This document shows, piece after piece, positions 1 through 64,000 of a DNA stretch of 64,000 nt (positions are counted from its first letter, which is position 1; each line of letters opens with the position of its first letter). The notes beneath the pieces are model-generated. The model was given only the letters and a program-made list of their open reading frames with translations. It searched no databases and was not told the origin of the DNA. Location: positions 2,427 through 66,426 of the forward strand of contig CACJIM010000002.1 in the NCBI GenBank assembly GCA_902593475.1, in the 5' to 3' direction. The DNA comes from an uncultured Candidatus Actinomarina sp. (GTDB taxonomy: Bacteria > Actinomycetota > Acidimicrobiia > Actinomarinales > Actinomarinaceae). A program made the translations under genes and the position numbers.

Positions 1-2
1 GG

Positions 3-182
3 ATAGAAACAAGAGATGTTTATCCAGCTTTATCTTCTCAAAAATACTTAGATGAATATAAGTCTGATAATTTAGAATATTCAGAAAATATTTACAATAA
101 ATTACTATGGCTTCCATCTGGAAATAACATAAGCGAAGAGCAGCTATCATTTATTTGTGAAACTATTTCAAAGTTTAAATGA
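3..182 (+). CDS. 3' end of a DegT/DnrJ/EryC1/StrS-family sugar aminotransferase (partial at window start)
   Basis: Frame 3 is open from base 3 to TGA at 180-182: IETRDVYPALS...NKLLWLPSGNNISEEQLSFICETISKFK, resembling the LxLP-x-ending C-terminus of DegT proteins; sits in a glycan cluster. Confidence 0.6.
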   Translation: METRDVYPALSSQKYLDEYKSDNLEYSENIYNKLLWLPSGNNISEEQLSFICETISKFK

Positions 183-218
183 ATATAAACATTTATTTTT
201 ATATCAATCTAATATGAA

Positions 219-971
219 GTGATGTATGTAAACATTGTATGGTATTTAAAAAGAATATATAGAAAAATTACAGGTTCAGGTTCCGTAGACACTTGGCAAT
301 TTAGAGACTACCTATACAAAGAATTAATAGATTTATATGGCAAAGAATATTTCAACAACAAAAGAATATTAGAAATAGGACCTCGTGATGGAGAGGATTC
401 TAAAAGATTAGAAGAACTTAATCCCTCAGAGTTTATTTTAATTGACCTTCCTGACAAAGAGGCTATTAATAATGAATGGTTGGGTGATTTGAAATCAAAT
501 CATAAATTTATTCAAGCAAATTTTTTATATATGTCACAAGAAGAATATGAAAGCATAGGTAAATTTGATTTAATTTACTTTACAGGGGTTTTGTATCATA
601 ATCCGGAACAATTAAGATTTATTCAAAAAATTTATGAAAAACTTAATTTTGGTGGTGTAGTCGTTTTAGAGAGTGCTACAACTAGAAAAAGAAAGTTTAT
701 TAATGAAAATGTTGTTGAAATACATCATCCAAAAACATATAGAGACACAACTACCATAAGCCATCTTCCTTCTAAACAAGCAATACTGAGTTGGCTTGAC
801 ATGGTTGGATTTAAAGAAATATTTATTTCAAAAAGCCATGAAAAAGAAAATTACAACACAAAAAATGTTCGCCTTGCTTGTATAGCTAAAAAAAATAAAG
901 AGGACATGCCGAGTAGCTATTATGAAAAAGATTTAAAAGAAAATGCCTTTATTATCGGAGGGTCAAATTAA
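219..971 (+). CDS. Class I SAM-dependent methyltransferase
   Basis: Motif I RILEIGPRDG; FDLIYFTGVLYH; GGVVVLES. Confidence 0.75.
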   Translation: MMYVNIVWYLKRIYRKITGSGSVDTWQFRDYLYKELIDLYGKEYFNNKRILEIGPRDGEDSKRLEELNPSEFILIDLPDKEAINNEWLGDLKSNHKFIQANFLYMSQEEYESIGKFDLIYFTGVLYHNPEQLRFIQKIYEKLNFGGVVVLESATTRKRKFINENVVEIHHPKTYRDTTTISHLPSKQAILSWLDMVGFKEIFISKSHEKENYNTKNVRLACIAKKNKEDMPSSYYEKDLKENAFIIGGSN

Positions 972-1097
972 TGAAAAAATTATATCCTTCTAGCAACCAA
1001 GCAAAATAGTAAACAAATCTATTAATAGGTATTTTATTTTCTATTGAGTTAGTAATTACTTTTTTTATTCTGCATTATTTATATGATTTCAATGTTT

Positions 1098-1565
1098 TTA
1101 TATATCTCTAATTGTTCTTGCTGGATTACCATATGCTAATTTACCCACAGAGACATCCTTAGTTACAACACTGCCAGCACCAATGAGACAATTTTTCATT
1201 AATTTGACGCCACATATTATTGTGCTGTTTGCACCTATTGACACATAATCCTCGACTGAAGTTTTAACTATTCTGGCCTCATCCCAACCATCTACTTTTG
1301 GAAACAAGTCATTTGTAAATACTACCGAAGGACCTATGAAAACATTTCTACCAATATCAACACCTTTATAGATTGATACATTGTTCTGTATTTTGGAATT
1401 ATCACCAATTACAACACCCTCGTCGATATACACATTTTGTCCAATTGTTACATTTGAACCAATAATTACATTTTCTCTAATATGTGTGAAGTGCCAAATT
1501 TTTGTATTGTCCCCAATTGTTGAATTACTGTCTACCAATGCAGTATCGTGCTTAAAATAATTCAT
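1098..1565 (-). CDS. Hexapeptide-repeat N-acetyltransferase (WbpD/WlbB-like, amino-sugar)
   Basis: IGDNTKIWHF, IGSNVTIGQNV, FIGPSVVFTND, IGAGSVVTKDV, GNPAR; ATG at 1565 is preceded by TATTAT plus 6 nt (ORF track starts at TTG 1571). Confidence 0.85.
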   Translation of the reverse strand: MNYFKHDTALVDSNSTIGDNTKIWHFTHIRENVIIGSNVTIGQNVYIDEGVVIGDNSKIQNNVSIYKGVDIGRNVFIGPSVVFTNDLFPKVDGWDEARIVKTSVEDYVSIGANSTIICGVKLMKNCLIGAGSVVTKDVSVGKLAYGNPARTIRDI

Positions 1566-1634
1566 ATTCAAATAATATCATCGAAGATTAGAATTGTGAG
1601 AATGTTTTTGTAGTAGTTTTTATTAATTTAGAAA

Positions 1635-1681
1635 AGGTATACATGGCTATAGGCGAATTCTAATTTATAACCCCTTGTTTT
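1635..1681 (-). repeat. Degenerate direct repeat of the tRNA-Phe 3' half (relic att-like copy 1)
   Basis: Ungapped match to 2801-2847 at 33/47 nt, including the exact 12-mer accccttgtttt. Confidence 0.75.
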
Positions 1682-1686
1682 AATAT

Positions 1687-1723
1687 TATTGGTTATCTGA
1701 GGCAGGTTCGAACTACTATAACC
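1687..1723 (-). repeat. Degenerate direct repeat of the tRNA-Phe T-arm/3' end (relic att-like copy 2)
   Basis: 1687-1716 matches 2804-2833 at 23/30 nt (tattggt, gaggcag and tcgaact blocks); minus strand reads GTAGTTCGAACCTGCC...ACCA. Confidence 0.7.
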
Positions 1724-1739
1724 ATAATTTTATAAAATA

Positions 1740-2747
1740 CTAGTAAATTAAAATATCTCCATGAGCATTGCTGTAAGAAATTTCATTACATATATCATTT
1801 AAAAACCCCGATCTAACCTTATAATTGTTATTACTTCTATCAAGCAAAATAGCATTGCTGTAAGAATTATTAATAAATAAATCCTCAAAGTTTTTAATAA
1901 ATAAATTTGGCGATTCTTGAGTAGAAGAAATTAAAGCAGGATTTATTTCAAATACTATTACCGGTTTAGAGGTAAGTTCTTGTACACCCTTTAACACAGA
2001 GTATTCATAACCCTCAATGTCGAGCCAAATCAATGTTCTTCTACTTATAGTTGGTATTTCATCCAATTCTGACAATGTACTTATTTTTCTTTTTTCGATA
2101 TTTTTAATATTTAAATTCATTTTTTTAGTATATTTCTCGATAAAACTTTTATTTAAAGTATCAAAAACCATTGAGTTTCCAGATTCGCCTTGAAAAGTTA
2201 CAAAAAACACATCTTTTTTAGAGGTTCCAATTAAAGACATAACTGTCTTACATCGTTGAGATAAATTATTTATATATATATTTGCATCTAAATAATTTTT
2301 AGAATAAGTATTCCCCTCAATTGCAGTTGCAGTTAATTTTTTATCAAGAAGAAGAAATGTGGTTGTAACTGAACCAATGTTTGCACCAACTTCTACAAGA
2401 TTTGAAATGGTTAATTTATTTTCTTTCAACAACCTTAAAACTTCCAAAACTTTTTTACTTTCATAGGGTTCTTGGTTTATGAATATTTTCTTACTTATTA
2501 TTCTGTCATTTGTATTTATAAAATATTTGCCATAACTTGTAGAAACTAATATCTCTTTATCTAAAGGTAAAAGTATAAAGAATATAATTCTAAATATTTT
2601 AAGATTTGAGACTTTGTTAAATATTATTTGAAAAGGAATAAATATTACATCTATATATTTTAAAAAATATGAAAATATCAATTGAACACTTTTTTTCTTT
2701 TTTAAGCTATCAAATATTTTTTTAGATATATTCGTTTTTTGAGTCAT
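1740..2747 (-). CDS. FkbM-family methyltransferase
   Basis: VEVGANIGS, LIWLDIEGYEYSVLKG, PVIVFE motifs. Confidence 0.85.
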   Translation of the reverse strand: MTQKTNISKKIFDSLKKKKSVQLIFSYFLKYIDVIFIPFQIIFNKVSNLKIFRIIFFILLPLDKEILVSTSYGKYFINTNDRIISKKIFINQEPYESKKVLEVLRLLKENKLTISNLVEVGANIGSVTTTFLLLDKKLTATAIEGNTYSKNYLDANIYINNLSQRCKTVMSLIGTSKKDVFFVTFQGESGNSMVFDTLNKSFIEKYTKKMNLNIKNIEKRKISTLSELDEIPTISRRTLIWLDIEGYEYSVLKGVQELTSKPVIVFEINPALISSTQESPNLFIKNFEDLFINNSYSNAILLDRSNNNYKVRSGFLNDICNEISYSNAHGDILIY

Positions 2748-2806
2748 AATTGTTAATGATATATTGTCTTTGAAAGAAAGCTAGTAAGAAAAATTCTTAT
2801 AGGTAT

Positions 2807-2882
2807 TGGTGGCCAGAGGCAGAATCGAACTGCCGACCCCTTGTTTTTCAGACAAGTGCTCTACCGACTGAGCTATCTGGCC
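2807..2882 (-). tRNA. tRNA-Phe(GAA)
   Basis: Cloverleaf: acceptor GGCCAGA/TCTGGCC, anticodon arm CTTGT-CTGAAAA-ACAAG, T-loop TTCGATT, encoded CCA. Confidence 0.97.
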
Positions 2883-2888
2883 AATTAG

Positions 2889-2963
2889 CGGGGACGACGG
2901 GATTCGAACCCGCGACCTCCTGCGTGACAGGCAGGCGTGAACTCCAGACTTCACCACGCCCCC
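2889..2963 (-). tRNA. tRNA-Asp(GTC)
   Basis: Acceptor GGGGGCG/CGTCCCC, anticodon arm CCTGC-CTGTCAC-GCAGG, GGTTCGAATCC; followed by CTA, not CCA. Confidence 0.96.
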
Positions 2964-3030
2964 GTAATACATAGATTATAATGCAAAAAAAAATAACTTC
3001 GTAATATATTTTGAAGCAATACAATATAAT

Positions 3031-4470
3031 ATGATGAAATTTAGTAGTTTAATAAAATATCTATTTAGGTTTATATTTTTACAAGGCATTATCACTTCTT
3101 TTATTATTTTTTATTTTGATAATTTTTTAATTTCGAATGAAGAATTTAAACAAGTCATTTATTTAAATTTAGTTGAAGACTCAAGTAGGTTCTTACCATT
3201 TATAAATATTGAATTGATAACTGTTGATGGGTTCTTTGCTGTTATAGTTTTTTTGTTTTTGATAATTCTTTATTCAACAAAATTTTATACATATGTAAAT
3301 GAGCTTTCATATTCTGTAAACAAAAACTTACTTGATGAATATTTTCAGCTTTACCTTCTGTGGACAAGCTACTTGTTTGCTATGTTTTACATTTTTAGAT
3401 TCGAAAATGTATCTAGAGGTTATTTATTTATCCTTTCATTTTTAATTCCACTTCTCCTCTTATTGTTGAGAAATACAGAATTTTTATCCGGTTTATTAGG
3501 AAGGTCTGTAACAAACGAAACTTTTTTAACAGTTAATCTAGAAAAAAATTCAAACTTTAGAAATCTCAGAATTATTACTTTTAGAAAGTCACTTGGAGAC
3601 CTCTTAAAAAATGATATAAATAATACTGATGATCTTATAAGTGAAATTGATAAGATAAACAAAGTCAAAAAAATTAATCTGATAGTCATAAATCTAGAGG
3701 ATAAGAAACAACTAAAACTTAATTTAGAAAAATATTTAATCAACACTAATAAAAAAATACTCTTAATATCTGAAAAAAAACCTATTTTTAAAACTAGCTT
3801 TATTTACAGACAAGAAAATATTGATGGTATGTTTTTTACTTACTTTAACAATGATATACAGTACGGTTCCAAATATATTCTTAAAAGAATCTTAGATATT
3901 TTCATATCTCTACTTGGATTAGTAATATTTTCACCTATCATGCTTTTACTCTCTTTATATATTTTGGTAATTGACGGATATCCATTTCATGTAGTTCAAA
4001 AACGTGTTGGCCTACATGGAGAAATATTCAATATGTATAAATTTAGATCAATGAAAAAAAATTCTCATGAGTTACGTGATGACCTTAATGCTTTGAATCA
4101 ATCAGATGGTCCGTTATTTAAGATAGAAAATGATCCAAGAATACTAAAAGGGTTAAATTTTGCAAGGAAATATAGCTTAGATGAGCTTCTACAGTTCATA
4201 AATGTTTTAAAAGGAGACATGTCTATTGTTGGACCAAGGCCTTTGTTTGATGATGATACTCAACAATTTGATACTAATTATATGCGTAGGTTGAATGTAT
4301 TGCCCGGTATAACTGGTTTACTTCAAATTAATGAAAGAAATACCTCAGAGTTTGAAATTTGGTATAAATACGATATGGAGTACATAGAAAATTGGAGCTT
4401 ATATCTAGATTTGAAAATAATTTTACTAACTCCCTTTTCAATATTTTCAAAAAAAATAAAAGGTATCTAG
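3031..4470 (+). CDS. Polyprenyl-phosphate sugar (priming) transferase, WcaJ/CpsE-like
   Basis: N-terminal TM segments; C-terminal KRILD, FNMYKFRSM, DPR, SLDELLQFINVLKGDMSIVGPRP, PGITGLLQ. Confidence 0.92.
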   Translation: MMKFSSLIKYLFRFIFLQGIITSFIIFYFDNFLISNEEFKQVIYLNLVEDSSRFLPFINIELITVDGFFAVIVFLFLIILYSTKFYTYVNELSYSVNKNLLDEYFQLYLLWTSYLFAMFYIFRFENVSRGYLFILSFLIPLLLLLLRNTEFLSGLLGRSVTNETFLTVNLEKNSNFRNLRIITFRKSLGDLLKNDINNTDDLISEIDKINKVKKINLIVINLEDKKQLKLNLEKYLINTNKKILLISEKKPIFKTSFIYRQENIDGMFFTYFNNDIQYGSKYILKRILDIFISLLGLVIFSPIMLLLSLYILVIDGYPFHVVQKRVGLHGEIFNMYKFRSMKKNSHELRDDLNALNQSDGPLFKIENDPRILKGLNFARKYSLDELLQFINVLKGDMSIVGPRPLFDDDTQQFDTNYMRRLNVLPGITGLLQINERNTSEFEIWYKYDMEYIENWSLYLDLKIILLTPFSIFSKKIKGI

Positions 4471-4473
4471 TAG

Positions 4474-4546
4474 TGGGTCGGGTGGGAATCGAACCCACGA
4501 CCTTGAGCTTAAAAGGCTCCTGCTCTGCCGATTGAGCTACCGACCC
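4474..4546 (-). tRNA. tRNA-Lys(TTT)
   Basis: Acceptor GGGTCGG/CCGACCC, anticodon loop CTTTTAA, GGTTCGATTCC; followed by CTA. Confidence 0.95.
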
Positions 4547-4605
4547 AGTTAATTAATAACAAAGAATAGTATAAACATTTCTTTTTGTTATAAGGAATAC
4601 AAACT

Positions 4606-4920
4606 TTACTCTTCCTCTAGAAGAGAGTCTGATTCAAAAACTTCTGAAAATTTACTCTTTGTTTGATGAAGTAAGTTTTTGAGCTCAACATTTATATTAC
4701 TTACTACCTCTTTTGTTTCTTTTTTTATTTCTTCATCTGTTACGGTAGATTCGACTGTTTGGATTATATTGTTAATAAGTTCAGAAGTATTTTCAATTGT
4801 ATTTTTAAAAGTATCTTTTAAGTCTTCTACGAGATCTTCCTCATCAATACGTGATTTGATTTTCTTGGCAACCTTTGCAATATCATTTGAAATATCAGAC
4901 CATTTTTGCTCTTCATCCAT
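4606..4920 (-). CDS. Hypothetical acidic helical protein
   Basis: 104-aa ORF with TATAAT 7 nt upstream of ATG; no recognised motif. Confidence 0.6.
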   Translation of the reverse strand: MDEEQKWSDISNDIAKVAKKIKSRIDEEDLVEDLKDTFKNTIENTSELINNIIQTVESTVTDEEIKKETKEVVSNINVELKNLLHQTKSKFSEVFESDSLLEEE

Positions 4921-4937
4921 ATTATTTATTATATTGC

Positions 4938-5780
4938 CTAGTAATTAGCTTTGTCACTAAATCGTAAGTTGGGTGATTTAGTAATCCTTTGTCTTGCCCA
5001 CCTTGCAGGAGCAATAAGACGGAAAAATGGAGGAAGAAAAGGCCTTGTAAACTTTAATAAAAATAAATTAAAATTTACCAAAAATGTTTTTACTTTAGAA
5101 CTGCTAATTCCATATATATCTTTAAACTCTTTAGGTAGTGTATTAAACGCAGTAAATGCAATAAAAGGCCAGATTGGTTTTATATGTTTCGGAACTGGAC
5201 CACCTCCAATTATGTCATATACATCCATAGCCACATCGGTCTTGACTAAGTAATTTTTCTCTCTTGATTTCTCAATAACCCATTCTTTTAGTTCATTATG
5301 TGTTTTTGGTATTTGTTCTCTGTCTACTAAAACCATTTCTGCTGCTAGAGAGTTTTCTTTATGATATTTGTCTTTTTCCTCTTCGGTTAAGTTTCCTACA
5401 GTTTTTTCATAGAAGTAAATTGATGAAATCTGTAAACACGCATGTACCCATAAAAGTTGCTCATGATCTAAAGCATCATAATAACCACCTGTTACCGAAT
5501 CTTCCCCTTTAATAACCTCATGTAATTTATTTATTCTGTGTGCACTTTCGTCAGCTTCAGCCTTAGTGCCAAATGTTACAGAGTTTTGGAGTGAAAGGGT
5601 CCTAATCAATCTCTTCCACGGATCTCTCTGGTAAAAGGATGTCTGCCTTGCGCCTGCAGCAATAAGAGGATGCGCAGCATGCATTAATAATGCCCTTGCT
5701 CCACCAAATAAAACTGTGATTTCTTTATTTACCTTCCACATCATTGATTCAGGTCCAAAATATCCAGGATCACCATTCAT
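4938..5780 (-). CDS. Oxygenase MpaB/DUF2236-family protein
   Basis: GYFGPESMMWKV, GGARALLMHAAHP, DPWKRL, LHEVIKG, YDALDHEQLLWVHACL; likely start MNGDPG at 5780 (ORF track 5861). Confidence 0.85.
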   Translation of the reverse strand: MNGDPGYFGPESMMWKVNKEITVLFGGARALLMHAAHPLIAAGARQTSFYQRDPWKRLIRTLSLQNSVTFGTKAEADESAHRINKLHEVIKGEDSVTGGYYDALDHEQLLWVHACLQISSIYFYEKTVGNLTEEEKDKYHKENSLAAEMVLVDREQIPKTHNELKEWVIEKSREKNYLVKTDVAMDVYDIIGGGPVPKHIKPIWPFIAFTAFNTLPKEFKDIYGISSSKVKTFLVNFNLFLLKFTRPFLPPFFRLIAPARWARQRITKSPNLRFSDKANY

Positions 5781-5876
5781 ATAAGTAAATATTATCAATT
5801 TATATAAAATATAATTAATCAAGGTATAACAAAAAATTATTTTTATGTCTTTTTTAAACATATACTTACAAATAGA

Positions 5877-7001
5877 ATGACCAAAAACTTAAACTACGTA
5901 ACATACCAAACATTTCCTGCGCAAACAGCAAATAGTTTACAAACAATATCAAACATTAAATATCTTATTAAAAATGGAGTGACAGTAAATCTTTATTTTC
6001 CATTAAGAGAAAAACAGAGCAGTGCAGATATAAAATCTTTACAGGATTTTTACAAATTTACGGAAACTTTCAATTCATTTGGAGTAAAACATCCTTATCC
6101 TCACGGAAAAATTAAATTCATCCAAAAATTGTGGTTTCATATAAGTCATATTTTATGGTCTAAAAAATTAATAAAAACAAGTTTTAAAAATGATAGGGAT
6201 AGTTATTTTTTTACAAGATCTGACTGGATAGCCTATTTTTTAGCAAATCAAGGCAGTAAAGTCATTTTCGAATGCCATCAAACATCTAAAGTAAGAAATT
6301 TTGTAATTAAAAAGATTGGAATGTTAGAAAATGTAAAATTTATTTTCTTAAATGAGAACTTGTACAAAAATTATAAAGAAGTGAATCAATCTATTGTTTT
6401 ACACAACGCTGCAGATTCAGATTTATTATCTATAAATTCGAACAAAAAAGAAAATTCCATTGTTTTTCTCGGAAATACACATAGGTTTAATCAATCTCGA
6501 GGTATAGGACAAATAATTTCCTGGTGGTCGGATACTGAGTTAAGAGAAAATTATACATTAGAAATTATTGGCGGTTCAACAAAGGATTGTGTTAACTTAA
6601 AAAATGAAATCCATGAATTAAAGTTATCAAACATTATTAAAGCCTCTCCATGGGTTGACAGGAAAATTGCAGCAAAAAAGCTGTCAGAAGCTACATTTGG
6701 ATTATTAATTAACACTCCAGATAACGATCACTCTTATTTATACACTTCACCGCTGAAGTATTTTGAGTACTTATATTGTGGCCTGTCTGTGATTGCAGTA
6801 GACTTTCCATCTCATAGAACATTACCAATTAATGAAAAAGTTAGTTTTTTTGAAAATGGTAATAAAGAATCATTTATTAATAGTTTAAATAATGCTAAAA
6901 AAAACATACCTCTGTCTAAAGATCAACTCTATATTACTTCACTAGATTACAGGGCAAAAAAGTTAATAGAGTTTATATTTAGCACGCCTGGAGGGATTTG
7001 A
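5877..7001 (+). CDS. GT4-family (GT-B) glycosyltransferase
   Basis: TSPLKYFEYLYCGLSVIAVD (EX7E-type region), FFECH; last 19 nt overlap tRNA-Arg on the opposite strand. Confidence 0.85.
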   Translation: MTKNLNYVTYQTFPAQTANSLQTISNIKYLIKNGVTVNLYFPLREKQSSADIKSLQDFYKFTETFNSFGVKHPYPHGKIKFIQKLWFHISHILWSKKLIKTSFKNDRDSYFFTRSDWIAYFLANQGSKVIFECHQTSKVRNFVIKKIGMLENVKFIFLNENLYKNYKEVNQSIVLHNAADSDLLSINSNKKENSIVFLGNTHRFNQSRGIGQIISWWSDTELRENYTLEIIGGSTKDCVNLKNEIHELKLSNIIKASPWVDRKIAAKKLSEATFGLLINTPDNDHSYLYTSPLKYFEYLYCGLSVIAVDFPSHRTLPINEKVSFFENGNKESFINSLNNAKKNIPLSKDQLYITSLDYRAKKLIEFIFSTPGGI

Positions 7002-7056
7002 ACCCCCAACCCTCTGATCCGAAGTCAGATGCTCTATCCAGTTGAGCTACAGGCGC
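6983..7056 (-). tRNA. tRNA-Arg(TCG)
   Basis: Acceptor GCGCCTG/CAGGCGT, anticodon arm TCTGA-CTTCGGA-TCAGA, GGTTCAAATCC; followed by CTA. Confidence 0.95.
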
Positions 7057-7088
7057 ATATTTTTTTTCTTTTAATAATATAAATACTA

Positions 7089-7826
7089 ATGAGAAAATTA
7101 AAAATTTTAAAAACTAATATATCTGAATTAACATTGGATCAGCTTTCAAAAACTCTACTTAATGAATCAAAGAAAACTGTAGCAGTCTGTAATGCTAACT
7201 CATTAGTAAGGTCATATAAAGACACTAATTTACAAAATATTATCAACAGTTTTGATATTTGTACTCCCGATGGATTTCCTGTCGCAATGGCTTCACGACT
7301 TTTATATAAAAATAAACAACAGAGAGTTGATGGGTTTAAAATTTTTAATAACACATTAGTTAATAGTGAACATACTGGAATAACTCACTACTTTTTTGGT
7401 AATACTGAAGAGGTTGTGGTGAAAATTATAAATAAATATAAAAAAAATTTTCCTGGTGTTAATATTGTAGGTTTTTGTTGTCCACCATTTTTAAATGTTG
7501 ATGAATTAGCAAGTGACCAATATTTTAAAGAGATTATAGAACTCAATCCGGATATAATTTGGTTCTCCCTTGGATTTCCAAAACAAGAAAGATTAATAGA
7601 CCTAGTAAAACAAAAATACTCGTTATCTTCAAATCTTGTTGGAGTAGGTTTCACATTTGATTGGACTGCAGGAACTAAGTATAAAGCCCCAGAGTTAATA
7701 GCGAATATTGGGTTAGAGTGGTTTTTTAGATTGATTCAAGAGCCCAGGAGACTTTACAAAAGATATTTAATTGATAATTCATTATTTATACTTTACTTTT
7801 TGAGGCAACTACTCTTTCGCAGATAA
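7089..7826 (+). CDS. WecB/TagA/CpsF-family glycosyltransferase
   Basis: TPDGFPV, RVDG, SLGFPKQE, GLEWFFRLIQEPRRLYKRY. Confidence 0.92.
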   Translation: MRKLKILKTNISELTLDQLSKTLLNESKKTVAVCNANSLVRSYKDTNLQNIINSFDICTPDGFPVAMASRLLYKNKQQRVDGFKIFNNTLVNSEHTGITHYFFGNTEEVVVKIINKYKKNFPGVNIVGFCCPPFLNVDELASDQYFKEIIELNPDIIWFSLGFPKQERLIDLVKQKYSLSSNLVGVGFTFDWTAGTKYKAPELIANIGLEWFFRLIQEPRRLYKRYLIDNSLFILYFLRQLLFRR

Positions 7827-7858
7827 TCATTAAAATAAAGATTAGAAAATTGTATTAA

Positions 7859-9499
7859 ATGAATAACCTTTTTAACAAATTAATAAATTTACTGAATAAT
7901 GAATTTAAAAAATTTGATTTAGATGAAGCTATAAAGTTAAATTTATCAAAAATGCCAGAGTTTGATATGCAGATAAATAATTTAGTTAAGTACAATAAAT
8001 CAGACTTTTTTAGTAGTCTTCAAAAAAATATTATTGAAATTATTGATTCAACAAACTACTTTCTACCAGTTGAAAAAAATGAGATTGGTTTTTTAAACTT
8101 AGTTTTTAACCACGATAATTTAATTAAAGATATAACAAATAAGAAAAGTGATTTTGAAATCAATAATCGTGAGAAGATAATCTTTGATTATGGTGGCCCA
8201 AACATAGGTAAACCTTTGCACGTTGGGCACATGCGTACGCTTAATATTGGAAGAAGTTTATATAACATTCACTCTTTTATTGGAAATAATGTTGTTAGCG
8301 ACATTCATTTAGGTGATTGGGGTATGCCTATTGCACAAATTATTACATATTTAGAGAATCAATCAGTTGATATAAATGCTCTAGATTCCGATCAATTAGA
8401 AATAATATATCCAAAAGCTAGCGAGCAATACAAAATTAGCGAAAATTTTAAAATTCGAGCTCAAGAAATCAATAAACTTCTTAATGACAATGACGCAGAA
8501 CTTCTAAAAATATGGGAGTCGATTAAAAATATATCTAAAAAAAGTCTGGAAGAAAATTTTTCACTTCTTAATCACAGTTTTGATTATTGGTTAGGTGAAA
8601 GTGATGTAAATGAGTTGATTCCAGAAATGATCGAGTCACTGTACAAAAACAAAAAAATTATTGATGACTCAGGAGCTTTAATAAGTGCTGAAGACACAGA
8701 TCCAAAAATATTAATTACAAAATCTGATGGCTCATATCTATATATAACCACTGATCTTGCAACTATCTTGTATAGACAAAATAATATTGGATACGACAAA
8801 ACACTTTATATTGTTGATAATCGTCAATCTTTACACTTTCAACAGTTATTTGATTCAATAAAGTTTTTTGAATTCAATAATCTACACCATGAGCATATTT
8901 CTTATGGAACTCTTAACGACAGTGATGGTAACCCTTTTAAAACTAGAGATGGTGGAACAAAACCTCTAAGTGAATTATTTGAAGAAACACAAAATTACAT
9001 AAAAAATATAAATAGTGACCTGGAGAAATCAACAATCAAACAATTGACAAATTCTGTTTTAACTTTTAGTGATTTGATTACAAATAGAAAAACTGACTAT
9101 AAGTTTGATTTAGAAAAATTCACCAACGTAAATGGTAAAACAGGAATCTATGTTCAATATGCTCAAGTAAGGGCAAAAAAATTACAACAAAGCATCCCTC
9201 AGCAAAAAAATGAAATCGAAAATTTAGTTCTGTCTGATATTGATAAACAATTGCTATCGCAATTATTTATGTTTGGATATTTTCTTGAGCAGTCTTTTTT
9301 GCTTAATGAACCTCACCATCTTGCAAATTATCTATATGATATCTCAAATTCATTTAATCAATTTTATGAACATGAAAAACTTTCAGAAATAGAAAACTCT
9401 ATTCATTTGAGCTCCAAACTTTATTTGGTAAATTTATTTTTAACTACTAGTCAAAACGTCATGTTTTGTTTAGGTATAAAGCCTGTTGAAAAAATGTAA
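7859..9499 (+). CDS. argS: Arginine--tRNA ligase
   Basis: DYGGPNIGKPLHVGHMR (HIGH), HLGDWG, KSDGSYLYITTDLA, FKTRDG, GIYVQYA, GIKPVEKM. Confidence 0.96.
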   Translation: MNNLFNKLINLLNNEFKKFDLDEAIKLNLSKMPEFDMQINNLVKYNKSDFFSSLQKNIIEIIDSTNYFLPVEKNEIGFLNLVFNHDNLIKDITNKKSDFEINNREKIIFDYGGPNIGKPLHVGHMRTLNIGRSLYNIHSFIGNNVVSDIHLGDWGMPIAQIITYLENQSVDINALDSDQLEIIYPKASEQYKISENFKIRAQEINKLLNDNDAELLKIWESIKNISKKSLEENFSLLNHSFDYWLGESDVNELIPEMIESLYKNKKIIDDSGALISAEDTDPKILITKSDGSYLYITTDLATILYRQNNIGYDKTLYIVDNRQSLHFQQLFDSIKFFEFNNLHHEHISYGTLNDSDGNPFKTRDGGTKPLSELFEETQNYIKNINSDLEKSTIKQLTNSVLTFSDLITNRKTDYKFDLEKFTNVNGKTGIYVQYAQVRAKKLQQSIPQQKNEIENLVLSDIDKQLLSQLFMFGYFLEQSFLLNEPHHLANYLYDISNSFNQFYEHEKLSEIENSIHLSSKLYLVNLFLTTSQNVMFCLGIKPVEKM

Positions 9500-10042
9500 C
9501 TATAAGAAAATCTGGGTTGAGATAATCCAAATAATCAGTACCAAGCTGTAGGAATATTTATCTATAATATATAAGTTTTTTCCAAAGTTATGAAATAGGA
9601 AAAGAACTAAAGGAATTGCTATAAATCCTGAGAACGATACTGCTCTAGCAATAACTAAGTATTCAGTTACAAATACATTTTGATTTCTAAGTAGTACTTG
9701 AAAAACAACTAAGCAAAGCAAAGACACAAAAATTACAGATACTATATTTGTTAACAAATTTTTAAATGATCTATTTTCAATGAAATACTCGTTAAAAAAT
9801 TCTACTGGTATAAATAAAACAAATATCGAAATAAATAATGTAATAAAGGACCAGAAGAGACCTTGTCCACTCCAACTAATAAAAGCTTGTTCGACAAAAC
9901 CAGATGACTCTAAGAATAAATAAATTGAAAAACCTAGTAATGAAGTACCTAGAACAAAACAATAAAGACCCATAACTGAAAAGACTTGACTTTTATTTAA
10001 AGATAAATTACTTTTACCAAGTTTTTTTACTTCGTATTGCAT
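9500..10042 (-). CDS. Hypothetical multi-pass membrane protein
   Basis: About 5 hydrophobic segments; abuts argS stop. Confidence 0.6.
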   Translation of the reverse strand: MQYEVKKLGKSNLSLNKSQVFSVMGLYCFVLGTSLLGFSIYLFLESSGFVEQAFISWSGQGLFWSFITLFISIFVLFIPVEFFNEYFIENRSFKNLLTNIVSVIFVSLLCLVVFQVLLRNQNVFVTEYLVIARAVSFSGFIAIPLVLFLFHNFGKNLYIIDKYSYSLVLIIWIISTQIFL

Positions 10043-10084
10043 ACAGACATATTAACTGTTTTTATATTAAAATATTATTTAAAT

Positions 10085-10327
10085 ATGGAATTAATAGACA
10101 CTCCTAATCCAAATGCTAGAAAAATTATAGTTGACCATGACTATGAAATTTCTATATACATTAATCAAGACTCTAGTGGTGTTAGTGGACTAGCTAAAAA
10201 TCTTTTAGAAATTAACGGAGTTGCTTCCGTCTTTACTGGTCCCGGCTTTTTAACTCTTACCAAAGAGGATTCAGCTGATTGGGTAACTATTAATACAGAT
10301 ATATTAAATAAGTTTGATACAATATAG
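10085..10327 (+). CDS. Stand-alone NifU/Nfu N-terminal (scaffold) domain protein
   Basis: TPNPNARK, LLEINGVASVF, FLTLTK, ADW motifs; likely start MELIDTPNP at 10085 (ORF track 10037). Confidence 0.8.
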   Translation: MELIDTPNPNARKIIVDHDYEISIYINQDSSGVSGLAKNLLEINGVASVFTGPGFLTLTKEDSADWVTINTDILNKFDTI

Positions 10328-10329
10328 CT

Positions 10330-10941
10330 ATGGAAACCTTTAATCCAGATCCGAAACCCGGAAGAGTTGTTCTTCCGTTAGTCCTTATTGGAATGATTGC
10401 AACAACTTATACTTTTATAAATAGAGTTACAACAAATAATGATTTGGATTTGATAGCTGAAGAAACCCCAGTTGAAACCTTAGCAGATGAAGTAGTTGTC
10501 GAAGATACTTCTACAACAAGTACAACCACCACTCTTCCAGATAATTATGTGCAATACCTCGAAGAAATAAGTGCTGAAAAAATTCAAGCAACTGAATTAG
10601 GTAAAGATGTTTTAGAAGCTAATGAAAACTGGGATGCACAATCAGTTACTTACCAAGAGGCAAAGGATGAATTTAGAGCTTTTATCGCAACTGCTGAAGA
10701 GTTTGTTATAACAGTAACTGACCCCGGACCTCCAAATGAATATGCAAATTTAGTTACAAGCCATGAAGAGCTAAAGACTTTAGTTAACTTAATCTATGAA
10801 GATACCGTGGAGTTACTTGCTGGGCTTGAATCATCTGATACAGGTGAACAAAGAGCAGCGGCTCTTGATTCGTTTAACAACAACTTGGATCAGTTTATTA
10901 AAAAGATTGAAGAAGTTGTTGCATCAGCAACTTCTAGCTAG
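10330..10941 (+). CDS. Hypothetical membrane-anchored protein with Thr-rich linker
   Basis: N-terminal TM helix, TSTTSTTTTLP linker, acidic helical domain. Confidence 0.65.
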   Translation: METFNPDPKPGRVVLPLVLIGMIATTYTFINRVTTNNDLDLIAEETPVETLADEVVVEDTSTTSTTTTLPDNYVQYLEEISAEKIQATELGKDVLEANENWDAQSVTYQEAKDEFRAFIATAEEFVITVTDPGPPNEYANLVTSHEELKTLVNLIYEDTVELLAGLESSDTGEQRAAALDSFNNNLDQFIKKIEEVVASATSS

Positions 10942-11962
10942 AAGCTGCTGAACAAACAGTATCAATCATTAACATAGCAATCACGTAAGGATCACCATTA
11001 GCATTGGGTCTTCTGTCTTCTAAATAGCCTTTTTTGTCGACTTCGACTTGCCAAGGGATTCTTATTGATGCACCTCTGTCACTAACTCCATAAGAAAAAG
11101 TATCAAAACTTTGAGTTTCATGATCACCTGTCAGCCTGTCTTCAATGTTTGCACCGTAATTTTTTACATGCAAATCAGCATTTTTACCAAGAGCTTCACA
11201 TCCTGCAACGATAGCATCGTATCCGCCATCTTCTCTCATTTGTTTTGTGGAGAAATTAGTATGCATACCAGCGCCATTCCAATCACCTTTCACAGGTTTT
11301 GGATCTAGTGTTGCAGAGATATTCCAATCTTCAGCAATTCTATAAAGCAACCATCTTGCAACCCATATTTGATCACCAATATCTGGTGCACCTACAGGCC
11401 CAATTTGAAACTCCCACTGACCAGGCATAACTTCGGCATTTGTACCTGAAATACCTAATCCAGCTTCAATACATGCAGTTGCATGAGCTTCAGAAATCTC
11501 TCTTCCATAAACTTCGTCAGCACCAACACCACAATAATAACCACCTTGAGGTGCTGGATATCCTGATGGGGGAAATCCTAAAGGTTGTCCGTATTTAAGT
11601 GAGTCATAAGACTGTTCGTAAAATGTATACTCTTGTTCCATTCCAAACCAAGGCTCAAATTCACCAAAATTTTCAGCCGACTCTACTAATGCAGCTCTAG
11701 TATTAGATGCATGTGGTGTCATGTCTACATTCATTACTTCACACATAACTAAAATATTGTCGCCACCTCTCACTGGATCAGAAAATTGGGCAACTGGCTT
11801 TAACACACAATCAGATTGGTCACCTGTTGCTTGTTGAGTACTAGAACCGTCAAAACCCCAAATAGGAGGCTCTGTTCCTTGATCGATTATTTTTGTTTTA
11901 CTCCTTAATTTTGCGGTCGGAGTTAGACCGTCAATCCATATATATTCTGCTTTTATCTTCAT
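10934..11962 (-). CDS. glnII: Glutamine synthetase type II
   Basis: AEYIWIDG, LRSKTK, WGFDGSST, NAEVMPGQWEFQIGP, DWNGAGMHTNFST, RGASIRIP, LEDRRP; 342 aa is GSII size. Confidence 0.95.
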   Translation of the reverse strand: MKIKAEYIWIDGLTPTAKLRSKTKIIDQGTEPPIWGFDGSSTQQATGDQSDCVLKPVAQFSDPVRGGDNILVMCEVMNVDMTPHASNTRAALVESAENFGEFEPWFGMEQEYTFYEQSYDSLKYGQPLGFPPSGYPAPQGGYYCGVGADEVYGREISEAHATACIEAGLGISGTNAEVMPGQWEFQIGPVGAPDIGDQIWVARWLLYRIAEDWNISATLDPKPVKGDWNGAGMHTNFSTKQMREDGGYDAIVAGCEALGKNADLHVKNYGANIEDRLTGDHETQSFDTFSYGVSDRGASIRIPWQVEVDKKGYLEDRRPNANGDPYVIAMLMIDTVCSAASS

Positions 11963-11995
11963 GAAAATAATGTAATATATATTTCAAGCAATGTT

Positions 11996-12022
11996 GTTAC
12001 AGAATTATTAAATAATTGTTTC
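11996..12022 (-). promoter_or_regulatory. Possible GlnR-type half sites in the glnII/glnR intergenic region
   Basis: Minus strand GAAAC (12018-12022) and GTAAC (11996-12000), 22 bp apart; resembles GlnR a/b pentamers but not in canonical order. Confidence 0.3.
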
Positions 12023-12025
12023 GAG

Positions 12026-12655
12026 ATGATAGATACATATATAAACATAGATAAAGAGCATAAAAACTTCGAAGACTTATTAAAGTCTTCTGGTGTTAAA
12101 AAACTCGCCGTTAAGAATATACAGACCCCAAAGCAAATACATTTAGTTGTAACATCATTTTCGAAATACGGCGAAACTAAGAAAAATTTGTCAGATTTAG
12201 AATCCTCCACTAAACCTTTTCCTACTTTAATTATTGTTAATGAAGTAGATTTTGAACAAACAGTTGACCTAATTCAAAATCCTCAAATTGAATTAATTTC
12301 GAGTAATAGCAAATTAGAAGAAGTGGGTGCAAGAGTTCATGCACTAGTAGGTGATAGTGATTCAGAAATACTTGAATTCAAGGACCTCAGTATTAATTTG
12401 AAAACTTATGAAGCAAAAGCGGGTGATGTGCTACTCGACCTAACATTCATGGAGTATGAGTTATTAAAGTTTTTTGTTGTGAACCAGGAAAATGTTTGGT
12501 CAAGAGAGCAGCTTCTAGAAAAGGTTTGGGGTTACGATTATTTCGGAGGCGCAAGAACAGTTGATGTTCATGTTAGAAGACTAAGAGCAAAGCTTGGTGA
12601 CCAAAGAAATGATTGGATTAAAACAGTACACTCAGTCGGTTACAAATTTAACTAA
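12026..12655 (+). CDS. glnR: GlnR-like OmpR-family regulator (atypical receiver plus winged helix)
   Basis: LDLTFMEYELL...SREQLLEKVWGYDYFGGARTVDVHVRRLRAKLG is the actinobacterial GlnR DNA-binding signature; divergent from glnII. Confidence 0.85.
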   Translation: MIDTYINIDKEHKNFEDLLKSSGVKKLAVKNIQTPKQIHLVVTSFSKYGETKKNLSDLESSTKPFPTLIIVNEVDFEQTVDLIQNPQIELISSNSKLEEVGARVHALVGDSDSEILEFKDLSINLKTYEAKAGDVLLDLTFMEYELLKFFVVNQENVWSREQLLEKVWGYDYFGGARTVDVHVRRLRAKLGDQRNDWIKTVHSVGYKFN

Positions 12656-12995
12656 AGCTGTTACCACAACCACAGGTTCTGGATACATTTGGATTATCAA
12701 TGGAGAAACCGGTTTCCATTAATCCTTCCTTGTAATCAAGAGTTGCACCTTTAATGTGCTCTAAGCTTTGTCCATCGACAACAATATTTACTCCGTCGTA
12801 CTCTTCTATTACGTCACCATCAAATTTATCTGTATCAAAGAACATTTCGTAAGAGTATCCAGAACAACCTCCTGGTTTTACTCCCATTCTGAGAAAGCTA
12901 TCTTCTGCTGTCTCTTCTGATTTTAGTTCTACAAGCTTTTTTACAGCACTGTCAGTAGCAAGAACTGCTCTTGATGATTTAATTTGTATATCCAT
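12648..12995 (-). CDS. erpA: A-type Fe-S carrier (ErpA/IscA/HesB family)
   Basis: GGCSGYSY, LDY, NPNVSRTCGCGNSFS; ATG at 12995 is preceded by TATAAT plus 6 nt. Confidence 0.9.
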   Translation of the reverse strand: MDIQIKSSRAVLATDSAVKKLVELKSEETAEDSFLRMGVKPGGCSGYSYEMFFDTDKFDGDVIEEYDGVNIVVDGQSLEHIKGATLDYKEGLMETGFSIDNPNVSRTCGCGNSFS

Positions 12996-13072
12996 AGTCA
13001 AATTATAACAAGAAAACAGATATTCAATAAATTAATAATTACATCTTTCATAAATGTACTTAGAATATTCGT

Positions 13073-14200
13073 ATGACACAAAGTGATATATTACTAAAAC
13101 ACTTATCTACAGTGTTTGATCCTGAGTTAGGAGCTAATATTGTTGAGCTTGGGATGGTTAAAAATGTAGATCATGAAGAACCTACTGTCAAAATAGACCT
13201 TGCTTTAACGATTGCAGATTGTCCCATGAGAAATCAAATTGAAAAAGAAATCACTAGAAAACTGACATTACTTGAAAATGTTGAAACAGTTGAAATTAAT
13301 GTTGTTGCTATGGATCAAAAAGATAGAACTGCTGTTATGGAAAAAGCAAGAAAAAAAGCAAGGGAAAACGCCCAACCAACAAAGATTGATCCAAGAACTA
13401 GAGTAATTGCAATAGGTAGCGGTAAAGGCGGTGTCGGCAAATCTACTTTATCAACAAATATTGCACTTGGGTTGTCAAAAAAAGGATTTAAAACAGGGCT
13501 TCTAGATGCTGATATTTGGGGATTTTCTATTCCTAGACTTCTAGGAATTAAAGGAAGAATTGAAGCAAACGAAGAAAAACTGATGGTTCCATTTGTCTAT
13601 GACAACTTAAAAGTTATTTCAACCGGACTTATTACTAGTGATGAAGACACTGCACTCATGTGGCGCGGATTAATGTTGAGCAAGGCATTGGAACAATTTC
13701 TAACAAATGTGGAGTGGGGAGATCTTGATTACTTAATAATTGACCTTCCACCGGGTACAGGCGATATTCAAATGGCCTTAAGTAGATTACTTCCACAAGC
13801 CGAGCTTATTGTTGTTACAACTCCACAACTTATGGCACAAAAAGTAGCAACTAGAGTTGCCGATATGGCAAAAAGAAGTTTTATACCGCTTTTAGGTGTA
13901 ATCGAAAACATGTCATACTTTGAAACAAATGCTGGTGACAAATTTAATATATTTGGCCAAGGTGGAGGAGATGCACTAGCAGAACAGTTTGCCCTTCCTA
14001 TGCTGGGTAAAATACCTATCAGCGAAGACACAAATGATATTGCAGATGATGGGACACCTTTAATACTTCAAGAAAAAAATACCCCTACGCAAACAGAAAT
14101 TGAAAAACTCATTTCTGTAATAGCTGAAAAGCTTCCTCCAATAGTTGATGAAACCTGTACTGGTCGTTTAGCAAAGGTTTTTGAAGAGCTTTCAAAGTAA
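13073..14200 (+). CDS. mrp: Mrp/ApbC/NBP35 Fe-S carrier ATPase with N-terminal DUF59
   Basis: DPELGANIVELG, CP, SGKGGVGKST, DADIWG, LIIDLPPGTGD, VIENMS. Confidence 0.93.
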   Translation: MTQSDILLKHLSTVFDPELGANIVELGMVKNVDHEEPTVKIDLALTIADCPMRNQIEKEITRKLTLLENVETVEINVVAMDQKDRTAVMEKARKKARENAQPTKIDPRTRVIAIGSGKGGVGKSTLSTNIALGLSKKGFKTGLLDADIWGFSIPRLLGIKGRIEANEEKLMVPFVYDNLKVISTGLITSDEDTALMWRGLMLSKALEQFLTNVEWGDLDYLIIDLPPGTGDIQMALSRLLPQAELIVVTTPQLMAQKVATRVADMAKRSFIPLLGVIENMSYFETNAGDKFNIFGQGGGDALAEQFALPMLGKIPISEDTNDIADDGTPLILQEKNTPTQTEIEKLISVIAEKLPPIVDETCTGRLAKVFEELSK

Positions 14201-15495
14201 TGGAAAATATTTCAGTAAATAACTTAGTTGAATCAACAAACTCAAATCTTCCTCGAGATTTAAAGATTGAATTCGCAAAAAATATTCTCTCTTCAATTAA
14301 AAATCCTGATGATGCAAAAAAAGAGTTCGAGTTGTTAATCAACAAACTAAGTTTGAAAAAACAAAGAGAAATTATAAATGCAACCGGTACTGTGCTTCAT
14401 ACAAATTTAGGCAGATCTCCAGTAAATGTATCTTTTTCAGGAATGTACACAAATATAGAATACGACTTAACAACTGCTTCAAGGGGTGATCGTAATGATT
14501 ATTTAACAGAGTCTATGAAGGTTTTATTAGGTGTTGAAAATGTAGCTTTTGTTAACAACAATGCTTCCTCTTTATACCTATCTTTACTGTGTATAGCAAA
14601 AAAACATAGCAAAGATACAGTCATAGTGTCCCGAGGTGAAATCATTGAAATTGGAGGTTCTTACAGGCTTCCAGATATAATATCTGAAACTGGTATGAAT
14701 TTAATAGAGGTTGGTACAACAAATAAAACTCGTTTAAGTGATTATGAGGATGCCTTGAAGGAATATCCTAACTCTGTTGTGTTAAAAGTTCATAGAAGCA
14801 ATTTTTCAATTAGTGGATTTACTGAAGAAGTTGGAATTGCTGAACTTGCTCAATTAAAAAATAAACATGATACATTATTAATCCATGATCTGGGTAGTGG
14901 CCTAGTAATTGAAAGCTCTTTTTTAACAAAACACAGTTTATCAATTTTTGAAAAAGAGCCTAGAGTTCAACAATCCATAAAAGATGGTGTTGATATTGTG
15001 ATGTTCTCTGGAGATAAGTTATTTGGCTCAGTGCAATCTGGGATTATTGCAGGAAAAAACGAATTGATTAATTCAATAAAAAACTTCAGCATCTTCAGAA
15101 CTTACAGATGCTCAGATATAGTTTTATATGAACTTCAAAAAACTACAGAATTATATATTCAAAAAAATGAAGAGAATATTCCATTTTGGAATCTTTTAAA
15201 AAAGACTTATTCAGAGCTAGAAAGTAGATTTGAAAAAATTACTGAAAAAAGCAATATTAAATACAAAATAATTAACGGTGAAAGCCTGGTTGGAGGCGGA
15301 ACACTGCCGAATATAACTCTAAGTTCTCCTGTAATGGTTCTAGATGTTGATAAATCAGAAAATGTTTTAATGAAACTAATTAGCAATGAATATCCAATCA
15401 TTCCAAGAGTAGTTGATGGAAAAATAAATATTGATTTGAGGAGTGTATTCGAAAATCAAGATGATGAAATTGCTAAATTTCTACATTCTTTATGA
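14200..15495 (+). CDS. selA: L-seryl-tRNA(Sec) selenium transferase
   Basis: INATGTVLHTNLGRSP, NIEYDL, VNNNA, SRGEIIEIGGSYRLPDI, EVGTTNKT, KVHRSNF, DLGSG, FSGDKLFG (PLP lysine). Confidence 0.93.
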   Translation: MENISVNNLVESTNSNLPRDLKIEFAKNILSSIKNPDDAKKEFELLINKLSLKKQREIINATGTVLHTNLGRSPVNVSFSGMYTNIEYDLTTASRGDRNDYLTESMKVLLGVENVAFVNNNASSLYLSLLCIAKKHSKDTVIVSRGEIIEIGGSYRLPDIISETGMNLIEVGTTNKTRLSDYEDALKEYPNSVVLKVHRSNFSISGFTEEVGIAELAQLKNKHDTLLIHDLGSGLVIESSFLTKHSLSIFEKEPRVQQSIKDGVDIVMFSGDKLFGSVQSGIIAGKNELINSIKNFSIFRTYRCSDIVLYELQKTTELYIQKNEENIPFWNLLKKTYSELESRFEKITEKSNIKYKIINGESLVGGGTLPNITLSSPVMVLDVDKSENVLMKLISNEYPIIPRVVDGKINIDLRSVFENQDDEIAKFLHSL

Positions 15496-17171
15496 CCGTA
15501 TTAGCGACAGCTGGTCATGTTGATCATGGCAAGTCCACATTAGTTAATTTCTTAACAGGACAAGAAACTGACCGCTTAAAAGAAGAGAAGCAAAGAGGCC
15601 TGACCATTAGTCTTGGCTATACATACTTTAACTATGATGACAAAAAATTTTCAATTGTCGATGTGCCTGGTCACTCCGATTACTTTAAAAATACAATTAG
15701 TGGTTTCTCCAACGTTGATGGAGTTTTGTTTTGTGTTGACTCAACCCAGGGTTGGTCTCAACAGTCTGAAGAGCATTTTTTGTCACTCATAAATCTAGGA
15801 ATTAATAATCTACTCTTTTTCCTGACTAAAACAGATAAAAAAGATACCGTGTTTGGCAAAAATGAATTGATAAATAAATTAATTGACTTCAAAGAGATTA
15901 ATTACTCGTTGGTTGAGTTTAGTTCAATAAATAGTGATAAAAAATCAGTACAAAAAATTATTTATGAATTTTTTAACAAATCTGAATCAAATATAAATCC
16001 TCCTTCTTTGTGGGTTGATAGAGTGTTTTCTATTGAGGGGATAGGGAAAGTAATTACTGGAACAGCAAGTAAAAATATGAGTTTTGACAAGGTGTTTGTA
16101 GATGATCAACAAACTCAATTAGATATAAGAGAAGTCGAGTCCGTGGGTCAAAAATTGAATACTTTAATTACCTCATCTTCAAGAATTGCAATATCTTTAA
16201 AAAATAATAAAAGTGATCCAGGAAAAGGAAGTTTGTTGGCTAATCAATTAATTGAAAAAACTACTTATATGCTTATAAGACCAAATACAGATTCGTCTTT
16301 ATTTTTGGAAAGAGGAACTTTAAGAATTTATGTTGGCACACACACTCAGATTATTAAGAAATGTAGAACCATTAAAATCGACAACAAAATGTTCTTGCTA
16401 GTGCAATTAGAAAAAAGCATTCCTGTCCTGAGTTTACAAAAAGTTTTAGTACATAACTTGTCTAAAAAAATGTTCATCGGAGGAAGTGTTGTTCACTCAA
16501 CGAACAATAGTTATTTAATAAAAAAATTAAACAGAGATTTTCGGATGAAAGATAACATAAATTCAGAAGAGATATTTACTTTGATTCCTGAAAACCTATT
16601 AACCAGTAACAGCGATGGGTTTAAAAGATTTGGAAAATTCTTCATTAAAAACAATCATTTAAAAACTTTAGAAGAAAATATTAAATCAAATATTAACGAA
16701 ATTAATAAGTCTGGTGTTGGTAGTTATTTTTATAAAAATTTTTACATAGAGGAAAAAGAATTAAAAAAACTTATTGTTGACTTCAATTCCATAAAAATTC
16801 AGAAGGATCAAATTGTTGAAAATAAGATATTAGATATAGATAGCCAACTTCTTGCGGAAGTTAAATCCCAATTGGGTAATACACTAAATGTTAATGAAGT
16901 GGACTTAAGGAAATACGATACAGAAGCAATTAAATCTTTATTTATGAATGGTTGTCTATTTAGAGTTACAAAAAACATAGTTATTTCGGAAGACCATAAA
17001 AATCAACTAACCGAAATTATCGATTCTTTACCAGATAAATTTTCGGTTACTGATTTTAAAGAACAGTCATCTCTTACTAGAAAATATGCCATTCCATATT
17101 TAGAATTTTTAGATAAAGAGTTTGTAACACAAAAAATAGACTCTAGTGGTTTAAGAGCAAAAATAAACTAG
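15492..17171 (+). CDS. selB: Selenocysteine-specific elongation factor
   Basis: ATAGHVDHGKS, EEKQRGLTISLG, DVPGH, TKTD, VDRVFSIEGIGKVITGT; C-terminal SECIS-binding winged helix TRKYAIPYLEFLD. Confidence 0.92.
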   Translation: MTVLATAGHVDHGKSTLVNFLTGQETDRLKEEKQRGLTISLGYTYFNYDDKKFSIVDVPGHSDYFKNTISGFSNVDGVLFCVDSTQGWSQQSEEHFLSLINLGINNLLFFLTKTDKKDTVFGKNELINKLIDFKEINYSLVEFSSINSDKKSVQKIIYEFFNKSESNINPPSLWVDRVFSIEGIGKVITGTASKNMSFDKVFVDDQQTQLDIREVESVGQKLNTLITSSSRIAISLKNNKSDPGKGSLLANQLIEKTTYMLIRPNTDSSLFLERGTLRIYVGTHTQIIKKCRTIKIDNKMFLLVQLEKSIPVLSLQKVLVHNLSKKMFIGGSVVHSTNNSYLIKKLNRDFRMKDNINSEEIFTLIPENLLTSNSDGFKRFGKFFIKNNHLKTLEENIKSNINEINKSGVGSYFYKNFYIEEKELKKLIVDFNSIKIQKDQIVENKILDIDSQLLAEVKSQLGNTLNVNEVDLRKYDTEAIKSLFMNGCLFRVTKNIVISEDHKNQLTEIIDSLPDKFSVTDFKEQSSLTRKYAIPYLEFLDKEFVTQKIDSSGLRAKIN

Positions 17172-17422
17172 GTGTAGATTGCTTCTCTTTTTCTTTCCAC
17201 CTCATTAAGGCCTCCCCAAACCCCAAAAGGTTCGGAAATTTCATTTGCTTCTTCTAGACACTCAAATTTTACCGGGCACCCACTACAAACAGCTTTTGCT
17301 TTGGCCTCTCTTTTTTCACGATCTTCTTTTTTTTCAAAAGTTGCAGGTGGGAAGAATAAGTTGCTACTGTGTTGTCTGCAAAGAGCATCATATTGCCAAG
17401 TTGAAACTTTTATTTGAAGCAT
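17168..17422 (-). CDS. whiB: WhiB-family Fe-S transcriptional regulator
   Basis: Four Cys (DALC, AVCSGC, FEC), LFFPP, FGVWGGL. Confidence 0.92.
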   Translation of the reverse strand: MLQIKVSTWQYDALCRQHSSNLFFPPATFEKKEDREKREAKAKAVCSGCPVKFECLEEANEISEPFGVWGGLNEVERKREAIYT

Positions 17423-17481
17423 ATGTAAACAGTAAACGCTGAAATCTATCTGTAAAAAGATTTTTTTCGCGAAGTAAACCT

Positions 17482-18642
17482 TTAAATTATGAGTTTTCCA
17501 TCCTCTTCGACAAGTTTGTACTCATTTTTTAAAGTATAAGAATTGCCTTCAGCCCTATCTACAACAATTTTTTTTCCGTTCAATCTAACTAGTGCTTGAT
17601 TGTTGTTAATTAATTCCAGTAAGGTAACTTGGGAATTTACCAAAGATGACATAGCACTTGTATCAGTAGTTAGTCGGGATCTAATTACGGTAGGTATTGC
17701 AACAAAGTAGAAGAAAGCAATTATTGCCGAGGAGCCAAATAATAGAAAGTGATGAATTCGGAGTAAATAATCTGAAAACATAATTAATGACGATCCGTGC
17801 ATAACAATCAAAGCAGCAACTCCTAGTGGTCCAAAAAAACCTCTAGATAGGACTTTTATAAACATCAAGAATGAGGCTAAGAAAATTAGTAAACCAATGT
17901 AATTTAAGTTGTACTCATGAAATGTCATTGAAGAAAAAGCTATTAACAATGCGCCATTAAATGCCATTAAGCCAGGGCCTATTGCAAAGAGTTCTAGGCC
18001 TATTAATGCAAAACCAAGTGCAAAAAATAAATAGGTAAATACAGGATTTGATATAGCAATATAAAACCTTTCAAAAAGCGAAGGTTTAATAAATCTAATT
18101 TGATTGATTTCCTCAGAGCTTAAATCAAAACTCAAAGATATTTGCCTAATTCTTGACGGTATCTCTTGACTGCCTAAGTTTTCCACAAATGCTCCTATAG
18201 AGCCAACGATTAAATAATCCTTATAAATACCTTCCTCAGCTGTAACTAAAACATCATTGTTGGTACAAGCATTTGTTTCACATATGGTTTCAAATAAACC
18301 TGGTCCTTTATTATTTGTAATAATTGTTCCAGGAGATAAGCCTACAAAATCAAAATTGCGTAAGACACTCAAATCAACTTCTCTTTTGTTTGGTCCAACC
18401 CAAATTGCTTTTGGAGCATCGATGTTGTTTAAAATTACTTGTAGTTCATCTATTGAATTTACATTTACATCTGAGGCATTGTACTGAACAACAAAAAGGT
18501 TCTTTTCTTTCTCAATATTCTCATCAACATATCTTTCGAGAGCATTGATATGGCCACTAGAAAAAATACCTTCAATTTCAAATATATTGACATTCGCAGT
18601 ATTTATCACTGCCAAAAATAATATGGGTAATAGTTTTAACAT
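17482..18642 (-). CDS. NfeD-family membrane protein (degenerate N-terminal domain, TM bundle, C-terminal OB-like domain)
   Basis: Signal peptide; PVFTYLFFALGFALIGLELF..PG; hydrophobic bundle; short beta-rich tail. Confidence 0.7.
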   Translation of the reverse strand: MLKLLPILFLAVINTANVNIFEIEGIFSSGHINALERYVDENIEKEKNLFVVQYNASDVNVNSIDELQVILNNIDAPKAIWVGPNKREVDLSVLRNFDFVGLSPGTIITNNKGPGLFETICETNACTNNDVLVTAEEGIYKDYLIVGSIGAFVENLGSQEIPSRIRQISLSFDLSSEEINQIRFIKPSLFERFYIAISNPVFTYLFFALGFALIGLELFAIGPGLMAFNGALLIAFSSMTFHEYNLNYIGLLIFLASFLMFIKVLSRGFFGPLGVAALIVMHGSSLIMFSDYLLRIHHFLLFGSSAIIAFFYFVAIPTVIRSRLTTDTSAMSSLVNSQVTLLELINNNQALVRLNGKKIVVDRAEGNSYTLKNEYKLVEEDGKLII

Positions 18643-18683
18643 TTTATATACTTAAATATATAGGATAGTAGTCTTTTAAAACT

Positions 18684-19007
18684 GTGAAAATTTGCTTAAT
18701 AACCGACAATACATGGGTAAAAGATTCACTCATTAAATTAATTGATTTTGAGTGTAATTTTACTCACTTAGAAGATGCAAACGATATAAATATTTCATAT
18801 GATTACATTTTTGTAGACATGCAAGTAAACAATAACGGCGGGCCTTCTATTGTAAGAGAGCTAAAAAGAAGTGAAAAAGTTATTGATTCGACTATTGTGC
18901 TATTAATTGACCGTGAAGCAGATAGTTTTCAAGCAAAACGAGTTGGAGCAGATAGCTATTTACTTAAACCTCTTGAAAAAACTAAATTAAAAAACCTTTT
19001 TACTTAA
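18684..19007 (+). CDS. Single-domain response regulator receiver
   Basis: YIFVDMQ, ADSYLLKP; 107 aa. Confidence 0.75.
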   Translation: MKICLITDNTWVKDSLIKLIDFECNFTHLEDANDINISYDYIFVDMQVNNNGGPSIVRELKRSEKVIDSTIVLLIDREADSFQAKRVGADSYLLKPLEKTKLKNLFT

Positions 19008-19038
19008 ACAAATAATATTCTAAAATCAATAATACATA

Positions 19039-20286
19039 TTGAGTACTAACCTAATAATCGCACTTATAGCAATTTGCTTGTTTTTCTCTGCTTTACTTTC
19101 AGGCTCAGAAACTGCAATAACCTATGTTCCTAGGGAAAAAATTCATCAACTGTCTGATTCAAAAAGAAATAATAAAATTAAAAAGGCTAAAGATGACTTA
19201 GAGCAAACAATTGGTGGAATTCTTGTTGCTAATAACTTTGTTAACATATTGATGGCTTCTTTATCTACAATTTTATTTGTTAATTTTCTAGATGGCGATG
19301 AAACTGCTGGGTCTGCATTATCAACTATAGTTATTACTCTTCTCGTATTAGTTGCAGGAGAGATTACTCCAAAAACTATTGCCTCTAGAAACCCAATTAA
19401 GTTTTTGTCAAGAACTGCTTTTATAATAGATTTTTTATCAAGAGTCTTTGCTCCTTTTACAAGCTTGATAACAAAATCTATTGACAGAACATCTAGAGAT
19501 GGAGATATGGATGGTGACGGTGAAATAACTGAAGCTGATATACAGGCACTAACTGCATTGGGTGAAATGGAGGGTCAGATATTACCTGCAGAAAGAGAGA
19601 TAATTGATTCATTGCTAGATTTTTCAGATCGTCCAATTAAAGAGATTATGACGCCGAGAGTTGATGTGTTGTTTTTATCACTTCCTATTGAAATAAAAGA
19701 TATAAAACAAATAGTAGATGAAAAAAGAATATCTAGAATGCCAGTGTCTAAGTCTGAATCATTAGATGACACATTTGGAATCGTATATGTAAAAGACCTG
19801 TTTAACTTGAAAGCAAGTTCTGACTCAGTAGAGGTAGAGAATTTAGTAAAAGATGTTATATATCTACCTGAGTACACAACAGTTTTATCCGCACTAAATA
19901 TCTTAAGAGAAAACAAAGCAAGCTTTGCTTGTGTTATTGATGAAAACGGTGGTATTGAGGGTGTCATAACAATTAAAGATGTCCTTTCAGAATTTGTCGG
20001 TGACCTACCTGATGAGCATGACCAAAGGTTCTTAGGGATTAGAAGAATAGGCCCTGGTCAATGGAGAGTAGATGGCAAAACAGACATTGATGATTTTGAA
20101 GAATTTTTTGGTTTAGAAGAAAGTGATAAAGATATCGCTACAGTTGGTGGATTGTTTTTAAGTCATTCCGAACAGCTTCCTGCAGAAGGTGAAAAAATAA
20201 CTATTGATGGTTTAGAAGTAACGGTAACTGAGCTAGACAACAGAAGAATAGAATCTTTTATTGTAAAAAAAATAGCAAAGAAATAA
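19039..20286 (+). CDS. Hemolysin/CNNM-type protein (DUF21, CBS pair, CorC_HlyC)
   Basis: SGSETA, GEITPKTIA, EIMTPR, SRMPV, DENGGIEGVITIKDVL, TVGGL. Confidence 0.9.
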   Translation: MSTNLIIALIAICLFFSALLSGSETAITYVPREKIHQLSDSKRNNKIKKAKDDLEQTIGGILVANNFVNILMASLSTILFVNFLDGDETAGSALSTIVITLLVLVAGEITPKTIASRNPIKFLSRTAFIIDFLSRVFAPFTSLITKSIDRTSRDGDMDGDGEITEADIQALTALGEMEGQILPAEREIIDSLLDFSDRPIKEIMTPRVDVLFLSLPIEIKDIKQIVDEKRISRMPVSKSESLDDTFGIVYVKDLFNLKASSDSVEVENLVKDVIYLPEYTTVLSALNILRENKASFACVIDENGGIEGVITIKDVLSEFVGDLPDEHDQRFLGIRRIGPGQWRVDGKTDIDDFEEFFGLEESDKDIATVGGLFLSHSEQLPAEGEKITIDGLEVTVTELDNRRIESFIVKKIAKK

Positions 20287-20313
20287 TTTAGGCAAATCAA
20301 CTAACATTATTCC

Positions 20314-20595
20314 ATGGAAGTAATTTACGCATTAGTCCCCTTACTTGGTGGTTGGCTTGTATACGGTTTAATTGCTTCATTATTTCTTAAAAGAGCAAGT
20401 AGTCGTGATTACTTACTCCTCATATCTTCGGGTTTAGTTGGTGGACTAATTGGTGGTTCTATTGGAAACAATATGGATATTCCACAAAATCTCTGGTGGA
20501 TGAGAGAAATTATCAAAATAGGCGTGACGATTGTTGCCATGTATACAATTCAAATTATTAGATTACAAATTTATAATTTTAGGAATAATACTTAA
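20314..20595 (+). CDS. Hypothetical small membrane protein
   Basis: Three hydrophobic Gly-rich segments (GLVGGLIGG). Confidence 0.6.
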   Translation: MEVIYALVPLLGGWLVYGLIASLFLKRASSRDYLLLISSGLVGGLIGGSIGNNMDIPQNLWWMREIIKIGVTIVAMYTIQIIRLQIYNFRNNT

Positions 20596-20870
20596 TTTTT
20601 AGGCACTCTTGCGGCTTTTAACAAATTGCCATTTTCATCTATTAGACCGCATCGTTTTGATAGTAATTTAGTATTAAAGGCAAACAAATTTTTTCTCCAT
20701 GTAGCAATATAGCCATACCCACCAACTTCATCTAGTTTGGATAATGCGCCATCTAATGTTGTAGTAGATTCTGCAATTACAACAGGAAGAGAGTCATACT
20801 CTGCATCCCACTTTTCTGAATCTGAAATTTTGTTTGATTGCAAGAGTACGTTTTTAAGCTCATCACTCAC
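20592..20870 (-). CDS. Hypothetical protein at the end of the PTS operon
   Basis: Start overlaps ptsH stop; 92 aa. Confidence 0.6.
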   Translation of the reverse strand: MSDELKNVLLQSNKISDSEKWDAEYDSLPVVIAESTTTLDGALSKLDEVGGYGYIATWRKNLFAFNTKLLSKRCGLIDENGNLLKAARVPKN

Positions 20871-21147
20871 TTTCGATCAAATCCTCAAACTTTGACATGT
20901 AAACCTCTTCATCGTTTCCGTCCAAAACAAGAGTAAATGGTTTATCTTTAGCAATACCCAAACTCAAAATACCAATCATACTCTTTCCGTCTTTTTCAAC
21001 TAACTCTTCTTCACCAGTTTCTTTATTTACTTTATTAAATTTAACTAAAACTGTTCCATCAAATTCTTGTGCTAATTTTACAAACAAACTTGCAGGCCTA
21101 GCATGTAATCCCACTTCATCTTTAACAGACAATATTTTTTCTATCAT
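20863..21147 (-). CDS. ptsH: PTS phosphocarrier HPr
   Basis: GLHARPAS (His15) and DGKSMIGILSLG (Ser46 motif); short insertion before DGKS. Confidence 0.95.
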   Translation of the reverse strand: MIEKILSVKDEVGLHARPASLFVKLAQEFDGTVLVKFNKVNKETGEEELVEKDGKSMIGILSLGIAKDKPFTLVLDGNDEEVYMSKFEDLIESE

Positions 21148-22221
21148 TTAATTTCCTAATGTTTGAATGTATTTATCACTATAATTATCAACTTTCCAAA
21201 ATTCATTATAAAAATGACTTTTATCAATTGATAGTTGACTCTTTTTAAATTCAGTAAATCCATCTACATCTTCAAAACTATTTTTAAAAACAATATCTAA
21301 TACTTCTTTAAATGTCTCTACCTGTTCATTTGCTGAGATTAAAAGTCGCAGTGGTCTTTCAAATCTTTCATCTTTTGAAAATTTAATCTCTGGGTTTCTA
21401 GCAATTCTTATCACCTCATCTTGAATTTCAGGTAATGAAAACCTATTTAATATAGTTTGTTTAAAATCATCTAAATCTTCAGTACTGTCCGAAAATAATC
21501 TATAGGCTTTTGAAAGCGAATCTATAGATTTCTTCGCAAACTCCAGTCCTTCCTGGTTATTCAAAATTTCATGAATGTATTTAATTTCTCTTGATAGACC
21601 AAAATATGCTAATTTTAAATGCAAGCCATTGAGCAACCATAGCTTTTTATAAAACTCGTGCTCATAATTTCTGTAAGATACAATTTTTGATTCATTTAAG
21701 GGTTGTATATCTTTGTTATCATCTAATACTATTGAGCCGTATTCTTCAACTATTACATCTAATGAAGTTGTGTTTTGTGGTGGGACAATTTTATCAACCA
21801 CAGCATCAATTAATACAAGTTTACTTGGACTCTTTTCATTTGAATTACTAGTTGATGCCCTGTACATATTTTCAAAAGCAATAAATGATTGTGTTTTTTC
21901 AGTTTTTACATCAGATACCAAATCAAAAATATCTTTTACAAACTTCGGTCCAACTGATGTAGTGATCAAATCAGCTTGTGCTATTTTCTCATAAAGAGGG
22001 GCTTTATCTTCTAAATGTAAACCACTAATATTTTCTATTAATAAATCTGTAGATGAATTTAAACTAATAGAGCTAACTTTATATTCTTTTAGTAAATTTA
22101 TTTGTTCAATCAGTTGTTTGTTTACATCGACAAATATAACTTCATAATTATTGTCTTGAAGAACAGGAGCAATAAAACCTCTCCCTATATTTCCAGCACC
22201 AAAATGAATGGCTAATTTCAT
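21148..22221 (-). CDS. mtlD: Mannitol-1-phosphate 5-dehydrogenase
   Basis: AIHFGAGNIGRGFI, IAFENM, AVVDKIVP, KLWLLNGLH, RIARNPEIK. Confidence 0.9.
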   Translation of the reverse strand: MKLAIHFGAGNIGRGFIAPVLQDNNYEVIFVDVNKQLIEQINLLKEYKVSSISLNSSTDLLIENISGLHLEDKAPLYEKIAQADLITTSVGPKFVKDIFDLVSDVKTEKTQSFIAFENMYRASTSNSNEKSPSKLVLIDAVVDKIVPPQNTTSLDVIVEEYGSIVLDDNKDIQPLNESKIVSYRNYEHEFYKKLWLLNGLHLKLAYFGLSREIKYIHEILNNQEGLEFAKKSIDSLSKAYRLFSDSTEDLDDFKQTILNRFSLPEIQDEVIRIARNPEIKFSKDERFERPLRLLISANEQVETFKEVLDIVFKNSFEDVDGFTEFKKSQLSIDKSHFYNEFWKVDNYSDKYIQTLGN

Positions 22222-22661
22222 AGATTTTCAGATAAAAGATCGAATATCTTGTCTACTGAGGTCTCACTCCAAAGTTTTTTTGCTTCTCCTGGGTCTTCTA
22301 TTGCATCTGCTAATGAAGCCAAAACATTCATATGATCATCTGAATTAGCAGCAATTCCAACCACAATATAAGCCCTTTCTTCATTCCACTCAACACCATC
22401 TGGAACCTGAATTATTGAAATTCCCGTATTCTTAACATATTTAGAGCCCTCAGCCATACCATGTGGTATTGCGACACCGTTTCCTATGTATGTTGCAAAT
22501 GATTGAGTCTCAAGTTTTTCAAGCATTGAGTCTATATACTCTTGCTCAACATAGCCATTTTCAAATAGTATGTTTCCAGCAGCTACCGTTGCCTGTTTAT
22601 TATCTGTAAATGACTTTTTTGTTTGTATTGATTCTTTTATCAATACGTTTTTTTGACTCAT
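22218..22661 (-). CDS. mtlF: PTS mannitol-type EIIA
   Basis: ATYIGNGVAIPHG, VVGIAA..DDHMNVL. Confidence 0.9.
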   Translation of the reverse strand: MSQKNVLIKESIQTKKSFTDNKQATVAAGNILFENGYVEQEYIDSMLEKLETQSFATYIGNGVAIPHGMAEGSKYVKNTGISIIQVPDGVEWNEERAYIVVGIAANSDDHMNVLASLADAIEDPGEAKKLWSETSVDKIFDLLSENL

Positions 22662-22978
22662 GAAGAGGTTATCTCATTATCCTCAGACAGATCTGTAATT
22701 AGTTTTTTTAAGTTTGGATCATTCATAAACATAGTAAATTGAATTAAAACTGAACCTTCCGGGGCTGCATTCCTAGCTGCACCAGCTAGTCCAGTATGAC
22801 AAACTACTACGTCTGCATCATCAGGTATTTGAGTTGCAGGTGCGTGAACAATTTCAACATCCAGTCCAGCTTTTTTTGCTTTTTTAATTAGGCCATTTTT
22901 AACCATAAGACTTGATCCTGCTCCAGCTTCACATGCAAGACAAATCTTTTTTACTTCTGATCCTCGTATTGAGCTCAT
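22658..22978 (-). CDS. PTS mannitol/lactose-type EIIB (separate polypeptide)
   Basis: ICLACEAGAGSSLM phosphorylation loop; start MSSIR at 22978 with SD GGAGGA (ORF track 23026). Confidence 0.9.
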   Translation of the reverse strand: MSSIRGSEVKKICLACEAGAGSSLMVKNGLIKKAKKAGLDVEIVHAPATQIPDDADVVVCHTGLAGAARNAAPEGSVLIQFTMFMNDPNLKKLITDLSEDNEITSS

Positions 22979-23046
22979 ATATTCCTCCAAAAAAAATTGA
23001 CTTGGGAGTATTACCTCCCAAGTCAATTATAACTTAATAGTTTTAG

Positions 23047-24108
23047 TTAGACAGTTGGTATATTACTCTCAATGACAGTATCTACACCTGCGTCTGTTTC
23101 CTTAATTGGACGTGCTTTAAGCAAGAGAACACCAACTACTGCCGATGCTGCTGTTGCTATAGCTACCCCACCTAATACTGGGAACGCCCCACCTCTTGGA
23201 AGCATAGCAATGTATGCAAAAATACTTCCTGGCGAAGGAGGTCCAACTAGACCAGCTCCAGTTGCTACGAACCAGAGGTCAGCTGAAATTCCACCTGCCC
23301 ACATAGCGATGATCATAATTGGATGACCAAGGACATATGGGAAATAGATTTCGTGGATTCCTCCAAAGAAATGAATAATGATTGAGCCAGGTGCGGATTC
23401 TTTCCACATACCAGTTCCAGCAAACCAATAAGCAAGAAGCAATCCAAGTCCAGGACCTGGGTTTGTTTCAAGCAAGAAATAAATTGATTGGCCAGCTTCT
23501 GCTGACTCTGCTGCACCTAGAGGTGTAAGTACACCCTGGTTAACAGCATTATTCAAGAACAATACTTTCGCAACCTCGATAGGAATGTCTGCAAGTGGAA
23601 CTAAACCACTGTCAACAAGTGCTGCTGCACCATTTCCTAATGCTTCTGTGATTGCATCAAGTACTGGACTGATAACATTATAAGCTAGAACAGATAGACC
23701 CCAACCTAAAATACCAAGAGAGAAGTTATCATATAACATCTCAAAGCCTTCAGGAATGCTGTCTTGTAATCTGTCGTCAACTTGTTTCATTACCCAAGCT
23801 GCTGCTGGTCCCATGACCATAGCGCCTAGGAACTGAGGTGAAGATGTAGCAACAATAATCGCTGTTGTTACAATCGCACCAATTACACCACCTCTATGAC
23901 CGTGTACCATCTTTCCACCTGTGTAACCTAACAAAAGTGGAAGGAGGGTTAGAATCATAGGTCCAACCATGGATGACAAATCTTCATTTGGCGTCCAACC
24001 AGTTGGAATATAGAGTGCTGTAATCAAACCCCAAGCGATGAATGCGCCGATGTTAGGAATAACCATTCCTGACATAGCACCGCCAACGCGTTGTATGGAT
24101 TCTTTCAT
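23047..24108 (-). CDS. mtlA: PTS mannitol EIIC
   Basis: MVIPNIGAFIAWGLITAL, FLNNAVNQG, LLETNPGPGLG, HFFGGIHEIYFPYVL. Confidence 0.95.
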   Translation of the reverse strand: MKESIQRVGGAMSGMVIPNIGAFIAWGLITALYIPTGWTPNEDLSSMVGPMILTLLPLLLGYTGGKMVHGHRGGVIGAIVTTAIIVATSSPQFLGAMVMGPAAAWVMKQVDDRLQDSIPEGFEMLYDNFSLGILGWGLSVLAYNVISPVLDAITEALGNGAAALVDSGLVPLADIPIEVAKVLFLNNAVNQGVLTPLGAAESAEAGQSIYFLLETNPGPGLGLLLAYWFAGTGMWKESAPGSIIIHFFGGIHEIYFPYVLGHPIMIIAMWAGGISADLWFVATGAGLVGPPSPGSIFAYIAMLPRGGAFPVLGGVAIATAASAVVGVLLLKARPIKETDAGVDTVIESNIPTV

Positions 24109-24307
24109 ATTTACAATCCCCCTAACGATTGATTTTTATATTGATTAATTTATAAAATAATCACTTATAATTATATGAAAATTTATCGTAGGATTCAGCA
24201 AAAAAACCGAAAATTTTACATTTCGTGTAACTCTAAATCAGGACTTAGGTCTCATTATCCCTAATACTTTGTATAATTGTGAAATATTTAACAAAAAGTG
24301 AGGAAAA

Positions 24308-24901
24308 ATGGACGTAGAATCAACAATGTTGCCATTAGGTACTAAATTGCCTGAGTTCAACCTAAAGGGAATAGATGAAAAATATTATAAAAATAGCGAT
24401 TTTTCTGAAAATAATGGTCTTTTGGTAATGTTTATCTGTAATCATTGTCCTTTTGTAAAGCACATCAACACAGGATTAGTTAAATTTACTAATGATCTAA
24501 TGTCTAAAAATATTGGTGTTATTGGTGTGAATTCAAACGATAGCTCGCAGGAAAAATATGCTGAAGATAGCATTGAAAAGATGAAAGAATATGCAGCTGA
24601 TTTAGGATATCAGTTTCCTTATGTGGTTGATGAAGACCAAACAGTTGCTAAAAATTTTACTGCTCAATGCACACCAGATTTTTTCTTCTTTAATAGTGAT
24701 TCAGAACTTATTTACAGAGGACAGTTCGATTTCTCTAGGCCTGGCAATGATAAACCAGTAACTGGGGAAAGTTTGGCTCAAGCAATTGATGTTTACCTAA
24801 ACTCTAATGAAACTATTTCTCCGCAATACCCAAGTATGGGATGTAATATCAAGTGGAAAATAGATGAGGAGCCTGATTACTTCTTAGAAGTTAAGGGTTA
24901 A
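24308..24901 (+). CDS. Thioredoxin-family (AhpC/TSA redoxin-like) protein
   Basis: STMLPLG, VMFICNHCPFV, AQCTPDFF, YRGQFD, SMGCNIKW. Confidence 0.9.
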   Translation: MDVESTMLPLGTKLPEFNLKGIDEKYYKNSDFSENNGLLVMFICNHCPFVKHINTGLVKFTNDLMSKNIGVIGVNSNDSSQEKYAEDSIEKMKEYAADLGYQFPYVVDEDQTVAKNFTAQCTPDFFFFNSDSELIYRGQFDFSRPGNDKPVTGESLAQAIDVYLNSNETISPQYPSMGCNIKWKIDEEPDYFLEVKG

Positions 24902-25431
24902 TTTAAATCCTGAGTCTGAACAAAAAGTCTTCTGGAGCGAGCGCAGTCTAACTCTACAAAGAAAAGTCTCTGCCATCTTCCAATAATTAATTCAGAATTA
25001 ATAATTGGTAAAGTGACACCAGTAGATCCAATTATTGTACCTCTAACATGTGACCTACCATTTACGTTTTCATCCTCTTGCATATTTTCTGTTCTTAAAT
25101 CCCAATCATCATGTTCATAATAAGAATCAGATGGTACAAGTTCTTCAATCTTTTTCTTAAAGTCATTGATGTATCCTGTTTCGGATTCATTAATTACAAC
25201 TGCAGTAGTTGTATGAGGTGTGAAAAGTGTTACAGAACCATGCTTAATATTACTTTTAGCAACAATTTCTAAAACAGCTTCAGTGAAATCACAAAATTGA
25301 TTAGTTTCTTCAGTATCAAAATGTAGTGCTAAAGTAGATGACTTGTTGCTTTCTGATTTATAGAGATTGACTAACTCAAAATCGAGTTCTTGAGCTCCAA
25401 TTCTTTGTTTGTTATTTTTCATCAGTATCAA
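24898..25431 (-). CDS. yjbQ: YjbQ/UPF0047 family (secondary thiamine-phosphate synthase)
   Basis: PHTTTAVVINE, YYEHD, NGRSH, GRWQRLFFVELD. Confidence 0.88.
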   Translation of the reverse strand: MILMKNNKQRIGAQELDFELVNLYKSESNKSSTLALHFDTEETNQFCDFTEAVLEIVAKSNIKHGSVTLFTPHTTTAVVINESETGYINDFKKKIEELVPSDSYYEHDDWDLRTENMQEDENVNGRSHVRGTIIGSTGVTLPIINSELIIGRWQRLFFVELDCARSRRLFVQTQDLN

Positions 25432-25455
25432 ACTTCATAATAACTCTTTGTGAAA

Positions 25456-26685
25456 TTAATCACTATCTAATATTTGATTTTGATAGTTCCAATATTCACA
25501 TAGTTCATTATCTTGTGCATCCACTTCATCAATTGCTATTGGGTTTCCTTTTGCTATAGCTTTAGTGACAACATTGTCTTCTGCAATTCCGATTGGGAGA
25601 AGGCCAATTGATGATGATATCTTCTGCGCCTTTCCATATATATAATCTCCCCCAATTGAACCAAGGTTTGTGCCTGGTTCAATGTCTTGTTTAGCATAGG
25701 CAACAACTTCAACGTTCCAACTTTGTGCACTCAACTTGGAATACTTTTCCAACATAATGTGTCTTATTGTTCTTGGTATTTCAAGGCTTGTTAAATGATA
25801 GGGTCTGGCTAAAGTCCAATAGGGACCTTTGCCCATTTTTAGATACTCCATTTCATAATTTACATAATCATCCTCGGAATAGATTACTGCAAAAACACCT
25901 GGAGCAATTCCAAAAGCAAAATCAACGACTTGTGATTCGTCAAGTAAGCCTCCGTCTTTTTTGGGGATGTAGTACTGATTTATATTTTCATATGTCGCCT
26001 CTATACCATGCATGCCATCAATATCTATATTGAAATCCAGAAAATTAGCGAGTGCAGTCATCTCAACCATCGTTTTAGTTCCATCAACAAAACTGGTTAA
26101 CATTTTTGGATTCATTTTTTTTAAAGATGCTTCTTTTGTTAACGAACTCGGAGTAGCGAATGTATCAAATGGGTTATTTTTGCCTTTTCCAATTGATATA
26201 ACGTCAAAAGACAGCTCTCTAGCAAAGTTATATAGATCGAGAGCAGCTACAGGTTCATCGCCATCAGCAACTGTCACTATTGCATTATTTTTTTCTGCTT
26301 CTTTTCTTAAAGCTAAGCCGATAGTTGCCTCCGTTTCCACATTTAATAAAATTAAATTAATACCTCGATTTAAGACATTTTTAGCAACAATAGCCCCTGC
26401 AGCAGGTGTGCCTGTTGCTTCAATTACAATGTCAAGTTCAACATTATCCAGAGCTGTAATACTGTCAGAACAAAGAAGCTCATTTTCTTTGTGTTTTTTA
26501 TACCTATTCGAAGCTATATCGAGTTGTTTTTGATTTCTGTCAATAATGCATACAAGATCTACCCCATGCATTTTTGATACTTGAGCTACAATTCCCTGTC
26601 CCATTTGGCCTGCTCCAACAAGCCCTACTTTTACGTTTTCATTTCGATCTTTTACAAAATTTTTAAATTTATCCAGTTGGTTCAT
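25456..26685 (-). CDS. NAD(P)-dependent oxidoreductase with C-terminal SAF domain (COG4091-like)
   Basis: VGLVGAGQMG, EATG, GDEP, GKGKNNP, NPKMLTSFVDGTKTMVEM, RPYHL, AKQDIEPG..L...G. Confidence 0.85.
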   Translation of the reverse strand: MNQLDKFKNFVKDRNENVKVGLVGAGQMGQGIVAQVSKMHGVDLVCIIDRNQKQLDIASNRYKKHKENELLCSDSITALDNVELDIVIEATGTPAAGAIVAKNVLNRGINLILLNVETEATIGLALRKEAEKNNAIVTVADGDEPVAALDLYNFARELSFDVISIGKGKNNPFDTFATPSSLTKEASLKKMNPKMLTSFVDGTKTMVEMTALANFLDFNIDIDGMHGIEATYENINQYYIPKKDGGLLDESQVVDFAFGIAPGVFAVIYSEDDYVNYEMEYLKMGKGPYWTLARPYHLTSLEIPRTIRHIMLEKYSKLSAQSWNVEVVAYAKQDIEPGTNLGSIGGDYIYGKAQKISSSIGLLPIGIAEDNVVTKAIAKGNPIAIDEVDAQDNELCEYWNYQNQILDSD

Positions 26686-26687
26686 AT

Positions 26688-27356
26688 TTAAATTATGGCT
26701 TTCTCGAAATTTTCTAAATCACTTTTATAAGTAATTTTTAAGTTACTCTCTTCGCCTCTAATTACTTGAGTTTCATACTTGTTAAAGTTGAACATGCTTT
26801 CTGTTGTGTCAACCATACCAGTAATATTATTTTTTGAAAGATATGAATAACACTCGAACAATTCTTTATATTTATAAACTTGGGGTGTCTGGATGTCTAC
26901 AATTTTTTTATTAGTAACAATTTCATCATTTTCTATATCATAAAATTTGTTGTTGTCTAAATAAGGCGCTGCAGATCCCTGTTCTTTGGCTGTATTAACC
27001 AAGCTTGTTAAAAGCTCTGAAGACATAAAAGAACGAGCGGCATCATGTATTACAATTAAACAATTTTCTGTAGCTTTATCTTGTAAATACTGGAGTGCAC
27101 AATACTCACTTTCCTGTCTAGAATTTCCACCGAGTATGATAGAAACACTTTGATGTTCAGTTAAAAGTTTTTCTAATGCTGACTTATTTGACTTTGAAGA
27201 AACTATCAATACTTCATCAATCACATTATTGTCTAAAAAAGTTTCAACAGGATATAAGACAAGCTCTTTGTCATTTACTTTATAAAAAAGCTTGTTTACA
27301 TTCGCATCAAAGCGAGTGCTGTCTCCTGCTGCAAGTATTACGCCATAAGTTTTCAA
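26688..27356 (-). CDS. IspD/TarI-family cytidylyltransferase
   Basis: ILAAGDSTRF...KLF, GGNSRQES, IHDAARSF, IQTPQ, NLKITYKSDL. Confidence 0.88.
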   Translation of the reverse strand: MKTYGVILAAGDSTRFDANVNKLFYKVNDKELVLYPVETFLDNNVIDEVLIVSSKSNKSALEKLLTEHQSVSIILGGNSRQESEYCALQYLQDKATENCLIVIHDAARSFMSSELLTSLVNTAKEQGSAAPYLDNNKFYDIENDEIVTNKKIVDIQTPQVYKYKELFECYSYLSKNNITGMVDTTESMFNFNKYETQVIRGEESNLKITYKSDLENFEKAII

Positions 27357-27363
27357 TATAAAA

Positions 27364-28983
27364 CTATATTATGAACTTTCGTACACTTTGTGAATTTTTT
27401 TGAGATAGTATTTCTTCTATATTTATATTTTTCAAATCTTCTTTAGCTTTGAGCAAGGATAAAACTATTGCTGGAGCTTGTGATGGAGCTAGGCTAAATA
27501 TTCTTAATCCCAAAAGATAAAGCAGGTAAGCCCCTTCTGTATCAGAGGCCATATCACCACAGACTGATACTTCAATATCATTTTGGTTAGCAGTATTGAT
27601 TATGTTGTGTAATAGCTTTAAAAAAGAAGGGTTTAGTGCATCATGATATTTGTTTAAAGATGTGATACCTCTATCAGCAGCGAATGAATACTGGAGTAAA
27701 TCATTAGTTCCAATTGAGAAAAAATCCACCTCATCGATATATATTTCCGGGGATATAGCAACTGATGGTGTTTCTACCATAATCCCTATTTTGGGAATTT
27801 CAGCTCCTAATTTGTCTGCTACAGAAACTACCACTTCTTTTGCTTCTTGAAAATCTTCGAGAGTTGCAACCATTGGAAACATTATTTTTACTTTTCCACT
27901 AATATTCGAATTCAGAATTGAACTGATTTGAGTTTCAAAAAGTTGTCTGTTTTCTAAAGTAAGCCTAACCCCTCTTACTCCTAAAAATGGATTCTCTTCT
28001 TGGGGAAGATTTAAGTAATCAACTTGTTTGTCTCCACCTATATCTAATGTTCTATAAACAATAGTTTCCTCAAACTTATCATTAAGTAGGTTATTTGAAT
28101 TGATTAAGCTATCTAATTCAGGTTCTTTTGAATTTTCTATATAAAGAAATTCGGAACGAAACAAACCTACTGATTTAATTATTGAATCGTTAAAACTTTT
28201 AATCTCGTCCGTTGAGCCAATGTTTGCCCTAAGTTCAACGCCTAATTTGTTCAAGTTTTCTTCTGTGTAGTTTTCAAGCTGTTTAGTTGTGGTTGCTTTA
28301 TACTCTTCAACAATTTTTAATGAGCTTTCATCAGGATTAATTGTTAATTCCCCAGTTGAACCATTGATAATAACTTCTTTAGTATTATCTATATCAAAGT
28401 CAGCGATACTAATCCCTAAAATACATGGAATGCCGTAATTTTTTGCCACAATTACAGCGTGAGAAGTTGGACCACCTTCTTTTACAACAAACCCTTTAAC
28501 AAGATTTAAATTCATCGATGATGTTTCATTTGGTGTTAGCTCGTTTGCAAAGATAACTTGAGGAACATCTGCATCAAACTTAATAGATATATCTTGGAGG
28601 GTAAATATTAATTCTTTCCCAATTGCTTCAATATCCTCAGATCTTTGCTGAAAATACTCATCATCCATTTGTTTAAATACTTCAGATTGTTCCAAAAATA
28701 CTTCATAAATTTCCTCTAAGTTTGTTTCATTTAATTCGGATAAACTATTTATTAATTCGGGATCATTAAGAATTAAAATATATGCTTCTAAAACTTCCGC
28801 TTCTATTTCTCGAGATGATGAATTATATTTCTCAATAATACTTTTATATTTTTCAGTTAATTCTTTTATTCCTTCATCAAGTGAGATAGTTGCTGCAATA
28901 GAAAAATCCAGCGTTCGTTCTATATTTATTGGCTTTCCAGCATTAACTCCAGGCGACACTCCAGTACCTTGTAAAACTCTCAT
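27364..28983 (-). CDS. ptsI: PTS Enzyme I
   Basis: GGPTSHAVI (phospho-His), GLFRSEFL, RTLDIGGDK, EENPFLGVRG, MVETP, FFSIGTNDL, VCGDMAS. Confidence 0.96.
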   Translation of the reverse strand: MRVLQGTGVSPGVNAGKPINIERTLDFSIAATISLDEGIKELTEKYKSIIEKYNSSSREIEAEVLEAYILILNDPELINSLSELNETNLEEIYEVFLEQSEVFKQMDDEYFQQRSEDIEAIGKELIFTLQDISIKFDADVPQVIFANELTPNETSSMNLNLVKGFVVKEGGPTSHAVIVAKNYGIPCILGISIADFDIDNTKEVIINGSTGELTINPDESSLKIVEEYKATTTKQLENYTEENLNKLGVELRANIGSTDEIKSFNDSIIKSVGLFRSEFLYIENSKEPELDSLINSNNLLNDKFEETIVYRTLDIGGDKQVDYLNLPQEENPFLGVRGVRLTLENRQLFETQISSILNSNISGKVKIMFPMVATLEDFQEAKEVVVSVADKLGAEIPKIGIMVETPSVAISPEIYIDEVDFFSIGTNDLLQYSFAADRGITSLNKYHDALNPSFLKLLHNIINTANQNDIEVSVCGDMASDTEGAYLLYLLGLRIFSLAPSQAPAIVLSLLKAKEDLKNINIEEILSQKNSQSVRKFII

Positions 28984-29053
28984 AGAATAAAGTTAGTTAA
29001 TTAATTAATTATTGCAATAGTTGTAATTTTAATAATTAATTAATGTTCAAAAT

Positions 29054-29458
29054 ATGGAATATAATTTTTTATTACTTAAAGACAACAATTTGTCTATTCA
29101 AAAAAATAAAACCTTTTTGCAATTAACCCAAGAAAATATAGATGACCTCAAAGCAGCTTACTCACTAATATCAATCAATGAAATTAAAGGCAATAACCAT
29201 CTTTCCCCAAAAGTGATAGAACTTCTCAAAGATAATGAAGTTGTAATAAATTTTGAAAAAGTATCTAGCGCATTGAAAGAATTGGAGAGCAATAAAATCA
29301 TAGCTCATTTAAGTCGTGAAAATTTTAGAAAAATTTCTTTTCCAATTTTTGTTCAGTCTGAATATTTAAAAAGTTATTTAATAAATTCTGGTCTACAATT
29401 TGAACTCAGTTTATTTTTAGAGAATTCTAATTTTCTAAAGGTTGAACTTGATTCTTAG
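29054..29458 (+). CDS. Hypothetical protein
   Basis: 134-aa ORF filling the gap; no recognised motif. Confidence 0.5.
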   Translation: MEYNFLLLKDNNLSIQKNKTFLQLTQENIDDLKAAYSLISINEIKGNNHLSPKVIELLKDNEVVINFEKVSSALKELESNKIIAHLSRENFRKISFPIFVQSEYLKSYLINSGLQFELSLFLENSNFLKVELDS

Positions 29459-30281
29459 TATCGAAAATAACTTGGGCAATTCCAATAAGTAACACAATAG
29501 CAAATCCTACATACTGAGATATTCTTAATGATTCATTCAAGATCATTGCTCCAATAATTACTCCTGTTACGGGTTCAAGGTAAGTTATTGTTCCTATAGA
29601 TACAGGTGGTATAAATTTAATTACATACCAATAAGTCGTTAATCCAACCCCTGTTAGAAAAAATCCAAGGAACACGCTAACCAATAAATTTTCTAGCATC
29701 CAAGAAAATCCTTCATATGTGAATGGAGATAGAATTATTGCTGCAAAAAAGACTTGGATAAATGCAACATTAAGTCCTCCAAATTGGACTGACTTTGAAG
29801 ATCCATAAATTATTAAGATCGCCAAAGAAATTGCACTAACTAGTCCGTAAACTACACCTAAAGCTGATGATATTGTAGAAAAATCTAGAAGAAGATATAA
29901 GCCAAAAAAACCAATAAAGATTAGTGCTACTTGAAGGAGTTTGATATTTTTTCCACGAAACAATTCAATTATCAAAATAAATATTGGATATGAAAAAACT
30001 AGTCCAATTCCTACAGCTACTGTATTCAACTCTATAGATTTGAACATTGTTGACCAATGTATAGCTAGTAAGGGGCCTAGAAAAATTCCAGAATAAAGTA
30101 AATCTTTTGTAATCTGCCTTTTCTTAAGAACAAAAATTAAAAGGAACATAGCCCCAAGAAAAGTTCTTATACCTACCAATGACATAGAGCTAACATCAGA
30201 TGTTCTAATGATTAAGGGAATAGATCCCCAGCAAATTGCTAATAAGCTAATAAGGAGATAGGCCCTAAGTTTTTTATTCAA
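29427..30281 (-). CDS. DMT/EamA-family transporter
   Basis: About 10 TM in two repeats; YLEPVTG motif. Confidence 0.85.
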   Translation of the reverse strand: MNKKLRAYLLISLLAICWGSIPLIIRTSDVSSMSLVGIRTFLGAMFLLIFVLKKRQITKDLLYSGIFLGPLLAIHWSTMFKSIELNTVAVGIGLVFSYPIFILIIELFRGKNIKLLQVALIFIGFFGLYLLLDFSTISSALGVVYGLVSAISLAILIIYGSSKSVQFGGLNVAFIQVFFAAIILSPFTYEGFSWMLENLLVSVFLGFFLTGVGLTTYWYVIKFIPPVSIGTITYLEPVTGVIIGAMILNESLRISQYVGFAIVLLIGIAQVIFDTKNQVQPLEN

Positions 30282-30283
30282 AC

Positions 30284-31642
30284 TTATTGTTGGTCTTGTT
30301 TGGAGTAATTACTAAATTGTGTAAATTCTTTACTGAAGAAAAGATCGACTTTTCCAGTTTGTCCAGATCTGTTTTTGACAATATTTACTTCTGCAACACC
30401 CGGTGTTTCAGTGCCTGGGTTGTAATAATCGTCTCTATAAAGCATCATAACTATATCTGCATCCTGCTCAATTGCTCCAGACTCCCTTAAGTCACCTAAA
30501 CGAGGTCTTTTATCTTCTCTAGCCTCGGCTGCTCTGTTTAACTGCGAAAGTGCAAATATTGGAACTTTGAGTTCTCTTGCTAAGTTTTTTAAGTTTCTAC
30601 TTATTTCAGCAATTTCTTGCTGTCTGTTATCGCCAGATGAACTTTGCATTAGTTGCAGATAGTCAACAAGTATGAGATCTAGGCCCTTGGAAGACTTTAG
30701 TCTTCTTGATTTTGCTCGTATATCTGTAACAGTAATGATAGGAGCATCATCAAAATACAGTGGAAGGCTATTAACTTTTGATGCAGCCTCTACAACTCTT
30801 GACCATTTTTCAGGTCCTAGTTGACCTTTTCTTGCATCTCCGGAAGTAACTTTTGCTTCAGAAAATAAAACTCTTTGAACCAATTCTTCTTTTGTCATTT
30901 CAAGGGAGAAAAATGCTGCTATCTTTCCATCTTTTGCTACATTGGTTGCAATATTTAAAGCTAAAGAGGATTTACCCATGCTTGGTCTTGAAGCTAGTAC
31001 TGCTAAGTTTCCTTCTTGTAATCCAGAAAGATAATAATCTAAATCTGAAAAATAAGTTGGAAGTCCTGATAGCCCGGTTCCTCTATTTTCAATTTCTTCA
31101 ATTCTTTCTATCGCAGATTCAAGTACATCATTTACACCAACTAATCCGTCACCAATTGCATCATCAGAAGCTGTAAATATTGTTTGTTCTGCTTCATCCA
31201 AAACACTATGAATTTCTTTATCCATAGCCATGGCTAATAGCTCAATTCTTCCGCTAGCTTTTAAAAGTTTTCTTCTGTGTGAATGCTCTAAAACAATCTC
31301 TATATATCTTTCAAAATTTGCAGAACTAGGAACATTCTCAACAAGTCTTGCAATATAAGAAGCATTTACAGATGAGTTTTTTGTATCTTTAAAAATTAGT
31401 TCCGAAACAGTTACGGTATCTATGGGATTACCTGTATCAAAAAGTCCTTTCATTGCTTCAAAAACACTTTGATTAGAAGGGCTATAAAAATCTGCTGGCT
31501 TTACTTCTTCCATGAGTCTTGTTACAGCGTCTCTTGATAGTAATGCACTACCTAAAAGAGCTTCTTCTGCTTCTAAACTATGTGGAGGAACTTTACCTAA
31601 AGATTGGTTATCTCTAGATGAAAGTGCCTCTGGACCAACCAT
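30284..31642 (-). CDS. dnaB: Replicative DNA helicase
   Basis: PPHSLEAE, ASRPSMGKS, FSLEM, ILVDYLQLM, ALSQLNR, DLRESGAIEQDAD, KNRSG; no intein. Confidence 0.98.
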   Translation of the reverse strand: MVGPEALSSRDNQSLGKVPPHSLEAEEALLGSALLSRDAVTRLMEEVKPADFYSPSNQSVFEAMKGLFDTGNPIDTVTVSELIFKDTKNSSVNASYIARLVENVPSSANFERYIEIVLEHSHRRKLLKASGRIELLAMAMDKEIHSVLDEAEQTIFTASDDAIGDGLVGVNDVLESAIERIEEIENRGTGLSGLPTYFSDLDYYLSGLQEGNLAVLASRPSMGKSSLALNIATNVAKDGKIAAFFSLEMTKEELVQRVLFSEAKVTSGDARKGQLGPEKWSRVVEAASKVNSLPLYFDDAPIITVTDIRAKSRRLKSSKGLDLILVDYLQLMQSSSGDNRQQEIAEISRNLKNLARELKVPIFALSQLNRAAEAREDKRPRLGDLRESGAIEQDADIVMMLYRDDYYNPGTETPGVAEVNIVKNRSGQTGKVDLFFSKEFTQFSNYSKQDQQ

Positions 31643-32094
31643 TATTTTGTATCTGGGACTATCTCTAAAGTAATATCGAAACTTGTATCAGGTCCTAAAA
31701 CTACCTTTACAGTATGTAAGCCAATTTCTTTTACCTGGTTTTCAACATTAATTTGGTCTTCTTCAAGTTTAAATCCTGAAAATGTTTCAACTGCTTCAGT
31801 TATTTGCTCATTATTGATAGCAGCATATAAAGTTCCTTCATCAGTAGATGTTTGAGAAATTACGATATGTGCATCAGCAAGTGCTGTCTTGATAGACTCC
31901 GCAAGTTCAGAGTTTATTTGTGCTTGTTCTTGTCTTTTCTCTTGAAGCTTTTGAGCAAACTCCAAATTATTTGCTGTTGCAACTATTGCTAATTTTTTAG
32001 GTAAGAGATAGTTTCTTGCATAGCCTTTGGCGACATCAACAACATCTCCTTTTCTCCCTAATGACTGAACATCTGAGTTTAGAATTAATTTCAT
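31642..32094 (-). CDS. rplI: 50S ribosomal protein L9
   Basis: [22 protein letters not shown]. Confidence 0.97.
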
Positions 32095-32378
32095 CTTCTG
32101 TTGTAACTTTGCTTGTACGAACTTGTTGTTACATAAGGTAAAAGTGCTAGCTCTCTTGCAACTTTTATTAACCTGGCTACCTTTGCTTGTTCTTGTTTTG
32201 TAATACCAGTTATTAAGCTTGACCTGATTTTTCCTCGATCAGAAATAAACTTTTCTAAAAGTTTTACATCCTTGTATGTTGCATTTTCAATCTGTTTTTT
32301 TGTAATTCTTCTTGGTTTTGGAGCTTCATATTTTGAAGACCTTCTACCAGTGTTTCTTTTTGTATTTGCCATTTTCAA
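32091..32378 (-). CDS. rpsR: 30S ribosomal protein S18 (no Cys)
   Basis: [26 protein letters not shown]. Confidence 0.96.
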
Positions 32379-32384
32379 ATCTCC

Positions 32385-32810
32385 TTAAAACGGTGCTTCG
32401 TCTTCTTCATAATTTTCTCTGGCTACAGGCTCTTGGCTAGAAGGCATTCCACCAGATGCTCTTTCGACACTTGCTTTAGCCCATCTTAAGCTTGGTGCAA
32501 TTTCATCAATTGAAATATCTACTACTGACCTATTTTGTCCATCTTGAGTTTCCCAAGATCTGTAGTTCAACTTTCCTACAACAATGACTCTCATGCCTTT
32601 TTGAAGAGAAGCTGCAGCGTTTTCTGCCATATCATTCCAAACAGTTCCTTGAAAAAACATCGGATCTCCTGGTTCCCATGAACCATCCGCAGTTCTTTTA
32701 TTTTTATTTTGTGCAATTCTTATTTCTGCTAATGTTGCACCACCATCAGTCACTCTGATCTCTGGATCAGCAGTTAAATTTCCAACTATTGTTACTGTAT
32801 TGTCTACCAT
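32385..32810 (-). CDS. ssb: Single-stranded DNA-binding protein
   Basis: TIVGNLTADPE, KGMRVIVVG, IAPSLRWA, acidic tail DEAPF. Confidence 0.96.
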   Translation of the reverse strand: MVDNTVTIVGNLTADPEIRVTDGGATLAEIRIAQNKNKRTADGSWEPGDPMFFQGTVWNDMAENAAASLQKGMRVIVVGKLNYRSWETQDGQNRSVVDISIDEIAPSLRWAKASVERASGGMPSSQEPVARENYEEDEAPF

Positions 32811-32822
32811 TTTTATCTACCT

Positions 32823-33110
32823 CTAGCTTTCCATCTTTAAGACTTTGTGTCTAATGACATCATCAGATATTTTTAGCACTCTATCGAGTTCCGCAGGAAC
32901 TTCCGAGGGGCTTTCAAAAGTCGTAATGGTGTAGATTCCTTCTTTGAAAGTATCTATCTCATAGGCAAGTTTTCTCTTTTGCCATACACCTTGTTCTGAA
33001 ACACTTCCTCCACCACTAGAAATTACATCTGTAATGGATTTGTGTATTGATTCGACGACTGTATCGTCTGCTGTTGGTCTCACTATTGAGACTAAGTCAT
33101 ATTTATTCAT
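32823..33110 (-). CDS. rpsF: 30S ribosomal protein S6
   Basis: WQKRKLAYEI, ELDRVLKISDDVIRH. Confidence 0.96.
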   Translation of the reverse strand: MNKYDLVSIVRPTADDTVVESIHKSITDVISSGGGSVSEQGVWQKRKLAYEIDTFKEGIYTITTFESPSEVPAELDRVLKISDDVIRHKVLKMES

Positions 33111-33113
33111 TTT

Positions 33114-33157
33114 TCTCCTATGGACACTTATACGTGGCTTCTTTCGAAGCAGGTACC
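33114..33157 (-). promoter_or_regulatory. S6:S18-binding mRNA leader of the rpsF operon
   Basis: Minus strand CCT-GCTTC-GAAA-GAAGC-CA-CGTATAAGTG-TCCATAGGAG: CCT can pair with AGG of the SD; inner GNRA hairpin followed by CCR. Confidence 0.7.
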
Positions 33158-33181
33158 TATTAATTTAATACTAGAAATGGA

Positions 33182-34045
33182 CTATGACAGAATTTTTTTA
33201 ATTTCTTTTTTCCACTCTTTAAGAGAGTCATTAATGTCGTTACCCATATCGTATGAATAATCATCAGTTGGAAATTCTCTTTTTTCTATTTCATCTTTGT
33301 ATGTTTTTAATGCTTTTAAGGAAGCTTCGTACTGCTGATCGTATCTCTTAACAAATTTAGCATCAATATATTCTTTTGACTTCATTCCTAGTAAATCATG
33401 TAAAACAAGGACTTGACCATCTGTTAAATTCCCAGCACCTATGCCAATAGTAGGAATATTGATATTCTCAGAAATTGACTGCGCAACAACTGTTGGAACA
33501 CCTTCTAAAACCATTGAAAAACAACCAAGCTCTTGAAGGAGTAAAGCATCTTCAAATAATTGTCTAGCTAAATCTAAGGTTTTACCCTGAACTTTATACC
33601 CACCCATAAGATTCTTTGATTGAGGAGTTAAACCAAGATGGCCCATTACGGGTATTTCTGCCTCTAACAAAGCTTGAATGGTTTCTTCTCTTTTTCTACC
33701 ACCTTCAATTTTTACAGCATCAGCTTTTCCTTCTTGAATAAATCTTCCGGCATTTTTTATCGTATCTTCTTTACTGACGTGATAAGACATATAAGGCATG
33801 TCAGCAACAACGAGGCTTGAAGGTTTTGCGTTAGTTACAGCTTTAACATGATGTAACATTTCATCTACGGTAACGGACAGTGTGTCGTCATGGCCAAGAA
33901 CTACTTGTGCTAGGGAATCGCCAACCAAGATTATATCTATTTCTGCTTCCGAAACTGCCTTTGCTGATGGATAATCATACGCCGTCATCATAGAAATAAC
34001 ACGGCTATTTTTTAAATTAGTTATATAAGGTACTGTTTTTTTCAT
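33182..34045 (-). CDS. panB: 3-methyl-2-oxobutanoate hydroxymethyltransferase
   Basis: TAYDY, LVGDSL, VVADMPY, AVKIEGG, MGHLGLTPQS, TIGIGAG, DGQVLV; likely start MKKTVP at 34045 (ORF track 34138). Confidence 0.96.
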   Translation of the reverse strand: MKKTVPYITNLKNSRVISMMTAYDYPSAKAVSEAEIDIILVGDSLAQVVLGHDDTLSVTVDEMLHHVKAVTNAKPSSLVVADMPYMSYHVSKEDTIKNAGRFIQEGKADAVKIEGGRKREETIQALLEAEIPVMGHLGLTPQSKNLMGGYKVQGKTLDLARQLFEDALLLQELGCFSMVLEGVPTVVAQSISENINIPTIGIGAGNLTDGQVLVLHDLLGMKSKEYIDAKFVKRYDQQYEASLKALKTYKDEIEKREFPTDDYSYDMGNDINDSLKEWKKEIKKILS

Positions 34046-34192
34046 TTCCTCTCTCCGCTTTAAAAGTCGAAGGATTAATTTAATTATAAATCTCAAAAAA
34101 TTTTTTATATAAGCTTTTTTAATTTTTTCAAATTTCAAATGAAGTGTAATATATGTTTACTTAAATTAAACCAATTGTTATAAGGAGAAGTA

Positions 34193-34858
34193 GTGAATCA
34201 AGACAACAGTATCTCAGGCAAAGCTTCAAGTGGATGGTTAGGTGTGCTTGTTTTTGTTGTTGGTTTATATCTAGCGTGCACTTTGATAGCAAATATTGCA
34301 TCACTTCGAATCGTGATTTTTGCAGGTTTTTCTATAGATGCTGGTACATTAATTTATCCCCTTACGTTTACTTTGAGAGACCTTATTCATAAAGTAGGTG
34401 GAACAAAAACAGCTCGAGCGACTATTTTTACTGGAGCAGGAGTAAATGTTTTAATGGTTGTATATTTTTGGTGGGTATCAACAGCTCCTGCTGATTTAGA
34501 GGTTGGTCCGCAAACAGAATGGTCAACCGTCCTTGGGCCACAATGGAGAATTGTGACTGCATCAATTATTGCTATGTTAATTGCAGAGTTAATAGATACA
34601 TATGTGTACCAAAAATGGGTCAGTAGATTTAAATATAAATACCAATGGGGAAGAGTTCTTTCTTCAAATGCTATTTCATCTCCTATTGATTCGTTGGTGT
34701 TCTCTTTTATAGCCTTTTATGGGTTAATACCAATAAGTGTTGTTTGGTCGATATTTGCATCTATGGTTGGTATAAAACTAATAAGCTCATTAGTTAGTTT
34801 GCCAGCAATTTATTTAATTAGGCCAAAACTTGAATGGACTTTAGAAGGTCAATCCTGA
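34193..34858 (+). CDS. yhhQ: Queuosine-precursor transporter (YhhQ/DUF165/VUT family)
   Basis: AGTLIYPLTFTLRDLI, WRIVTASIIA..IAELID, SNAISSPIDSLVFSFIAF. Confidence 0.88.
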   Translation: MNQDNSISGKASSGWLGVLVFVVGLYLACTLIANIASLRIVIFAGFSIDAGTLIYPLTFTLRDLIHKVGGTKTARATIFTGAGVNVLMVVYFWWVSTAPADLEVGPQTEWSTVLGPQWRIVTASIIAMLIAELIDTYVYQKWVSRFKYKYQWGRVLSSNAISSPIDSLVFSFIAFYGLIPISVVWSIFASMVGIKLISSLVSLPAIYLIRPKLEWTLEGQS

Positions 34859-34919
34859 TAGATAATATAATTTGTTATAAAATTTATTAATCTTTTTATC
34901 GTCGTTTAATATTTAAAAT

Positions 34920-35522
34920 ATGAAAACAGTAAAAGTTTTATTATTACTATTATTTGTTTCATGTACAGCAATAGAAAGCGTAGAAATAGTGGACAGTAAA
35001 TATCAAAAAGCTTATTTTGCAGGCGGTTGTTTTTGGTGTATGGAACCTCCGTTTGAAGCTCTTGAAGGAGTTGTTGAAGCAACCTCTGGATATATGGGTG
35101 GTAGTGTAGAAAATCCTACTTATGAAGAAGTGACAACTGGGGAGACAGGCCATGCGGAAGTTGTAGAAATCTTGTTTGATCCAGAAGTAGTCACATATGG
35201 GGAATTGCTAGAAGTATTTTGGAGAAACATAGATCCTACTGCATTAAATTATCAATTTGCAGATGTTGGTTCACAATACAGAACTGAAATTTTTACTGTT
35301 GGTGAAGAACAAAAAAGCTTAGCTGAAAAATCAAAAGTTGAATTAGATGAATCAGGAAAATTTAACAAACCAATCGTAACTGCAATCTCAGTTGCTCCGG
35401 AGTTCTACATTGCTGAAGATTACCATCAAGATTTTTACAAAAAACAAAGCATGCGTTATAAAATGTACGCTCAAGCTAGTGGTAGAAAAGGATTTTTAGA
35501 AAAAACTTGGCAAGAAGACTAG
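34920..35522 (+). CDS. msrA: Peptide-methionine (S)-S-oxide reductase with lipoprotein-like N-terminus
   Basis: FAGGCFWCME, TGHAEVV, QFADVGSQYR, AEDYHQDFY; MKTVKVLLLLLFVSC leader. Confidence 0.95.
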   Translation: MKTVKVLLLLLFVSCTAIESVEIVDSKYQKAYFAGGCFWCMEPPFEALEGVVEATSGYMGGSVENPTYEEVTTGETGHAEVVEILFDPEVVTYGELLEVFWRNIDPTALNYQFADVGSQYRTEIFTVGEEQKSLAEKSKVELDESGKFNKPIVTAISVAPEFYIAEDYHQDFYKKQSMRYKMYAQASGRKGFLEKTWQED

Positions 35523-36487
35523 TTTTTTAAAGTCTTGTAGAGCGTCTCTTTCCACTCTTTATTATCAATCTCCCAAATAACATTGATATTTTTTGTTGTA
35601 TGTGACCAGTACTCATCAATATGAGGTTCGCTTTCGCCAACATTTAGCTCATCTACAATTGTCATTCCCCTGGCTGGTCCATCCAGGACAATTTTAACAT
35701 GATGGCGATCTTGCTTTAATACAACATCATTGTTTAAAGCGACTGCCATAGCTACTGGGTCCGGCAGTCCTAATCCTGGATCTCCCAACCAATTCTGGCT
35801 TGAATCAAGAGCATGTTTGTTGCAATCTATTGTGAAATCGCCTTTTTTTGTCTTAAAGCTGTAAACAAAGTCCATTTCTTCTTCTGTTAAATTCGCACCT
35901 CCACGACAAAGCTCCCATCCAACTATTGTTATATCGGGATGTCCAGACTCAAATACAATGTCCGCAGCTTCAGGGTCGCACCAAATATTGTATTCAGCCG
36001 CAGGTGTTACATTTCCAACTGTTGTAGCTGCTCCCCCCATTATGACTATGTTTTTAATCTTTTTAAAAGATTCTGGATGTTTTTGTATGAAATAGCCAAC
36101 ATTGGTTAATGGCCCCAGAGTTACCAGTGTTATCTCATTTGGATATTGTTCAACTAATGATTGTAAAACTTCTATGTAGTCAGAGTTATCCTCATTAAGT
36201 TGAGGGTCTGGATAATTCATATTTCCCATACCGTCTGGCCCATGAAACCAGTCTGCATGTTCTCTTTTTTTCACCATTGGTTTATCACTTCCCACATATA
36301 CGGGTACATTTTTTTCACAAAGCTCAATCGTGTACCTAGCGTTAATACTTCCTTGTTCAACCGGCATGTTCCCAGAAACTATGCTTACACCTAATACCTC
36401 TACATCTGGATATTCAAGAGCCATCAATAATGCAACGGCATCATCTGATGCAGTATCTGTATCAATAAAAAATTTTCGTTTTGTCAT
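35519..36487 (-). CDS. Nucleoside hydrolase (IunH family)
   Basis: IDTDTASDDA, FHGPDGMG, LGPLTN, MGG, AEYNIWCDPEAA, PDP. Confidence 0.93.
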   Translation of the reverse strand: MTKRKFFIDTDTASDDAVALLMALEYPDVEVLGVSIVSGNMPVEQGSINARYTIELCEKNVPVYVGSDKPMVKKREHADWFHGPDGMGNMNYPDPQLNEDNSDYIEVLQSLVEQYPNEITLVTLGPLTNVGYFIQKHPESFKKIKNIVIMGGAATTVGNVTPAAEYNIWCDPEAADIVFESGHPDITIVGWELCRGGANLTEEEMDFVYSFKTKKGDFTIDCNKHALDSSQNWLGDPGLGLPDPVAMAVALNNDVVLKQDRHHVKIVLDGPARGMTIVDELNVGESEPHIDEYWSHTTKNINVIWEIDNKEWKETLYKTLKN

Positions 36488-36508
36488 AAAACTAGACTAT
36501 CAAATATT

Positions 36509-37165
36509 TTATAAACTATCACAGTGCTTTCGTAATACGTTTTTTGGATAACTATCGCTAATCACAAAATCCGGATCGGGGTTTAAAGTGTTTTGTGACT
36601 TTTCTGACATTAATTGCAGGTACTCCTCTGAATCTCTCCAGTTTTTAATACTGTATTGTTGATTTTCTTCCCACCAGTCAACTTCATCTTGAATTGTCCA
36701 CTGGTTGTCTATAGATATCAAATGCTTTTCTAATGCTTGATTTGCTTCTCTTGAGTCTTCAAAGTTATTATAAAATCCTTCAATTAATCCAGCTAGGTAG
36801 TCATTATTGATTTCATATTCTGAAATAATTTTTTCTAAACCTTCAATTCCTATTTTATTAATTCTTAATGCCTCATACACATAGTCAAGCTTTGTAGCAT
36901 CTAAGCCTGAATATGTTCTATATATTTCACTTTCATATGCTTCAATTTGTATTGTGTCAAACACTCCTTCAATAGCATCTGCTAATTCAGTGCAGTTATC
37001 TATTTTCTCAGATGCTGTTTCTTTGAATTCCTTTTGGGTTTCTTGTTGTGCTTCAGACATAGCATCTTTTGCGATAAGCATTTCCTCAGCGAATGGATCC
37101 AGATCAGTTTCTGCAGTTCCACCACAGAAAGATATAAGCAAAAGGAGTGTCACTAGTTTTTTCAT
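36509..37165 (-). CDS. Putative lipoprotein, CGGTAE-leader family member 1
   Basis: MKK, hydrophobic core, ISFC; acidic helical body. Confidence 0.65.
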   Translation of the reverse strand: MKKLVTLLLLISFCGGTAETDLDPFAEEMLIAKDAMSEAQQETQKEFKETASEKIDNCTELADAIEGVFDTIQIEAYESEIYRTYSGLDATKLDYVYEALRINKIGIEGLEKIISEYEINNDYLAGLIEGFYNNFEDSREANQALEKHLISIDNQWTIQDEVDWWEENQQYSIKNWRDSEEYLQLMSEKSQNTLNPDPDFVISDSYPKNVLRKHCDSL

Positions 37166-37166
37166 C

Positions 37167-38147
37167 TTAATACATGGTTGTGTATGTCAAGTGGTGTGGA
37201 TAATGTGTAGAATGATAATTTTTCCATAATCGATAATCTAGTTGAGGTATTATAATTGCTTTGTCCTCAGGTCTTCTTTTGTTTATGCTTTCTGTCAAAA
37301 GGGCTGTTGTGTAAATTGATGCTATCCTTATCTCAATCTCTTCATCAGTATCTCGCTCTATTAATACTCCTCTTTTAATTTTTTTATCTAGTTGAGGACT
37401 ATAAGTAGTAATATTTTTCAAATTTAAAGCAACTGGGATTATGTAGTCAGCAAAAGCTGTCATGGAGTTCATATCCTCTATTTTGAAGTAATTGGATCTA
37501 GAGAGTTCAGCGTGAATTACCCAAAATGCTAATTGAGCTAATTTGTAAAATTTAATTTTGCTCCCTTTAAACTGTGATGAATCATCAAATCTTGGAAATT
37601 CTTCGATTAATCTTTCTATCAGTCCACTTCCTTCTGAATAGAGTTTTTTTGGCCCATTGTTGATAAAATTTATCCAATCACCTTCATAGCTATCTACAAG
37701 TTTTTGTCCTACTTCATTTAATATTTCAACTCGTTCATTCAACATAGGCATTTCAATATTTCCAACAAAAATATTTTTTAGCTGCTGCAGAGAAATACTG
37801 GCCATTTCATTACCATCTGTTAATTTAATTCCTGAACTTATTGCATTGTTTACTTGAAAATACATTGCTTCGCTGTCAGAAAGAATTTTTCCATCTTCGT
37901 TAATTTCATATTTAATAGATTTATCAAAATCTGTAAAAGCAAAATTTAAAGTGTTCATAAACATCGTTGCTCTAATAAAATCATCCGCATCGTCTCTTAC
38001 AGCAGCGCTATTTGGAATAGGAAACTCCTCATAAGCTAGCCAATCAGCAACAGATTCTATGGAATCTTTATTTATTGAGAGGTGTTTAAGCTGGTCTACA
38101 ACTTTTGATACAGAACTTAAGACTTCGGAGTCCCAATTTATTTTCAC
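37167..38147 (-). CDS. Queuosine salvage N-glycosylase (DUF2419/Qng1 family)
   Basis: NTLNFAF, FYKLAQL, TAFADYIIP, EIEIRIAS, LDYRLW, HHLTYTTMY C-terminus. Confidence 0.85.
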   Translation of the reverse strand: MKINWDSEVLSSVSKVVDQLKHLSINKDSIESVADWLAYEEFPIPNSAAVRDDADDFIRATMFMNTLNFAFTDFDKSIKYEINEDGKILSDSEAMYFQVNNAISSGIKLTDGNEMASISLQQLKNIFVGNIEMPMLNERVEILNEVGQKLVDSYEGDWINFINNGPKKLYSEGSGLIERLIEEFPRFDDSSQFKGSKIKFYKLAQLAFWVIHAELSRSNYFKIEDMNSMTAFADYIIPVALNLKNITTYSPQLDKKIKRGVLIERDTDEEIEIRIASIYTTALLTESINKRRPEDKAIIIPQLDYRLWKNYHSTHYPHHLTYTTMY

Positions 38148-38195
38148 ATAAAGAATCTTAGTAGAAAATAGTAAAAAAAATTTTATACTAGTTTT

Positions 38196-39062
38196 ATGAG
38201 TTCAAAAATTTGTGTAATCGGAAGTTCAAATATTGATCAAATAGCATATACAAAAAATATTCCTGCAGATGGAGAAACGCTATTTGGAGATTCCTTTCAA
38301 ATGGGTTTTGGAGGAAAGGGAGCTAATCAAGCTGTTATGGCTGGTCTGCTTGGAGCTGATGTATATATGATTACTTGTTTAGGCGATGATGTTTATAAAG
38401 AAATGACAATAAACAACTACGAAGCAAATAATGTAAATACTGATCATATACAATTAGTCAAAGGTGCAAGTGGTGTAGCTCCTATATGGGTTGATGCGAC
38501 AGGCCAGAATAGAATAATTGTTATTCCTGGTGCAAATAATGAAATAGATGCGCAAAAAGCAATTTCATCTATAGAAGAAATTGGAGATATTTCGGTTTTA
38601 GTTGGGCAGTGTGAAATCCCAATGGAAGTCAACCATGAAGTCTTCCAATATGCAAAAAGTAACTCTGTCACAACAATATTTAACCCAGCTCCTGCAAAAA
38701 AACTAGAAAGAGAATTCTTGGAGCATATCAGTTGGCTAATCCCAAACGAAAATGAATTTGAGTTAATAAGTGGCATGGAGCCTAATGATGATAACTTTTT
38801 AAAATTTAATGAAGAGATACCTTGTAATTTGATTGTTACTTTAGGTGAAAAAGGTGCTGTTTTGGTTGATGAAAATAAAACATATTATTTTGATGCTCCA
38901 TCTGTAAATGCAATAGACACCACTGGGGCTGGTGATTCGTTTATCGGAACCTTTGCATATGAATTGTCAGAATCAAACTCACCAGAATCTTGTATAAAAA
39001 AGGCAGTAGAAAAAGCTAGTCAGTCAGTTACAAAAAAGGGTACTCAGTCTTCTTACAGTTAA
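38196..39062 (+). CDS. rbsK: Ribokinase (PfkB family)
   Basis: GGKGANQAV, FNPAP, PNENE, VTLGEKGA, DTTGAGDSFIG. Confidence 0.92.
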   Translation: MSSKICVIGSSNIDQIAYTKNIPADGETLFGDSFQMGFGGKGANQAVMAGLLGADVYMITCLGDDVYKEMTINNYEANNVNTDHIQLVKGASGVAPIWVDATGQNRIIVIPGANNEIDAQKAISSIEEIGDISVLVGQCEIPMEVNHEVFQYAKSNSVTTIFNPAPAKKLEREFLEHISWLIPNENEFELISGMEPNDDNFLKFNEEIPCNLIVTLGEKGAVLVDENKTYYFDAPSVNAIDTTGAGDSFIGTFAYELSESNSPESCIKKAVEKASQSVTKKGTQSSYS

Positions 39063-39079
39063 TCTTATTGAAGATACTT

Positions 39080-39850
39080 CTACTGATCGATAGTTAAGCT
39101 TGATTCTAAAATAATATTTGTCGCATTACTTACAGCGTCTAAATATGTGTCTTTATCTAAAGCTTCTTTTCTAGATTGGTCACCATAAATTACAAGTAAG
39201 GCTCCCGTTCTTACTCTTCTATAGCTTCCCACTACAAATAAAGCAGAGACTTCCATTTCAGAACATAATACGCCACCTCGAACCCAAGCCTCCCATTTTT
39301 GATTTAAGTCGTATGAAACGGGCATTGAATCTGGGTCGTGTTGCCCGTAAAAAGAATCTTTTGTTTGTACAACACCGATGTGATAAGTGCTTCCCTTATC
39401 TTTCGCAGCTTGTTCAAGCGCAAAGACCATGTCAGCAGATCCAACAGCAGGGTATTCAATTGGCATATACTCTGTAGATGTGCCTTCTTGTCTTACGGCA
39501 CCATTGGCTATTACTAAATCTCCAACTCTTGTGTGCTCCTGCATAGCTCCAGAAGTTCCAAGTCGAACCATTGTTTTTACCCCAATGTTTGCTAACTCTT
39601 CTACACCTATTGCCGTTGAAGGACATCCCATTCCTGTTGACATTACACTTACTGGTCTACCTTTATATGTACCTGTAAATGTTTTATATTCTCTGTTAAA
39701 GGCAATTTCTTTTGCATCATCAAAATGTCCAGCGATAAACTCTACTCTTCCTGGGTCTCCAGGCAAAATTACAAAATCGGCAACATCCCCTGGCGCAAGT
39801 CCAATATGGTACTGTTTTTCTCCATCAAGCATTGATTTTTTTTCTGTCAT
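39080..39850 (-). CDS. udp: Uridine phosphorylase
   Basis: QYHIGL, PGDPGRV, STGMGCPS, RLGTSG, DSFYGQ, SEME. Confidence 0.9.
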   Translation of the reverse strand: MTEKKSMLDGEKQYHIGLAPGDVADFVILPGDPGRVEFIAGHFDDAKEIAFNREYKTFTGTYKGRPVSVMSTGMGCPSTAIGVEELANIGVKTMVRLGTSGAMQEHTRVGDLVIANGAVRQEGTSTEYMPIEYPAVGSADMVFALEQAAKDKGSTYHIGVVQTKDSFYGQHDPDSMPVSYDLNQKWEAWVRGGVLCSEMEVSALFVVGSYRRVRTGALLVIYGDQSRKEALDKDTYLDAVSNATNIILESSLTIDQ

Positions 39851-39940
39851 GGTTGAGATGATATCAAATCATCTTTAAAAGGTCACTAAAATTTTTTATA
39901 AATTTGTAGAAATTGCTATTAAAAGTGATAGTTTAATGAT

Positions 39941-41185
39941 ATGAATATTCCTGAACTGCATCTTCCTACAGAAAACAAAGAGTTTATAAAAAATCCATAT
40001 GAAAAAATGGGAGAGTTCAGGGAAAGTACACCTGTATTCTGGGATGAAATTAATGATCTTTTCTTCTTTACTAGATATCATGATGTTAGAAGCATCCAAT
40101 CAACAAAATCATTTGGTACAACTTTTAATCATATAGATGGGTTTGAAGAATCAATTGGAAATCAACAAATACCAATCACTTCAACTGCTTATAAAAGATC
40201 TGATCAATTTGGATCGTATGAAAATTTTTGGAAATCTGAAGAGTTTTCACTATTAAATTTAGAAGGTCAGTTGCATAAAGAGCTTAGAGGCTTGGTTGCT
40301 AAAGCTTTTCTACCAAGGTCCGTACAACAATTAGTTCCTTTTATGGAACAAAAATCTGAAGAGTTATTTAATGGTCTCCAAGGTTCAGAATTTGATATGT
40401 TAAAAGATTATGCACAACCTTATTCTGTAAGTATTATTGGAAAACTTTTAGGGGTACCTGAAAGTGATCATTTAGAGTTTCTTGATTGGTCACACAAAAT
40501 TGTAAAAATGTACGATTTTGAAGTGACTGAAGAAAATGCTAATAAAGCCGAGGAAGCAGCAAAACAATTTATTGAATACACTCAAGACCTACTTAATAAA
40601 AGAAGGCAGAACCCTGAAGACGATATGATTACAAGATTGTCACAAGTCTCTGAAGATAATAATTATTTAACAGACGATCAAATTATTTGTACAGTTATCT
40701 TACTTCTTAATGCTGGACATGAAGCTACTGTTAACACTTTAGGCAATGGGCTTCACGCGCTATTAACTTTAGGAAAGTCATTTGAAGAAATAAAAAATGA
40801 AGCGGATGAAATTAATGATGTAGTAGAGGAGTTGATAAGGTTCGATAGTCCCTTACAATTTTTTCAACGATATGCCCTAGAAGATATTGAAATAGGCGGA
40901 CATGATATTAAAAAAGGCTCAAAAGTAGCAATTCTATTGGGCTCAGCCAATAGAGATCCCAGGGCTTTTGAAGAACCTGATACTATCAATTTTAAACGTG
41001 AAATGAAGGACCACAGTAGTTGGGGTGGTGGTATACACTTTTGTATTGGTACCCATTTAGCAAAATTAGAACTCGGAGTATCTTTTAACCATATACTTGA
41101 AAAAGAATTTAAATTAATAGAAGAGCCTTCAAGAACGGGTGCTTTCGGTATCAGAGGATTTAAAAATCTTTTGGTTTCAGTTTAA
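39941..41185 (+). CDS. Cytochrome P450 (bacterial, CYP107-like)
   Basis: LNAGHEAT (I helix), EELIRFDSP (ExxR), SANRDP, WGGGIHFCIG (heme Cys). Confidence 0.95.
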   Translation: MNIPELHLPTENKEFIKNPYEKMGEFRESTPVFWDEINDLFFFTRYHDVRSIQSTKSFGTTFNHIDGFEESIGNQQIPITSTAYKRSDQFGSYENFWKSEEFSLLNLEGQLHKELRGLVAKAFLPRSVQQLVPFMEQKSEELFNGLQGSEFDMLKDYAQPYSVSIIGKLLGVPESDHLEFLDWSHKIVKMYDFEVTEENANKAEEAAKQFIEYTQDLLNKRRQNPEDDMITRLSQVSEDNNYLTDDQIICTVILLLNAGHEATVNTLGNGLHALLTLGKSFEEIKNEADEINDVVEELIRFDSPLQFFQRYALEDIEIGGHDIKKGSKVAILLGSANRDPRAFEEPDTINFKREMKDHSSWGGGIHFCIGTHLAKLELGVSFNHILEKEFKLIEEPSRTGAFGIRGFKNLLVSV

Positions 41186-41599
41186 TTTTTCGATTTCAGG
41201 AATTAATTGATCAATATTATTAACAGTTACCGTCAGCATTCCTTCAACAAATAAGTTTCTATATCTTCTTTCATTAGCATTTATAGCTATAACTGGTTTC
41301 TCCTTTGCGTAGGTGTGGCCTATCTCTGCTGAAGTTCCTGAATCAATATCTTGACCAGTCAGAAGAGCAACCGTAAGGTCTGCAGCATCTAGTGCATCCA
41401 GATCATTTTTAAATATACGATCCTTGGTCTCCTGTGACATATCTGTACCCTTAAGTTCAGACTCATCAATACCTGTTTGGTCTCTGTGTGGAAGAAAGCA
41501 GTCGTAGCCATTTCCCTCAAGTTCTTTTGCAATATCTTCTAAATACATTTGCTCATGTTTATTAAAAAGTGGACCTGCGATATAAATTTTTTTAATCAT
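41177..41599 (-). CDS. Nucleoside 2-deoxyribosyltransferase family
   Basis: IYIAGPLF, FLPH, DSGTSAEIG. Confidence 0.88.
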   Translation of the reverse strand: MIKKIYIAGPLFNKHEQMYLEDIAKELEGNGYDCFLPHRDQTGIDESELKGTDMSQETKDRIFKNDLDALDAADLTVALLTGQDIDSGTSAEIGHTYAKEKPVIAINANERRYRNLFVEGMLTVTVNNIDQLIPEIEKLN

Positions 41600-41658
41600 A
41601 AAACCAAATTAGCAAAATTATTTAACCAATGTATTGCCAAATGATTTAAACTCCATGT

Positions 41659-42825
41659 ATGGGGAAATCTAAAAAGTATGGTATGAATACTAAAGCCCTT
41701 CATGCTAACAAACGTTTTGAACCAATAAGTGGAGACGTGATGCCTCCTCTTCACCTCTCTACAACTTATAAAAATGATGTGCCTGGTGAATCAGATTATT
41801 TTTATGGAAGAATTAACAATCCAACAAGAGAGTTGTTTGAAAGAACCTTGGCGTCACTTGAAGGTATTGAAAATTATGAGGAGCAGCATGCTTTTGCGAT
41901 GGCATCAGGAATGTCAGCTGTAAGCATAATTGCCGAACTAGCTAAACCTGGTGATAATGTTGTGATAACAAAAGATGTATACGGTGGAACTACAAATTAC
42001 TTTTCACGAATAATTAGAGATCGTGGAGTGGAAGTAAATTTCTGTGACTTTGCAGATCATGATGCTTTAGATAGCTTATTAAATGAAAAAACTAAACTCG
42101 TTTGGATAGAGTCACCATCCAATCCCTCAATGAAATTATATGATTTGCAAAAAATCTCTGACATAGTTCATCTATACGATGCTTTATTAGTTGCGGATAG
42201 TACTTTCTCAACGCCATTTATAACAAGGCCTTTTGAACATGGTGTAGATATTATTATGCATTCTACCACGAAATATATTGGTGGACATAGCGATACGCTA
42301 GGTGGAGCTGTTTTATGTAAAGATCCTGATTTGCATGAGACCTTGATGCTTTATCAAAGACAAGGTGGTGCAATTATGTCTCCTTTTGATGCTTACTTGG
42401 TGCAAAGAGGTCTATATACACTCGGACCAAGAATAAAACTTCATTCTGAAAATGCTCATAAATTAGCAGAATACTTAGATAGTTCTGAACACATAAAAGA
42501 AATTAGATATCCCGGATTAAGTAACTTCAAAAATCATGAAATTGCAGTTAAACAAATGGATTACTTCGGTGGAATGATGAGTTTTTATTTAGAAGAACAT
42601 ATAATTCAAGAAAAATTCTGGCAATCGCTAGATTTATATAAACTTGCTGTCAGTCTAGGCGGTGTTGAAACACTGATTGAGCTTCCTTATTTAATGACTC
42701 ATGATAAGGCTCAAGATACAGAAGCAAGCGCACCTGTTGACTTAATTAGAATCTCAGTCGGATTAGAAAACATCGAAGATTTGATTGAGGATATGGAATC
42801 TGCACTTAATGCAGCAAAAAAATAA
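41659..42825 (+). CDS. PLP-dependent Cys/Met transsulfuration enzyme (cystathionine gamma-synthase/lyase)
   Basis: YGRINNPT, ASGMSA, YGGT, IESPSNP, HSTTKYIGGHSD, AVSLGGVETL, RISVGLE. Confidence 0.93.
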   Translation: MGKSKKYGMNTKALHANKRFEPISGDVMPPLHLSTTYKNDVPGESDYFYGRINNPTRELFERTLASLEGIENYEEQHAFAMASGMSAVSIIAELAKPGDNVVITKDVYGGTTNYFSRIIRDRGVEVNFCDFADHDALDSLLNEKTKLVWIESPSNPSMKLYDLQKISDIVHLYDALLVADSTFSTPFITRPFEHGVDIIMHSTTKYIGGHSDTLGGAVLCKDPDLHETLMLYQRQGGAIMSPFDAYLVQRGLYTLGPRIKLHSENAHKLAEYLDSSEHIKEIRYPGLSNFKNHEIAVKQMDYFGGMMSFYLEEHIIQEKFWQSLDLYKLAVSLGGVETLIELPYLMTHDKAQDTEASAPVDLIRISVGLENIEDLIEDMESALNAAKK

Positions 42826-43768
42826 TCTAACTCCTAACTACTTCTCTTACGCAATATATTCTGTCATCGTTACTGCACTATTGTTCATTTTGTTTGGATC
42901 TAATGGGTGGGGACCTGCAGCTGAAAACGAACAAGCTATTGGTCAAATTTCAAGATGGTGTGAAAGGGTTAGTGGTGGTTTTTTTAGAGAACCAGCTAAT
43001 ACTTTGGGTAATTTGGGATTTGTTATTACTGGCCTCTATATGTTTTACAAACTATCAGATGACGCTACTAATAACAAAACTCCAATGTTTGGTTCATTTA
43101 AAATTGCACTTATATATGCATCCGCATCAACTTTTCTTGGTCCAGGGTCTATGGCAATGCATGGAACCCACACCAAGTTTGGTGCATGGTTAGATAATGT
43201 TTCAATGATAAGTTACATACTTGTCTTGTGGATTTATAACTTAAAGAGGTTAACGAAGTTTTCCAACAAAATTTATTTTTCAACGTATTCAATACTTTTA
43301 ATTTATTACGCATATAGTTACTGGTTTCTTGATTCAGGACTTGGAATAGGTGTAAATTTGTTTGAGTTGAGTATTGGTCTATGGATTGCTACTGAAGTTA
43401 TAATCAAGTTTCCAAATATGTATGGAAGGGTTCTGTCGGGAATCACGGTCCTTGTTATTCAACAATTATTTGGAAGTTCAGTAATTGATTCTTTGTCAAA
43501 CATTCAAGATAACTGGGAAATGGCTTTTTACTTTGCTCCTGCTTTAATTCCAAATTTAAGCAAAGACACCAATAGAAAGTATACACCTTGGTTCTTTATC
43601 GGGTTTGCGTCTTTCTTTGGAGCATTATTAATTTGGGGAACTGGTGTACCAGATCACCCATGGTGTAACCCTGACTCTTGGCTACAAGCTCATATGATTT
43701 GGCATTTGTTATGTGCAGTAGCAACTCTTAGTTTTTTTAATTTTTACAGAAATGAAACTACTCGGTAA
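42785..43768 (+). CDS. Ceramidase-domain (CREST superfamily) membrane hydrolase
   Basis: WCER..REPANTLGN, GPGSMAMHGT, QAHMIWH; multi-TM; start may be ATG 42809. Confidence 0.8.
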   Translation: MRIWNLHLMQQKNNLTPNYFSYAIYSVIVTALLFILFGSNGWGPAAENEQAIGQISRWCERVSGGFFREPANTLGNLGFVITGLYMFYKLSDDATNNKTPMFGSFKIALIYASASTFLGPGSMAMHGTHTKFGAWLDNVSMISYILVLWIYNLKRLTKFSNKIYFSTYSILLIYYAYSYWFLDSGLGIGVNLFELSIGLWIATEVIIKFPNMYGRVLSGITVLVIQQLFGSSVIDSLSNIQDNWEMAFYFAPALIPNLSKDTNRKYTPWFFIGFASFFGALLIWGTGVPDHPWCNPDSWLQAHMIWHLLCAVATLSFFNFYRNETTR

Positions 43769-44168
43769 AACTTAAGCTGTCTATCCAGGATGAAATTTCT
43801 TTAACAGTATTTCTGTAAACTTCTAAAGCGTGTTCATCAGAATCATAAGAAGACCTGCTGGGGTCTACAAAAGAATTGTGAATTCTGTTTTTTCCATTTG
43901 GAAACACTGGACACAGCTCATTAGCTGAATCACAAACTGTTAGTACATACTCAAACGGCTCATCAATAAACTTGTTTACTAATTTTGGATATTGAGTGCT
44001 TATATCAAACCCTTCTTCAGCCATTGCTTTTACAGCAAAAGGATTTACCACCTCTTCAGGTTTAGTTCCAGCAGAATAAATTTCATAGTCAGGATACTTG
44101 GTTCTTAAGAGACCTTCAGCAATTTGGGATCGACAGGTGTTGCCGGTACAGATAACAATTATTTTCAT
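43758..44168 (-). CDS. arsC: Arsenate reductase, thioredoxin-coupled LMW-PTP type
   Basis: ICTGNTCRSQIAEG, TVCD, CPVFP, FVDP. Confidence 0.9.
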   Translation of the reverse strand: MKIIVICTGNTCRSQIAEGLLRTKYPDYEIYSAGTKPEEVVNPFAVKAMAEEGFDISTQYPKLVNKFIDEPFEYVLTVCDSANELCPVFPNGKNRIHNSFVDPSRSSYDSDEHALEVYRNTVKEISSWIDSLSFTE

Positions 44169-44202
44169 GACCCTAGTTTAAATGAAAAATTAGAATAATA
44201 AT

Positions 44203-44499
44203 GTGGATACACAGGCCAACAAAGAACGTAAATTTACCCAGGCAATGGAAAAGTGGATAATGTACTTTATGTATGCATTGTTTGGGGGGTTGTTTTTCTT
44301 AATCTCTCTTCAAGGCTCTTGGAGTGAAGGTTTAATTTTATTTCCTATAGCAATCATTTCCTTACCTCTAACAAAATGGGGTATACGTTGGCAAAATGAG
44401 AGATATGTAAGAAGCGCACAAAATCAAGATGACTTAAAAATAGTTATGAATAAATTAGATGAAATTGATAAGAGATTATCAAAATTGGAGGAAAATTGA
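44203..44499 (+). CDS. Hypothetical 2-TM membrane protein
   Basis: Two hydrophobic helices plus coiled C-terminus; TAGAAT plus 6 nt before GTG. Confidence 0.65.
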   Translation: MDTQANKERKFTQAMEKWIMYFMYALFGGLFFLISLQGSWSEGLILFPIAIISLPLTKWGIRWQNERYVRSAQNQDDLKIVMNKLDEIDKRLSKLEEN

Positions 44500-44981
44500 T
44501 AAGTATTAAATTGATGCTGGAGCATATGGCATGGGCAAATCAAGAAATATATAAAGAGATTAAAAAGCTAGAAACAAAAGTTCTTGATTATTTTGTAATT
44601 GATCCAGAGTGGACTGTTCGAACAATAATGATACACATTGCTGGTGCATCACATTTATATGGTTCGCGATTAAATGGTGAACCCTTCTCACGTTTCGAAC
44701 TTAAAAGTACTGACGATTCGGAAATTATCGATGAATTGTTACTTGAGCTAAACAGGATTGATCAAAGTTTAATGAAGAATGTTGATAGAGAAGACGAAGA
44801 AGTAACCTATAAAACCTCTAAAGGTGAGGGTAAAAGTACAGTTTCTGAAATACTTTCCCAATTAATTTTTCATGCAGGAGAACATCGAGCTCAAATTGTT
44901 GCTGCCTTAGATAAGCACAACGAAAGATCTATCAACTTAGATAATTATTCTGTTTGGAGTTATGTTAATTCAACTAAGTAG
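44496..44981 (+). CDS. DinB-family protein
   Basis: HMAWAN, HIAGA, LIFHAGEHRAQI. Confidence 0.88.
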   Translation: MISIKLMLEHMAWANQEIYKEIKKLETKVLDYFVIDPEWTVRTIMIHIAGASHLYGSRLNGEPFSRFELKSTDDSEIIDELLLELNRIDQSLMKNVDREDEEVTYKTSKGEGKSTVSEILSQLIFHAGEHRAQIVAALDKHNERSINLDNYSVWSYVNSTK

Positions 44982-45279
44982 TTGAGTCTGATACCCATTT
45001 TTCATACTCAGGCAAAGTAAATACAGGTTCCAGTACTGTAATTTTTGGAAGTTCATAAGGATGTCTTTGCTTAACAACATCAACGACTTCTCTCATCAAA
45101 CTTTCTTTTGTATATAACGAAATTTCAATTTCTGAATCCTCGACCAATTCACCTTTCCACTTATAAGATGATTGGATTTCATGAAAAGTTCCACATGCAA
45201 TCTTATTTGTTTCAAGTAATAAATTGATTAAGTTTTTGGCTATCTTTTGCTCATCTACTGTAGTTTGAATTATTATCAT
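44974..45279 (-). CDS. cutA: Divalent-cation tolerance protein CutA
   Basis: IAC, SYKWKG, HPYELP, YEKW. Confidence 0.92.
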   Translation of the reverse strand: MIIIQTTVDEQKIAKNLINLLLETNKIACGTFHEIQSSYKWKGELVEDSEIEISLYTKESLMREVVDVVKQRHPYELPKITVLEPVFTLPEYEKWVSDSTT

Positions 45280-46115
45280 ATGTCTAAATTAAGTTCATTT
45301 GCTGTATATGACCAAAGTTTATCTCGGAGCTCGTGATTGTAAACTAATTTGTTGTGACGCATAAGTGCTGGTTCACCATAAATGCCAATTAGTTTTGGTG
45401 CATAAACTTGATCTGCTGTGATGTTTTCATCTTCAATTGCTCGAATAATTGGTGCGATTCCTGTGTTTATATTTGTAGAGAAATAGGTATAAAAAGACTT
45501 TTTAATTTTCTTAACTTCGTATGGTCTTGACTGTCTTGACTTTGTAACACCTGGATGAGCGGCGGAAACTGATATTGATGTTTTTTTTAGTTTATTCTCT
45601 AGCTCAATTGCAAACATTGATCTAAGTAGATTTGTGAAATTGTACCTAGTACTTGGAGAGAATGAATCTTTTGAATGTAGGTCACTTATATTGAATGTTC
45701 TTGCTAAATACATAGATAGGCTTGTGACTTGAACAATCCTTCCAGACCTTCTGTGTAGATTCTTCAATAACATCAGAGCTAATCTAAAAGAACCAAAGTA
45801 ATTTACAGCAACCATCGATTCGTAACCTTCTTCAGTTAGTTCAAAATCTCTGTAAATTAATCCTGCATTGTTATATAAAACATCAATCTCTGAATATTCT
45901 GAATTAATTTGATTCACAAACTGATTGATACTTGAAGGTTTTGATAAATCTAATTCCAAAAAAATTGCATTGCTGCCAAGAAACTCTTCTGCCATTTTTC
46001 CTTTTGTCGTATCTCTGCAAGCTAATATAACTCGATAATTTTTAGCAACTAAATCCTTTGCAACAGCTAAGCCAATACCTTTATTTGCACCAGTGATTAT
46101 TGCTGTTTTTGACAT
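45276..46115 (-). CDS. SDR-family oxidoreductase (retinol-dehydrogenase-like)
   Basis: TGANKGIG, ACRD, LDLS, NNAG, VNYFG, AHPG; catalytic motif reads YNFTN instead of YxxxK. Confidence 0.88.
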   Translation of the reverse strand: MSKTAIITGANKGIGLAVAKDLVAKNYRVILACRDTTKGKMAEEFLGSNAIFLELDLSKPSSINQFVNQINSEYSEIDVLYNNAGLIYRDFELTEEGYESMVAVNYFGSFRLALMLLKNLHRRSGRIVQVTSLSMYLARTFNISDLHSKDSFSPSTRYNFTNLLRSMFAIELENKLKKTSISVSAAHPGVTKSRQSRPYEVKKIKKSFYTYFSTNINTGIAPIIRAIEDENITADQVYAPKLIGIYGEPALMRHNKLVYNHELRDKLWSYTANELNLDI

Positions 46116-46152
46116 TATTTTATTTAGTTTATTAATACGTATAATTAAAGAA

Positions 46153-46374
46153 ATGTATTATTTATTAACTGGAATTATCGCTGTTTCAATTCTTCGATAT
46201 TTTAATCTAGTTCCAAAAATGACCAGTAAATTTTGGACATATGTCGATTATATATTAGCTCTTGCTGCATTTGTACTGTTGCTTTCAAGAATACCTCCAT
46301 TTTTTTCAGGTGTTTTGCTGACAGTTGTCGTGGGATATGCTTGGCGAAAAGGGTACTTCGATAAATTTCGTTAA
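46153..46374 (+). CDS. Hypothetical small membrane protein
   Basis: Hydrophobic; likely start ATG 46153 (ORF track 46093). Confidence 0.55.
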   Translation: MYYLLTGIIAVSILRYFNLVPKMTSKFWTYVDYILALAAFVLLLSRIPPFFSGVLLTVVVGYAWRKGYFDKFR

Positions 46375-47402
46375 GGAATTATCTCCAGTAAAAGATTAAC
46401 TGGCTGCGCTACCCATAAGTCAAACTCATTAATCATATCATCAGCTGATTTACCAAAATTAGTTTCAAAAGCTTTTTCAAAACCTAGGTTTTCAATTTGT
46501 GTCCAAAAGTCAACCCTGAATGTCTCTTCACTTGTGTTGTGAATTAAGTAGGCAACAAACCATGTAAGAATATCGTAGGAATTAAATTCTTCATCGTAAC
46601 CTAATTCTCTAAGGCTTTTGCCACTGTTAAGGTACGGGTTAATTGCTTCAGCTTTGTATTCCATTACTCGTTTTAGGTAACCTAAGTCCACATCAGGCTC
46701 CATAGAGTACCAATACTGTGCCATATATTCTGCTCCACCCTCCATTAAAAAAGGTACTTGGACCTCTCCTCCATTAAAATAAACATTTCTATTACTTGTT
46801 CTCCAGTCACCATCAGTATCTGGTGATTCCGGGATCGATAAATTTGTTTGTTGATAAACATGAAAGTATTCGTGAAGAACTACTGGTTTATAATCTTCTT
46901 CTTCAGGTCCTGGATATTTAGATGACATAATCAGAGCATTAAAGTAGTATCCAATGTCCTCTCTTATATAATTACTTACCGCAGCACCTCCGTCAGTTAT
47001 GTATCTATAAAAAGGTGACCAGCCATTTCCACTTTCATAAGGATCTCCATTAGCACAGTCCCACTGTTCATTCCAAGTTGGATCTTTTTCGGTTCGAACT
47101 TCACACCATTTGTCGTCTAAAGCTATAGTCTCTTCTTTTCCGGAGCCAACAATCCATATTTCAAGTGGTCCATAATTTCCCCAATAGCTAATTGCTTTAT
47201 TTACCCATTCAACAGTTAAATCAATAGTTGCTTGTGAGACATCCTCTGCCGCATAAACTTCTGGCTTCGCATCAGTGGCACCCCAAAATATACTCTTTTC
47301 TAAAACAGTTGTAGCTGTTTCTTCAGCAAAAGGTTCAAAATCTGACTCAGCAGTGCCACCGCACATTGACAAGATGAGTAAAAGAATAGGATATTTTTTC
47401 AT
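46371..47402 (-). CDS. Putative lipoprotein zinc metallopeptidase, CGGTAE-leader family member 2
   Basis: LSMC lipobox-like site; VLHEYFHVYQ (HExxH) and downstream EGGAEY. Confidence 0.7.
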   Translation of the reverse strand: MKKYPILLLILSMCGGTAESDFEPFAEETATTVLEKSIFWGATDAKPEVYAAEDVSQATIDLTVEWVNKAISYWGNYGPLEIWIVGSGKEETIALDDKWCEVRTEKDPTWNEQWDCANGDPYESGNGWSPFYRYITDGGAAVSNYIREDIGYYFNALIMSSKYPGPEEEDYKPVVLHEYFHVYQQTNLSIPESPDTDGDWRTSNRNVYFNGGEVQVPFLMEGGAEYMAQYWYSMEPDVDLGYLKRVMEYKAEAINPYLNSGKSLRELGYDEEFNSYDILTWFVAYLIHNTSEETFRVDFWTQIENLGFEKAFETNFGKSADDMINEFDLWVAQPVNLLLEIIP

Positions 47403-47536
47403 TCGTAATATTTATTGTTGTACACAAGCCACCTCACAGCAAACACAAATATAACTATAGAAAATAACATTGTCATATTGGGAAATAGATAGAGCAAAGT
47501 TATTGATCCAATTATTGTTGCAAGTATCACTAACAT
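47399..47536 (-). CDS. Unannotated 45-aa two-helix membrane peptide
   Basis: MLVILATIIGSITLLYLFPNMTMLFSIVIFVFAVRWLVYNNKYYE; ATG 1 nt after the upstream stop, TGA overlaps the next ATG. Confidence 0.65.
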   Translation of the reverse strand: MLVILATIIGSITLLYLFPNMTMLFSIVIFVFAVRWLVYNNKYYE

Positions 47537-47537
47537 C

Positions 47538-48203
47538 TTATTTTGAATCTGGTTTGAGAAAAGTTTTGTTTCTTCCTTGAACTAAATGATATCTCTCCAT
47601 TAATGCATCCTTGTCTGTCTCAACTGAGTCTGTTAGTTCTAACTCATCCATTAGTTCAAATCTTCTATTTTTATAATCAATCTTAGTTGGGACTACCGTA
47701 GCATCGAGAGCCTTCCCTATGTAGTGAAAACCAGTTTTAATAGTATGGTTCGTTTTCATTTCACCCTCAACTGTTAAATATAAAATGAATTTTTCTTTTG
47801 ATTTAAGCTGTTCGATAACTTGTAGTGTCACTCCTGTCGATTTTGCTCTCCAAACAGGAATTCCACCAAATTCTAAAAGTATTTTGTTTTGTATCTTTCC
47901 AAATGGATGTGGTATTCCAAGTTTGTCAGGATTTTTTTTGAAAGGAAGAGGTACGACTATTCGAGTGAACATGGAAACAGAACCAAGAAAATAAAATTTT
48001 AAATCAGTAGCTAAACATACTATGTATGCATAAATTGCATCAAACGTAGAAGAGTGTGGCGCAGAGGCAATAATAATTCTTTTTTTGTCAGGTAAAGCAC
48101 CTACGATATTCCAATTAACAAGTTTTAAAAGAAATCTTCCTATAGGCCCAAGTATCTTTCTTTTTTTGTTTGGGTGATTCTCGGTTTTAACGATTTGACT
48201 CAT
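47538..48203 (-). CDS. 1-acyl-sn-glycerol-3-phosphate acyltransferase family
   Basis: APHSSTFD (HX4D), GGIPVWR, KTGFHYI. Confidence 0.8.
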   Translation of the reverse strand: MSQIVKTENHPNKKRKILGPIGRFLLKLVNWNIVGALPDKKRIIIASAPHSSTFDAIYAYIVCLATDLKFYFLGSVSMFTRIVVPLPFKKNPDKLGIPHPFGKIQNKILLEFGGIPVWRAKSTGVTLQVIEQLKSKEKFILYLTVEGEMKTNHTIKTGFHYIGKALDATVVPTKIDYKNRRFELMDELELTDSVETDKDALMERYHLVQGRNKTFLKPDSK

Positions 48204-48212
48204 AACTTAATG

Positions 48213-49490
48213 CTAATGATTTGTTATTTCTTTAACCTGTCTTGAGAGATTTCTTAAGTTTTGATTATTTAGATTAAAAATCCATACGCCAACATAAACC
48301 GCACCAACCAAAAAGAATAAAAATGCATACCCTCTGCCAGGCCCTGTACCAACAAGCGGAGAAAGAAGATCTACGTTATCAGGAAAAAAAGTGAACTCTA
48401 AATAATCTCCAAGTGGACCAGCAATTAAAACACCGAGTGGCCTCAGCATTTGAGCAATCGTCCCTCTGAGTGCTAATGCCCTACCACGAATGTCTTCAGT
48501 AGTTATTGCTAACCATGCACCAGAAGAAACTGTGTATTGCACTGTTCCACTAACACCACCGATTACTCCATGTATGCATAAAAGAAAAATGCTTGGTCTT
48601 ATAGATCCTATAATCAGACTTAATCCGCCAATAAGACCACAATAAATTGCCACTTTTAAGTTTCCTTGAAGCCAGTCTGATAAGCGTAAAGAAATAATTG
48701 AACCAAAAAGAAAGGCTAATCCGATACTGGACTCTACAATTCCAAGACCAGTTGCATCTGTAAAGCTTAGAATCATTGGAGGAAGTAAAACTTGTGTAAA
48801 CCCCCAAAGAAAATTACAAATTGACAAAATAAGAACTAAGGTAAGAAGCCCTTTTTGTTTTTTAAGCCAGTTATAAGCTTCTATTAAATCAAAATAAACA
48901 TTCTTAAAACTCATCTTGCTTTTTGTCTCTACTTTTTTACTTTTGAACAAAGTAATTGTTGCTATACCAAACAAACATGTAATTACGTCAACAAGGATTA
49001 CTCCCGTCAAACCAAAAAAAGAATAGATGAATGCACCTCCAATAGGTCCAATAAGAACAGAGATTGCTTCCGCGCTTTCAAATAAAGCTGATACTTTTGT
49101 TACTTCATTCTTTTTCACAACATCTCCCAAGAAAGCACTCCAGGTTGTCCAATGAGCAATTTCAAAAATACCAAAAGCTAATGCAAAAGGAATCAGGAGA
49201 GGCAGTGTCAATGTATCGTTTAGGGCAAAGTAACCAATAACGCACATCAATACTGCAATTATCAAATCGAAAATAATTATTAGTGTTTTTCTTGGAAATC
49301 TGTCTGCTAGCACTCCACCAAATGGTCCAGTTACTACGCCTACAATTGCAACGATAAATAAAATAGTAGAAAGTGCACTTGCCTTACCAGTTGTTTCATA
49401 AATCCAAACCCCAATTGCAAAAAAAGACATGGCTGAACCTGTCCAAGATACCGTTTGGCCGAACCAGAGAAGATAAACTTTTTTACTCAT
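48213..49490 (-). CDS. MFS transporter
   Basis: About 12 TM; GVLADRFPRK; IRGRALA. Confidence 0.92.
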   Translation of the reverse strand: MSKKVYLLWFGQTVSWTGSAMSFFAIGVWIYETTGKASALSTILFIVAIVGVVTGPFGGVLADRFPRKTLIIIFDLIIAVLMCVIGYFALNDTLTLPLLIPFALAFGIFEIAHWTTWSAFLGDVVKKNEVTKVSALFESAEAISVLIGPIGGAFIYSFFGLTGVILVDVITCLFGIATITLFKSKKVETKSKMSFKNVYFDLIEAYNWLKKQKGLLTLVLILSICNFLWGFTQVLLPPMILSFTDATGLGIVESSIGLAFLFGSIISLRLSDWLQGNLKVAIYCGLIGGLSLIIGSIRPSIFLLCIHGVIGGVSGTVQYTVSSGAWLAITTEDIRGRALALRGTIAQMLRPLGVLIAGPLGDYLEFTFFPDNVDLLSPLVGTGPGRGYAFLFFLVGAVYVGVWIFNLNNQNLRNLSRQVKEITNH

Positions 49491-49578
49491 TAAGAATATA
49501 ATGATATCCAGTAGAAATATTTAATAACTAGTTTTGCTCTTATAGAAGACTTTTATCAACAAGCTCTTCTAAAGTTCA

Positions 49579-49809
49579 TTAATCTAATGGCTCCATGGGG
49601 TCTTTACAGTGCTTTGGGGGTTCATTTGCCACAACAGATTGTCTATTTATAGTTAATTCTGTACCACATTTGTTGCATATAAAAGATTGTGATATTTCAA
49701 CAACATCATCTGTATCTAATTCAGGGGGTATGCTGGCTAAAGATGAAATAGAGTTTCTTAAAAATCTAAAAATTACTACTCCGATAAATAAAGCAATTAA
49801 ATATTCCAT
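49579..49809 (-). CDS. Hypothetical membrane-anchored protein with possible metal-binding Cys/His
   Basis: N-terminal TM; CNKCG...PKHCKDPM. Confidence 0.65.
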   Translation of the reverse strand: MEYLIALFIGVVIFRFLRNSISSLASIPPELDTDDVVEISQSFICNKCGTELTINRQSVVANEPPKHCKDPMEPLD

Positions 49810-49994
49810 TATGAACTAAAGTACCTAAACGCAGCAATTGCAATTGCTACTGCTATCCAAACTAGAGACAGTCCTTTCCTATTAGCACTAGAAAGTGTCT
49901 GTTGAGTGCGTTTTTTTTCAATTTCATCATTAATGGATTCTTTAAGTTTTAATAACTCACTTACAGACAAGTTTTCTAAATCTTTTTTATCCAT
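49809..49994 (-). CDS. Hypothetical small protein with C-terminal TM
   Basis: 61 aa; stop overlaps the next start. Confidence 0.6.
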   Translation of the reverse strand: MDKKDLENLSVSELLKLKESINDEIEKKRTQQTLSSANRKGLSLVWIAVAIAIAAFRYFSS

Positions 49995-50014
49995 ATATTT
50001 AGGTTACCTTATTG

Positions 50015-50087
50015 TGGAGATGATGGGACTTGAACCCACGACCCCCTGCTTGCAAAGCAGGTGCTCTTCCAGCTGAGCTACATCCCC
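50015..50087 (-). tRNA. tRNA-Ala(TGC)
   Basis: Acceptor GGGGATG/CATCTCC with G3:U70; anticodon arm CCTGC-TTTGCAA-GCAGG; followed by CAA. Confidence 0.96.
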
Positions 50088-50175
50088 TCGCATTTATATT
50101 ATGCACTGAATACTACAGTAAATGAAAAAAAAATTTAAATATTTCCATTGATAGACTATTGTTAATTAGACGTAT

Positions 50176-50250
50176 GGGCCTATAGCTCAGCCTGGTTAGA
50201 GCGCATCCCTGATAAGGATGAGGTCGTTAGTTCAAATCTAACTAGGCCCA
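50176..50250 (+). tRNA. tRNA-Ile(GAT)
   Basis: Acceptor GGGCCTA/TAGGCCC; anticodon arm CATCC-CTGATAA-GGATG; followed by CAA. Confidence 0.96.
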
Positions 50251-50292
50251 CAAGTACCTTTATTTAAACCAATCCTCTTATATACTGTTGCC

Positions 50293-50556
50293 ATGAGTTT
50301 TCAAATAATGGGTTATCTTGCAATTTTTTTCACCACTGTTTCATTTTTGCCTCAAGCGATAAAAACACTAAAAACGAGAAGAGTTGAAGACTTGTCGTTA
50401 ATTACTTATCTATTTTTATTTCTAGGGTCCCTATCTTGGTTTCTATATGGCAATTATTTAAACGACATTCCATTAATGGCTACAAACTCAATGACAACGA
50501 TTCTGACTGGGCTAATTCTTTTTCTTATTGTGAAAGAGAAAAGATCAACTATTTAA
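50293..50556 (+). CDS. SemiSWEET/PQ-loop transporter
   Basis: FLPQAIK, DLS, WFLYG, DIPLMATN; 3 TM. Confidence 0.9.
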   Translation: MSFQIMGYLAIFFTTVSFLPQAIKTLKTRRVEDLSLITYLFLFLGSLSWFLYGNYLNDIPLMATNSMTTILTGLILFLIVKEKRSTI

Positions 50557-51255
50557 AAATTTTTTAATTTCAGATAAATTCTTATAATTTAAAACATCTT
50601 CACTCATTGAATTTATACTCTCTAGAATTACTTCATCCCATACATTTTTTAGGGGGAACACATCTACCTTTACTAAAAATAAACTTGAAGATTCATCTAA
50701 TGGTGTCGAAATTTGTGTTTCTAATCTGAAATATAAATTTTCAAAATCATTTAATAGTGGTCTTTCTTCACTAGGGTGATTACTTAACCCAGGAACAGTA
50801 GTTACATTCCATACCCATCTTCGTATAGTTTGCTTGTTCATGTGTTGTGATAATTTCTCGCTTGATTTAAGTAAAAGGTCATTGTCAGCAACTGGTTGAT
50901 GTAATTTAGAAAGATCTGCTTTTAACTCTCTTCCTGGTGTCCAGCCACTTGGAAAACAGAAACATATAGCTTCAAGCTTTCCATTATGCATGACAGCTAA
51001 ATCCTCTTCTATTTGCACTGCAGTTTCAAATAAAGACTCTGTTGCTTCTAGTCCCAAGGTTTGACTGACTTTTTGGTTTAAATCAGAATTTTCAAACTGT
51101 TCTGTTTGTCCATATAAATCTTCTCCATATTTTTCAAGCTGAAATTGTTTCTCAGACAGATATTTCTCATTTGGATTTGTGTTAAAAAGTGGACCATCAT
51201 ATTTTTGCATAGACGGATTGTTTGAAAATGGTACTTTTATGAAGTCAATATTCAT
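50545..51255 (-). CDS. DUF3445 / heme-dependent oxidative N-demethylase alpha-subunit-like protein
   Basis: IEEDLAVM, ICFCFPSGW, LHQPV, FRLETQ. Confidence 0.75.
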   Translation of the reverse strand: MNIDFIKVPFSNNPSMQKYDGPLFNTNPNEKYLSEKQFQLEKYGEDLYGQTEQFENSDLNQKVSQTLGLEATESLFETAVQIEEDLAVMHNGKLEAICFCFPSGWTPGRELKADLSKLHQPVADNDLLLKSSEKLSQHMNKQTIRRWVWNVTTVPGLSNHPSEERPLLNDFENLYFRLETQISTPLDESSSLFLVKVDVFPLKNVWDEVILESINSMSEDVLNYKNLSEIKKFLNS

Positions 51256-51287
51256 TAATATAAATTTAATAAAAAAAAGGGGAGCTT

Positions 51288-52025
51288 GTGTCTAATTTAG
51301 GAGCATTAGTAGTTCATGGATTATTTGAACATGAAGGACGTCACAAAGACAATGTTGAGTGGTTAAAAAACTTAGGTATTGAAACGTATTCATTAAATCT
51401 TCCTGGTCATGGTGATATCGATGAAAAAGGCCATATAGAAACTTGGAATGAAAATATTGAAGAGATAGTTAATGCTTACAATAAAATTGCAAACAAAGAT
51501 ATAAAAATTATTTTTGCTCATTCCTATGGGTCTCTTGTGTCAGTATCTGCAATTCTTAGAAAAAAAATTGACCCCGATTACTTAATTCTGTCAGCGCCTC
51601 ACTTTGATGATAATTATCCAAAATTTGTAAAGAATATGTCTGGTGCTATGGCAAAGGTTTTTCCAAAATTGCGTGCACCTTCACCAGTAAATAAGAGAAA
51701 TTTATCTACCGATAAAGAAACTGTAGATAACTACTTTAATGATCCACTAGTTTTTAGAAGTTTGACTTTTAAATTCGGTAATGAAATTACTGTTGAGCAA
51801 AAATTTGTTAATGAAAATATAAATAAACTAAAGATACCTACATTAGTTCTACACGGAGATAAAGATAAAATTGTTCCATTAAAAGCTAGTGAAAATATTT
51901 CTAAACTTGAAAATGTGAAATTTATAATTGTCGAAAACTCAAAACATGAAATTTTGAATCAAGACACAAGAACTTTTGTATTGAGTGAAATTCATTATTG
52001 GTTTAAAGAAAATAATCTAATTTAA
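51288..52025 (+). CDS. Alpha/beta hydrolase (lysophospholipase/monoacylglycerol lipase type)
   Basis: VVHGLFEH, LPGHG, AHSYG, LHGDKDKIV, KHE. Confidence 0.88.
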   Translation: MSNLGALVVHGLFEHEGRHKDNVEWLKNLGIETYSLNLPGHGDIDEKGHIETWNENIEEIVNAYNKIANKDIKIIFAHSYGSLVSVSAILRKKIDPDYLILSAPHFDDNYPKFVKNMSGAMAKVFPKLRAPSPVNKRNLSTDKETVDNYFNDPLVFRSLTFKFGNEITVEQKFVNENINKLKIPTLVLHGDKDKIVPLKASENISKLENVKFIIVENSKHEILNQDTRTFVLSEIHYWFKENNLI

Positions 52026-52029
52026 GTTC

Positions 52030-52073
52030 CTTATTGCAAAACACTTGCAATAAGAATTTAAAGGGCTTATACT
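52030..52073 (+). promoter_or_regulatory. Sigma70-type leaderless promoter with an overlapping 10-5-10 palindromic operator
   Basis: CTTATTGCAA-aacac-TTGCAATAAG perfect inverted repeat; TTGCAA(52045)-17 bp-TATACT(52068), then 6 nt to the cbiM ATG. Confidence 0.7.
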
Positions 52074-52079
52074 TTTTCT

Positions 52080-53015
52080 ATGCACGTACCTGACGGATTT
52101 ATGAATGTAACTATGTCTGCCGCTACTGGAGTAATCAGTTTTGGCACATTGTGGGCATACATTAGATCAGCAAAAGATTTAATTGCAGATAAGTTTATTG
52201 CCTTAACGGGAATGATGTCTGCATTAATATTTGTTCTTCAAATGATAAACTTCCCTATAGCTGCTGGTACAAGTGGCCATTTACTTGGTGGTGCGCTTGC
52301 AGTTATAGTTTTAGGACCAAGATTAGGCTTAATTTGTCTATCAGTAGTAGTTATTATTCAATCTCTACTTTTTGCTGATGGGGGTCTTAGTGCTTTAGGA
52401 GTGAACGTTTTAAATATGGCAATAGTAACTAGTGCAACTAGTTGGTTTATTGTCAAATACTGGATAAAGTTCATTGGAAAAAATAAAACCTCTATTGTCT
52501 CTGTTAGTGTACTTGCAGGAATTTTGAGCGTCGTATTTTCATCAATAGCTTTTACAATCCAATATGCAATTGGTGGAACAATATCAATACCTGTAGGAAC
52601 AGTTTTGTTGGCCATGGTCACAACACATTTCATAATTGGTTTCGGTGAGGGAATAATTACAGCTCTTATTATCACTCTTTTGATTCGAGTAAGACCTGAT
52701 TTAATTTACGCGTATGAGAGAAGTGATGAAAATACAACCAAAGTATCTTTCTATGGTCTATTTATTATTCTTATTTTACTTTTTAGCCTTGTCACACCTT
52801 TTGCATCTTCATCTCCAGATGGCTTAGAATCCGTCGCGGAAGAGTTTGGCTTTACACAAACAGATGGAATAGTTCTGCTTCTTGACGACTATGGAATTAG
52901 TGCTGTAAATAATGATTTTATATCAACTGTTCTTAGTGCTTTACTTGGTGTTACTGTTTTGGCAATCATGTTTAATTTGATTATTTCCAGAAGAAAGAGT
53001 GGGAAAAATTCCTAA
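52080..53015 (+). CDS. cbiM: ECF Co/Ni transporter S component CbiM/NikM fused to a PDGLE domain
   Basis: MHVPDG N-terminus, SGHLLGG, ADGGLSALGVNVLNM, SSPDGLESVA. Confidence 0.92.
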   Translation: MHVPDGFMNVTMSAATGVISFGTLWAYIRSAKDLIADKFIALTGMMSALIFVLQMINFPIAAGTSGHLLGGALAVIVLGPRLGLICLSVVVIIQSLLFADGGLSALGVNVLNMAIVTSATSWFIVKYWIKFIGKNKTSIVSVSVLAGILSVVFSSIAFTIQYAIGGTISIPVGTVLLAMVTTHFIIGFGEGIITALIITLLIRVRPDLIYAYERSDENTTKVSFYGLFIILILLFSLVTPFASSSPDGLESVAEEFGFTQTDGIVLLLDDYGISAVNNDFISTVLSALLGVTVLAIMFNLIISRRKSGKNS

Positions 53016-53065
53016 AATTTTTTTTGATTTTTTAATCTTTTTTAGATAGATTTATATTACTTTTT

Positions 53066-53194
53066 ATGAAGAAAATCTTTATAGATGATCATTATAAGAA
53101 GTATAACGAGATAACCCTTGAGACAGGAAATCTGGAAACAGATTGCGGAGTTTTCAAGGGTTTTCTCATTTACAGACCTTTAAGCAATGATTAA
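53066..53194 (+). CDS. Possible 42-aa leader ORF overlapping the udg start
   Basis: MKKIFIDDHYKKYNEITLETGNLETDCGVFKGFLIYRPLSND; stop overlaps the udg ATG (ATGATTAA). Confidence 0.35.
   Translation: MKKIFIDDHYKKYNEITLETGNLETDCGVFKGFLIYRPLSND
53108..53167 (+). ncRNA. Unclassified long hairpin RNA element
   Basis: 15/16-bp outer stem GAGATAACCCTTGAGA/TTTCAAGGGTTTTCTC, purine-rich internal loop, AATCTG-GAAA-CAGATT apical hairpin. Confidence 0.45.
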
Positions 53195-53765
53195 TCAAAA
53201 AAAATTTAACATTTTAGAAAACGAATGTTCTAAATGTTCAAAGTGTTCTTTATCCTCTACTCGAAATAATGTTGTCTTTGGTAGAGGTAATCCGAACTCA
53301 AATCTCTTTGTGATAGGTGAAGGACCTGGCCAACAAGAAGACGAGCAGGGATTAGCATTTGTAGGAAGGGCTGGAAAAATGCTTGACAGTGCTTTTCTGT
53401 CTGTTGGAATTGACACGAATGAGGACTGTTATATATCAAATATTGTAAAGTGTCGACCTCCAAATAATAGAAAGCCATTAGCAAATGAAGTCAAAGAGTG
53501 CATCCCGTGGTTAAATGAACAAATTGAGTTGATTAAACCAAAAGTTATAGTCTTAGCTGGATCTACAGCAGTTCAATCGTACCTAGATATTGATGAGCCA
53601 ATTTCTAAATTAAGAGGAGAATGGATAGTTAGGAATGATATCAAGTATATGCCAATTTTTCACCCATCATATCTTTTGCGAAATCCTTCAAAAGAAAAAG
53701 GTAAACCAAAATGGTTAACTTGGCAGGATCTAAAAAAAGTCAAGAAAGAAATTGGCTCAGTTTGA
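53187..53765 (+). CDS. udg: Uracil-DNA glycosylase family 4 (Fe-S)
   Basis: CSKCSKC, VFGRG, IGEGPG..ED, FVGRAG, NIVKCRPP, FHPSYLLRN. Confidence 0.93.
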   Translation: MINQKKFNILENECSKCSKCSLSSTRNNVVFGRGNPNSNLFVIGEGPGQQEDEQGLAFVGRAGKMLDSAFLSVGIDTNEDCYISNIVKCRPPNNRKPLANEVKECIPWLNEQIELIKPKVIVLAGSTAVQSYLDIDEPISKLRGEWIVRNDIKYMPIFHPSYLLRNPSKEKGKPKWLTWQDLKKVKKEIGSV

Positions 53766-54671
53766 AAATTCTTCTTTAGTATTCATTAACAAAGATATAA
53801 ATATAAACACTGCAGCCACAATTACATTTGAATTAAAAGATTCATTTAAAAAAACAACTCCTGCTGTGACTCCAACAATAGGTACTAAATAATCTACAGA
53901 TGCAACTTGTAGTGCACTGACTCGTCTAATGAGCCAGGTGAAAGCAGTAAATGCACTTAGATTTGATACAACTAATGCTGCAACTCTAATAATTTGAGAA
54001 GTTGATAATTGTTGTGGTGAAATGTCAAATATTAGATAGGCGGTGATGCTCAAGATTATTACTAAAGGATATTGATATGTAAGCCAAGTCGCAACTTTAT
54101 ATTTAGGGGCGTATTTTCTATTAAGCACTGTCGCTAGAGCAATGCACTGTACCCCACAGAAGGCCAAACTTCCTCCAAGTAAAATATTTCCATCATTTAA
54201 TAATCCTGTTTCTCCTGTTACAAATAAATAAAAAATCCCAACAAACCCAGTTGCAATAGCAAGGTATCTAAGTTTTGAAATTTTTTCTTCTTTTAAAAGT
54301 ACTTTCAACCATAGGGCAGTGAATATTGGAGCAGAACTAATAAGTAGAGTTACAAGTCCAGAAGAAATATATTGTAATGCATAAATAAAAAACCAACTTA
54401 CAGAAAAAACAGAAAAAGTTCCAGTTATAGTTGCTTCTTTAAATATTGTTACCTGAAATTTTTCTCGTATGAATAAAAAGTAGTTTAAAAATAATATTGA
54501 ACCAATTAGCGTAACTCTCAATGTCACTAAGAATATTTCATTAACTCCTTCAATTAATAAGCTTCTTGAGAGAACGTTACCTGAACCCCACATAATAGCG
54601 GCAACCAATATTGCACCTATAGCCTGCAGCAAAGTTGGTTGTTTCAAGTCAGTTGTTTTGGTTGAGTTCAT
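53757..54671 (-). CDS. DMT/EamA-family transporter
   Basis: About 10 TM; PIFTA; YLVPIVG. Confidence 0.85.
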   Translation of the reverse strand: MNSTKTTDLKQPTLLQAIGAILVAAIMWGSGNVLSRSLLIEGVNEIFLVTLRVTLIGSILFLNYFLFIREKFQVTIFKEATITGTFSVFSVSWFFIYALQYISSGLVTLLISSAPIFTALWLKVLLKEEKISKLRYLAIATGFVGIFYLFVTGETGLLNDGNILLGGSLAFCGVQCIALATVLNRKYAPKYKVATWLTYQYPLVIILSITAYLIFDISPQQLSTSQIIRVAALVVSNLSAFTAFTWLIRRVSALQVASVDYLVPIVGVTAGVVFLNESFNSNVIVAAVFIFISLLMNTKEEFSN

Positions 54672-54726
54672 TATTGAAATAGTAATGTCTCTAAAAAGAT
54701 AACTTTTACTACCAATTGCTAGTAGT

Positions 54727-54819
54727 ATTTGGGTAACGGGAGCAAAAGCTGAGAGGGTTTAAAAAACCGACCGTAAGAACCTGTTAGGTAATGCTAACGA
54801 AGGGAACTCGGACTCAAAT
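54727..54819 (+). ncRNA. TPP riboswitch
   Basis: GGGAGC...GCTGAGAG...GACCG...GAACCTG...GGTAATGC...CGAAGGGAA conserved elements; ATTTGGGT pairs with ACTCAAAT. Confidence 0.9.
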
Positions 54820-54848
54820 CCCATTACTTTTATAGGAATGAGGTATGC

Positions 54849-56213
54849 ATGAACGCAAATATAGTTTATTTAATAGTTGTATTGATTTTGACTTGGATCT
54901 ACTTTCAAACAAGAAGTTTGAAATCTAATGAAAACGAGTATTTTGTTTTAAATAAGTCAGAGGGTGTACTCGGCTTAAGCTTAAGTTTTTACGCAAGTGG
55001 AATGGGTCTTTGGATTCTAACCTCTCCAGCTGAAGTTGCATGGTATGGATTAGGATATGACATTTATGGTTATGCTCTTTCAGCAGCCACACCCTTTATA
55101 TTGATTTATATCTTTGGTCCTAAAATTGCAGATTTGTTGCCGAAAGGAGCCACACTTGCACAATTTGTGGAAACTAAATATGGCAATATTGCTCAAAAAA
55201 TTGTTTCAATAGTAGCAGTTATATATATGGGGGCTTTTTTAATAGCTGAGTTTGCATCAATTAGTTTTGTTTTTGAATCTATATCGTCTGTGCGTGGAAT
55301 TCTAATAAGCTTGCTTATTGCAATAACTACACTTGCATATCTGTTCAGACATGGTTTTAAAGCTTCTTACTTTACAGATAGGCTTCAAAGTTATGGAATA
55401 ATTTTACTACTAGCAATTGTTCTTACCATTTGGTTAAGTCAGAATAGTCTTTCTGAATTAGTAACTTATGCAAATGCAGGGGGACTTAGCTCTTTCGAAA
55501 CTTTTAGTCTCAAATCTGCATTAGCTGTAATAATTGCTGTAACTGCAGCTGAGGTTTTTTCCATGGGTTATTGGCAGAGAACTTTTTCAGCAGAAAACTC
55601 AAAAGCAATTAAGCAAGCAAGTATTTTTTCTGGAATCGGTGCATTCTTAACCATTTTAATTTTAGGAATTGGTGGTGCAGTTGGGGCAGGGAAAGGGATA
55701 GAATCACCTGCATTAAGCTTCATTGAACAGCTTGATTTGAATAATTTTACAATTATATTGCTCGTTTCTTTAGCAACTCTGCTTGTAACATCGAGTATTG
55801 ATACTTTGGAAAATGCAATTGCATCAACTATTTCATTGGATATTCTTAAGAAAAAATCTGAAGAAGCTAAATTAATAACTTTATTAGTTGTTTGTGTTTC
55901 ATTAGTGATTTCAATTGAAGTAACGAGTATATTTAATGTATTTTTAGTAGCCGATTTGTTTGCAGCTTGCCTTGTGTTTCCAGCTTTCTATAGAATAAAA
56001 AAATCTAGCAAGGATATTTTACTTATAATTCCATTTGTCGGATCTCTGATTTCTGTTTACGTCTATAGGTATTTATTTATAGATCTCCAAGTAAACCCGG
56101 GTGGAGTATTTATTCCTACAGACCTTTACGGCCTAGCCGACCTAAACACTTTTGCTATTGGTTTGCTTTCCTCAATGGTTATTACACTTGTGGCAGATAA
56201 AGCAATCAAATAG
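54849..56213 (+). CDS. Sodium:solute symporter, ThiV-like thiamin/precursor transporter
   Basis: About 13 TM; TDRLQ, AAEVFSMGYWQRTFSA; directly downstream of the TPP riboswitch. Confidence 0.82.
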   Translation: MNANIVYLIVVLILTWIYFQTRSLKSNENEYFVLNKSEGVLGLSLSFYASGMGLWILTSPAEVAWYGLGYDIYGYALSAATPFILIYIFGPKIADLLPKGATLAQFVETKYGNIAQKIVSIVAVIYMGAFLIAEFASISFVFESISSVRGILISLLIAITTLAYLFRHGFKASYFTDRLQSYGIILLLAIVLTIWLSQNSLSELVTYANAGGLSSFETFSLKSALAVIIAVTAAEVFSMGYWQRTFSAENSKAIKQASIFSGIGAFLTILILGIGGAVGAGKGIESPALSFIEQLDLNNFTIILLVSLATLLVTSSIDTLENAIASTISLDILKKKSEEAKLITLLVVCVSLVISIEVTSIFNVFLVADLFAACLVFPAFYRIKKSSKDILLIIPFVGSLISVYVYRYLFIDLQVNPGGVFIPTDLYGLADLNTFAIGLLSSMVITLVADKAIK

Positions 56214-56225
56214 AATTAGATATAC

Positions 56226-58094
56226 ATGAAGCCTACAGACTTAAACTCTTTTAATACGTTGTCTAACCTAGTTGGGAAAGGTACCACTTTAGTGGTGCAA
56301 AGCACTCGAATGGACTTTGAAACAAACACCTATATAAGTGAACTATGGAAAAGAAGTAATGGACAGTGGAAAAGTTTTAAGACAGGTAACAATAACTTTA
56401 GTAATCCAAAATTTGGGGATAAAGAAAATACAGTTTTCTATATAAAAACAAATAGATCTGTTCAAGATAAAAGTAGGTCAAAAAAAACCTTATCAACAAT
56501 CCATATGCAAGAAGGCAGGTCTATAGATACCGTCTTTGAAGTTGAGGGAGGTATAAGTAATTATTCGCTAAGTAAAGATGGAAAGTCAATATATGTTATT
56601 ACAAGTGAATGGAGTAAAGAGTTTAAAAATATTGAAGATAAAAATTCCGAACCAATGTACTATGAAAATCTTCCTTTTCGATTTGATACTAGAGGCATAA
56701 TTTACAATAAAAGAGCCCATGTCTACAAGGTAAATATTCGAACCAAAAAATTCACCAAAATTATTGATGGCGATACAAAAGATATTATTTCTATTGAATC
56801 ATTGGTGGAGGGTGGCAAGGGTCTTGTGCTTTCTTTTGACCAATACAACTCTAAAGGAACCATGTTAGAAGAGAAAATTGGAGCAATAGAAAGTTCGAAA
56901 ATTAAAGAAATTTACTCAAAAGGCAGCATGGGAAATCTTTTTTATTACGAAGATGGACTTCATGCAGTAGGAATGAGAAAAAGATTTGACTGGCCTACAA
57001 ATACAACTGTTTTAAAAATTTCAAATACTGGAAAAGTATCTTACAAGTACCATTCATTTGATAGAAATATAGTTAAAGCAGAAGTGAATGAAGGTATTCT
57101 CTATTTCTTGTACGAAGACTCTGGAAAAACTTTATTACGAGATGGAACAAACAATATAGATCTAATAAATTCAGAAGTTACAATTAAAGATTTTGCATTT
57201 AACAATGAAAAAACGTATGTAATAGCAAATTCATTTTCAAACCCTGATGAAATATACGAGTTAAGTAATGGTCAACTTACAGAAATTTCTAAAGCTAATG
57301 AATCTTTTACAAAAAATGTCAAAACTTGGGATTGTCAATATGAAAGAATTGATACCGGTAAATCTGAGATAGATGCTTGGGGAATTTTTGTAGGCAAAGA
57401 TAAGCCAACAATCTTAAATATACATGGTGGACCTGCAAGCCAGTATGCTTTTACGTTTTTTGATGAGTTTCAAACATATGCTTCGGCTGGTTTTAATGTT
57501 ATTGCTTGTAACCCAAGAGGGTCGAGCGGTAGAGGTCATGATTTCTTAAGAGATGTGTGCGGCAATAAGTGGGGTGTTACAGATATGCATGATGTTCTTA
57601 CTTCATTTAAAAGTATGAAAAAAATAATGGGTATTACAAATAAAAATGACGGAATTATGGGCGGCTCGTATGGTGGTTTTATGACATCTTGGATCATCAG
57701 TCATCATCCGAATATGTTTAAATCTGCAATTGTTGAAAGAGCACTTCTAAATTGGGAAACAATGGTCGGAACATCTGATATAGGAATAGGTTTTCCTGAG
57801 ATGTATTTGCTTGATGATATGGATAAAAATATAAATTTATACAGAAAGAAAAGTCCTATCACTTATGCATCAAATATTAAAACTCCTACCCTCATTCTTC
57901 ACTCACAAGAAGACTACAGGTGCCCAATAGAACAAGCGGAGCAGTTATTTTCTAACCTTAAAAGAAGGGGTATAAAAACAGCAATGCTAAGGTTCCCAGG
58001 TGAAAGTCACGAACTTTCTAGATCTGGAACGCCAAATCATAGGAAACAAAGATTTGATCACGTCATAAAATGGCACAAAGATAATTTAACTTAA
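56226..58094 (+). CDS. S9-family (acylaminoacyl/dipeptidyl) peptidase
   Basis: IHGGP, NPRGSSG, GGSYGG, DYRCP, ESHELSRSG. Confidence 0.92.
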   Translation: MKPTDLNSFNTLSNLVGKGTTLVVQSTRMDFETNTYISELWKRSNGQWKSFKTGNNNFSNPKFGDKENTVFYIKTNRSVQDKSRSKKTLSTIHMQEGRSIDTVFEVEGGISNYSLSKDGKSIYVITSEWSKEFKNIEDKNSEPMYYENLPFRFDTRGIIYNKRAHVYKVNIRTKKFTKIIDGDTKDIISIESLVEGGKGLVLSFDQYNSKGTMLEEKIGAIESSKIKEIYSKGSMGNLFYYEDGLHAVGMRKRFDWPTNTTVLKISNTGKVSYKYHSFDRNIVKAEVNEGILYFLYEDSGKTLLRDGTNNIDLINSEVTIKDFAFNNEKTYVIANSFSNPDEIYELSNGQLTEISKANESFTKNVKTWDCQYERIDTGKSEIDAWGIFVGKDKPTILNIHGGPASQYAFTFFDEFQTYASAGFNVIACNPRGSSGRGHDFLRDVCGNKWGVTDMHDVLTSFKSMKKIMGITNKNDGIMGGSYGGFMTSWIISHHPNMFKSAIVERALLNWETMVGTSDIGIGFPEMYLLDDMDKNINLYRKKSPITYASNIKTPTLILHSQEDYRCPIEQAEQLFSNLKRRGIKTAMLRFPGESHELSRSGTPNHRKQRFDHVIKWHKDNLT

Positions 58095-58125
58095 CTTTCG
58101 TCTTCACATCCACATTCAGGACACA

Positions 58126-58503
58126 TCATTTTTCACCTCCCTTTTCTTCTAATCTGATAATTGCCCTATTTTCATCGGGCCCTTTCATAATCATTTTTGC
58201 CATCATTCCATATTTTTTTCTAATTACATCTGCAGCCTGCTTTTTTAGATCTACATCCTCTATGAGTGATGCTTTTAAGTCTATGCTTTCTGATAGCTTT
58301 TTAGAACCACTTTGGTTGGTAATATAAATTGTTGCTTGGCCATTGTTTCTAACCCTCTTCACTTTTCCTGCATTTAGACTTGTTGTTATAACTAGTGAAT
58401 TAGAAAAGTCTGCAACCCATACTGGAGTTGTGATAGGTGTTTTATCTCTTTTATAAGTTATAAGATTTATATATTCAACACCAGTGAAGTCTTTAAGATT
58501 CAT
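58126..58503 (-). CDS. PPOX-class F420-dependent oxidoreductase
   Basis: LITYKRD..PITTPVW, GKVKRVRNN. Confidence 0.85.
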   Translation of the reverse strand: MNLKDFTGVEYINLITYKRDKTPITTPVWVADFSNSLVITTSLNAGKVKRVRNNGQATIYITNQSGSKKLSESIDLKASLIEDVDLKKQAADVIRKKYGMMAKMIMKGPDENRAIIRLEEKGGEK

Positions 58504-58512
58504 AACTTTATT

Positions 58513-58638
58513 TTAAAAATAATTTAACAATAGTTCAGGAAGTTGTTTAAATCTTCTTGCTGTGTCATCTTCAGAAAAAAGTATGTACAAAAGCAACAAA
58601 ATTAGAATCACCCTTGTTGGAGTTATTTTTCTAAACAT
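58513..58638 (-). CDS. Unannotated 41-aa single-TM peptide
   Basis: MFRKITPTRVILILLLLYILFSEDDTARRFKQLPELLLNYF; TAGCAT plus 6 nt before ATG. Confidence 0.55.
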   Translation of the reverse strand: MFRKITPTRVILILLLLYILFSEDDTARRFKQLPELLLNYF

Positions 58639-58664
58639 AGAAATATGCTAAATATGTTCAATAT

Positions 58665-58699
58665 AAAAAAAAGGGATTTTTTTAAAAATCCCTTTTTTT
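58665..58699. terminator. Bidirectional intrinsic terminator
   Basis: A8-GGGATTTT-loop-AAAATCCC-T7, just downstream of the five-gene operon. Confidence 0.85.
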
Positions 58700-58724
58700 C
58701 TATGCGTTATCTATTCACAAAGAT

Positions 58725-59360
58725 TTATGTTGGAGTATCTCCTTCATTAAAATCAATAAACAACTTACCTGCATATACAGGTCCCATATAAGCTATTGTG
58801 CTTCCATCAAACATTTCGGACTCTGATTCGCTGTCCAACGCTGCTTGTAGTTTTTCAACAGCTGCATTCATGTCTTCTTCGGAATCCCAGAAGTTCCAGC
58901 TAATTGCGCTACTTCCATCAAAAATAGCCCCAGTTACCTGTAGTCCTTCGGACTCCTCATAAATTGGTTCTACTTTTTCTTTAAGGAAGCTTAAGACTGC
59001 ATCTGTGTCTTTTGCAACACCAACAACCAGCCTTAAATAGCTCGGTCTTGTACTCTCTTTGGCCATAGTCTGATAAACCTTGCCATATACTGCATCTCCC
59101 TGATAAATCACCGGAGGTGCAGAGAACATGCTTGCTGCTTCAGATAATACGCCTTGTATTTTTTCTTCTACAGCTTCTGCAGCTGCTTTACTTTCGTAAG
59201 CAGACAAGTTTATGCCGGAAGTCTCCCCTGTAATGGCTGCCATCATTGTTAGTAATCCTGGTGTGTCATCAAACCCTGGCATCACTTTTTCTTTAACAAA
59301 CGATATAGCCTCATCTTTTTTACCATCCTGTAAGGCTGGCAAAGTTATTCTAAAATACAT
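58725..59360 (-). CDS. Tandem dimeric alpha-beta barrel (ABM/YdhR-like) protein 2
   Basis: Two ~100-aa repeats: R..., P....PGL, SAYESKAAA / NFWDSEEDM. Confidence 0.65.
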   Translation of the reverse strand: MYFRITLPALQDGKKDEAISFVKEKVMPGFDDTPGLLTMMAAITGETSGINLSAYESKAAAEAVEEKIQGVLSEAASMFSAPPVIYQGDAVYGKVYQTMAKESTRPSYLRLVVGVAKDTDAVLSFLKEKVEPIYEESEGLQVTGAIFDGSSAISWNFWDSEEDMNAAVEKLQAALDSESESEMFDGSTIAYMGPVYAGKLFIDFNEGDTPT

Positions 59361-59378
59361 AACTACCTTTCTACTTTA

Positions 59379-60002
59379 TTACTCACTTGGTGAATGTGAC
59401 TGAAATGCAACACTTATTCCAAAAACAAATATTGGAAACAAGACTACTCCACCAATTATGAATACTGGAACAAAAGCTGCGGCAGGCACTAATCCAAATA
59501 ACGATCCAAGCTGTACAGCAATTACTAAGTATGCGGCTCCTTGACCAGACATTCTTGCCCAAGAAGGGACAAGATTATTTTCATCAGCACTAATGAGACA
59601 TAGTGCCCATATACCATAAAGTATAAATGTCACAGTCTGCCCAATATTCGAAACTGCTCCTGCTTGATCAGTTGAAAGAACTGTTTCAAAAACTGCATTA
59701 TTATTTGCAGTAGCTGACAGTGTTCCCGTTAACTGTATAACAGCTGCAGCAAATAAAATTCTTCCTACAATTCTAAAATAAGGATTGTTTTCACCAAATA
59801 ACTGACGAGTCAGTTGTATAGTAAATAAAAATCCAAATATTTGAACAAACGATACAACATCTACAATCGCACCATATTGTGAACTGTACCCAACTTGGTC
59901 TGGACCAATCAGTAGAGCCTGAATTCCAAATATTATGATAGTTCCAATAGCGGCAATTCTTGCCATGGTTACACCAAGTTGGGATTCTTTCTTACTCAAC
60001 AT
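59379..60002 (-). CDS. Uncharacterised 6-TM protein C
   Basis: Six hydrophobic segments; GIWAL, VPSW; SD AAAGGA. Confidence 0.7.
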   Translation of the reverse strand: MLSKKESQLGVTMARIAAIGTIIIFGIQALLIGPDQVGYSSQYGAIVDVVSFVQIFGFLFTIQLTRQLFGENNPYFRIVGRILFAAAVIQLTGTLSATANNNAVFETVLSTDQAGAVSNIGQTVTFILYGIWALCLISADENNLVPSWARMSGQGAAYLVIAVQLGSLFGLVPAAAFVPVFIIGGVVLFPIFVFGISVAFQSHSPSE

Positions 60003-60015
60003 AATTATTTCCTTT

Positions 60016-60657
60016 CTACATTTTTCCTACAGGAAAATCAACATAGTTTTTCCAAACCGTGCAATCCCCTGTTAGCTCTTGTGGAGCTTCTTTTATCAAA
60101 CTTGCAACAGCATCTTGTACGACATTTGCAATTACATCCGATGCTGCGTGTGCAGCGTCATGGCTAGTCCAAAAATTGAAACTAAAACCACTATTGTCGT
60201 CAACTTTGCATGCAGCAGTAGCAAATATACCATCAACATTTTCATATGCTGGATAGACAGTGTTTGTCATAAACTCTGCAACATCATCATAGGTTTTACC
60301 TTCTTGAGTTCCGCCGCCTAATACAAATCTTGCAAAAAATGGGTCTTTACCATCTTTTGGAACCATAATGTATTGTTGTCCTGCAACCATTGGCCCTTCA
60401 AGTATTGTTGGAGGTTCTGTAATGAAATCGGCTAATCCTGAAAGGTTTTGTTGAAACTCTGACATTGCAGCTTCTTTTGCTTCATTATTCACCCAAGTAG
60501 TCCATGCCATAAGTTGTCCAGCATTGTTAATACAAGCTGCAGCACCAAGAAGTCCACTTACTTGATCATATACAGGTATTGCTACATCTCTAAAGTAATT
60601 TAGAGCGTCTTCTGTCATTCCTTCTTTAGGGTTCGCTAATCCTAGTCTTACATACAT
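60016..60657 (-). CDS. Tandem dimeric alpha-beta barrel (ABM/YdhR-like) protein 1
   Basis: Two repeats: PVYDQVSGL..TTWVNNEA / PAYENVDGI..NFWTSHDAA; paralog of 58725-59360. Confidence 0.65.
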   Translation of the reverse strand: MYVRLGLANPKEGMTEDALNYFRDVAIPVYDQVSGLLGAAACINNAGQLMAWTTWVNNEAKEAAMSEFQQNLSGLADFITEPPTILEGPMVAGQQYIMVPKDGKDPFFARFVLGGGTQEGKTYDDVAEFMTNTVYPAYENVDGIFATAACKVDDNSGFSFNFWTSHDAAHAASDVIANVVQDAVASLIKEAPQELTGDCTVWKNYVDFPVGKM

Positions 60658-60660
60658 AAG

Positions 60661-61197
60661 TTACTCTTTTTTATTCCAAGCAAGTAGTGGTCCTACTCCG
60701 ACACCTGCAATAAATGTTAACCAACCAACAAACTGCAGTGGAGAGTCGTCTGCAATGATACTAGTTCCAGTAATAAATTCACTACCAGCTCCAACAATCC
60801 CAAATAATCCAGCAATAATTGCGGCGTATCTCCAAATATTGCCGATCACACCTTCAGAAGTCACACCTAGACCTAGTATTACAAATCCAAAAAATGTCCA
60901 AACCCCAGAAGTATTTAGATCTTCGTTAACACCAAGAAGTGATGCAACAAGCACTGCTGCAGCAATCATTGCGTATCCTTGTCTCCAATCTTCAGGAACT
61001 GTATCTCCTTGAAGGTCTTTCAATCCTAAAAGTATTCCTACAAGTGAAAAGGACCAGAATATTTGAAGTACATTATCAAAATTTCCATAATCTATTTCGG
61101 CTATACCTCCAACAAACCAAACCACATTTATAGCTATAAACATATAAGCTGCTTGTTGTGCTCCTTCTTTAGGTTCTTGTATAAAGAACTTTTTCAT
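60661..61197 (-). CDS. Uncharacterised 6-TM protein B
   Basis: MKKFF start, WSFSL, VPEDW, LAW end; SD AGGAG. Confidence 0.7.
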   Translation of the reverse strand: MKKFFIQEPKEGAQQAAYMFIAINVVWFVGGIAEIDYGNFDNVLQIFWSFSLVGILLGLKDLQGDTVPEDWRQGYAMIAAAVLVASLLGVNEDLNTSGVWTFFGFVILGLGVTSEGVIGNIWRYAAIIAGLFGIVGAGSEFITGTSIIADDSPLQFVGWLTFIAGVGVGPLLAWNKKE

Positions 61198-61236
61198 TTT
61201 TTCTCCTATTCTTTTATTTTTCTTACTTTAAACTTT

Positions 61237-61812
61237 TTACTCATTTGTACTTGAGGCCAACTTATCCCCCCAAGCAACATAGCTTCCGTATCCAAAACCT
61301 ATAATCATAGAGATCCATGCGATTCCAAAGAGTGGCTGGATGGATTCTGGTGGTGTATAGTCAAAAAATAAACCTGCACCCGAACCAACAAGGATACCGG
61401 TAAAAGCAAAAATACTTAAGTATTCGTATACTGGTCTAAAAACTCCAGTTCCTCTTATTGTCAAAATATAGGTTAATGAGTTAAATGCCCATATAAAATA
61501 CATTCCACTAAATCCAGTTTCACGGAATTCTGGTACTGATATCTCAATAAGTGTTCCGAGTATTAACACTGCTCCTAAAATGACAGTAGCCATTTTCCAG
61601 TAATTGGGGACTTGACCTTCTATTAAATAATAGCTACCGATAACTATCGACGTTAATGTAAATGCCCAAGCAAAGTTGAATATTCTATTTACTCCATCAA
61701 CAGACTCAAATAGTTCAAATCCTGTCCCAATTAAATAAATATTACAAGCGATAAATCCAAGAGCGTTTTGCCTTACAAGACTGCCTATCGGCTGTGTAAA
61801 GAATTTTTTCAT
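61237..61812 (-). CDS. Uncharacterised 6-TM protein A
   Basis: MKKFF start, WAFTL, VPNYW, VAW end; paralog of B. Confidence 0.7.
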   Translation of the reverse strand: MKKFFTQPIGSLVRQNALGFIACNIYLIGTGFELFESVDGVNRIFNFAWAFTLTSIVIGSYYLIEGQVPNYWKMATVILGAVLILGTLIEISVPEFRETGFSGMYFIWAFNSLTYILTIRGTGVFRPVYEYLSIFAFTGILVGSGAGLFFDYTPPESIQPLFGIAWISMIIGFGYGSYVAWGDKLASSTNE

Positions 61813-61844
61813 AAGTTAACCTACCTTCCATAAGCTCCCTCATA

Positions 61845-61881
61845 TGTAATTGTTGATGTAATTTAACTTCCTTAAATTACA
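61845..61881. promoter_or_regulatory. Palindromic operator candidate upstream of the five-gene operon
   Basis: TGTAATTTAA-cttcc-TTAAATTACA perfect 10-5-10 repeat at 61857-61881, plus an extra TGTAATT half-site at 61845. Confidence 0.55.
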
Positions 61882-61959
61882 AGGCAAGTCTAATGAAATT
61901 TATATAAGGATGTATAAAATTTTGTAAATTTTTAACTTATTTCAATAAAATCAGGGTAA

Positions 61960-63255
61960 TTAAATATTTTTTAAAGTTTTTAGAAGACTTTCTATAAGCA
62001 TTTCAATGTGATCAATTTGGACACTTTCATTTGGTGCATGAGCATTTCCTAGTTCTTCATCAGCAGCACCTACTAATACAAGTTCCGCATTAGGAAACTC
62101 TCTAACAAAATCATTAGCAAAAGGTATTGAGCCACCAACTCCAATATAAGCAGTCTCGTTTTCCCAAATTGAATTAAAGCTACTAACCAACTCTTTTGTA
62201 AATGGTTTACTAGGGTCTGCAACTACACCAGAGCCTTTGGAGTTTGGAATAAATTTAACAGAAGCATTCCATGGAATGTTCTTCATTACATGTTCTTCAA
62301 GCATTTTCATAGCGTGCTCTGGGTCTTCTGTTGGGGGAAGTCTAAGGCTAATTTTTGCACTAGCTTTGGGAATGACTAAATTTACTGCGTCTTTAACTGG
62401 GGGTGCGTCAATTGCTAAGACATCTAATGCTGGTTCTAACCAGAGTCTTTTTGAAATACTCTCTGTATCAAAGAGATTGATTTCATCTGATCCGAGCATT
62501 TTTTTTGTATAAGATTCATCAAGCTCCGCAACATTCATATCAGTTGGTGTTAATCCTTCAATTTGTAAATTACCTTTGTCATCGTGAAAAGAAGCAATTA
62601 TCTTACTTAAAACCATAAAAGCATCAGGAACAACTCCACCTCCCATGCCGGAATGTACAGGCCTCATTGGTTGGTCAACTTCAATAAATCCGTCAACTAA
62701 ACCTCGAAGTGTTGTTGTGATAGTTGGTACACCTATCTTCACATTTGCCGAATCAGCAATGACGATTACATCAGCTTCTAATGCTTCTCTGTTTTGTTCA
62801 ATAAAATCTGACATAGTGGGAGAACCAATCTCTTCTTCACCCTCTATAAAAATACGGATATTTACTGGTAAATCATTTAAGAGTTGTTTTACAACATTAT
62901 AATGAACAACTACTCCTGCTTTATTATCACCAGAACCTCTGCCGTAAAGTCTTCCATCTTTCAAAACGGGGTTAAATGGTTCTGTATCCCACAAACTTAA
63001 ATCACCAACTGGCTGAACATCATGGTGGGCATATAGTAAAACCGTTTTTTTTGAAGGGTCAATTTCTGTATGGGCTATAACAGCTGGCATTCCACCTGCA
63101 ACTTTTATTACTTGAGTGTTTAATCCCAGGTCAGCAAACAAGTTTTCTACAAAATGTGCTGAAGCATCAACATCGTCCCTATGGTTTTTGTCAGAACTGA
63201 TAGATTTTATCTCAACCATCTCAGATAATAAATTAATAATTTCTTCTTGGGCCAT
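61960..63255 (-). CDS. M20-family dipeptidase
   Basis: YAHHDVQP, YGRGSGDNKAG, IEGEEEIGS, HSG, GGSIP, AHAPNES. Confidence 0.92.
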   Translation of the reverse strand: MAQEEIINLLSEMVEIKSISSDKNHRDDVDASAHFVENLFADLGLNTQVIKVAGGMPAVIAHTEIDPSKKTVLLYAHHDVQPVGDLSLWDTEPFNPVLKDGRLYGRGSGDNKAGVVVHYNVVKQLLNDLPVNIRIFIEGEEEIGSPTMSDFIEQNREALEADVIVIADSANVKIGVPTITTTLRGLVDGFIEVDQPMRPVHSGMGGGVVPDAFMVLSKIIASFHDDKGNLQIEGLTPTDMNVAELDESYTKKMLGSDEINLFDTESISKRLWLEPALDVLAIDAPPVKDAVNLVIPKASAKISLRLPPTEDPEHAMKMLEEHVMKNIPWNASVKFIPNSKGSGVVADPSKPFTKELVSSFNSIWENETAYIGVGGSIPFANDFVREFPNAELVLVGAADEELGNAHAPNESVQIDHIEMLIESLLKTLKNI

Positions 63256-63281
63256 AGGAATATTTTAAGGCTAAAAAATAT

Positions 63282-64000
63282 TTACTCGTAGGAGATAGCT
63301 TCGAGTATATTCTGCCTCGCTGCTCTAATTGCGGGAAGAATTGCTGCAATAACGCCCGCAATTATGGCGATGCCAATCCATAAGAATGTCTGTGGAATAG
63401 AAACAGCAAATACAGTAAAGCCTTCATCAGCTAATGTCTGAATCAAGCTCCATGCAAAGAATATTCCTAACCCTGTACCAAGAGCGGCACCAAATATTGA
63501 AATAATAGAAGACTCTATAAAAATCATTCTTCTTATTTGTTTTCTATAAGTTCCTATTGCCCTCATTAATCCTATTTCCCTTGTTCTTTCATAAACCGAT
63601 AAAGAGAGTGTGTTTGTAATACCAAATAGAGCTACAAAAATAGATATGGAAAGAAATCCATAAATTACATTTAAAAGTAATTGTATTTGATTATTGGCTT
63701 CTTCAACTAAACCATCTTCATCTCTTACTTCAACACCAGGATATTCATCAACAATTGCGTTTATTTTCTCTTCTAATTCAGGAGTTTTTTTGCTTACATT
63801 GAAATACAATTCTGTATCAAGTGATTCGTCAGCAAAAAAAGTATTGTTTTCAAGAAGTACAAAAAATTCAGCCGGTGGTTGAGTGGTCCAGTCAAAAATG
63901 TAGGTGACAGTAAAAGTTTTTTCTCCTTCTTCAGGAATTGTTAGTACAACCTCATCTCCTACAAAGAGTTCTTCTCTTTCGGCAGTCTGTTTTAATATTC
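63282..64000 (-). CDS. FtsX/MacB-like ABC transporter permease (partial; open to window end)
   Basis: GITNTLSLSVYERTREIGLMRAIG, LPAIRAAR; the frame stays open from 63809 to 64000. Confidence 0.9.
   Translation of the reverse strand, partial: ILKQTAEREELFVGDEVVLTIPEEGEKTFTVTYIFDWTTQPPAEFFVLLENNTFFADESLDTELYFNVSKKTPELEEKINAIVDEYPGVEVRDEDGLVEEANNQIQLLLNVIYGFLSISIFVALFGITNTLSLSVYERTREIGLMRAIGTYRKQIRRMIFIESSIISIFGAALGTGLGIFFAWSLIQTLADEGFTVFAVSIPQTFLWIGIAIIAGVIAAILPAIRAARQNILEAISYE

What the first reader, a model, noticed from the sequence alone, without database searches (positions are those of the whole stretch)
1635..1723. Two tandem decayed copies of the tRNA-Phe 3' half mark repeated cassette insertion without an integrase
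Seen: 1635-1681 matches the tRNA-Phe 3' half and trailer (2801-2847) at 33/47 ungapped, including an exact 12-mer. 1687-1716 is a second copy (23/30) that still ends in ACCA. Both have the tRNA orientation and, with the intact tRNA, bracket the FkbM gene. Known: tRNA 3' ends are integration targets and leave attL/attR repeats. Inference: the FkbM gene is a single-gene cassette in an additive glycan island that has had at least two insertions, with no integrase in the window.
Basis: partly seen in the sequence, partly recalled or inferred. Interest (0 to 1): 0.65.

Follow-up and report, generated by a model that had tools for sequence, protein, structure and literature searches.

The report
Decayed tRNA-Phe integration scars
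Two worn-down copies of the end of the tRNA-Phe gene are old scars of small integrase-carrying mobile elements that repeatedly plug gene cassettes (here a sugar-modifying methyltransferase) into the cell-surface island of the marine actinobacterium Actinomarina; the island behaviour was already published, but the element that does it had apparently not been pinned down.

Summary
Window 1635-1681 and 1687-1716 are the two best non-tRNA matches to the tRNA-Phe 3' half in the 837-kb assembly. They lie in tRNA orientation, just downstream of the single tRNA-Phe, behind an FkbM methyltransferase gene.

Half of the related species genomes (27 of 54) carry one to three near-perfect extra copies of tRNA-Phe positions 31-74/76. 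These copies bound 0.6-2.9 kb cassettes of variable content. A 96%-identical metagenomic relative has the same FkbM-relic block, but a later 2.85-kb insertion has pushed it outward.

The genome is a Ca. Actinomarina-type Acidimicrobiia, and the locus is the border of the glycotype island fGI1. Lopez-Perez et al. 2020 already described tRNA-repeat-bounded cassette insertion there, so the phenomenon is known.

The agent appears to be new. It is a family of 6-9 kb circular elements with a 380-aa tyrosine integrase, Xis-like and repressor-like HTH proteins, an AAA_25 helicase and a cargo slot. Their attP equals tRNA-Phe 31-76. One copy is intact in a single-cell genome at this same site, and ~0.6-kb arm-retaining mini-cassettes also occur. 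The window holds no integrase or element remnant.

The parts
2807..2882 (-). Intact single-copy tRNA-Phe(GAA). This is the attachment site: attB, or attL after integration.
   Evidence: ARAGORN; Rfam RF00005, 75.3 bits; it is the only tRNA-Phe in the assembly.
2809..2852 (-). att core, tRNA positions 31-74 (anticodon loop to the first C of CCA). This 44-nt block is repeated in relatives and carried as attP by the circular elements.
   Evidence: Extra copies in relatives begin at position 31/32 and end at 74/76. attP in L088, L111 and others is identical.
2748..2806 (-). tRNA trailer resembling an element-derived P' arm. It travels with the FkbM gene.
   Evidence: The same trailer follows a truncated core in L127. 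It also follows the distal core in G024 and one core in G006.
1740..2747 (-). FkbM-family methyltransferase gene (335 aa), the cargo of the innermost cassette.
   Evidence: PF05050, E 1.7e-11. Absent from the 63 other species genomes. Homologues at 85-95% aa identity in metagenomes lie in other contexts, flanked by tRNA-Phe cores.
1687..1716 (-). Relic 2: decayed copy of tRNA-Phe positions 50-76 plus 3 trailer bases (23/30). A weak continuation reaches about 1737 (9/21).
1635..1681 (-). Relic 1: decayed copy of tRNA-Phe positions 36-76 plus 6 trailer bases (33/47). It is the outermost and presumably oldest scar.
1098..1571 (-). Hexapeptide-repeat acetyltransferase, the first island gene distal to the scars. 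It is co-oriented with FkbM, so the relics lie in its upstream region.
   Evidence: PF00132, E 2.3e-30. The same neighbour is present in L120-L123 and L127.
2888..2963 (-). tRNA-Asp. With tRNA-Lys (4473-4546) and tRNA-Arg (6982-7056) it forms the tRNA cluster at the island border.
   Evidence: The order tRNA-Arg, Lys, Asp, Phe is the same in single-cell genome locus L108. The literature agrees.

Best explanation
The two sequences are eroded attR-type scars of site-specific integration into the 3' half of tRNA-Phe.

Shown by comparison: a family of small elements carries an attP whose 44-46-nt core equals tRNA-Phe positions 31-74/76. The core is flanked by a conserved P arm and by a P' arm bearing paired ~10-nt direct repeats. 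The elements are 6.0-9.2 kb and circular when free. They encode a 380-382-aa tyrosine integrase with an AP2-like N-terminal domain, an HTH_17 excisionase-like protein, an HTH_3 repressor-like protein, an AAA_25 RepA/DnaB-like helicase, a 250-330-aa protein of unknown function, and a cargo slot next to attP.

Recombination with the tRNA rebuilds an intact tRNA-Phe (attL). It places the cargo next to the tRNA and leaves the integrase, P arm and a partial tRNA copy (attR) at the far end.

Inferred: in these streamlined genomes the integrase/replication module is soon deleted, leaving cargo plus scar. The next element integrates again at the tRNA and pushes older cassettes outward (accretion). Scars no longer in use then decay neutrally toward AT.

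In this window, relic 1 is the oldest scar and its cargo is gone. Relic 2 is the scar of the cassette that brought the trailer plus the FkbM methyltransferase, and nothing has been inserted since. Some cassettes (for example a 0.62-kb one encoding a 127-aa membrane protein) keep both arms but no integrase, and were probably moved in trans or by accretion with an autonomous element.
For: Geometry and statistics of the relics.

Genus-wide picture: 27 of the 54 species genomes that hold the core have 2-4 copies at <=3 mismatches. Copies start at tRNA position 31/32, lie downstream in tRNA orientation, and are spaced 0.6-2.9 kb apart with unrelated cargo (GNAT, MFS+DsrE, methyltransferases, lipoproteins, membrane proteins). 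The P arm is conserved upstream of the partial copies.

Integrase remnants lie about 170 bp from distal copies in G003 and G002 and in metagenome loci L091, L093 and L096-98.

Full-length integrase followed by a perfect 46-nt core occurs in L084-L090. Contig ends overlap with periods of 6020, 6075 and 9155 bp.

An intact 6.07-kb element sits between tRNA-Phe and attR in single-cell genome JAOOCF010000001 (L108). The neighbours are the same as in the window (WecG, GT1, MpaB, Bac_transf, tRNA-Arg/Lys/Asp). It is 98.6% colinear with circle L111, which gives attP, attL and attR. Several relatives (e.g. G004, G008, G010-G012, G015, G019) show no second copy within the 9-12 kb fetched downstream, but their tRNA trailers look arm-like, so a pristine attB was not identified.

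Accretion seen directly for this very cassette: L127/L128.

FkbM homologues followed by P arm + core: L112-L116 and L131.

Mini-cassette 99.2% identical across two species, arms included.
Against: No P arm or integrase remnant survives between the FkbM stop codon and relic 2 (only 23 nt), and no element remnant exists anywhere in this 60%-complete assembly. Delivery of FkbM by such an element is therefore inferred, not seen.

Homology to the 94%-identical FkbM in L112 stops 21 nt upstream and 13 nt downstream of the ORF. That pattern also fits gene-sized exchange by homologous or illegitimate recombination.

Relics 1 and 2 are only 5 nt apart, which requires a complete, non-site-specific deletion of the older cargo.

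No recombination activity has been tested. Circularity rests on overlapping contig ends, which tandem concatemers would also give.
Confidence: 0.8

Rival explanations
1. The relics are genuine old integration scars, but the FkbM gene was not brought by an integrating element. It was swapped in later by homologous or illegitimate recombination within the glycotype island (gene-sized replacement), using the tRNA/trailer and the scars only as neighbouring sequence.
For: Sharp homology breakpoints lie 21 nt upstream and 13 nt downstream of the ORF relative to L112-L115, where the gene follows an epimerase with no core in between. No P arm or integrase remnant is next to FkbM in the window. Glycotype islands are known to exchange by recombination (PMC7771536).
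Against: In L127/L128 the unit trailer+FkbM is bounded on both sides by tRNA-Phe core remnants, which is the structure of a cassette in an accretion array. The trailer is arm-like and recurs after cores in other species. FkbM homologues in L112, L116 and L131 are each followed by P arm + core.
Confidence: 0.15
2. The relics are decayed tandem duplicates (pseudogenes) of the tRNA-Phe gene, made by segmental duplication or replication slippage rather than by site-specific integration.
For: They are in tandem, in tRNA orientation and close to the gene. Relic 1 also shares 6 trailer bases with the gene.
Against: Only the 3' part is present in both relics, with no trace of the 5' half upstream. In relatives every well-preserved copy starts at position 31/32 and is preceded by a conserved non-tRNA P arm. 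Integrases with a matching attP exist. The relics are not copies of each other.
Confidence: 0.03
3. The similarity is chance or convergent, for example a T-arm-like hairpin acting as a terminator or regulatory element for the acetyltransferase gene, with no history of integration.
For: The region is the FkbM/acetyltransferase intergenic spacer. The GGTTCGAA T-loop motif is generic to tRNAs.
Against: None of 5000 shuffles reach the scores, and each relic is specific for tRNA-Phe over the 31 other tRNAs. These are the top two non-tRNA hits genome-wide. SNPs between 99.5%-identical strains concentrate in the relics, so there is no sign of constraint.
Confidence: 0.02

Closest known systems
Flexible genomic island fGI1 (glycotype island) of 'Ca. 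Actinomarinales', Lopez-Perez et al. 2020, mSystems (PMC7771536); HVR of 'Actinomarina, resolved' (bioRxiv 10.64898/2026.04.03.716425)
   Same: Same lineage and same island, with the same tRNA cluster (Phe, Asp, Lys, Arg) at its border. [quoted passage not shown]
   Different: Those papers name no integrase or mobile element. The word 'integrase' does not occur in either main text. The first states that mobile elements are absent, and the second calls the integration mechanism unknown. Here the relics are old, decayed scars rather than recent perfect repeats, and a matching integrase-bearing element family was found.
Tycheposons of Prochlorococcus (Hackl et al., bioRxiv 10.1101/2020.12.28.424599; Cell 2023)
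   Same: Integration occurs at the 3' part of island-associated tRNA genes, leaving partial tRNA repeats. Successive integrations push older elements into the island. Fragmented integrases and scattered partial tRNAs are found. The elements are modular: a tyrosine recombinase at one end, a small replication module (helicase/primase) and cargo.
   Different: The host phylum differs. Whether the integrase belongs to the tycheposon-specific recombinase lineage was not tested. The elements here are small (6-9 kb) and their cargo is mostly tiny ORFs or envelope-modification genes.
Cis-mobilizable elements (CIMEs) and accretion arrays of integrative elements (concept from Streptococcus ICE/IME work; recalled from memory)
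   Same: Segments are flanked by att sites but lack recombination genes. Tandem arrays are formed by integration of a new element next to an old one.
   Different: Mobilisation of the Actinomarina mini-cassettes has not been shown. No conjugation genes are involved.
Actinomycete integrative elements such as pSE211/pSAM2 (AICEs; recalled from memory, pSE211 uses a tRNA-Phe gene)
   Same: Actinobacterial host. An int-xis-rep module is present. The att identity block runs from the anticodon loop to the 3' end of a tRNA gene. A free circular replicative form exists.
   Different: No FtsK/SpoIIIE-type transfer protein was detected. Pfam finds only AAA_25 in the large ATPase. The elements are much smaller.
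Marine phage satellites: VEIMEs (PMC9618062), PICMI
   Same: Small size. They combine integrase, AlpA/Xis-like HTH, repressor-like HTH and primase/helicase-type genes. Circle- or concatemer-like contigs occur in seawater metagenomes.
   Different: No packaging or interference gene was recognised. No helper phage is known. There were no hits in IMG/VR.

Membership tests
attL/attR scars of tRNA-targeted tyrosine-integrase elements | Direct repeat equal to the 3' part of a tRNA gene, in the same orientation and downstream of the intact gene. | tested here: met
attL/attR scars of tRNA-targeted tyrosine-integrase elements | Repeat boundary fixed at the anticodon loop, with an element-derived arm next to it. 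| tested here: inconclusive
   Met for the well-preserved copies in relatives and metagenomes, which start at position 31/32 with a conserved P arm. In the window, relic 1 starts at position 36 and relic 2 at about 50 (possibly 31), and no P arm survives.
attL/attR scars of tRNA-targeted tyrosine-integrase elements | A cognate tyrosine integrase lies next to attR in intact copies, and a free form has a single attP. | tested here: met
   L108 is integrated and L111, L088, L090, L105 and L106 are circularly permuted. PF00589 E 3.7e-18 and phrog_1 E 1.6e-59. This is not present in the window itself.
attL/attR scars of tRNA-targeted tyrosine-integrase elements | Content between the tRNA and the repeats varies among related strains. 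| tested here: met
Ca. Actinomarinales fGI1 additive cassette insertion (Lopez-Perez 2020) | Envelope-polysaccharide island bordered by a tRNA cluster, in an Actinomarina-type genome. | tested here: met
   Glycan genes. tRNA-Phe/Asp/Lys/Arg. Genus genomes are 0.6-1.1 Mb and the own assembly is about 33% GC; a genus member is SAG AH-545-I07, Acidimicrobiia. The literature description matches.
Tycheposons | Integrase belongs to the tycheposon-specific tyrosine recombinase lineage and the elements share the hallmark gene set. | not tested
   No tycheposon reference sequences were compared. Only the architecture and island dynamics match.
Integron gene cassettes | IntI integron integrase with attI, and cassettes ending in attC. 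| tested here: not met
   The integrase scores 42.6 bits against TIGR02249 integrase_gron, whose cut-off is 265. Cassettes end in tRNA-Phe cores, not attC.
AICE (actinomycete integrative and conjugative elements) | FtsK/SpoIIIE-type DNA translocase for conjugative transfer. | tested here: not met
   Among the element proteins scanned, the only domains found are AAA_25, HTH_17, HTH_3 and the integrase (with a faint AP2 hit); the remaining element ORFs match nothing.
Phage satellites (PICI/VEIME-like) | Dependence on a helper phage for packaging; packaging or interference genes. | not testable with these tools
   No terS, capsid or interference gene was recognised. No match in IMG/VR. Unannotated ORFs remain.

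The most novel reading that the evidence does not exclude
The Actinomarina surface-glycan island is built by a so far undescribed family of 6-9 kb circular integrase-helicase elements. These elements also have ~0.6-kb non-autonomous derivatives that keep only the two arms and one gene. The autonomous elements move the derivatives in trans. The result would be a functional analogue of an integron cassette system that uses the 3' half of an essential single-copy tRNA as its attachment site, and that operates in one of the smallest free-living genomes, previously reported to lack mobile elements.
Probability: 0.35. Interest if true: 0.6.

Novelty: new member of a known kind. Interest (0 to 1): 0.4.

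Why it matters
The scars themselves are an ordinary instance of a published island dynamic.

The follow-up has more value. Two papers on Actinomarina left open how cassettes enter the hypervariable glycotype island, and one of them stated that mobile elements are absent. This work supplies a concrete candidate that can be tested at the bench: an integrase with a defined attP (arms plus a 44-nt core) and a defined attB. It also supplies natural examples of every stage: the free circle, a fresh integration, a decayed element with an integrase stub, cargo-only cassettes, and eroded scars.

The stages show how a ~1-Mb streamlined genome can keep sampling envelope-modification genes, which probably relates to phage evasion, while paying almost nothing for the machinery.

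Tried and rejected
1. IMG/VR scans found nothing. They used the att core as a DNA pattern, the integrase fragment and the full integrase.

2. The extra PF00589 hits in G047 and G004 are a Xer-type recombinase gene next to rpsB-tsf-pyrH-frr, so they are housekeeping genes and not island integrases.

3. G060 has a 336-aa integrase beside tRNA-Leu, between two tRNA-Ile copies. G076 has a 366-aa integrase beside tRNA-Val. Both belong to other elements at other tRNAs and are only 24-38% identical.

4. I first read the window's tRNA trailer (CAATACCTATAAG...) as the ancestral chromosomal flank. That would mean an empty site, with FkbM outside any cassette. I dropped this reading because the same trailer follows partial cores in G024, G006 and L127, and related trailers carry arm-type paired repeats.

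5. tblastn with all element proteins against the whole assembly found only the two Xer-like (housekeeping-type) recombinase genes.

6. The 250-330-aa element protein has no Pfam, PHROG, NCBIfam or PDB-sequence match. The AlphaFold model had pLDDT 51.6, so no fold search was run.

7. A score-15 match at C2:69641, outside the window, is GC-rich and gapped and is probably chance.

8. No partial copies of the other five tRNAs occur in the window.

Full report
**1. What is in the window.**
- tRNA-Phe(GAA) lies at 2807-2882 on the minus strand, directly after tRNA-Asp (2888-2963). tRNA-Lys and tRNA-Arg lie further on.
- Downstream of tRNA-Phe, all on the minus strand, come a 59-nt trailer, an FkbM-family methyltransferase gene (1740-2747; PF05050, E 1.7e-11), a 168-nt spacer, and a hexapeptide acetyltransferase (1098-1571).
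- Beyond these lie a methyltransferase and a DegT aminotransferase. On the other side of the tRNAs are Bac_transf, MpaB-like, GT1 and WecG genes.
- The spacer holds the two reported sequences.

**2.
- 1635-1681 aligns ungapped with 2801-2847 at 33/47, including a 12-mer. 1687-1716 aligns with 2804-2833 at 23/30.
- In tRNA terms, relic 1 is positions 36-76 plus six trailer bases. Relic 2 is positions 50-76 plus three trailer bases and retains ACCA.
- Local scores of 19 and 16 were reached by none of 2000 dinucleotide shuffles (relic 1) or 5000 mononucleotide shuffles (each relic); means were 5.7-7.3 and maxima 10-13.
- Each relic prefers tRNA-Phe over the 31 other tRNAs of the assembly, 19 versus 11 and 16 versus 9.5.
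- In a scan of all 837 kb on both strands they are the two best non-tRNA hits.
- Their differences from the tRNA are 14 GC>AT against 2 AT>GC.
- Each is closer to the tRNA than to the other relic (23/30 and 18/30 versus 14/30), with one shared derived change.
- They are therefore two independent, neutrally decaying copies of the tRNA 3' half.
- Four independent metagenome contigs at 99.4-99.6% identity show the same arrangement. Their few SNPs cluster in the relics.

**3. The organism and what is already published.**
- Genus relatives have 0.6-1.1 Mb genomes, and the own assembly is about 33% GC. One relative is SAG AH-545-I07, labelled 'Acidimicrobiia bacterium'.
- Lopez-Perez et al. 2020 state that the five tRNAs in glycotype island fGI1 are targets for small cassettes. 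[quoted passage not shown]
- They report no mobile elements. The 2026 preprint says the integration mechanism remains to be identified.

**4. The genus confirms a hotspot.**
- With the 43-nt core as a pattern (<=3 mismatches), 54 of 64 species genomes have it. Of these, 27 have two to four copies.
- In the loci fetched, extra copies are 98-100% identical to tRNA positions 31/32-74/76. They lie downstream in tRNA orientation and are spaced 608-2846 nt apart.
- They enclose unrelated cargo: a 127-aa membrane protein, a GNAT, MFS plus DsrE, methyltransferases, lipoproteins and a large membrane protein.
- Each partial copy is preceded by a conserved non-tRNA arm (...GAATAAGTTAAAAT...AGGTCA.A.GGTTTGCCCTTA). 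The arm supplies an alternative pairing partner for the anticodon-stem 3' strand.
- The window's FkbM gene has no homologue in the other 63 genomes.

**5. The integrase.**
- The genus has only two Xer-sized tyrosine recombinase genes per genome. The exception is a 145-aa C-terminal integrase stub in G003, about 170 bp from the distal tRNA-Phe copy, plus a 44-aa remnant in G002.
- That stub led to metagenome contigs with a full 382-aa integrase at 96-98% identity. A perfect 46-nt copy of tRNA-Phe 31-76 follows 170-280 bp downstream.
- Contigs from different samples are circular permutations of one another, with overlapping ends. The periods are 6020 bp (L088, L090), 6075 bp (L111, 502 bp at 100%) and 9155 bp (L105, L106).
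- Genes: integrase (PF00589; phrog_1 E 1.6e-59; faint AP2-like N-terminus), an HTH_17 excisionase-like protein, an HTH_3 repressor-like protein, an AAA_25 helicase with primase/helicase PHROG matches, a 250-330-aa unknown, and small cargo ORFs beside attP.
- The protein family has 75 clusters at E<=1e-20, many on 5-7 kb contigs.

**6. All junctions are seen.**
- In SAG contig JAOOCF010000001 (L108) the order is WecG, GT1, MpaB, Bac_transf, tRNA-Arg/Lys/Asp/Phe, then a 6.07-kb element, then P arm + core, then glycan genes. This is the window's own neighbourhood.
- The element is 98.6% colinear with circle L111. In the circle, the P arm (next to attR in L108) and the P' arm (next to the tRNA in L108) flank one core.
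- Several relatives (e.g. G004, G008, G010-G012, G015, G019) show no second copy within the 9-12 kb fetched downstream, but their tRNA trailers look arm-like, so a pristine attB was not identified.
- After integration the integrase ends up distal, which explains the stubs next to distal copies. The cargo slot ends up next to the tRNA.
- Intermediate decay states (tRNA, cargo, integrase stub, attR) occur in L091, L093 and L096-98. Arrays of up to four cores occur in L109.

**7. Cassettes without an integrase.**
- The 127-aa cassette (about 620 bp) keeps the P' and P arms, each with two ACTGTCACAAAA-type repeats.
- It is 99.2% identical over 634 nt between two species. This fits recent transfer and a non-autonomous element served in trans or by accretion. 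That step is inference.

**8. The FkbM cassette itself.**
- Homologues at 85-95% aa identity exist only in metagenomes.
- L127/L128 are 95.8% identical to window 3-2829. They share the trailer, FkbM, relic 2, relic 1, the acetyltransferase, the methyltransferase and DegT.
- Where the window has the intact tRNA, these scaffolds have only GATTCTGTCTCTGGCCAACA, a truncated core. It is preceded by a 2.85-kb segment (DUF2334, formyltransferase-like, a second FkbM) and then by a P arm plus a 45/46 core.
- The same cassette is thus adjacent to the tRNA in one lineage and displaced outward by a later insertion in another.
- In L112-L116 and L131 the gene (92-94% nt) lies in larger segments that end in P arm + core. 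In L119 a 63% homologue lies about 540 nt downstream of a tRNA-Phe 3' end.

**9. Remaining doubts.**
- No arm or integrase trace remains beside FkbM in the window, and none anywhere in this 60%-complete assembly.
- The sharp homology breakpoints relative to L112 leave room for recombinational exchange of the gene (rival 1).
- The 5-nt gap between the relics needs a clean deletion of older cargo.

**10. Verdict.**
- The island phenomenon is already known for this lineage and closely parallels tycheposon-built islands.
- The added value is the identification of the likely integrating element family and its att architecture.

Noticed in passing
Relatives: L057 (G010:C5:511.7 kb), L053 and L052 (G006), L055 (G021), L036 (G013:C15): A second tRNA-Phe-derived site lies far from the gene (about 370 kb away in G010). 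It is a 5'-truncated pseudo-tRNA-Phe (positions ~22-76, with its own anticodon-stem strand and no P arm) next to a conserved gene beginning MKRIYTFGHEQV. It is followed by a variable lipoprotein cassette, and in G013 by a P-arm + core copy. It looks like a second, tRNA-less attachment site. It was not found in this incomplete assembly.
   Followed up: partly
L082 (G060:C1:219000-238500) 6844-12044; corresponds to window 50014-50251: At the tRNA-Ile/tRNA-Ala site that also exists in the window, G060 has two full tRNA-Ile(GAT) genes 4.9 kb apart. They enclose a 336-aa integrase and a tRNA-Leu(TAA). This is a different integrating element that duplicates a whole tRNA. The window has no partial tRNA-Ile or tRNA-Ala copies.
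   Followed up: partly
L105 9388-9467, L108 10748-10827, L109, L111 6050-6129: ARAGORN calls P arm + att core an 80-nt 'tRNA-Phe' with the anticodon at position 40. Such scars may inflate tRNA counts in annotated Actinomarina genomes (39-52 tRNAs per genome are reported in the 2026 preprint).
   Followed up: no
tRNA-Phe 3' ends in relatives: In most relatives the identity to tRNA-Phe ends at position 74, and the element's P' arm (for example AAGGTTTTT) replaces the encoded CA of CCA. After such insertions the essential single-copy tRNA-Phe would depend on the CCA-adding enzyme. In the window CCA is encoded.
   Followed up: no
L083 (G076:C3:164500-184000) 8982-10400: A 366-aa integrase lies beside tRNA-Val(TAC). 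This is probably the tRNA-Val prophage type mentioned by Lopez-Perez et al. 2020.
   Followed up: no
G000 contig C2:67734-67827 (about 1.3 kb beyond the window end): ARAGORN reports a 94-nt 'tRNA-His' with anticodon ATG. This is an odd call that may be a pseudo-tRNA or a false positive.
   Followed up: no

Follow-up and report, generated by a model that had tools for sequence, protein, structure and literature searches.

The genes at positions 34193-41599 of the window (the whole 64,000-nucleotide stretch of Candidatus Actinomarina DNA that was analysed) are best explained, in a reading to which we give roughly even credence, as a strain-variable island for scavenging ribonucleosides, in which a hydrolase acting on modified guanines may supply a queuosine pathway of the preQ1 type. 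Judged by its gene content, the host would be a streamlined marine actinobacterium that does not make preQ0 or preQ1 and has kept the late queuosine enzymes. Nucleosides derived from RNA debris would be imported, and the Qng1-like enzyme and an extra IunH would split modified ribonucleosides or nucleotides of the guanine type that are poor substrates for ordinary enzymes. The freed ribose would pass to ribokinase, YhhQ would transport the free 7-deazaguanine base, and the base would enter tRNA as preQ1, after which QueA and QueG would complete queuosine. A counterpoint to this reading is that a trace flux of micronutrient leaves the fixed ribokinase partner unexplained.

Pfam and NCBIfam scans bore out the gene calls of the earlier note, which had named yhhQ, iunH, the DUF2419/qng1 gene, rbsK, udp and ndt; all six are present at the coordinates below. 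Three further genes within 34193-41599 had been left out, namely msrA, a gene for an exported 218-aa protein and a cytochrome P450 gene. In window coordinates, the locus reads as follows:

34193-34858, plus strand: putative YhhQ/QPTR-family 7-deazaguanine precursor transporter (PF02592, 132 bits; TIGR00697, 98.5 bits, cut-off 51)
34920-35522, plus strand: MsrA (PF01625, 211 bits)
35519-36487, minus strand: IunH-family nucleoside hydrolase (PF01156, 285 bits; motif DTDTASDD)
36509-37165, minus strand: exported protein of 218 aa, no family (no Pfam or NCBIfam match)
37167-38147, minus strand: predicted Qng1-like (Q_salvage/DUF2419) N-glycosylase (PF10343, 175 bits, gathering cut-off 25)
38196-39062, plus strand: ribokinase, rbsK (TIGR02152, 299.1 bits, marginal against the cut-off of 299.65)
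39080-39850, minus strand: uridine phosphorylase, udp (TIGR01718, 290 bits, cut-off 280)
39941-41185, plus strand: cytochrome P450, intact (PF00067, 102 bits; heme loop WGGGIHFCIG, ExxR)
41177-41599, minus strand: nucleoside 2-deoxyribosyltransferase-family protein of 140 aa, ndt (PF05014, 80 bits)

The genes qng1 (first), exported protein (middle) and iunH (last) form a tightly packed operon with intergenic gaps of 1 and 21 bases, and rbsK diverges from qng1 across a gap of 48 bases. While YhhQ passes TIGR00697, the E. coli-type equivalog model gives just 32 bits. The island IunH, whose nearest relative of solved structure is 3t8i, a purine nucleosidase from Sulfolobus, is an extra paralogue; a core IunH is encoded on contig C7 of the same genome, as is a core Bmp-type ABC system. 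Its 285-bit match is to the IunH family as a whole, since the libraries hold no QueK-specific model, and the QueL partner was not found. The ribokinase motifs GSSNID, GGKGAN and TTGAGD are intact and the top 13 solved relatives in the PDB are all ribokinases, while the closest solved structures to Ndt are small NDTs. Rfam returned only tRNAs in the window, with no credible riboswitch (preQ1 or other) at 33000-42000, and promoter and terminator scans showed no excess over shuffled controls. The exported protein has 159 relatives, all marine Acidimicrobiia-type, with invariant cysteines C14, C58 and C215. Its AlphaFold model is a helical bundle (pLDDT 72) for which a PDB fold search gave no significant match. 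It is a lineage-restricted, helical and probably lipid-anchored protein.

Comparison across the genus showed that a single hot spot in Actinomarina receives qng1, iunH, the exported-protein gene and yhhQ as inserts that vary between strains. The insertion site lies between msrA and rbsK, which in island-free genomes are only 10 bases apart; msrA is thus a backbone gene at one edge of the hot spot and outside the system, and rbsK is likewise a genus backbone gene, retained in genomes that lack qng1. Within the genus qng1 is optional, and yhhQ is found in 7/61 genomes and confined to type-A islands, with transporters of the MFS and EamA types taking its place in sister strains. Every type A and C island carries ndt (7/7), which was not found at the type B or type 0 loci spanning the site (seven in all).

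As the window's genome is ~60% complete by marker count, statements of gene absence rest mainly on sister genomes. QueC was found in none of 60 genus genomes, and QueD, QueF and QueH were not found in the window's genome, where the QueC candidates proved to be TilS and NadE; these results uphold the dependence on salvage that had been proposed for this organism. Neither QueE nor a QueL-like enzyme was found in the window's genome and five near-complete genus genomes, all six of which contain the core radical-SAM proteins MiaB, LipB-LipA, CofG and CofH. A queuine lyase was sought among the radical-SAM proteins, and those that could be identified were these core proteins. The two type-A genomes have just the four core proteins; one of the five genus genomes (G066, with a type-C island) has an additional weak radical-SAM match (35.7 bits) to which no identity was assigned.

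The late pathway is retained. In the window's genome tgt directly follows queA in one operon, an adjacency seen in 27/27 loci of the genus, and a queG-like gene is present there and in 33/37 genus genomes. The TGT matches the bacterial equivalog TIGR00430 at 407 bits (cut-off 307). Its pocket reads GGLAIGE, where Ile stands in place of Val, a substitution shared with the Thermotoga enzyme, and the Cys158 position is Leu; the published queuine-type pocket is the shorter GG[LS][AS]G. The motif GGLA[IL]GE occurs in 23/23 genus genomes, with or without qng1, and no co-variation of the pocket with island type was seen. By model match and pocket loop, the TGT of this genome is of the canonical preQ1 type. 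The earlier expectation of a queuine-inserting TGT is not supported, given the equivalog match, the pocket loop, the position of tgt after queA and the queG-like gene. Full de novo synthesis together with a canonical preQ1 TGT had been named as what would refute the salvage reading; a TGT of that type is present, and the de novo pathway is not.

Relative to the Sphaerobacter thermophilus enzyme (StQng1, E = 1.5e-30), the Qng1-like protein falls in a separate clade of the family tree (support 0.992). The catalytic helix-hairpin-helix residues Lys199 and Asp231 are kept as K202 and D234, the ribose and base contacts F75, Y232, D298 and W302 as F71, Y235, D304 and W308, and the C-terminal Tyr as Y326. 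Other positions have changed. In Qng1, D69 and D207 are proton-relay acids whose alanine variants fail complementation, and W48, H53, Y93, W94 and W299 form an aromatic pocket for the cyclopentenediol ring (PMC9881137). Both acids are Asp in the solved bacterial and human enzymes and are replaced in the window protein by N65 and V210, respectively. In the pocket, W48 aligns with a gap, H53 with Val, Y93 with S92 and W94 with E93, such that G-Y-W is replaced by D-S-E, and the sole aromatic left is at position 299, a Tyr as in human. A conserved W209 and H212 are new in the clade. Release of queuine by this protein is only putative because the residues that bind the queuosine side chain are missing, and the substrate of the clade probably differs from queuosine. 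Judged by its sequence, the enzyme is an unstudied cousin of the queuine-releasing Qng1.

These residues bear on direct salvage of queuine, in which Qng1, together with IunH acting as QueK, would cleave queuosine or its phosphate, YhhQ would also import queuine, and TGT would insert it. The gene set fits the known parts of queuine salvage, the genus lacks de novo genes, and a Bartonella TGT of the GGLAVG type is reported to be able to use queuine at high concentration. However, GGLAIGE places a residue bulkier than Val where a clash with queuine has been reported, queA and queG are kept across the genus, and the Qng1 homologue lacks D69, D207, Y93 and W94. We consider direct insertion distinctly improbable, as it does not fit a TGT built for preQ1. 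For the favoured preQ1-type island, no enzyme bridging queuine to preQ1 was found, which implies either that the clade acts on a non-queuosine substrate (for example, a preQ1-type nucleoside) or that an unrecognised converter exists.

The grouping of genes exceeds chance. At 47 loci of lineages other than Actinomarinales, we examined the neighbours of the clade gene within 9 kb: rbsK occurred at 35 loci, iunH at 20, udp at 10, ndt at 8 and P450 at 4 (among them an Anaerolineaceae genome), and all five recur beside the clade in other phyla. In Chloroflexia and Nanopelagicales, ndt directly adjoins the clade gene. Ribokinase is the constant neighbour, paired with the clade in six families in divergent or same-strand orientation, which agrees with the ribose recycling proposed earlier; of the original salvage reading, salvage dependence and ribose recycling thus stand, and the queuine-inserting TGT does not. 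In five other families, no conserved queuine-converting enzyme was found beside the clade beyond rbsK, iunH and transporters. Additionally, in five other families of Acidimicrobiia, 18/18 high-quality genomes with the clade had tgt-queA with a GGL[SA]VGE motif and no QueC, an association that was counted in clade-bearing genomes only and may be phylogenetic. The gene yhhQ was near the clade gene in 0/47 outside loci and is its neighbour in one Actinomarina sublineage only, which weakens a clade-wide tie to queuosine.

A purely nutritional role would account for several of these observations. Under it, the Qng1-like enzyme would cleave an abundant guanine-type nucleoside or nucleotide, such as 7-methylguanosine or forms of guanosine, as a source of ribose and nitrogen and would play no part in tRNA queuosine, and yhhQ would be an accidental neighbour at the hot spot. 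The constancy of ribokinase, the absence of yhhQ from every outside locus, the optional nature of the gene in the genus and the unconserved queuosine-specific pocket are all in keeping with this, as is one family in which the clade gene belongs to a LacI-regulated ABC operon of the sugar/nucleoside type that also contains MFS and iunH genes. Yet the family substrates known so far are 7-deazaguanine compounds only, the residues contacting the deazaguanine ring are kept, all 18 clade genomes of other families lack QueC yet have tgt-queA, and this strain acquired, along with the island iunH and exported-protein genes, a transporter of a family specific for queuosine precursors. We regard the nutritional role as doubtful.

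The ribokinase partner also raises the question of whether the ribokinase-like enzyme 5'-phosphorylates an imported modified nucleoside, which the Qng1-like enzyme then cleaves as the nucleotide. In human cells a kinase acts before the glycosylase, as it does in the YeiC/YeiN pair for pseudouridine in E. coli; to our knowledge, the human kinase of the queuosine route has not been identified. Characterised Qng1 enzymes prefer queuosine 5'-phosphate and their kinase is not known, the term "queuosine kinase" was not found in the literature searched, and kinase and glycosylase genes stay paired in six families, in both orientations. Nevertheless, all ribokinase motifs are present, the best solved relatives are all ribokinases, and the kinase is retained in genus genomes without qng1. 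No kinase-Qng1 fusion was found in the clade; the only fused forms were a single protein with a LacI-type domain (698 aa) and a single protein with a GNAT domain (500 aa). On balance, this order of reactions seems very unlikely here.

Alternatively, the recurrent module could be an oxygen-tolerant third bacterial route of queuosine salvage that ends in preQ1, a proposal we rate as unlikely and that takes two versions. In the first, the clade enzyme, with its acidic D-S-E pocket, would possibly free preQ1 from preQ1-type nucleosides, which might come from the debris of neighbours such as Pelagibacter, for which published work proposes salvage of preQ1 and no enzymes to turn preQ1-tRNA into Q-tRNA. 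In the second, the P450, a conserved gene product with no other explanation, would possibly strip the cyclopentenediol from queuine by oxidative N-dealkylation, and might in this way do aerobically what the radical enzyme QueL does. If true, either version would explain the presence of the clade in preQ1-type tgt-queA genomes without de novo genes.

Queuosine is a micronutrient that organisms share, and two bacterial routes for recycling it are recognised in current models, direct insertion of queuine and the queuine lyase. Here, a Qng1-family enzyme occurs together with preQ1-type insertion and neither known bridge in a very abundant ocean bacterium and in relatives from sponges, lakes and soils. 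This combination exposes a gap in the map of the pathway; the clade enzyme, the ribokinase beside it, the P450 and the small exported protein are concrete candidates. It also indicates that database labels reading "queuosine salvage protein" span at least one clade with a probably different substrate.

Among known systems, the Qng1/QNG1 enzymes of S. thermophilus and human (PMC9881137) share with the window's protein PF10343, the catalytic residues, the ribose-stacking Phe/Tyr, the deazaguanine Asp/Trp and the C-terminal Tyr; they differ in that the window's clade is separate with an altered side-chain pocket, and in that its hosts have a preQ1-type TGT and QueA, whereas S. thermophilus is described as lacking canonical de novo genes and salvaging queuine (PMC9881137). 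In Clostridioides difficile, as outlined in PMC10723273 and PMC11130926, indirect salvage employs the hydrolase QueK, the importer QueT and the radical enzyme QueL, which converts queuine to preQ1. There, as proposed here, an IunH-family hydrolase and a transporter feed a preQ1-type TGT followed by QueA and QueG. However, a QueL-like radical-SAM enzyme was not found in the window's genome and five near-complete sisters, the importer there is ECF-type rather than YhhQ (or MFS/EamA in sister strains), and a Qng1-like enzyme is present in Actinomarina. Chlamydia trachomatis, which salvages queuine directly with a queuine-type TGT, likewise has a YhhQ-family transporter and no de novo synthesis, whereas in Actinomarina the TGT loop is of the long GGLAIGE form, and both queA and the queG-like gene are kept. 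Bartonella henselae and Pelagibacter, reported to have a preQ1-type TGT and QPTR without de novo genes (PMC10723273), resemble Actinomarina in their pocket motif and dependence on salvage, but lack QueA, QueG and QueH, while Actinomarina keeps the late enzymes and adds hydrolases. The base carried by QPTR/YhhQ was assigned in published work from similarity networks and transport assays. Finally, a ureide-permease-family transporter beside qng1 in Acidobacteriota carried preQ0/preQ1 and not queuosine or queuine (PMC11130926); although transporter family and phylum differ, this too is a qng1 neighbourhood that points to preQ-type bases, a result its authors called unexpected.

The six genes named in the earlier note (yhhQ, iunH, a qng1-like PF10343 gene, rbsK, udp and an NDT-family gene) were all recovered in the window by ORF listing and family scans, and together with a cytochrome P450 they are predicted, from sequence, to be a recurrent functional module for the uptake and splitting of ribonucleosides. 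The P450, msrA and a gene for an exported protein also lie within this span and had gone unmentioned. The module and its neighbours are arranged as follows:

34193-34858, + strand: yhhQ
35519-36487, - strand: iunH (island copy)
36509-37165, - strand: exported protein, 218 aa, no family match
37167-38147, - strand: PF10343 (qng1-like) gene
38196-39062, + strand: ribokinase gene rbsK
39080-39850, - strand: uridine phosphorylase gene udp
39941-41185, + strand: cytochrome P450, intact
41177-41599, - strand: NDT-family gene

Gaps of 1 and 21 bases lie between the PF10343 gene, the exported-protein gene and iunH, and 48 bases separate this string from the divergently oriented rbsK; the three genes of the string therefore look like a single operon. 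A search against Rfam found no riboswitch in the island region.

Across the genus, the syntenic backbone dnaB-rpsF-panB-msrA ... rbsK-udp-P450-metB carries a strain-variable island between msrA and rbsK, and four states were observed at this site: empty (type 0); qng1 only (type B); qng1, exported protein and iunH, with yhhQ ahead of msrA (type A, as in the window); and qng1-iunH2-MFS-exported protein-EamA-iunH (type C). Qng1 was found in 23 of 36 genus genomes and yhhQ in 7 of 61. The NDT-family gene, though 3 kb from the island, is present in all seven type A and type C loci, and none was found in the seven loci of types B and 0 that span the site. Comparison between island types shows much stronger divergence of the P450 (~53% identity) than of its neighbour udp (80-97%). 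Relatives of the exported protein number only 159, and it has three invariant cysteines and a helical predicted structure for which no fold match was found; in an alignment of these proteins (A1), the type A form alone has an extra acidic stretch of ~30 residues right behind a lipobox-like Cys. Actinomarina-type synteny at 60-97% identity was also seen on five contigs (L149, L153, L156, L163 and L188) from bins labelled Flavobacteriales, Crocinitomicaceae, Gammaproteobacteria, Rickettsiales or Chitinophagales, which probably reflects mis-binning.

The window protein belongs to a separate clade of PF10343 proteins (tree support 0.992) marked by T72, D91-[STA]-[EDL]93, W209 and H212 in window-protein numbering. 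Of 401 genomes sampled from the class, 67 encode a PF10343 protein, a tally that includes one unpublished genome (G787) on which no other claim rests. With each species represented by a single genome, a scan yielded at least 585 relatives, and the clade is also found in sponge-associated Acidimicrobiia, Nanopelagicales, Chloroflexia, Anaerolineae, Nitriliruptoraceae and Thermoanaerobaculia. At 47 loci outside Actinomarinales, the neighbours within 9 kb of the clade gene include rbsK (35), iunH (20), udp (10), ndt (8) and P450 (4, including loci in an Anaerolineaceae genome and Nanopelagicales-like bins), while neither yhhQ nor tgt was found within that distance at any of them. Five other families contributed 18 high-quality clade-bearing genomes. 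All 13 that have Glu at position 93 carry rbsK immediately beside the clade gene; the fifth family has Leu there, with rbsK no farther than ~7 kb away in four of its five genomes, and its clade gene is part of an ABC operon that is LacI-regulated and also contains MFS and iunH. Two fused metagenomic forms of the clade protein (P0411/P0125) carry a LacI-type regulator and binding domain (698 aa) or a GNAT acetyltransferase domain (500 aa), whereas a search for fusions of the clade protein to a kinase found none.

The source assembly comprises 837 kb with a marker completeness of 60.5%, a figure that probably underestimates such genomes, since a sister genome assembled as one contig (1.0 Mb) reaches only 87%. 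In the source genome tgt directly follows queA, an adjacency seen at 27/27 genus loci, and TGT was found in 54 of 60 genus genomes, including all 11 of high quality. A queG-like gene (188 bits) is present there and in 33 of 37 genus genomes; all genus copies score 162-189 bits, just below the NCBIfam cut-off of 200, with nearly the full model covered (for example, L004:1390-2499), which marks a diverged QueG lineage. Profile searches of the source genome found no QueD, QueF or QueH, and QueC was found in none of 60 genus genomes; two weak QueC matches in the source genome were rejected as TilS and NadE. In the source genome, as in five near-complete genomes of the genus, the core radical-SAM set has four members (MiaB, LipB-LipA, CofG and CofH); one of the five (G066) adds a fifth, weak match, and no candidate for QueE or a queuine lyase was found in these genomes. 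LipB and LipA are fused in a single 542-aa protein (L006:565-2193), and CofH (628 aa) has an N-terminal extension of ~250 residues.

Core IunH is encoded elsewhere in all genus genomes except one, in the source genome within a Bmp-type ABC operon (contig C7). QueF was found in 3 of 37 genus genomes (L079:9698-10093 in G470, contig C12 of G020 and contig C9 of G071), as the last gene of this core nucleoside operon (iunH-Bmp-ABC-permease-permease-amidohydrolase-adenosine deaminase-QueF); preQ0 salvage in these strains would take another accessory route. In the 18 genomes of the five other families, queA and tgt are adjacent, the TGT loop reads GGL[SA]VGE and no QueC was found, while QueC is present in three of four genomes checked in the class that hold a canonical, Asp-retaining PF10343 protein.

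The earlier note had proposed direct queuine salvage through a queuine-inserting TGT. The missing QueC, QueD, QueE, QueF and QueH in the source genome agree with a need for salvage, but its TGT is of the canonical preQ1 type, with queA adjacent and a queG-like gene present. In queuine-inserting bacterial TGTs the motif is GG[LS][AS]G; in those that use preQ1 it is GGLAVGE, and the Val of this longer motif clashes with queuine (PMC10723273). The source TGT reads GGLAIGE, all 23 genus TGTs checked read GGLA[IL]GE irrespective of island type, and their Cys158 position is Leu or Val. This loop makes direct queuine insertion unlikely, although a long-loop Bartonella TGT accepts queuine at high concentration. 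All host genomes checked in the class would need an external queuosine precursor, yet appear to insert preQ1, a mismatch already hinted at by a transporter beside a qng1 gene that, unexpectedly to its authors, carried preQ0/preQ1 (PMC11130926). We rank first, at roughly even chances, a scavenging module that also supplies the preQ1-type pathway. Purely nutritional nucleoside breakdown comes second and is rather improbable; a variant in which a kinase acts before the glycosylase is less probable still, on a par with direct queuine insertion.

The putative signature enzyme of the scavenging module, the Qng1-like protein, matches the solved S. thermophilus Qng1 with E = 1.5e-30 and keeps its catalytic Lys and Asp, ribose-stacking Phe and Tyr, deazaguanine-binding Asp and Trp, and C-terminal Tyr. 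The side-chain contacts of Qng1 are lost: in S. thermophilus numbering, the window protein differs at D69 (Asn), D207 (Val), W48 (gap), H53 (Val) and G-Y-W (D-S-E). Asp occupies the D69 and D207 equivalents in 15 and 25, respectively, of 106 family representatives. At the side-chain contact sites the human enzyme matches that of S. thermophilus, and the window protein differs from both. In the clade enzyme, the pocket for the 7-substituent has been rebuilt.

Follow-up and report, generated by a model that had tools for sequence, protein, structure and literature searches.

A probable small RNA gene with two conserved hairpins between cbiM and udg in Candidatus Actinomarina

Candidatus Actinomarina ranks among the smallest free-living bacteria in surface ocean waters and among the most abundant. 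The stretch of DNA analysed here, hereafter the window, comprises 64,000 nt of contig CACJIM010000002.1 (positions 2,427-66,426 of the forward strand) in the Candidatus Actinomarina assembly GCA_902593475.1, which is 0.84 Mb in size and 60% complete. On the plus strand of the window, a CbiM-PDGLE gene (cbiM) is followed by a UDG-superfamily gene (udg), which we take to be a family 4 uracil-DNA glycosylase from its N-terminal Cys cluster, and a conserved element of ~113-117 nt (~53059-53171, plus strand) lies between the two genes. [quoted passage not shown] The main text of the genome papers on this lineage describes no specific non-coding RNA. The genes and features of the locus, numbered by window position, are listed below.

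52080-53015, plus strand: CbiM-PDGLE gene (cbiM), the upstream neighbour (Pfam CbiM 3.6e-51, PDGLE 8.9e-07)
52998-53008, plus strand: box AGTGGGAAAAA in the last cbiM codons, at ~-61 to -51 from the predicted start; invariant in 30 of 31 distinct upstream sequences
53024-53029, plus strand: candidate -35 box TTGATT; TTGATT in 69 and TTGAAA in 8 of 80 distinct upstream sequences
53047-53052, plus strand: candidate -10 box TAGATT (family TAnnTT); T1, A2, T5 and T6 invariant in 16 species
53053-53058, plus strand: second TAnAnT hexamer, adjoining the -10 box
53059, plus strand: predicted transcription start, an A and the first base of the conserved block; placed by promoter geometry and the onset of conservation
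53060-53101, plus strand: 5′-terminal hairpin P1, stem CUUUUUAUGA-GA / UC-UCAUUAUAAGAAG with apical UCU/AGA; all cells paired in 62 distinct sequences
53102-53107, plus strand: variable, single-stranded linker, in which the frame-truncating stops of most relatives fall
53108-53167, plus strand: hairpin P2, with an invariant lower 14-16 bp, an A-R versus G-G-A internal loop, a covarying apical stem and a GNRA cap at 53135-53138
53161-53171, plus strand: U-rich tract UUUUCUCAUUU, probable terminator tail and RNA 3′ end, following the CCC/GGG core of P2; conserved in all relatives
53187-53765, plus strand: UDG-superfamily gene (udg), the downstream neighbour (Pfam UDG 7.8e-42)

A sequence-only reading of this region had singled out the hairpin at 53108-53167, which turned out to be the 3′ half of the element: the conserved block begins ~50 nt 5′ of it and contains a second hairpin at 53060-53101, preceded by a predicted promoter at 53024-53052. 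The first-noted hairpin folds as had been described, with -27.9 kcal/mol and z = -4.6 for a 91-nt piece. Its purine-rich internal loop was recovered as A53125 and G53126 opposite G53147, G53148 and A53149, closed by C53124-G53150 and G53127-C53146, and so was the 6-bp apical stem with its GAAA loop; the lower stem here consists of GAGA/UCUC plus AACCCUUGA../..UCAAGGGUU. The full RNA (53059-53175) gave a folding energy of -40.5 kcal/mol with z = -6.7, and none of 200 shuffles folded as well. The RNAalifold consensus is composed of two hairpins, P1, with a 12-bp stem, one bulge and a 3-bp apical stem, and P2, with a lower helix, a 2x3 purine loop, a lone G-C pair and an apical stem of 5-7 bp capped by GAAA or GCAA. 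When folded singly, all four divergent representatives that were used adopt P1 and P2 with z of -6.4 to -8.0. The sequences fall into a group 1, to which this window belongs, and a group 2, in which a 2-nt insertion on each strand (UU/AA) lengthens the G53127-C53146 pair and represents an indel-type compensation. In group 2 (for example L048:1540-1570), the linker and the P2 5′ strand can also form an 8-bp hairpin, AAGGGUUA-GAGA-UAACCCUU, with a GNRA loop, which competes with P1 and P2 and by inspection is absent from group 1, this window included. A K-turn in P2 was rejected on inspection, because group 1 fits (a 3-nt bulge GCG, then G-A/A-G) but group 2, with its UU/AA-extended G-C pair, does not. 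Likewise, an 11-nt GNRA receptor in P1, a dif-like site and a sarcin-ricin motif were discarded as partial resemblances that are not conserved.

The pairing proved to be conserved in the relatives, and covariation was found. Standard pairs fill 99.7% of the pair cells, both in the 29 genome sequences (set A3, recruited with a covariance model) and in the 62 distinct sequences that include metagenome contigs (those of alignment A4 were recruited with a fixed 3′ pattern, so that the invariance of the P2 3′ strand there is by construction), and the paired cells drop to 44-57% when the partners are slid by 1-3 columns. Compensatory changes were observed in five pairs, of which two lie in P1 and the other three among the five apical pairs of P2; for example, the P1 pair 12:41 is A-U in 19 and G-C in 39 sequences, and pair 13:40 is U-A in 54 and A-U in 4. 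The covariation score was matched by none of 500 shuffles. In the lower P2 helix, 12 of the 16 pairs never vary or deviate by unpaired cells alone, and these are uninformative on pairing. As for the strand, the minus strand folds equally well by energy alone, and the earlier call of the plus strand from G-U pairs was borne out: the P1 pairs 9:44 and 14:39 join G with U, in one order or the other, in 62 of the 62 distinct sequences, and two further pairs in P2 alternate between G-U and A-U. The plus strand is indicated because the invariant G-U pairs would be C-A mismatches on the minus strand. Covariance model hits score 110-140 bits on the plus strand versus 24-34 bits on the minus strand, the model being built on the former. 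Regarding selection, the RNA block has a mean pairwise identity of 88%, with 79 of 119 columns invariant among 30 species-level variants, and the identity elsewhere is 66% in the sampled last 300 nt of cbiM, 67% in the first 300 nt of udg and 65% in the spacer upstream of the block. The element therefore has a conserved secondary structure on one defined strand, as a free-standing sRNA gene does.

The same bases carry, as had been noted, an open reading frame of 42 codons (53066-53194, plus strand) that overlaps the udg start; the overlap comprises its last 8 nt, the udg ATG being at 53187. The idea of a dual RNA/peptide element that was attached to this frame was not supported by the comparison with relatives, in which 19 of 29 distinct variants are truncated, 2 of 29 are startless and substitutions show no third-position bias. 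Specifically, the frame spans 36-45 aa in 10 variants and meets a stop after 12-15 codons in the other 19. The start is ATG or GTG in 27 of the 29 and AAG in 2, which have no other in-frame start; in these AAG variants the P1 partner base is also changed and the pair is kept, and the alternation between ATG and GTG covaries with the P1 partner (A-U 19, G-C 39). Within the first 12 codons, variable sites are spread over codon positions 1, 2 and 3 without favouring the third, and 9 of the 11 third positions are constant. The frame has no Pfam match. The truncation of the frame, the loss of starts and the codon-position pattern therefore point to conservation at the nucleic-acid level, and by this comparison of variants the 42-codon frame is taken to be open here by chance and not to be a conserved gene. 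This corrects a likely mis-annotation as a hypothetical protein of 36-45 aa in genomes where the frame stays open.

The distribution of the element was determined with the covariance model, R1, which detected it once, on the plus strand, in 55 of the 64 Actinomarina genomes; among the 12 that are at least 90% complete, 11 carry it. The RNA-less genomes of the genus number nine, two of them 87-90% complete. By DNA search, the region was present in 23 of 24 sampled relatives in the genus. The covariance model gave no hit in the single sister-genus genome, the collection holding no other genomes of the order. When 185,579 species genomes were scanned with a sequence pattern, genuine copies turned up on Actinomarina-type contigs alone, and the non-Actinomarina pattern matches that were inspected were chance hits in G+C-rich, apparently coding DNA. 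More than 120 marine metagenome contigs, all >1 kb, carry the RNA. Among phage records there was no match, and the single pattern hit on a viral contig was a chance match. A repeated or mobile element (REP, MITE) was rejected, as there is one copy here and one per genome in the genus. A second, partial hit was obtained on another contig of G020, a bin with 5% contamination.

Four of the RNA-less genomes (G010, G055, G006 and G065) were searched with the window's proteins and contained no match to CbiM or UDG. The cbiM-RNA-udg block is therefore clade-specific within the genus. In the same four, the EamA homologue is only 35-38% identical and lies in another neighbourhood, with NUDIX, TrpRS and UvrD-like genes as read from ORF translations. 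Judged by these sequences, the four genomes are a divergent part of the genus. Since the RNA and any match to the two neighbouring proteins are absent from them together, a functional link to its neighbours may exist. In the sister genus (L177:1486-3910), cbiM is directly followed by cbiQ and a third ORF, possibly cbiO, and the CbiM-PDGLE gene of this window is solitary. The predicted RNA gene and udg thus occupy in Actinomarina the place that follows cbiM in the sister genus.

A promoter of its own is predicted in silico directly upstream of the element. The spacer between the -35 and -10 boxes is 17 nt long in 79 of 80 distinct upstream sequences, and its sequence varies. A -10 hexamer of the TANNNT type (TAnnTT-like) is present in ~75 of the 80, lying 7-8 nt from the C of CUUUUU, and the -10 box ends 6-7 nt ahead of the first conserved base. 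By this geometry the start of transcription is therefore placed at A53059, where the conserved block begins. A consensus scan missed this putative promoter because each hexamer matches 4 of 6 positions. Only three islands are conserved upstream, namely AGTGGGAAAAA, TTTTGATT and the two adjacent TAnnnT hexamers. The first of these, which overlaps the end of cbiM, shows no synonymous change, its rare GGG codon included, while the neighbouring codons vary, and the cbiM 3′ end of the RNA-less sister genus does not contain it. A simple promoter model leaves this box unaccounted for; it could be an UP-like element, a regulator site or a partner of the U-rich 3′ tail of the RNA, to which it is complementary, and it might link the element with the cbiM transcript. 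A long-range helix between the AGUGGGAAAA box and the 3′ tail was nevertheless set aside: it can be drawn on paper, but RNAalifold does not predict it and it shows no covariation. At the other end of the element, the CCC/GGG core of P2 is followed by UUUUCUCAUUU, and the U-tract past the full P2 stem is short (AUUU). From this arrangement we infer that P2 and UUUUCUCAUUU together form a probable intrinsic terminator; a simple terminator scan did not call P2, the loop limit of the scan being exceeded.

The relation of the element to udg differs among relatives. The gap between the RNA and the udg start was surveyed at 88 distinct loci: it measures 14-15 nt in 7, 24-29 nt in 20, 47-79 nt in 13 and 116-209 nt in 48. 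In this window the udg start lies 14 nt past the RNA and lacks its own -10 box. Where the gap exceeds 15 nt, a TANNNT box is present in most loci 6-10 nt ahead of the udg start, which implies a separate, near-leaderless udg promoter; none was found in the 14-15 nt variants. In most relatives (for example L026, L225 and L208) there is no room for a Shine-Dalgarno sequence between TANNNT and the udg start, which suggests a leaderless or near-leaderless udg mRNA there. The udg-coupled cis-regulatory leader of the sequence-only reading thus fits the 14-15 nt variant of this genome (7 of 88 loci) but not the other loci, where 24-209 nt and a box of its own separate udg from the RNA. As the coupling is confined to the 14-15 nt variants, it is therefore a property of a deletion variant and not a conserved function. 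An alternative hairpin formed through a copy of AACCCTT downstream of P2 was rejected for lack of conservation among the variants.

A second conserved non-coding element of ~150-170 nt was observed in the long RNA-udg spacers of about half of the relatives; the example in G016 lies at L026:1335-1500, on the minus strand of that locus. It contains a hairpin ACAAAU-GCUCCCUU-AUUUGU with a CU-rich, anti-Shine-Dalgarno-like loop, and also a hairpin of the CCCAGGAAC...GUUCCUGGG type. This second element is single-copy, contains no ORF and has no Rfam match (E<=1 on the longer spacer of a relative), and no matching sequence was found in the 60%-complete assembly studied here.

Comparison with known RNA families agreed with the earlier reading, which had recognised none. 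The Rfam scans, at the gathering threshold over the window and at E<=10 over 52950-53300, returned tRNAs and chance low scores only, with no hits to ribozymes. Cobalamin and NiCo riboswitches, to which the earlier reading had likewise been unable to match it, gave no hit at E<=10, and the element lies downstream of cbiM, not upstream. For SRP RNA (RF00169), neither the gathering threshold over the window nor E<=10 over 52950-53300 gave a hit, and the model, run at E<=1, detected none in 4 genus genomes, versus 13 of 14 positive control genomes. The Ffh M domain (PF02978) was found in none of 4 genus genomes. The SRP54 GTPase domain (PF00448), which represents Ffh and FtsY, was not found above the cut-off in 29 Actinomarina genomes (among the searched genomes G000-G024, G042, G068, G072, G077 and G080) and the sister genus, and two SRP54-domain genes each were found in 16 of 16 same-class genomes with E~1e-70. 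As controls within the genus, SecY was detected in 3 of 3 near-complete genomes and RNase P RNA in 5 of 5. The identity with SRP RNA was rejected on the motif, the model score and the missing Ffh and FtsY. Independently of the element, the Actinomarina lineage as a whole, sister genus included, appears to lack the signal recognition particle pathway; no mention of this was found in the literature searched, and it is more surprising than the RNA itself. 6S RNA (RF00013) was likewise rejected, with no local hit and with two separate hairpins of 42 and 60 nt in place of a ~180-nt rod with a central bubble; the genus-wide 6S search was empty, which carries little weight, as the model also misses 9 of 14 controls.

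Several other explanations of the locus were weighed, and the two that assign the RNA to a neighbouring mRNA draw on its fixed position. It could be a cis-acting 5′ leader of udg, in which P2 would terminate conditionally and read-through would be decided by P1 or by a ligand or protein. The RNA invariably precedes udg, in the same orientation; in this genome udg, 14 nt past the RNA and lacking a -10 box, must be read through P2; and ~40% of the sequences (group 2) possess the AAGGGUUA-GAGA-UAACCCUU hairpin that competes with the P2 5′ strand. Such a leader is nonetheless unlikely, since no more than 7 of 88 loci have a spacer of 14-15 nt, the others having 24-209 nt of unrelated, variable sequence with a TANNNT box for udg, since the alternative hairpin is missing in group 1 including this window, and since P2, in contrast to a typical expression platform, matches P1 in conservation. 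Alternatively, the element might be a structured 3′ UTR of the cbiM mRNA with its terminator, or an sRNA processed from it, with no promoter of its own. This would suit its position immediately behind cbiM, in the same orientation, in every genome, the joint absence of RNA and cbiM from four genomes, and a possible pairing of the invariant box with the 3′ tail (AGUGGGAAAA with UUUUCUCAUU, 10 pairs including G-U). A -35 box, a 17-nt spacer and a -10 box at a fixed distance, in an interval of 45 nt between the cbiM stop and P1 that is otherwise only 65% identical, speak against it, as does the long-range pairing itself, which folding does not predict and both partners of which are invariant and show no covariation; we consider this reading quite unlikely.

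The remaining explanations concern the nature of the product. A short leaderless peptide of 12-13 aa, (M/V)KK(I/V)FI(D/E)(D/N)HYKK, possibly from a dual-function RNA, would account for first 12 codons that are open in all variants, for ATG or GTG in 27 of 29, and for a second TAnAnT that ends 7-8 nt before the start codon, a geometry like that at the leaderless-type udg start. We regard it as very improbable, because two variants have AAG with no alternative start and keep the P1 pair by compensation, the length ranges from 12 to 45 aa across variants, there is no third-position excess and 9 of 11 third positions are fixed although the neighbouring genes are 66-67% identical, and neither a Shine-Dalgarno sequence nor a Pfam match was found. 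A divergent housekeeping RNA, SRP RNA or 6S RNA, that Rfam models fail to recognise is suggested by the long irregular GNRA-capped hairpin with conserved purine-rich loops and by the fact that Rfam finds no SRP or 6S RNA in the genus. However, an Ffh partner was not found in the genus genomes searched, the loop and the internal loop are 6-7 bp apart and not 2-3, no AGG/AGCA motif is present, the size of ~115 nt and the division into two hairpins, with no central bubble, do not resemble 6S RNA, and nine genomes of the genus, two of them 87-90% complete, do without it, all of which makes this identity extremely unlikely. We assign an equally slight chance to an element that works as DNA and not as RNA, such as an inverted-repeat insertion relic or a recombination site. 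By inspection, imperfect 10-bp inverted repeats (AGTGGGAAAA and TTTTCTCATT, 8 of 10 matching) flank the unit, which sits where cbiQ-cbiO lie in the sister genus; against this, it is single-copy in every genome, at the DNA level its invariant G-U pairs would amount to A-C mismatches, A and G interchange at sites facing a U, and in near-complete genomes it lies ~50-100 kb from a contig end, the origin not being located.

Taken together, the element is probably a free-standing non-coding sRNA gene of ~113-117 nt that is specific to Candidatus Actinomarina, its transcript being predicted. The new sRNA that the sequence-only reading had offered as one option is consistent with the lack of an Rfam family, the conserved structure with covariation and the conserved promoter predicted for it. 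According to this model, a sigma-70-type promoter, TTGATT-17 nt-TAnnTT, would start transcription at A53059; the transcript would fold into the 5′-terminal P1 and the long P2; and the G+C core of P2 with UUUUCUCAUUU would act as the intrinsic terminator at which the ~115-nt RNA ends. In this genome, a deletion would have moved udg to 14 nt from the terminator and removed its -10 box, so that udg here is probably read through from the promoter of the RNA or of cbiM, as a local side effect and not a conserved role.

As to function, the conservation pattern suggests that the RNA acts through its shape and not through a long antisense seed, and that a protein partner may read it. A shape-read, protein-binding RNA is favoured over a base-pairing sRNA because both strands of the lower P2 helix stay constant, as do its purine loop and GNRA cap, and within P2 only the apical stem has diverged, with compensating changes. 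Nowhere does the RNA have an extended, conserved unpaired segment that could act as an antisense seed; RNAduplex against the neighbouring start regions gave no better result than random windows, and a ten-mer complement search of the 0.84-Mb assembly returned only chance-level A+T-rich hits. Being better conserved than its protein-coding neighbours in a ~97% coding genome, the element is therefore very unlikely to be idle. It is improbable, but conceivable, that the RNA, in a lineage that unusually appears to lack the signal recognition particle, forms the RNA subunit of, or specifically regulates, an unrecognised ribonucleoprotein central to the cell, or that it is a ligand-sensing RNA of a new class in which the P2 terminator gates udg. 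Either of these, if true, would explain why ~170 bp of non-coding DNA is under stronger constraint than the neighbouring genes despite median spacers of 3 bp. For the preferred reading of a free-standing sRNA gene, alignments A3 and A4 together with model R1 could seed a new Rfam family, and the locus offers a precise target for metatranscriptome mapping.

The element was finally compared with known systems. With SRP RNA (RF00169) it shares a length of about 100 nt, a dominant long irregular hairpin, a GNRA tetraloop and conserved purine-rich internal loops. Domain IV of 4.5S RNA has a GNRA loop on a stem of 2-3 bp, followed by a symmetric loop with AGG/AGCA-type residues, whereas the apical stem of the Actinomarina RNA is 6-7 bp long, its internal loop sets A-R against G-G-A without AGG/AGCA, and an extra hairpin lies at the 5′ side. 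Attenuators and riboswitch leaders resemble it as structured RNAs with a terminator-like hairpin, which in this genome is directly before a gene; they differ in that most relatives have a udg promoter box and a spacer of 24-209 nt, with no conserved alternative pairing and no aptamer match. In kind, the element is a new RNA family of a familiar type, the lineage-specific small RNA gene. Compared with 6C RNA of Actinobacteria (RF01066) and the promoter-to-terminator sRNA genes of Gram-positive bacteria, the Actinomarina RNA has no C-rich loops, evident single-stranded seed or model match, and its conservation resides in the helix and the internal loop rather than in the loops, but like them it is small and lineage-conserved and consists of two hairpins with a promoter of its own, as predicted, and a terminator-like hairpin at the 3′ end.
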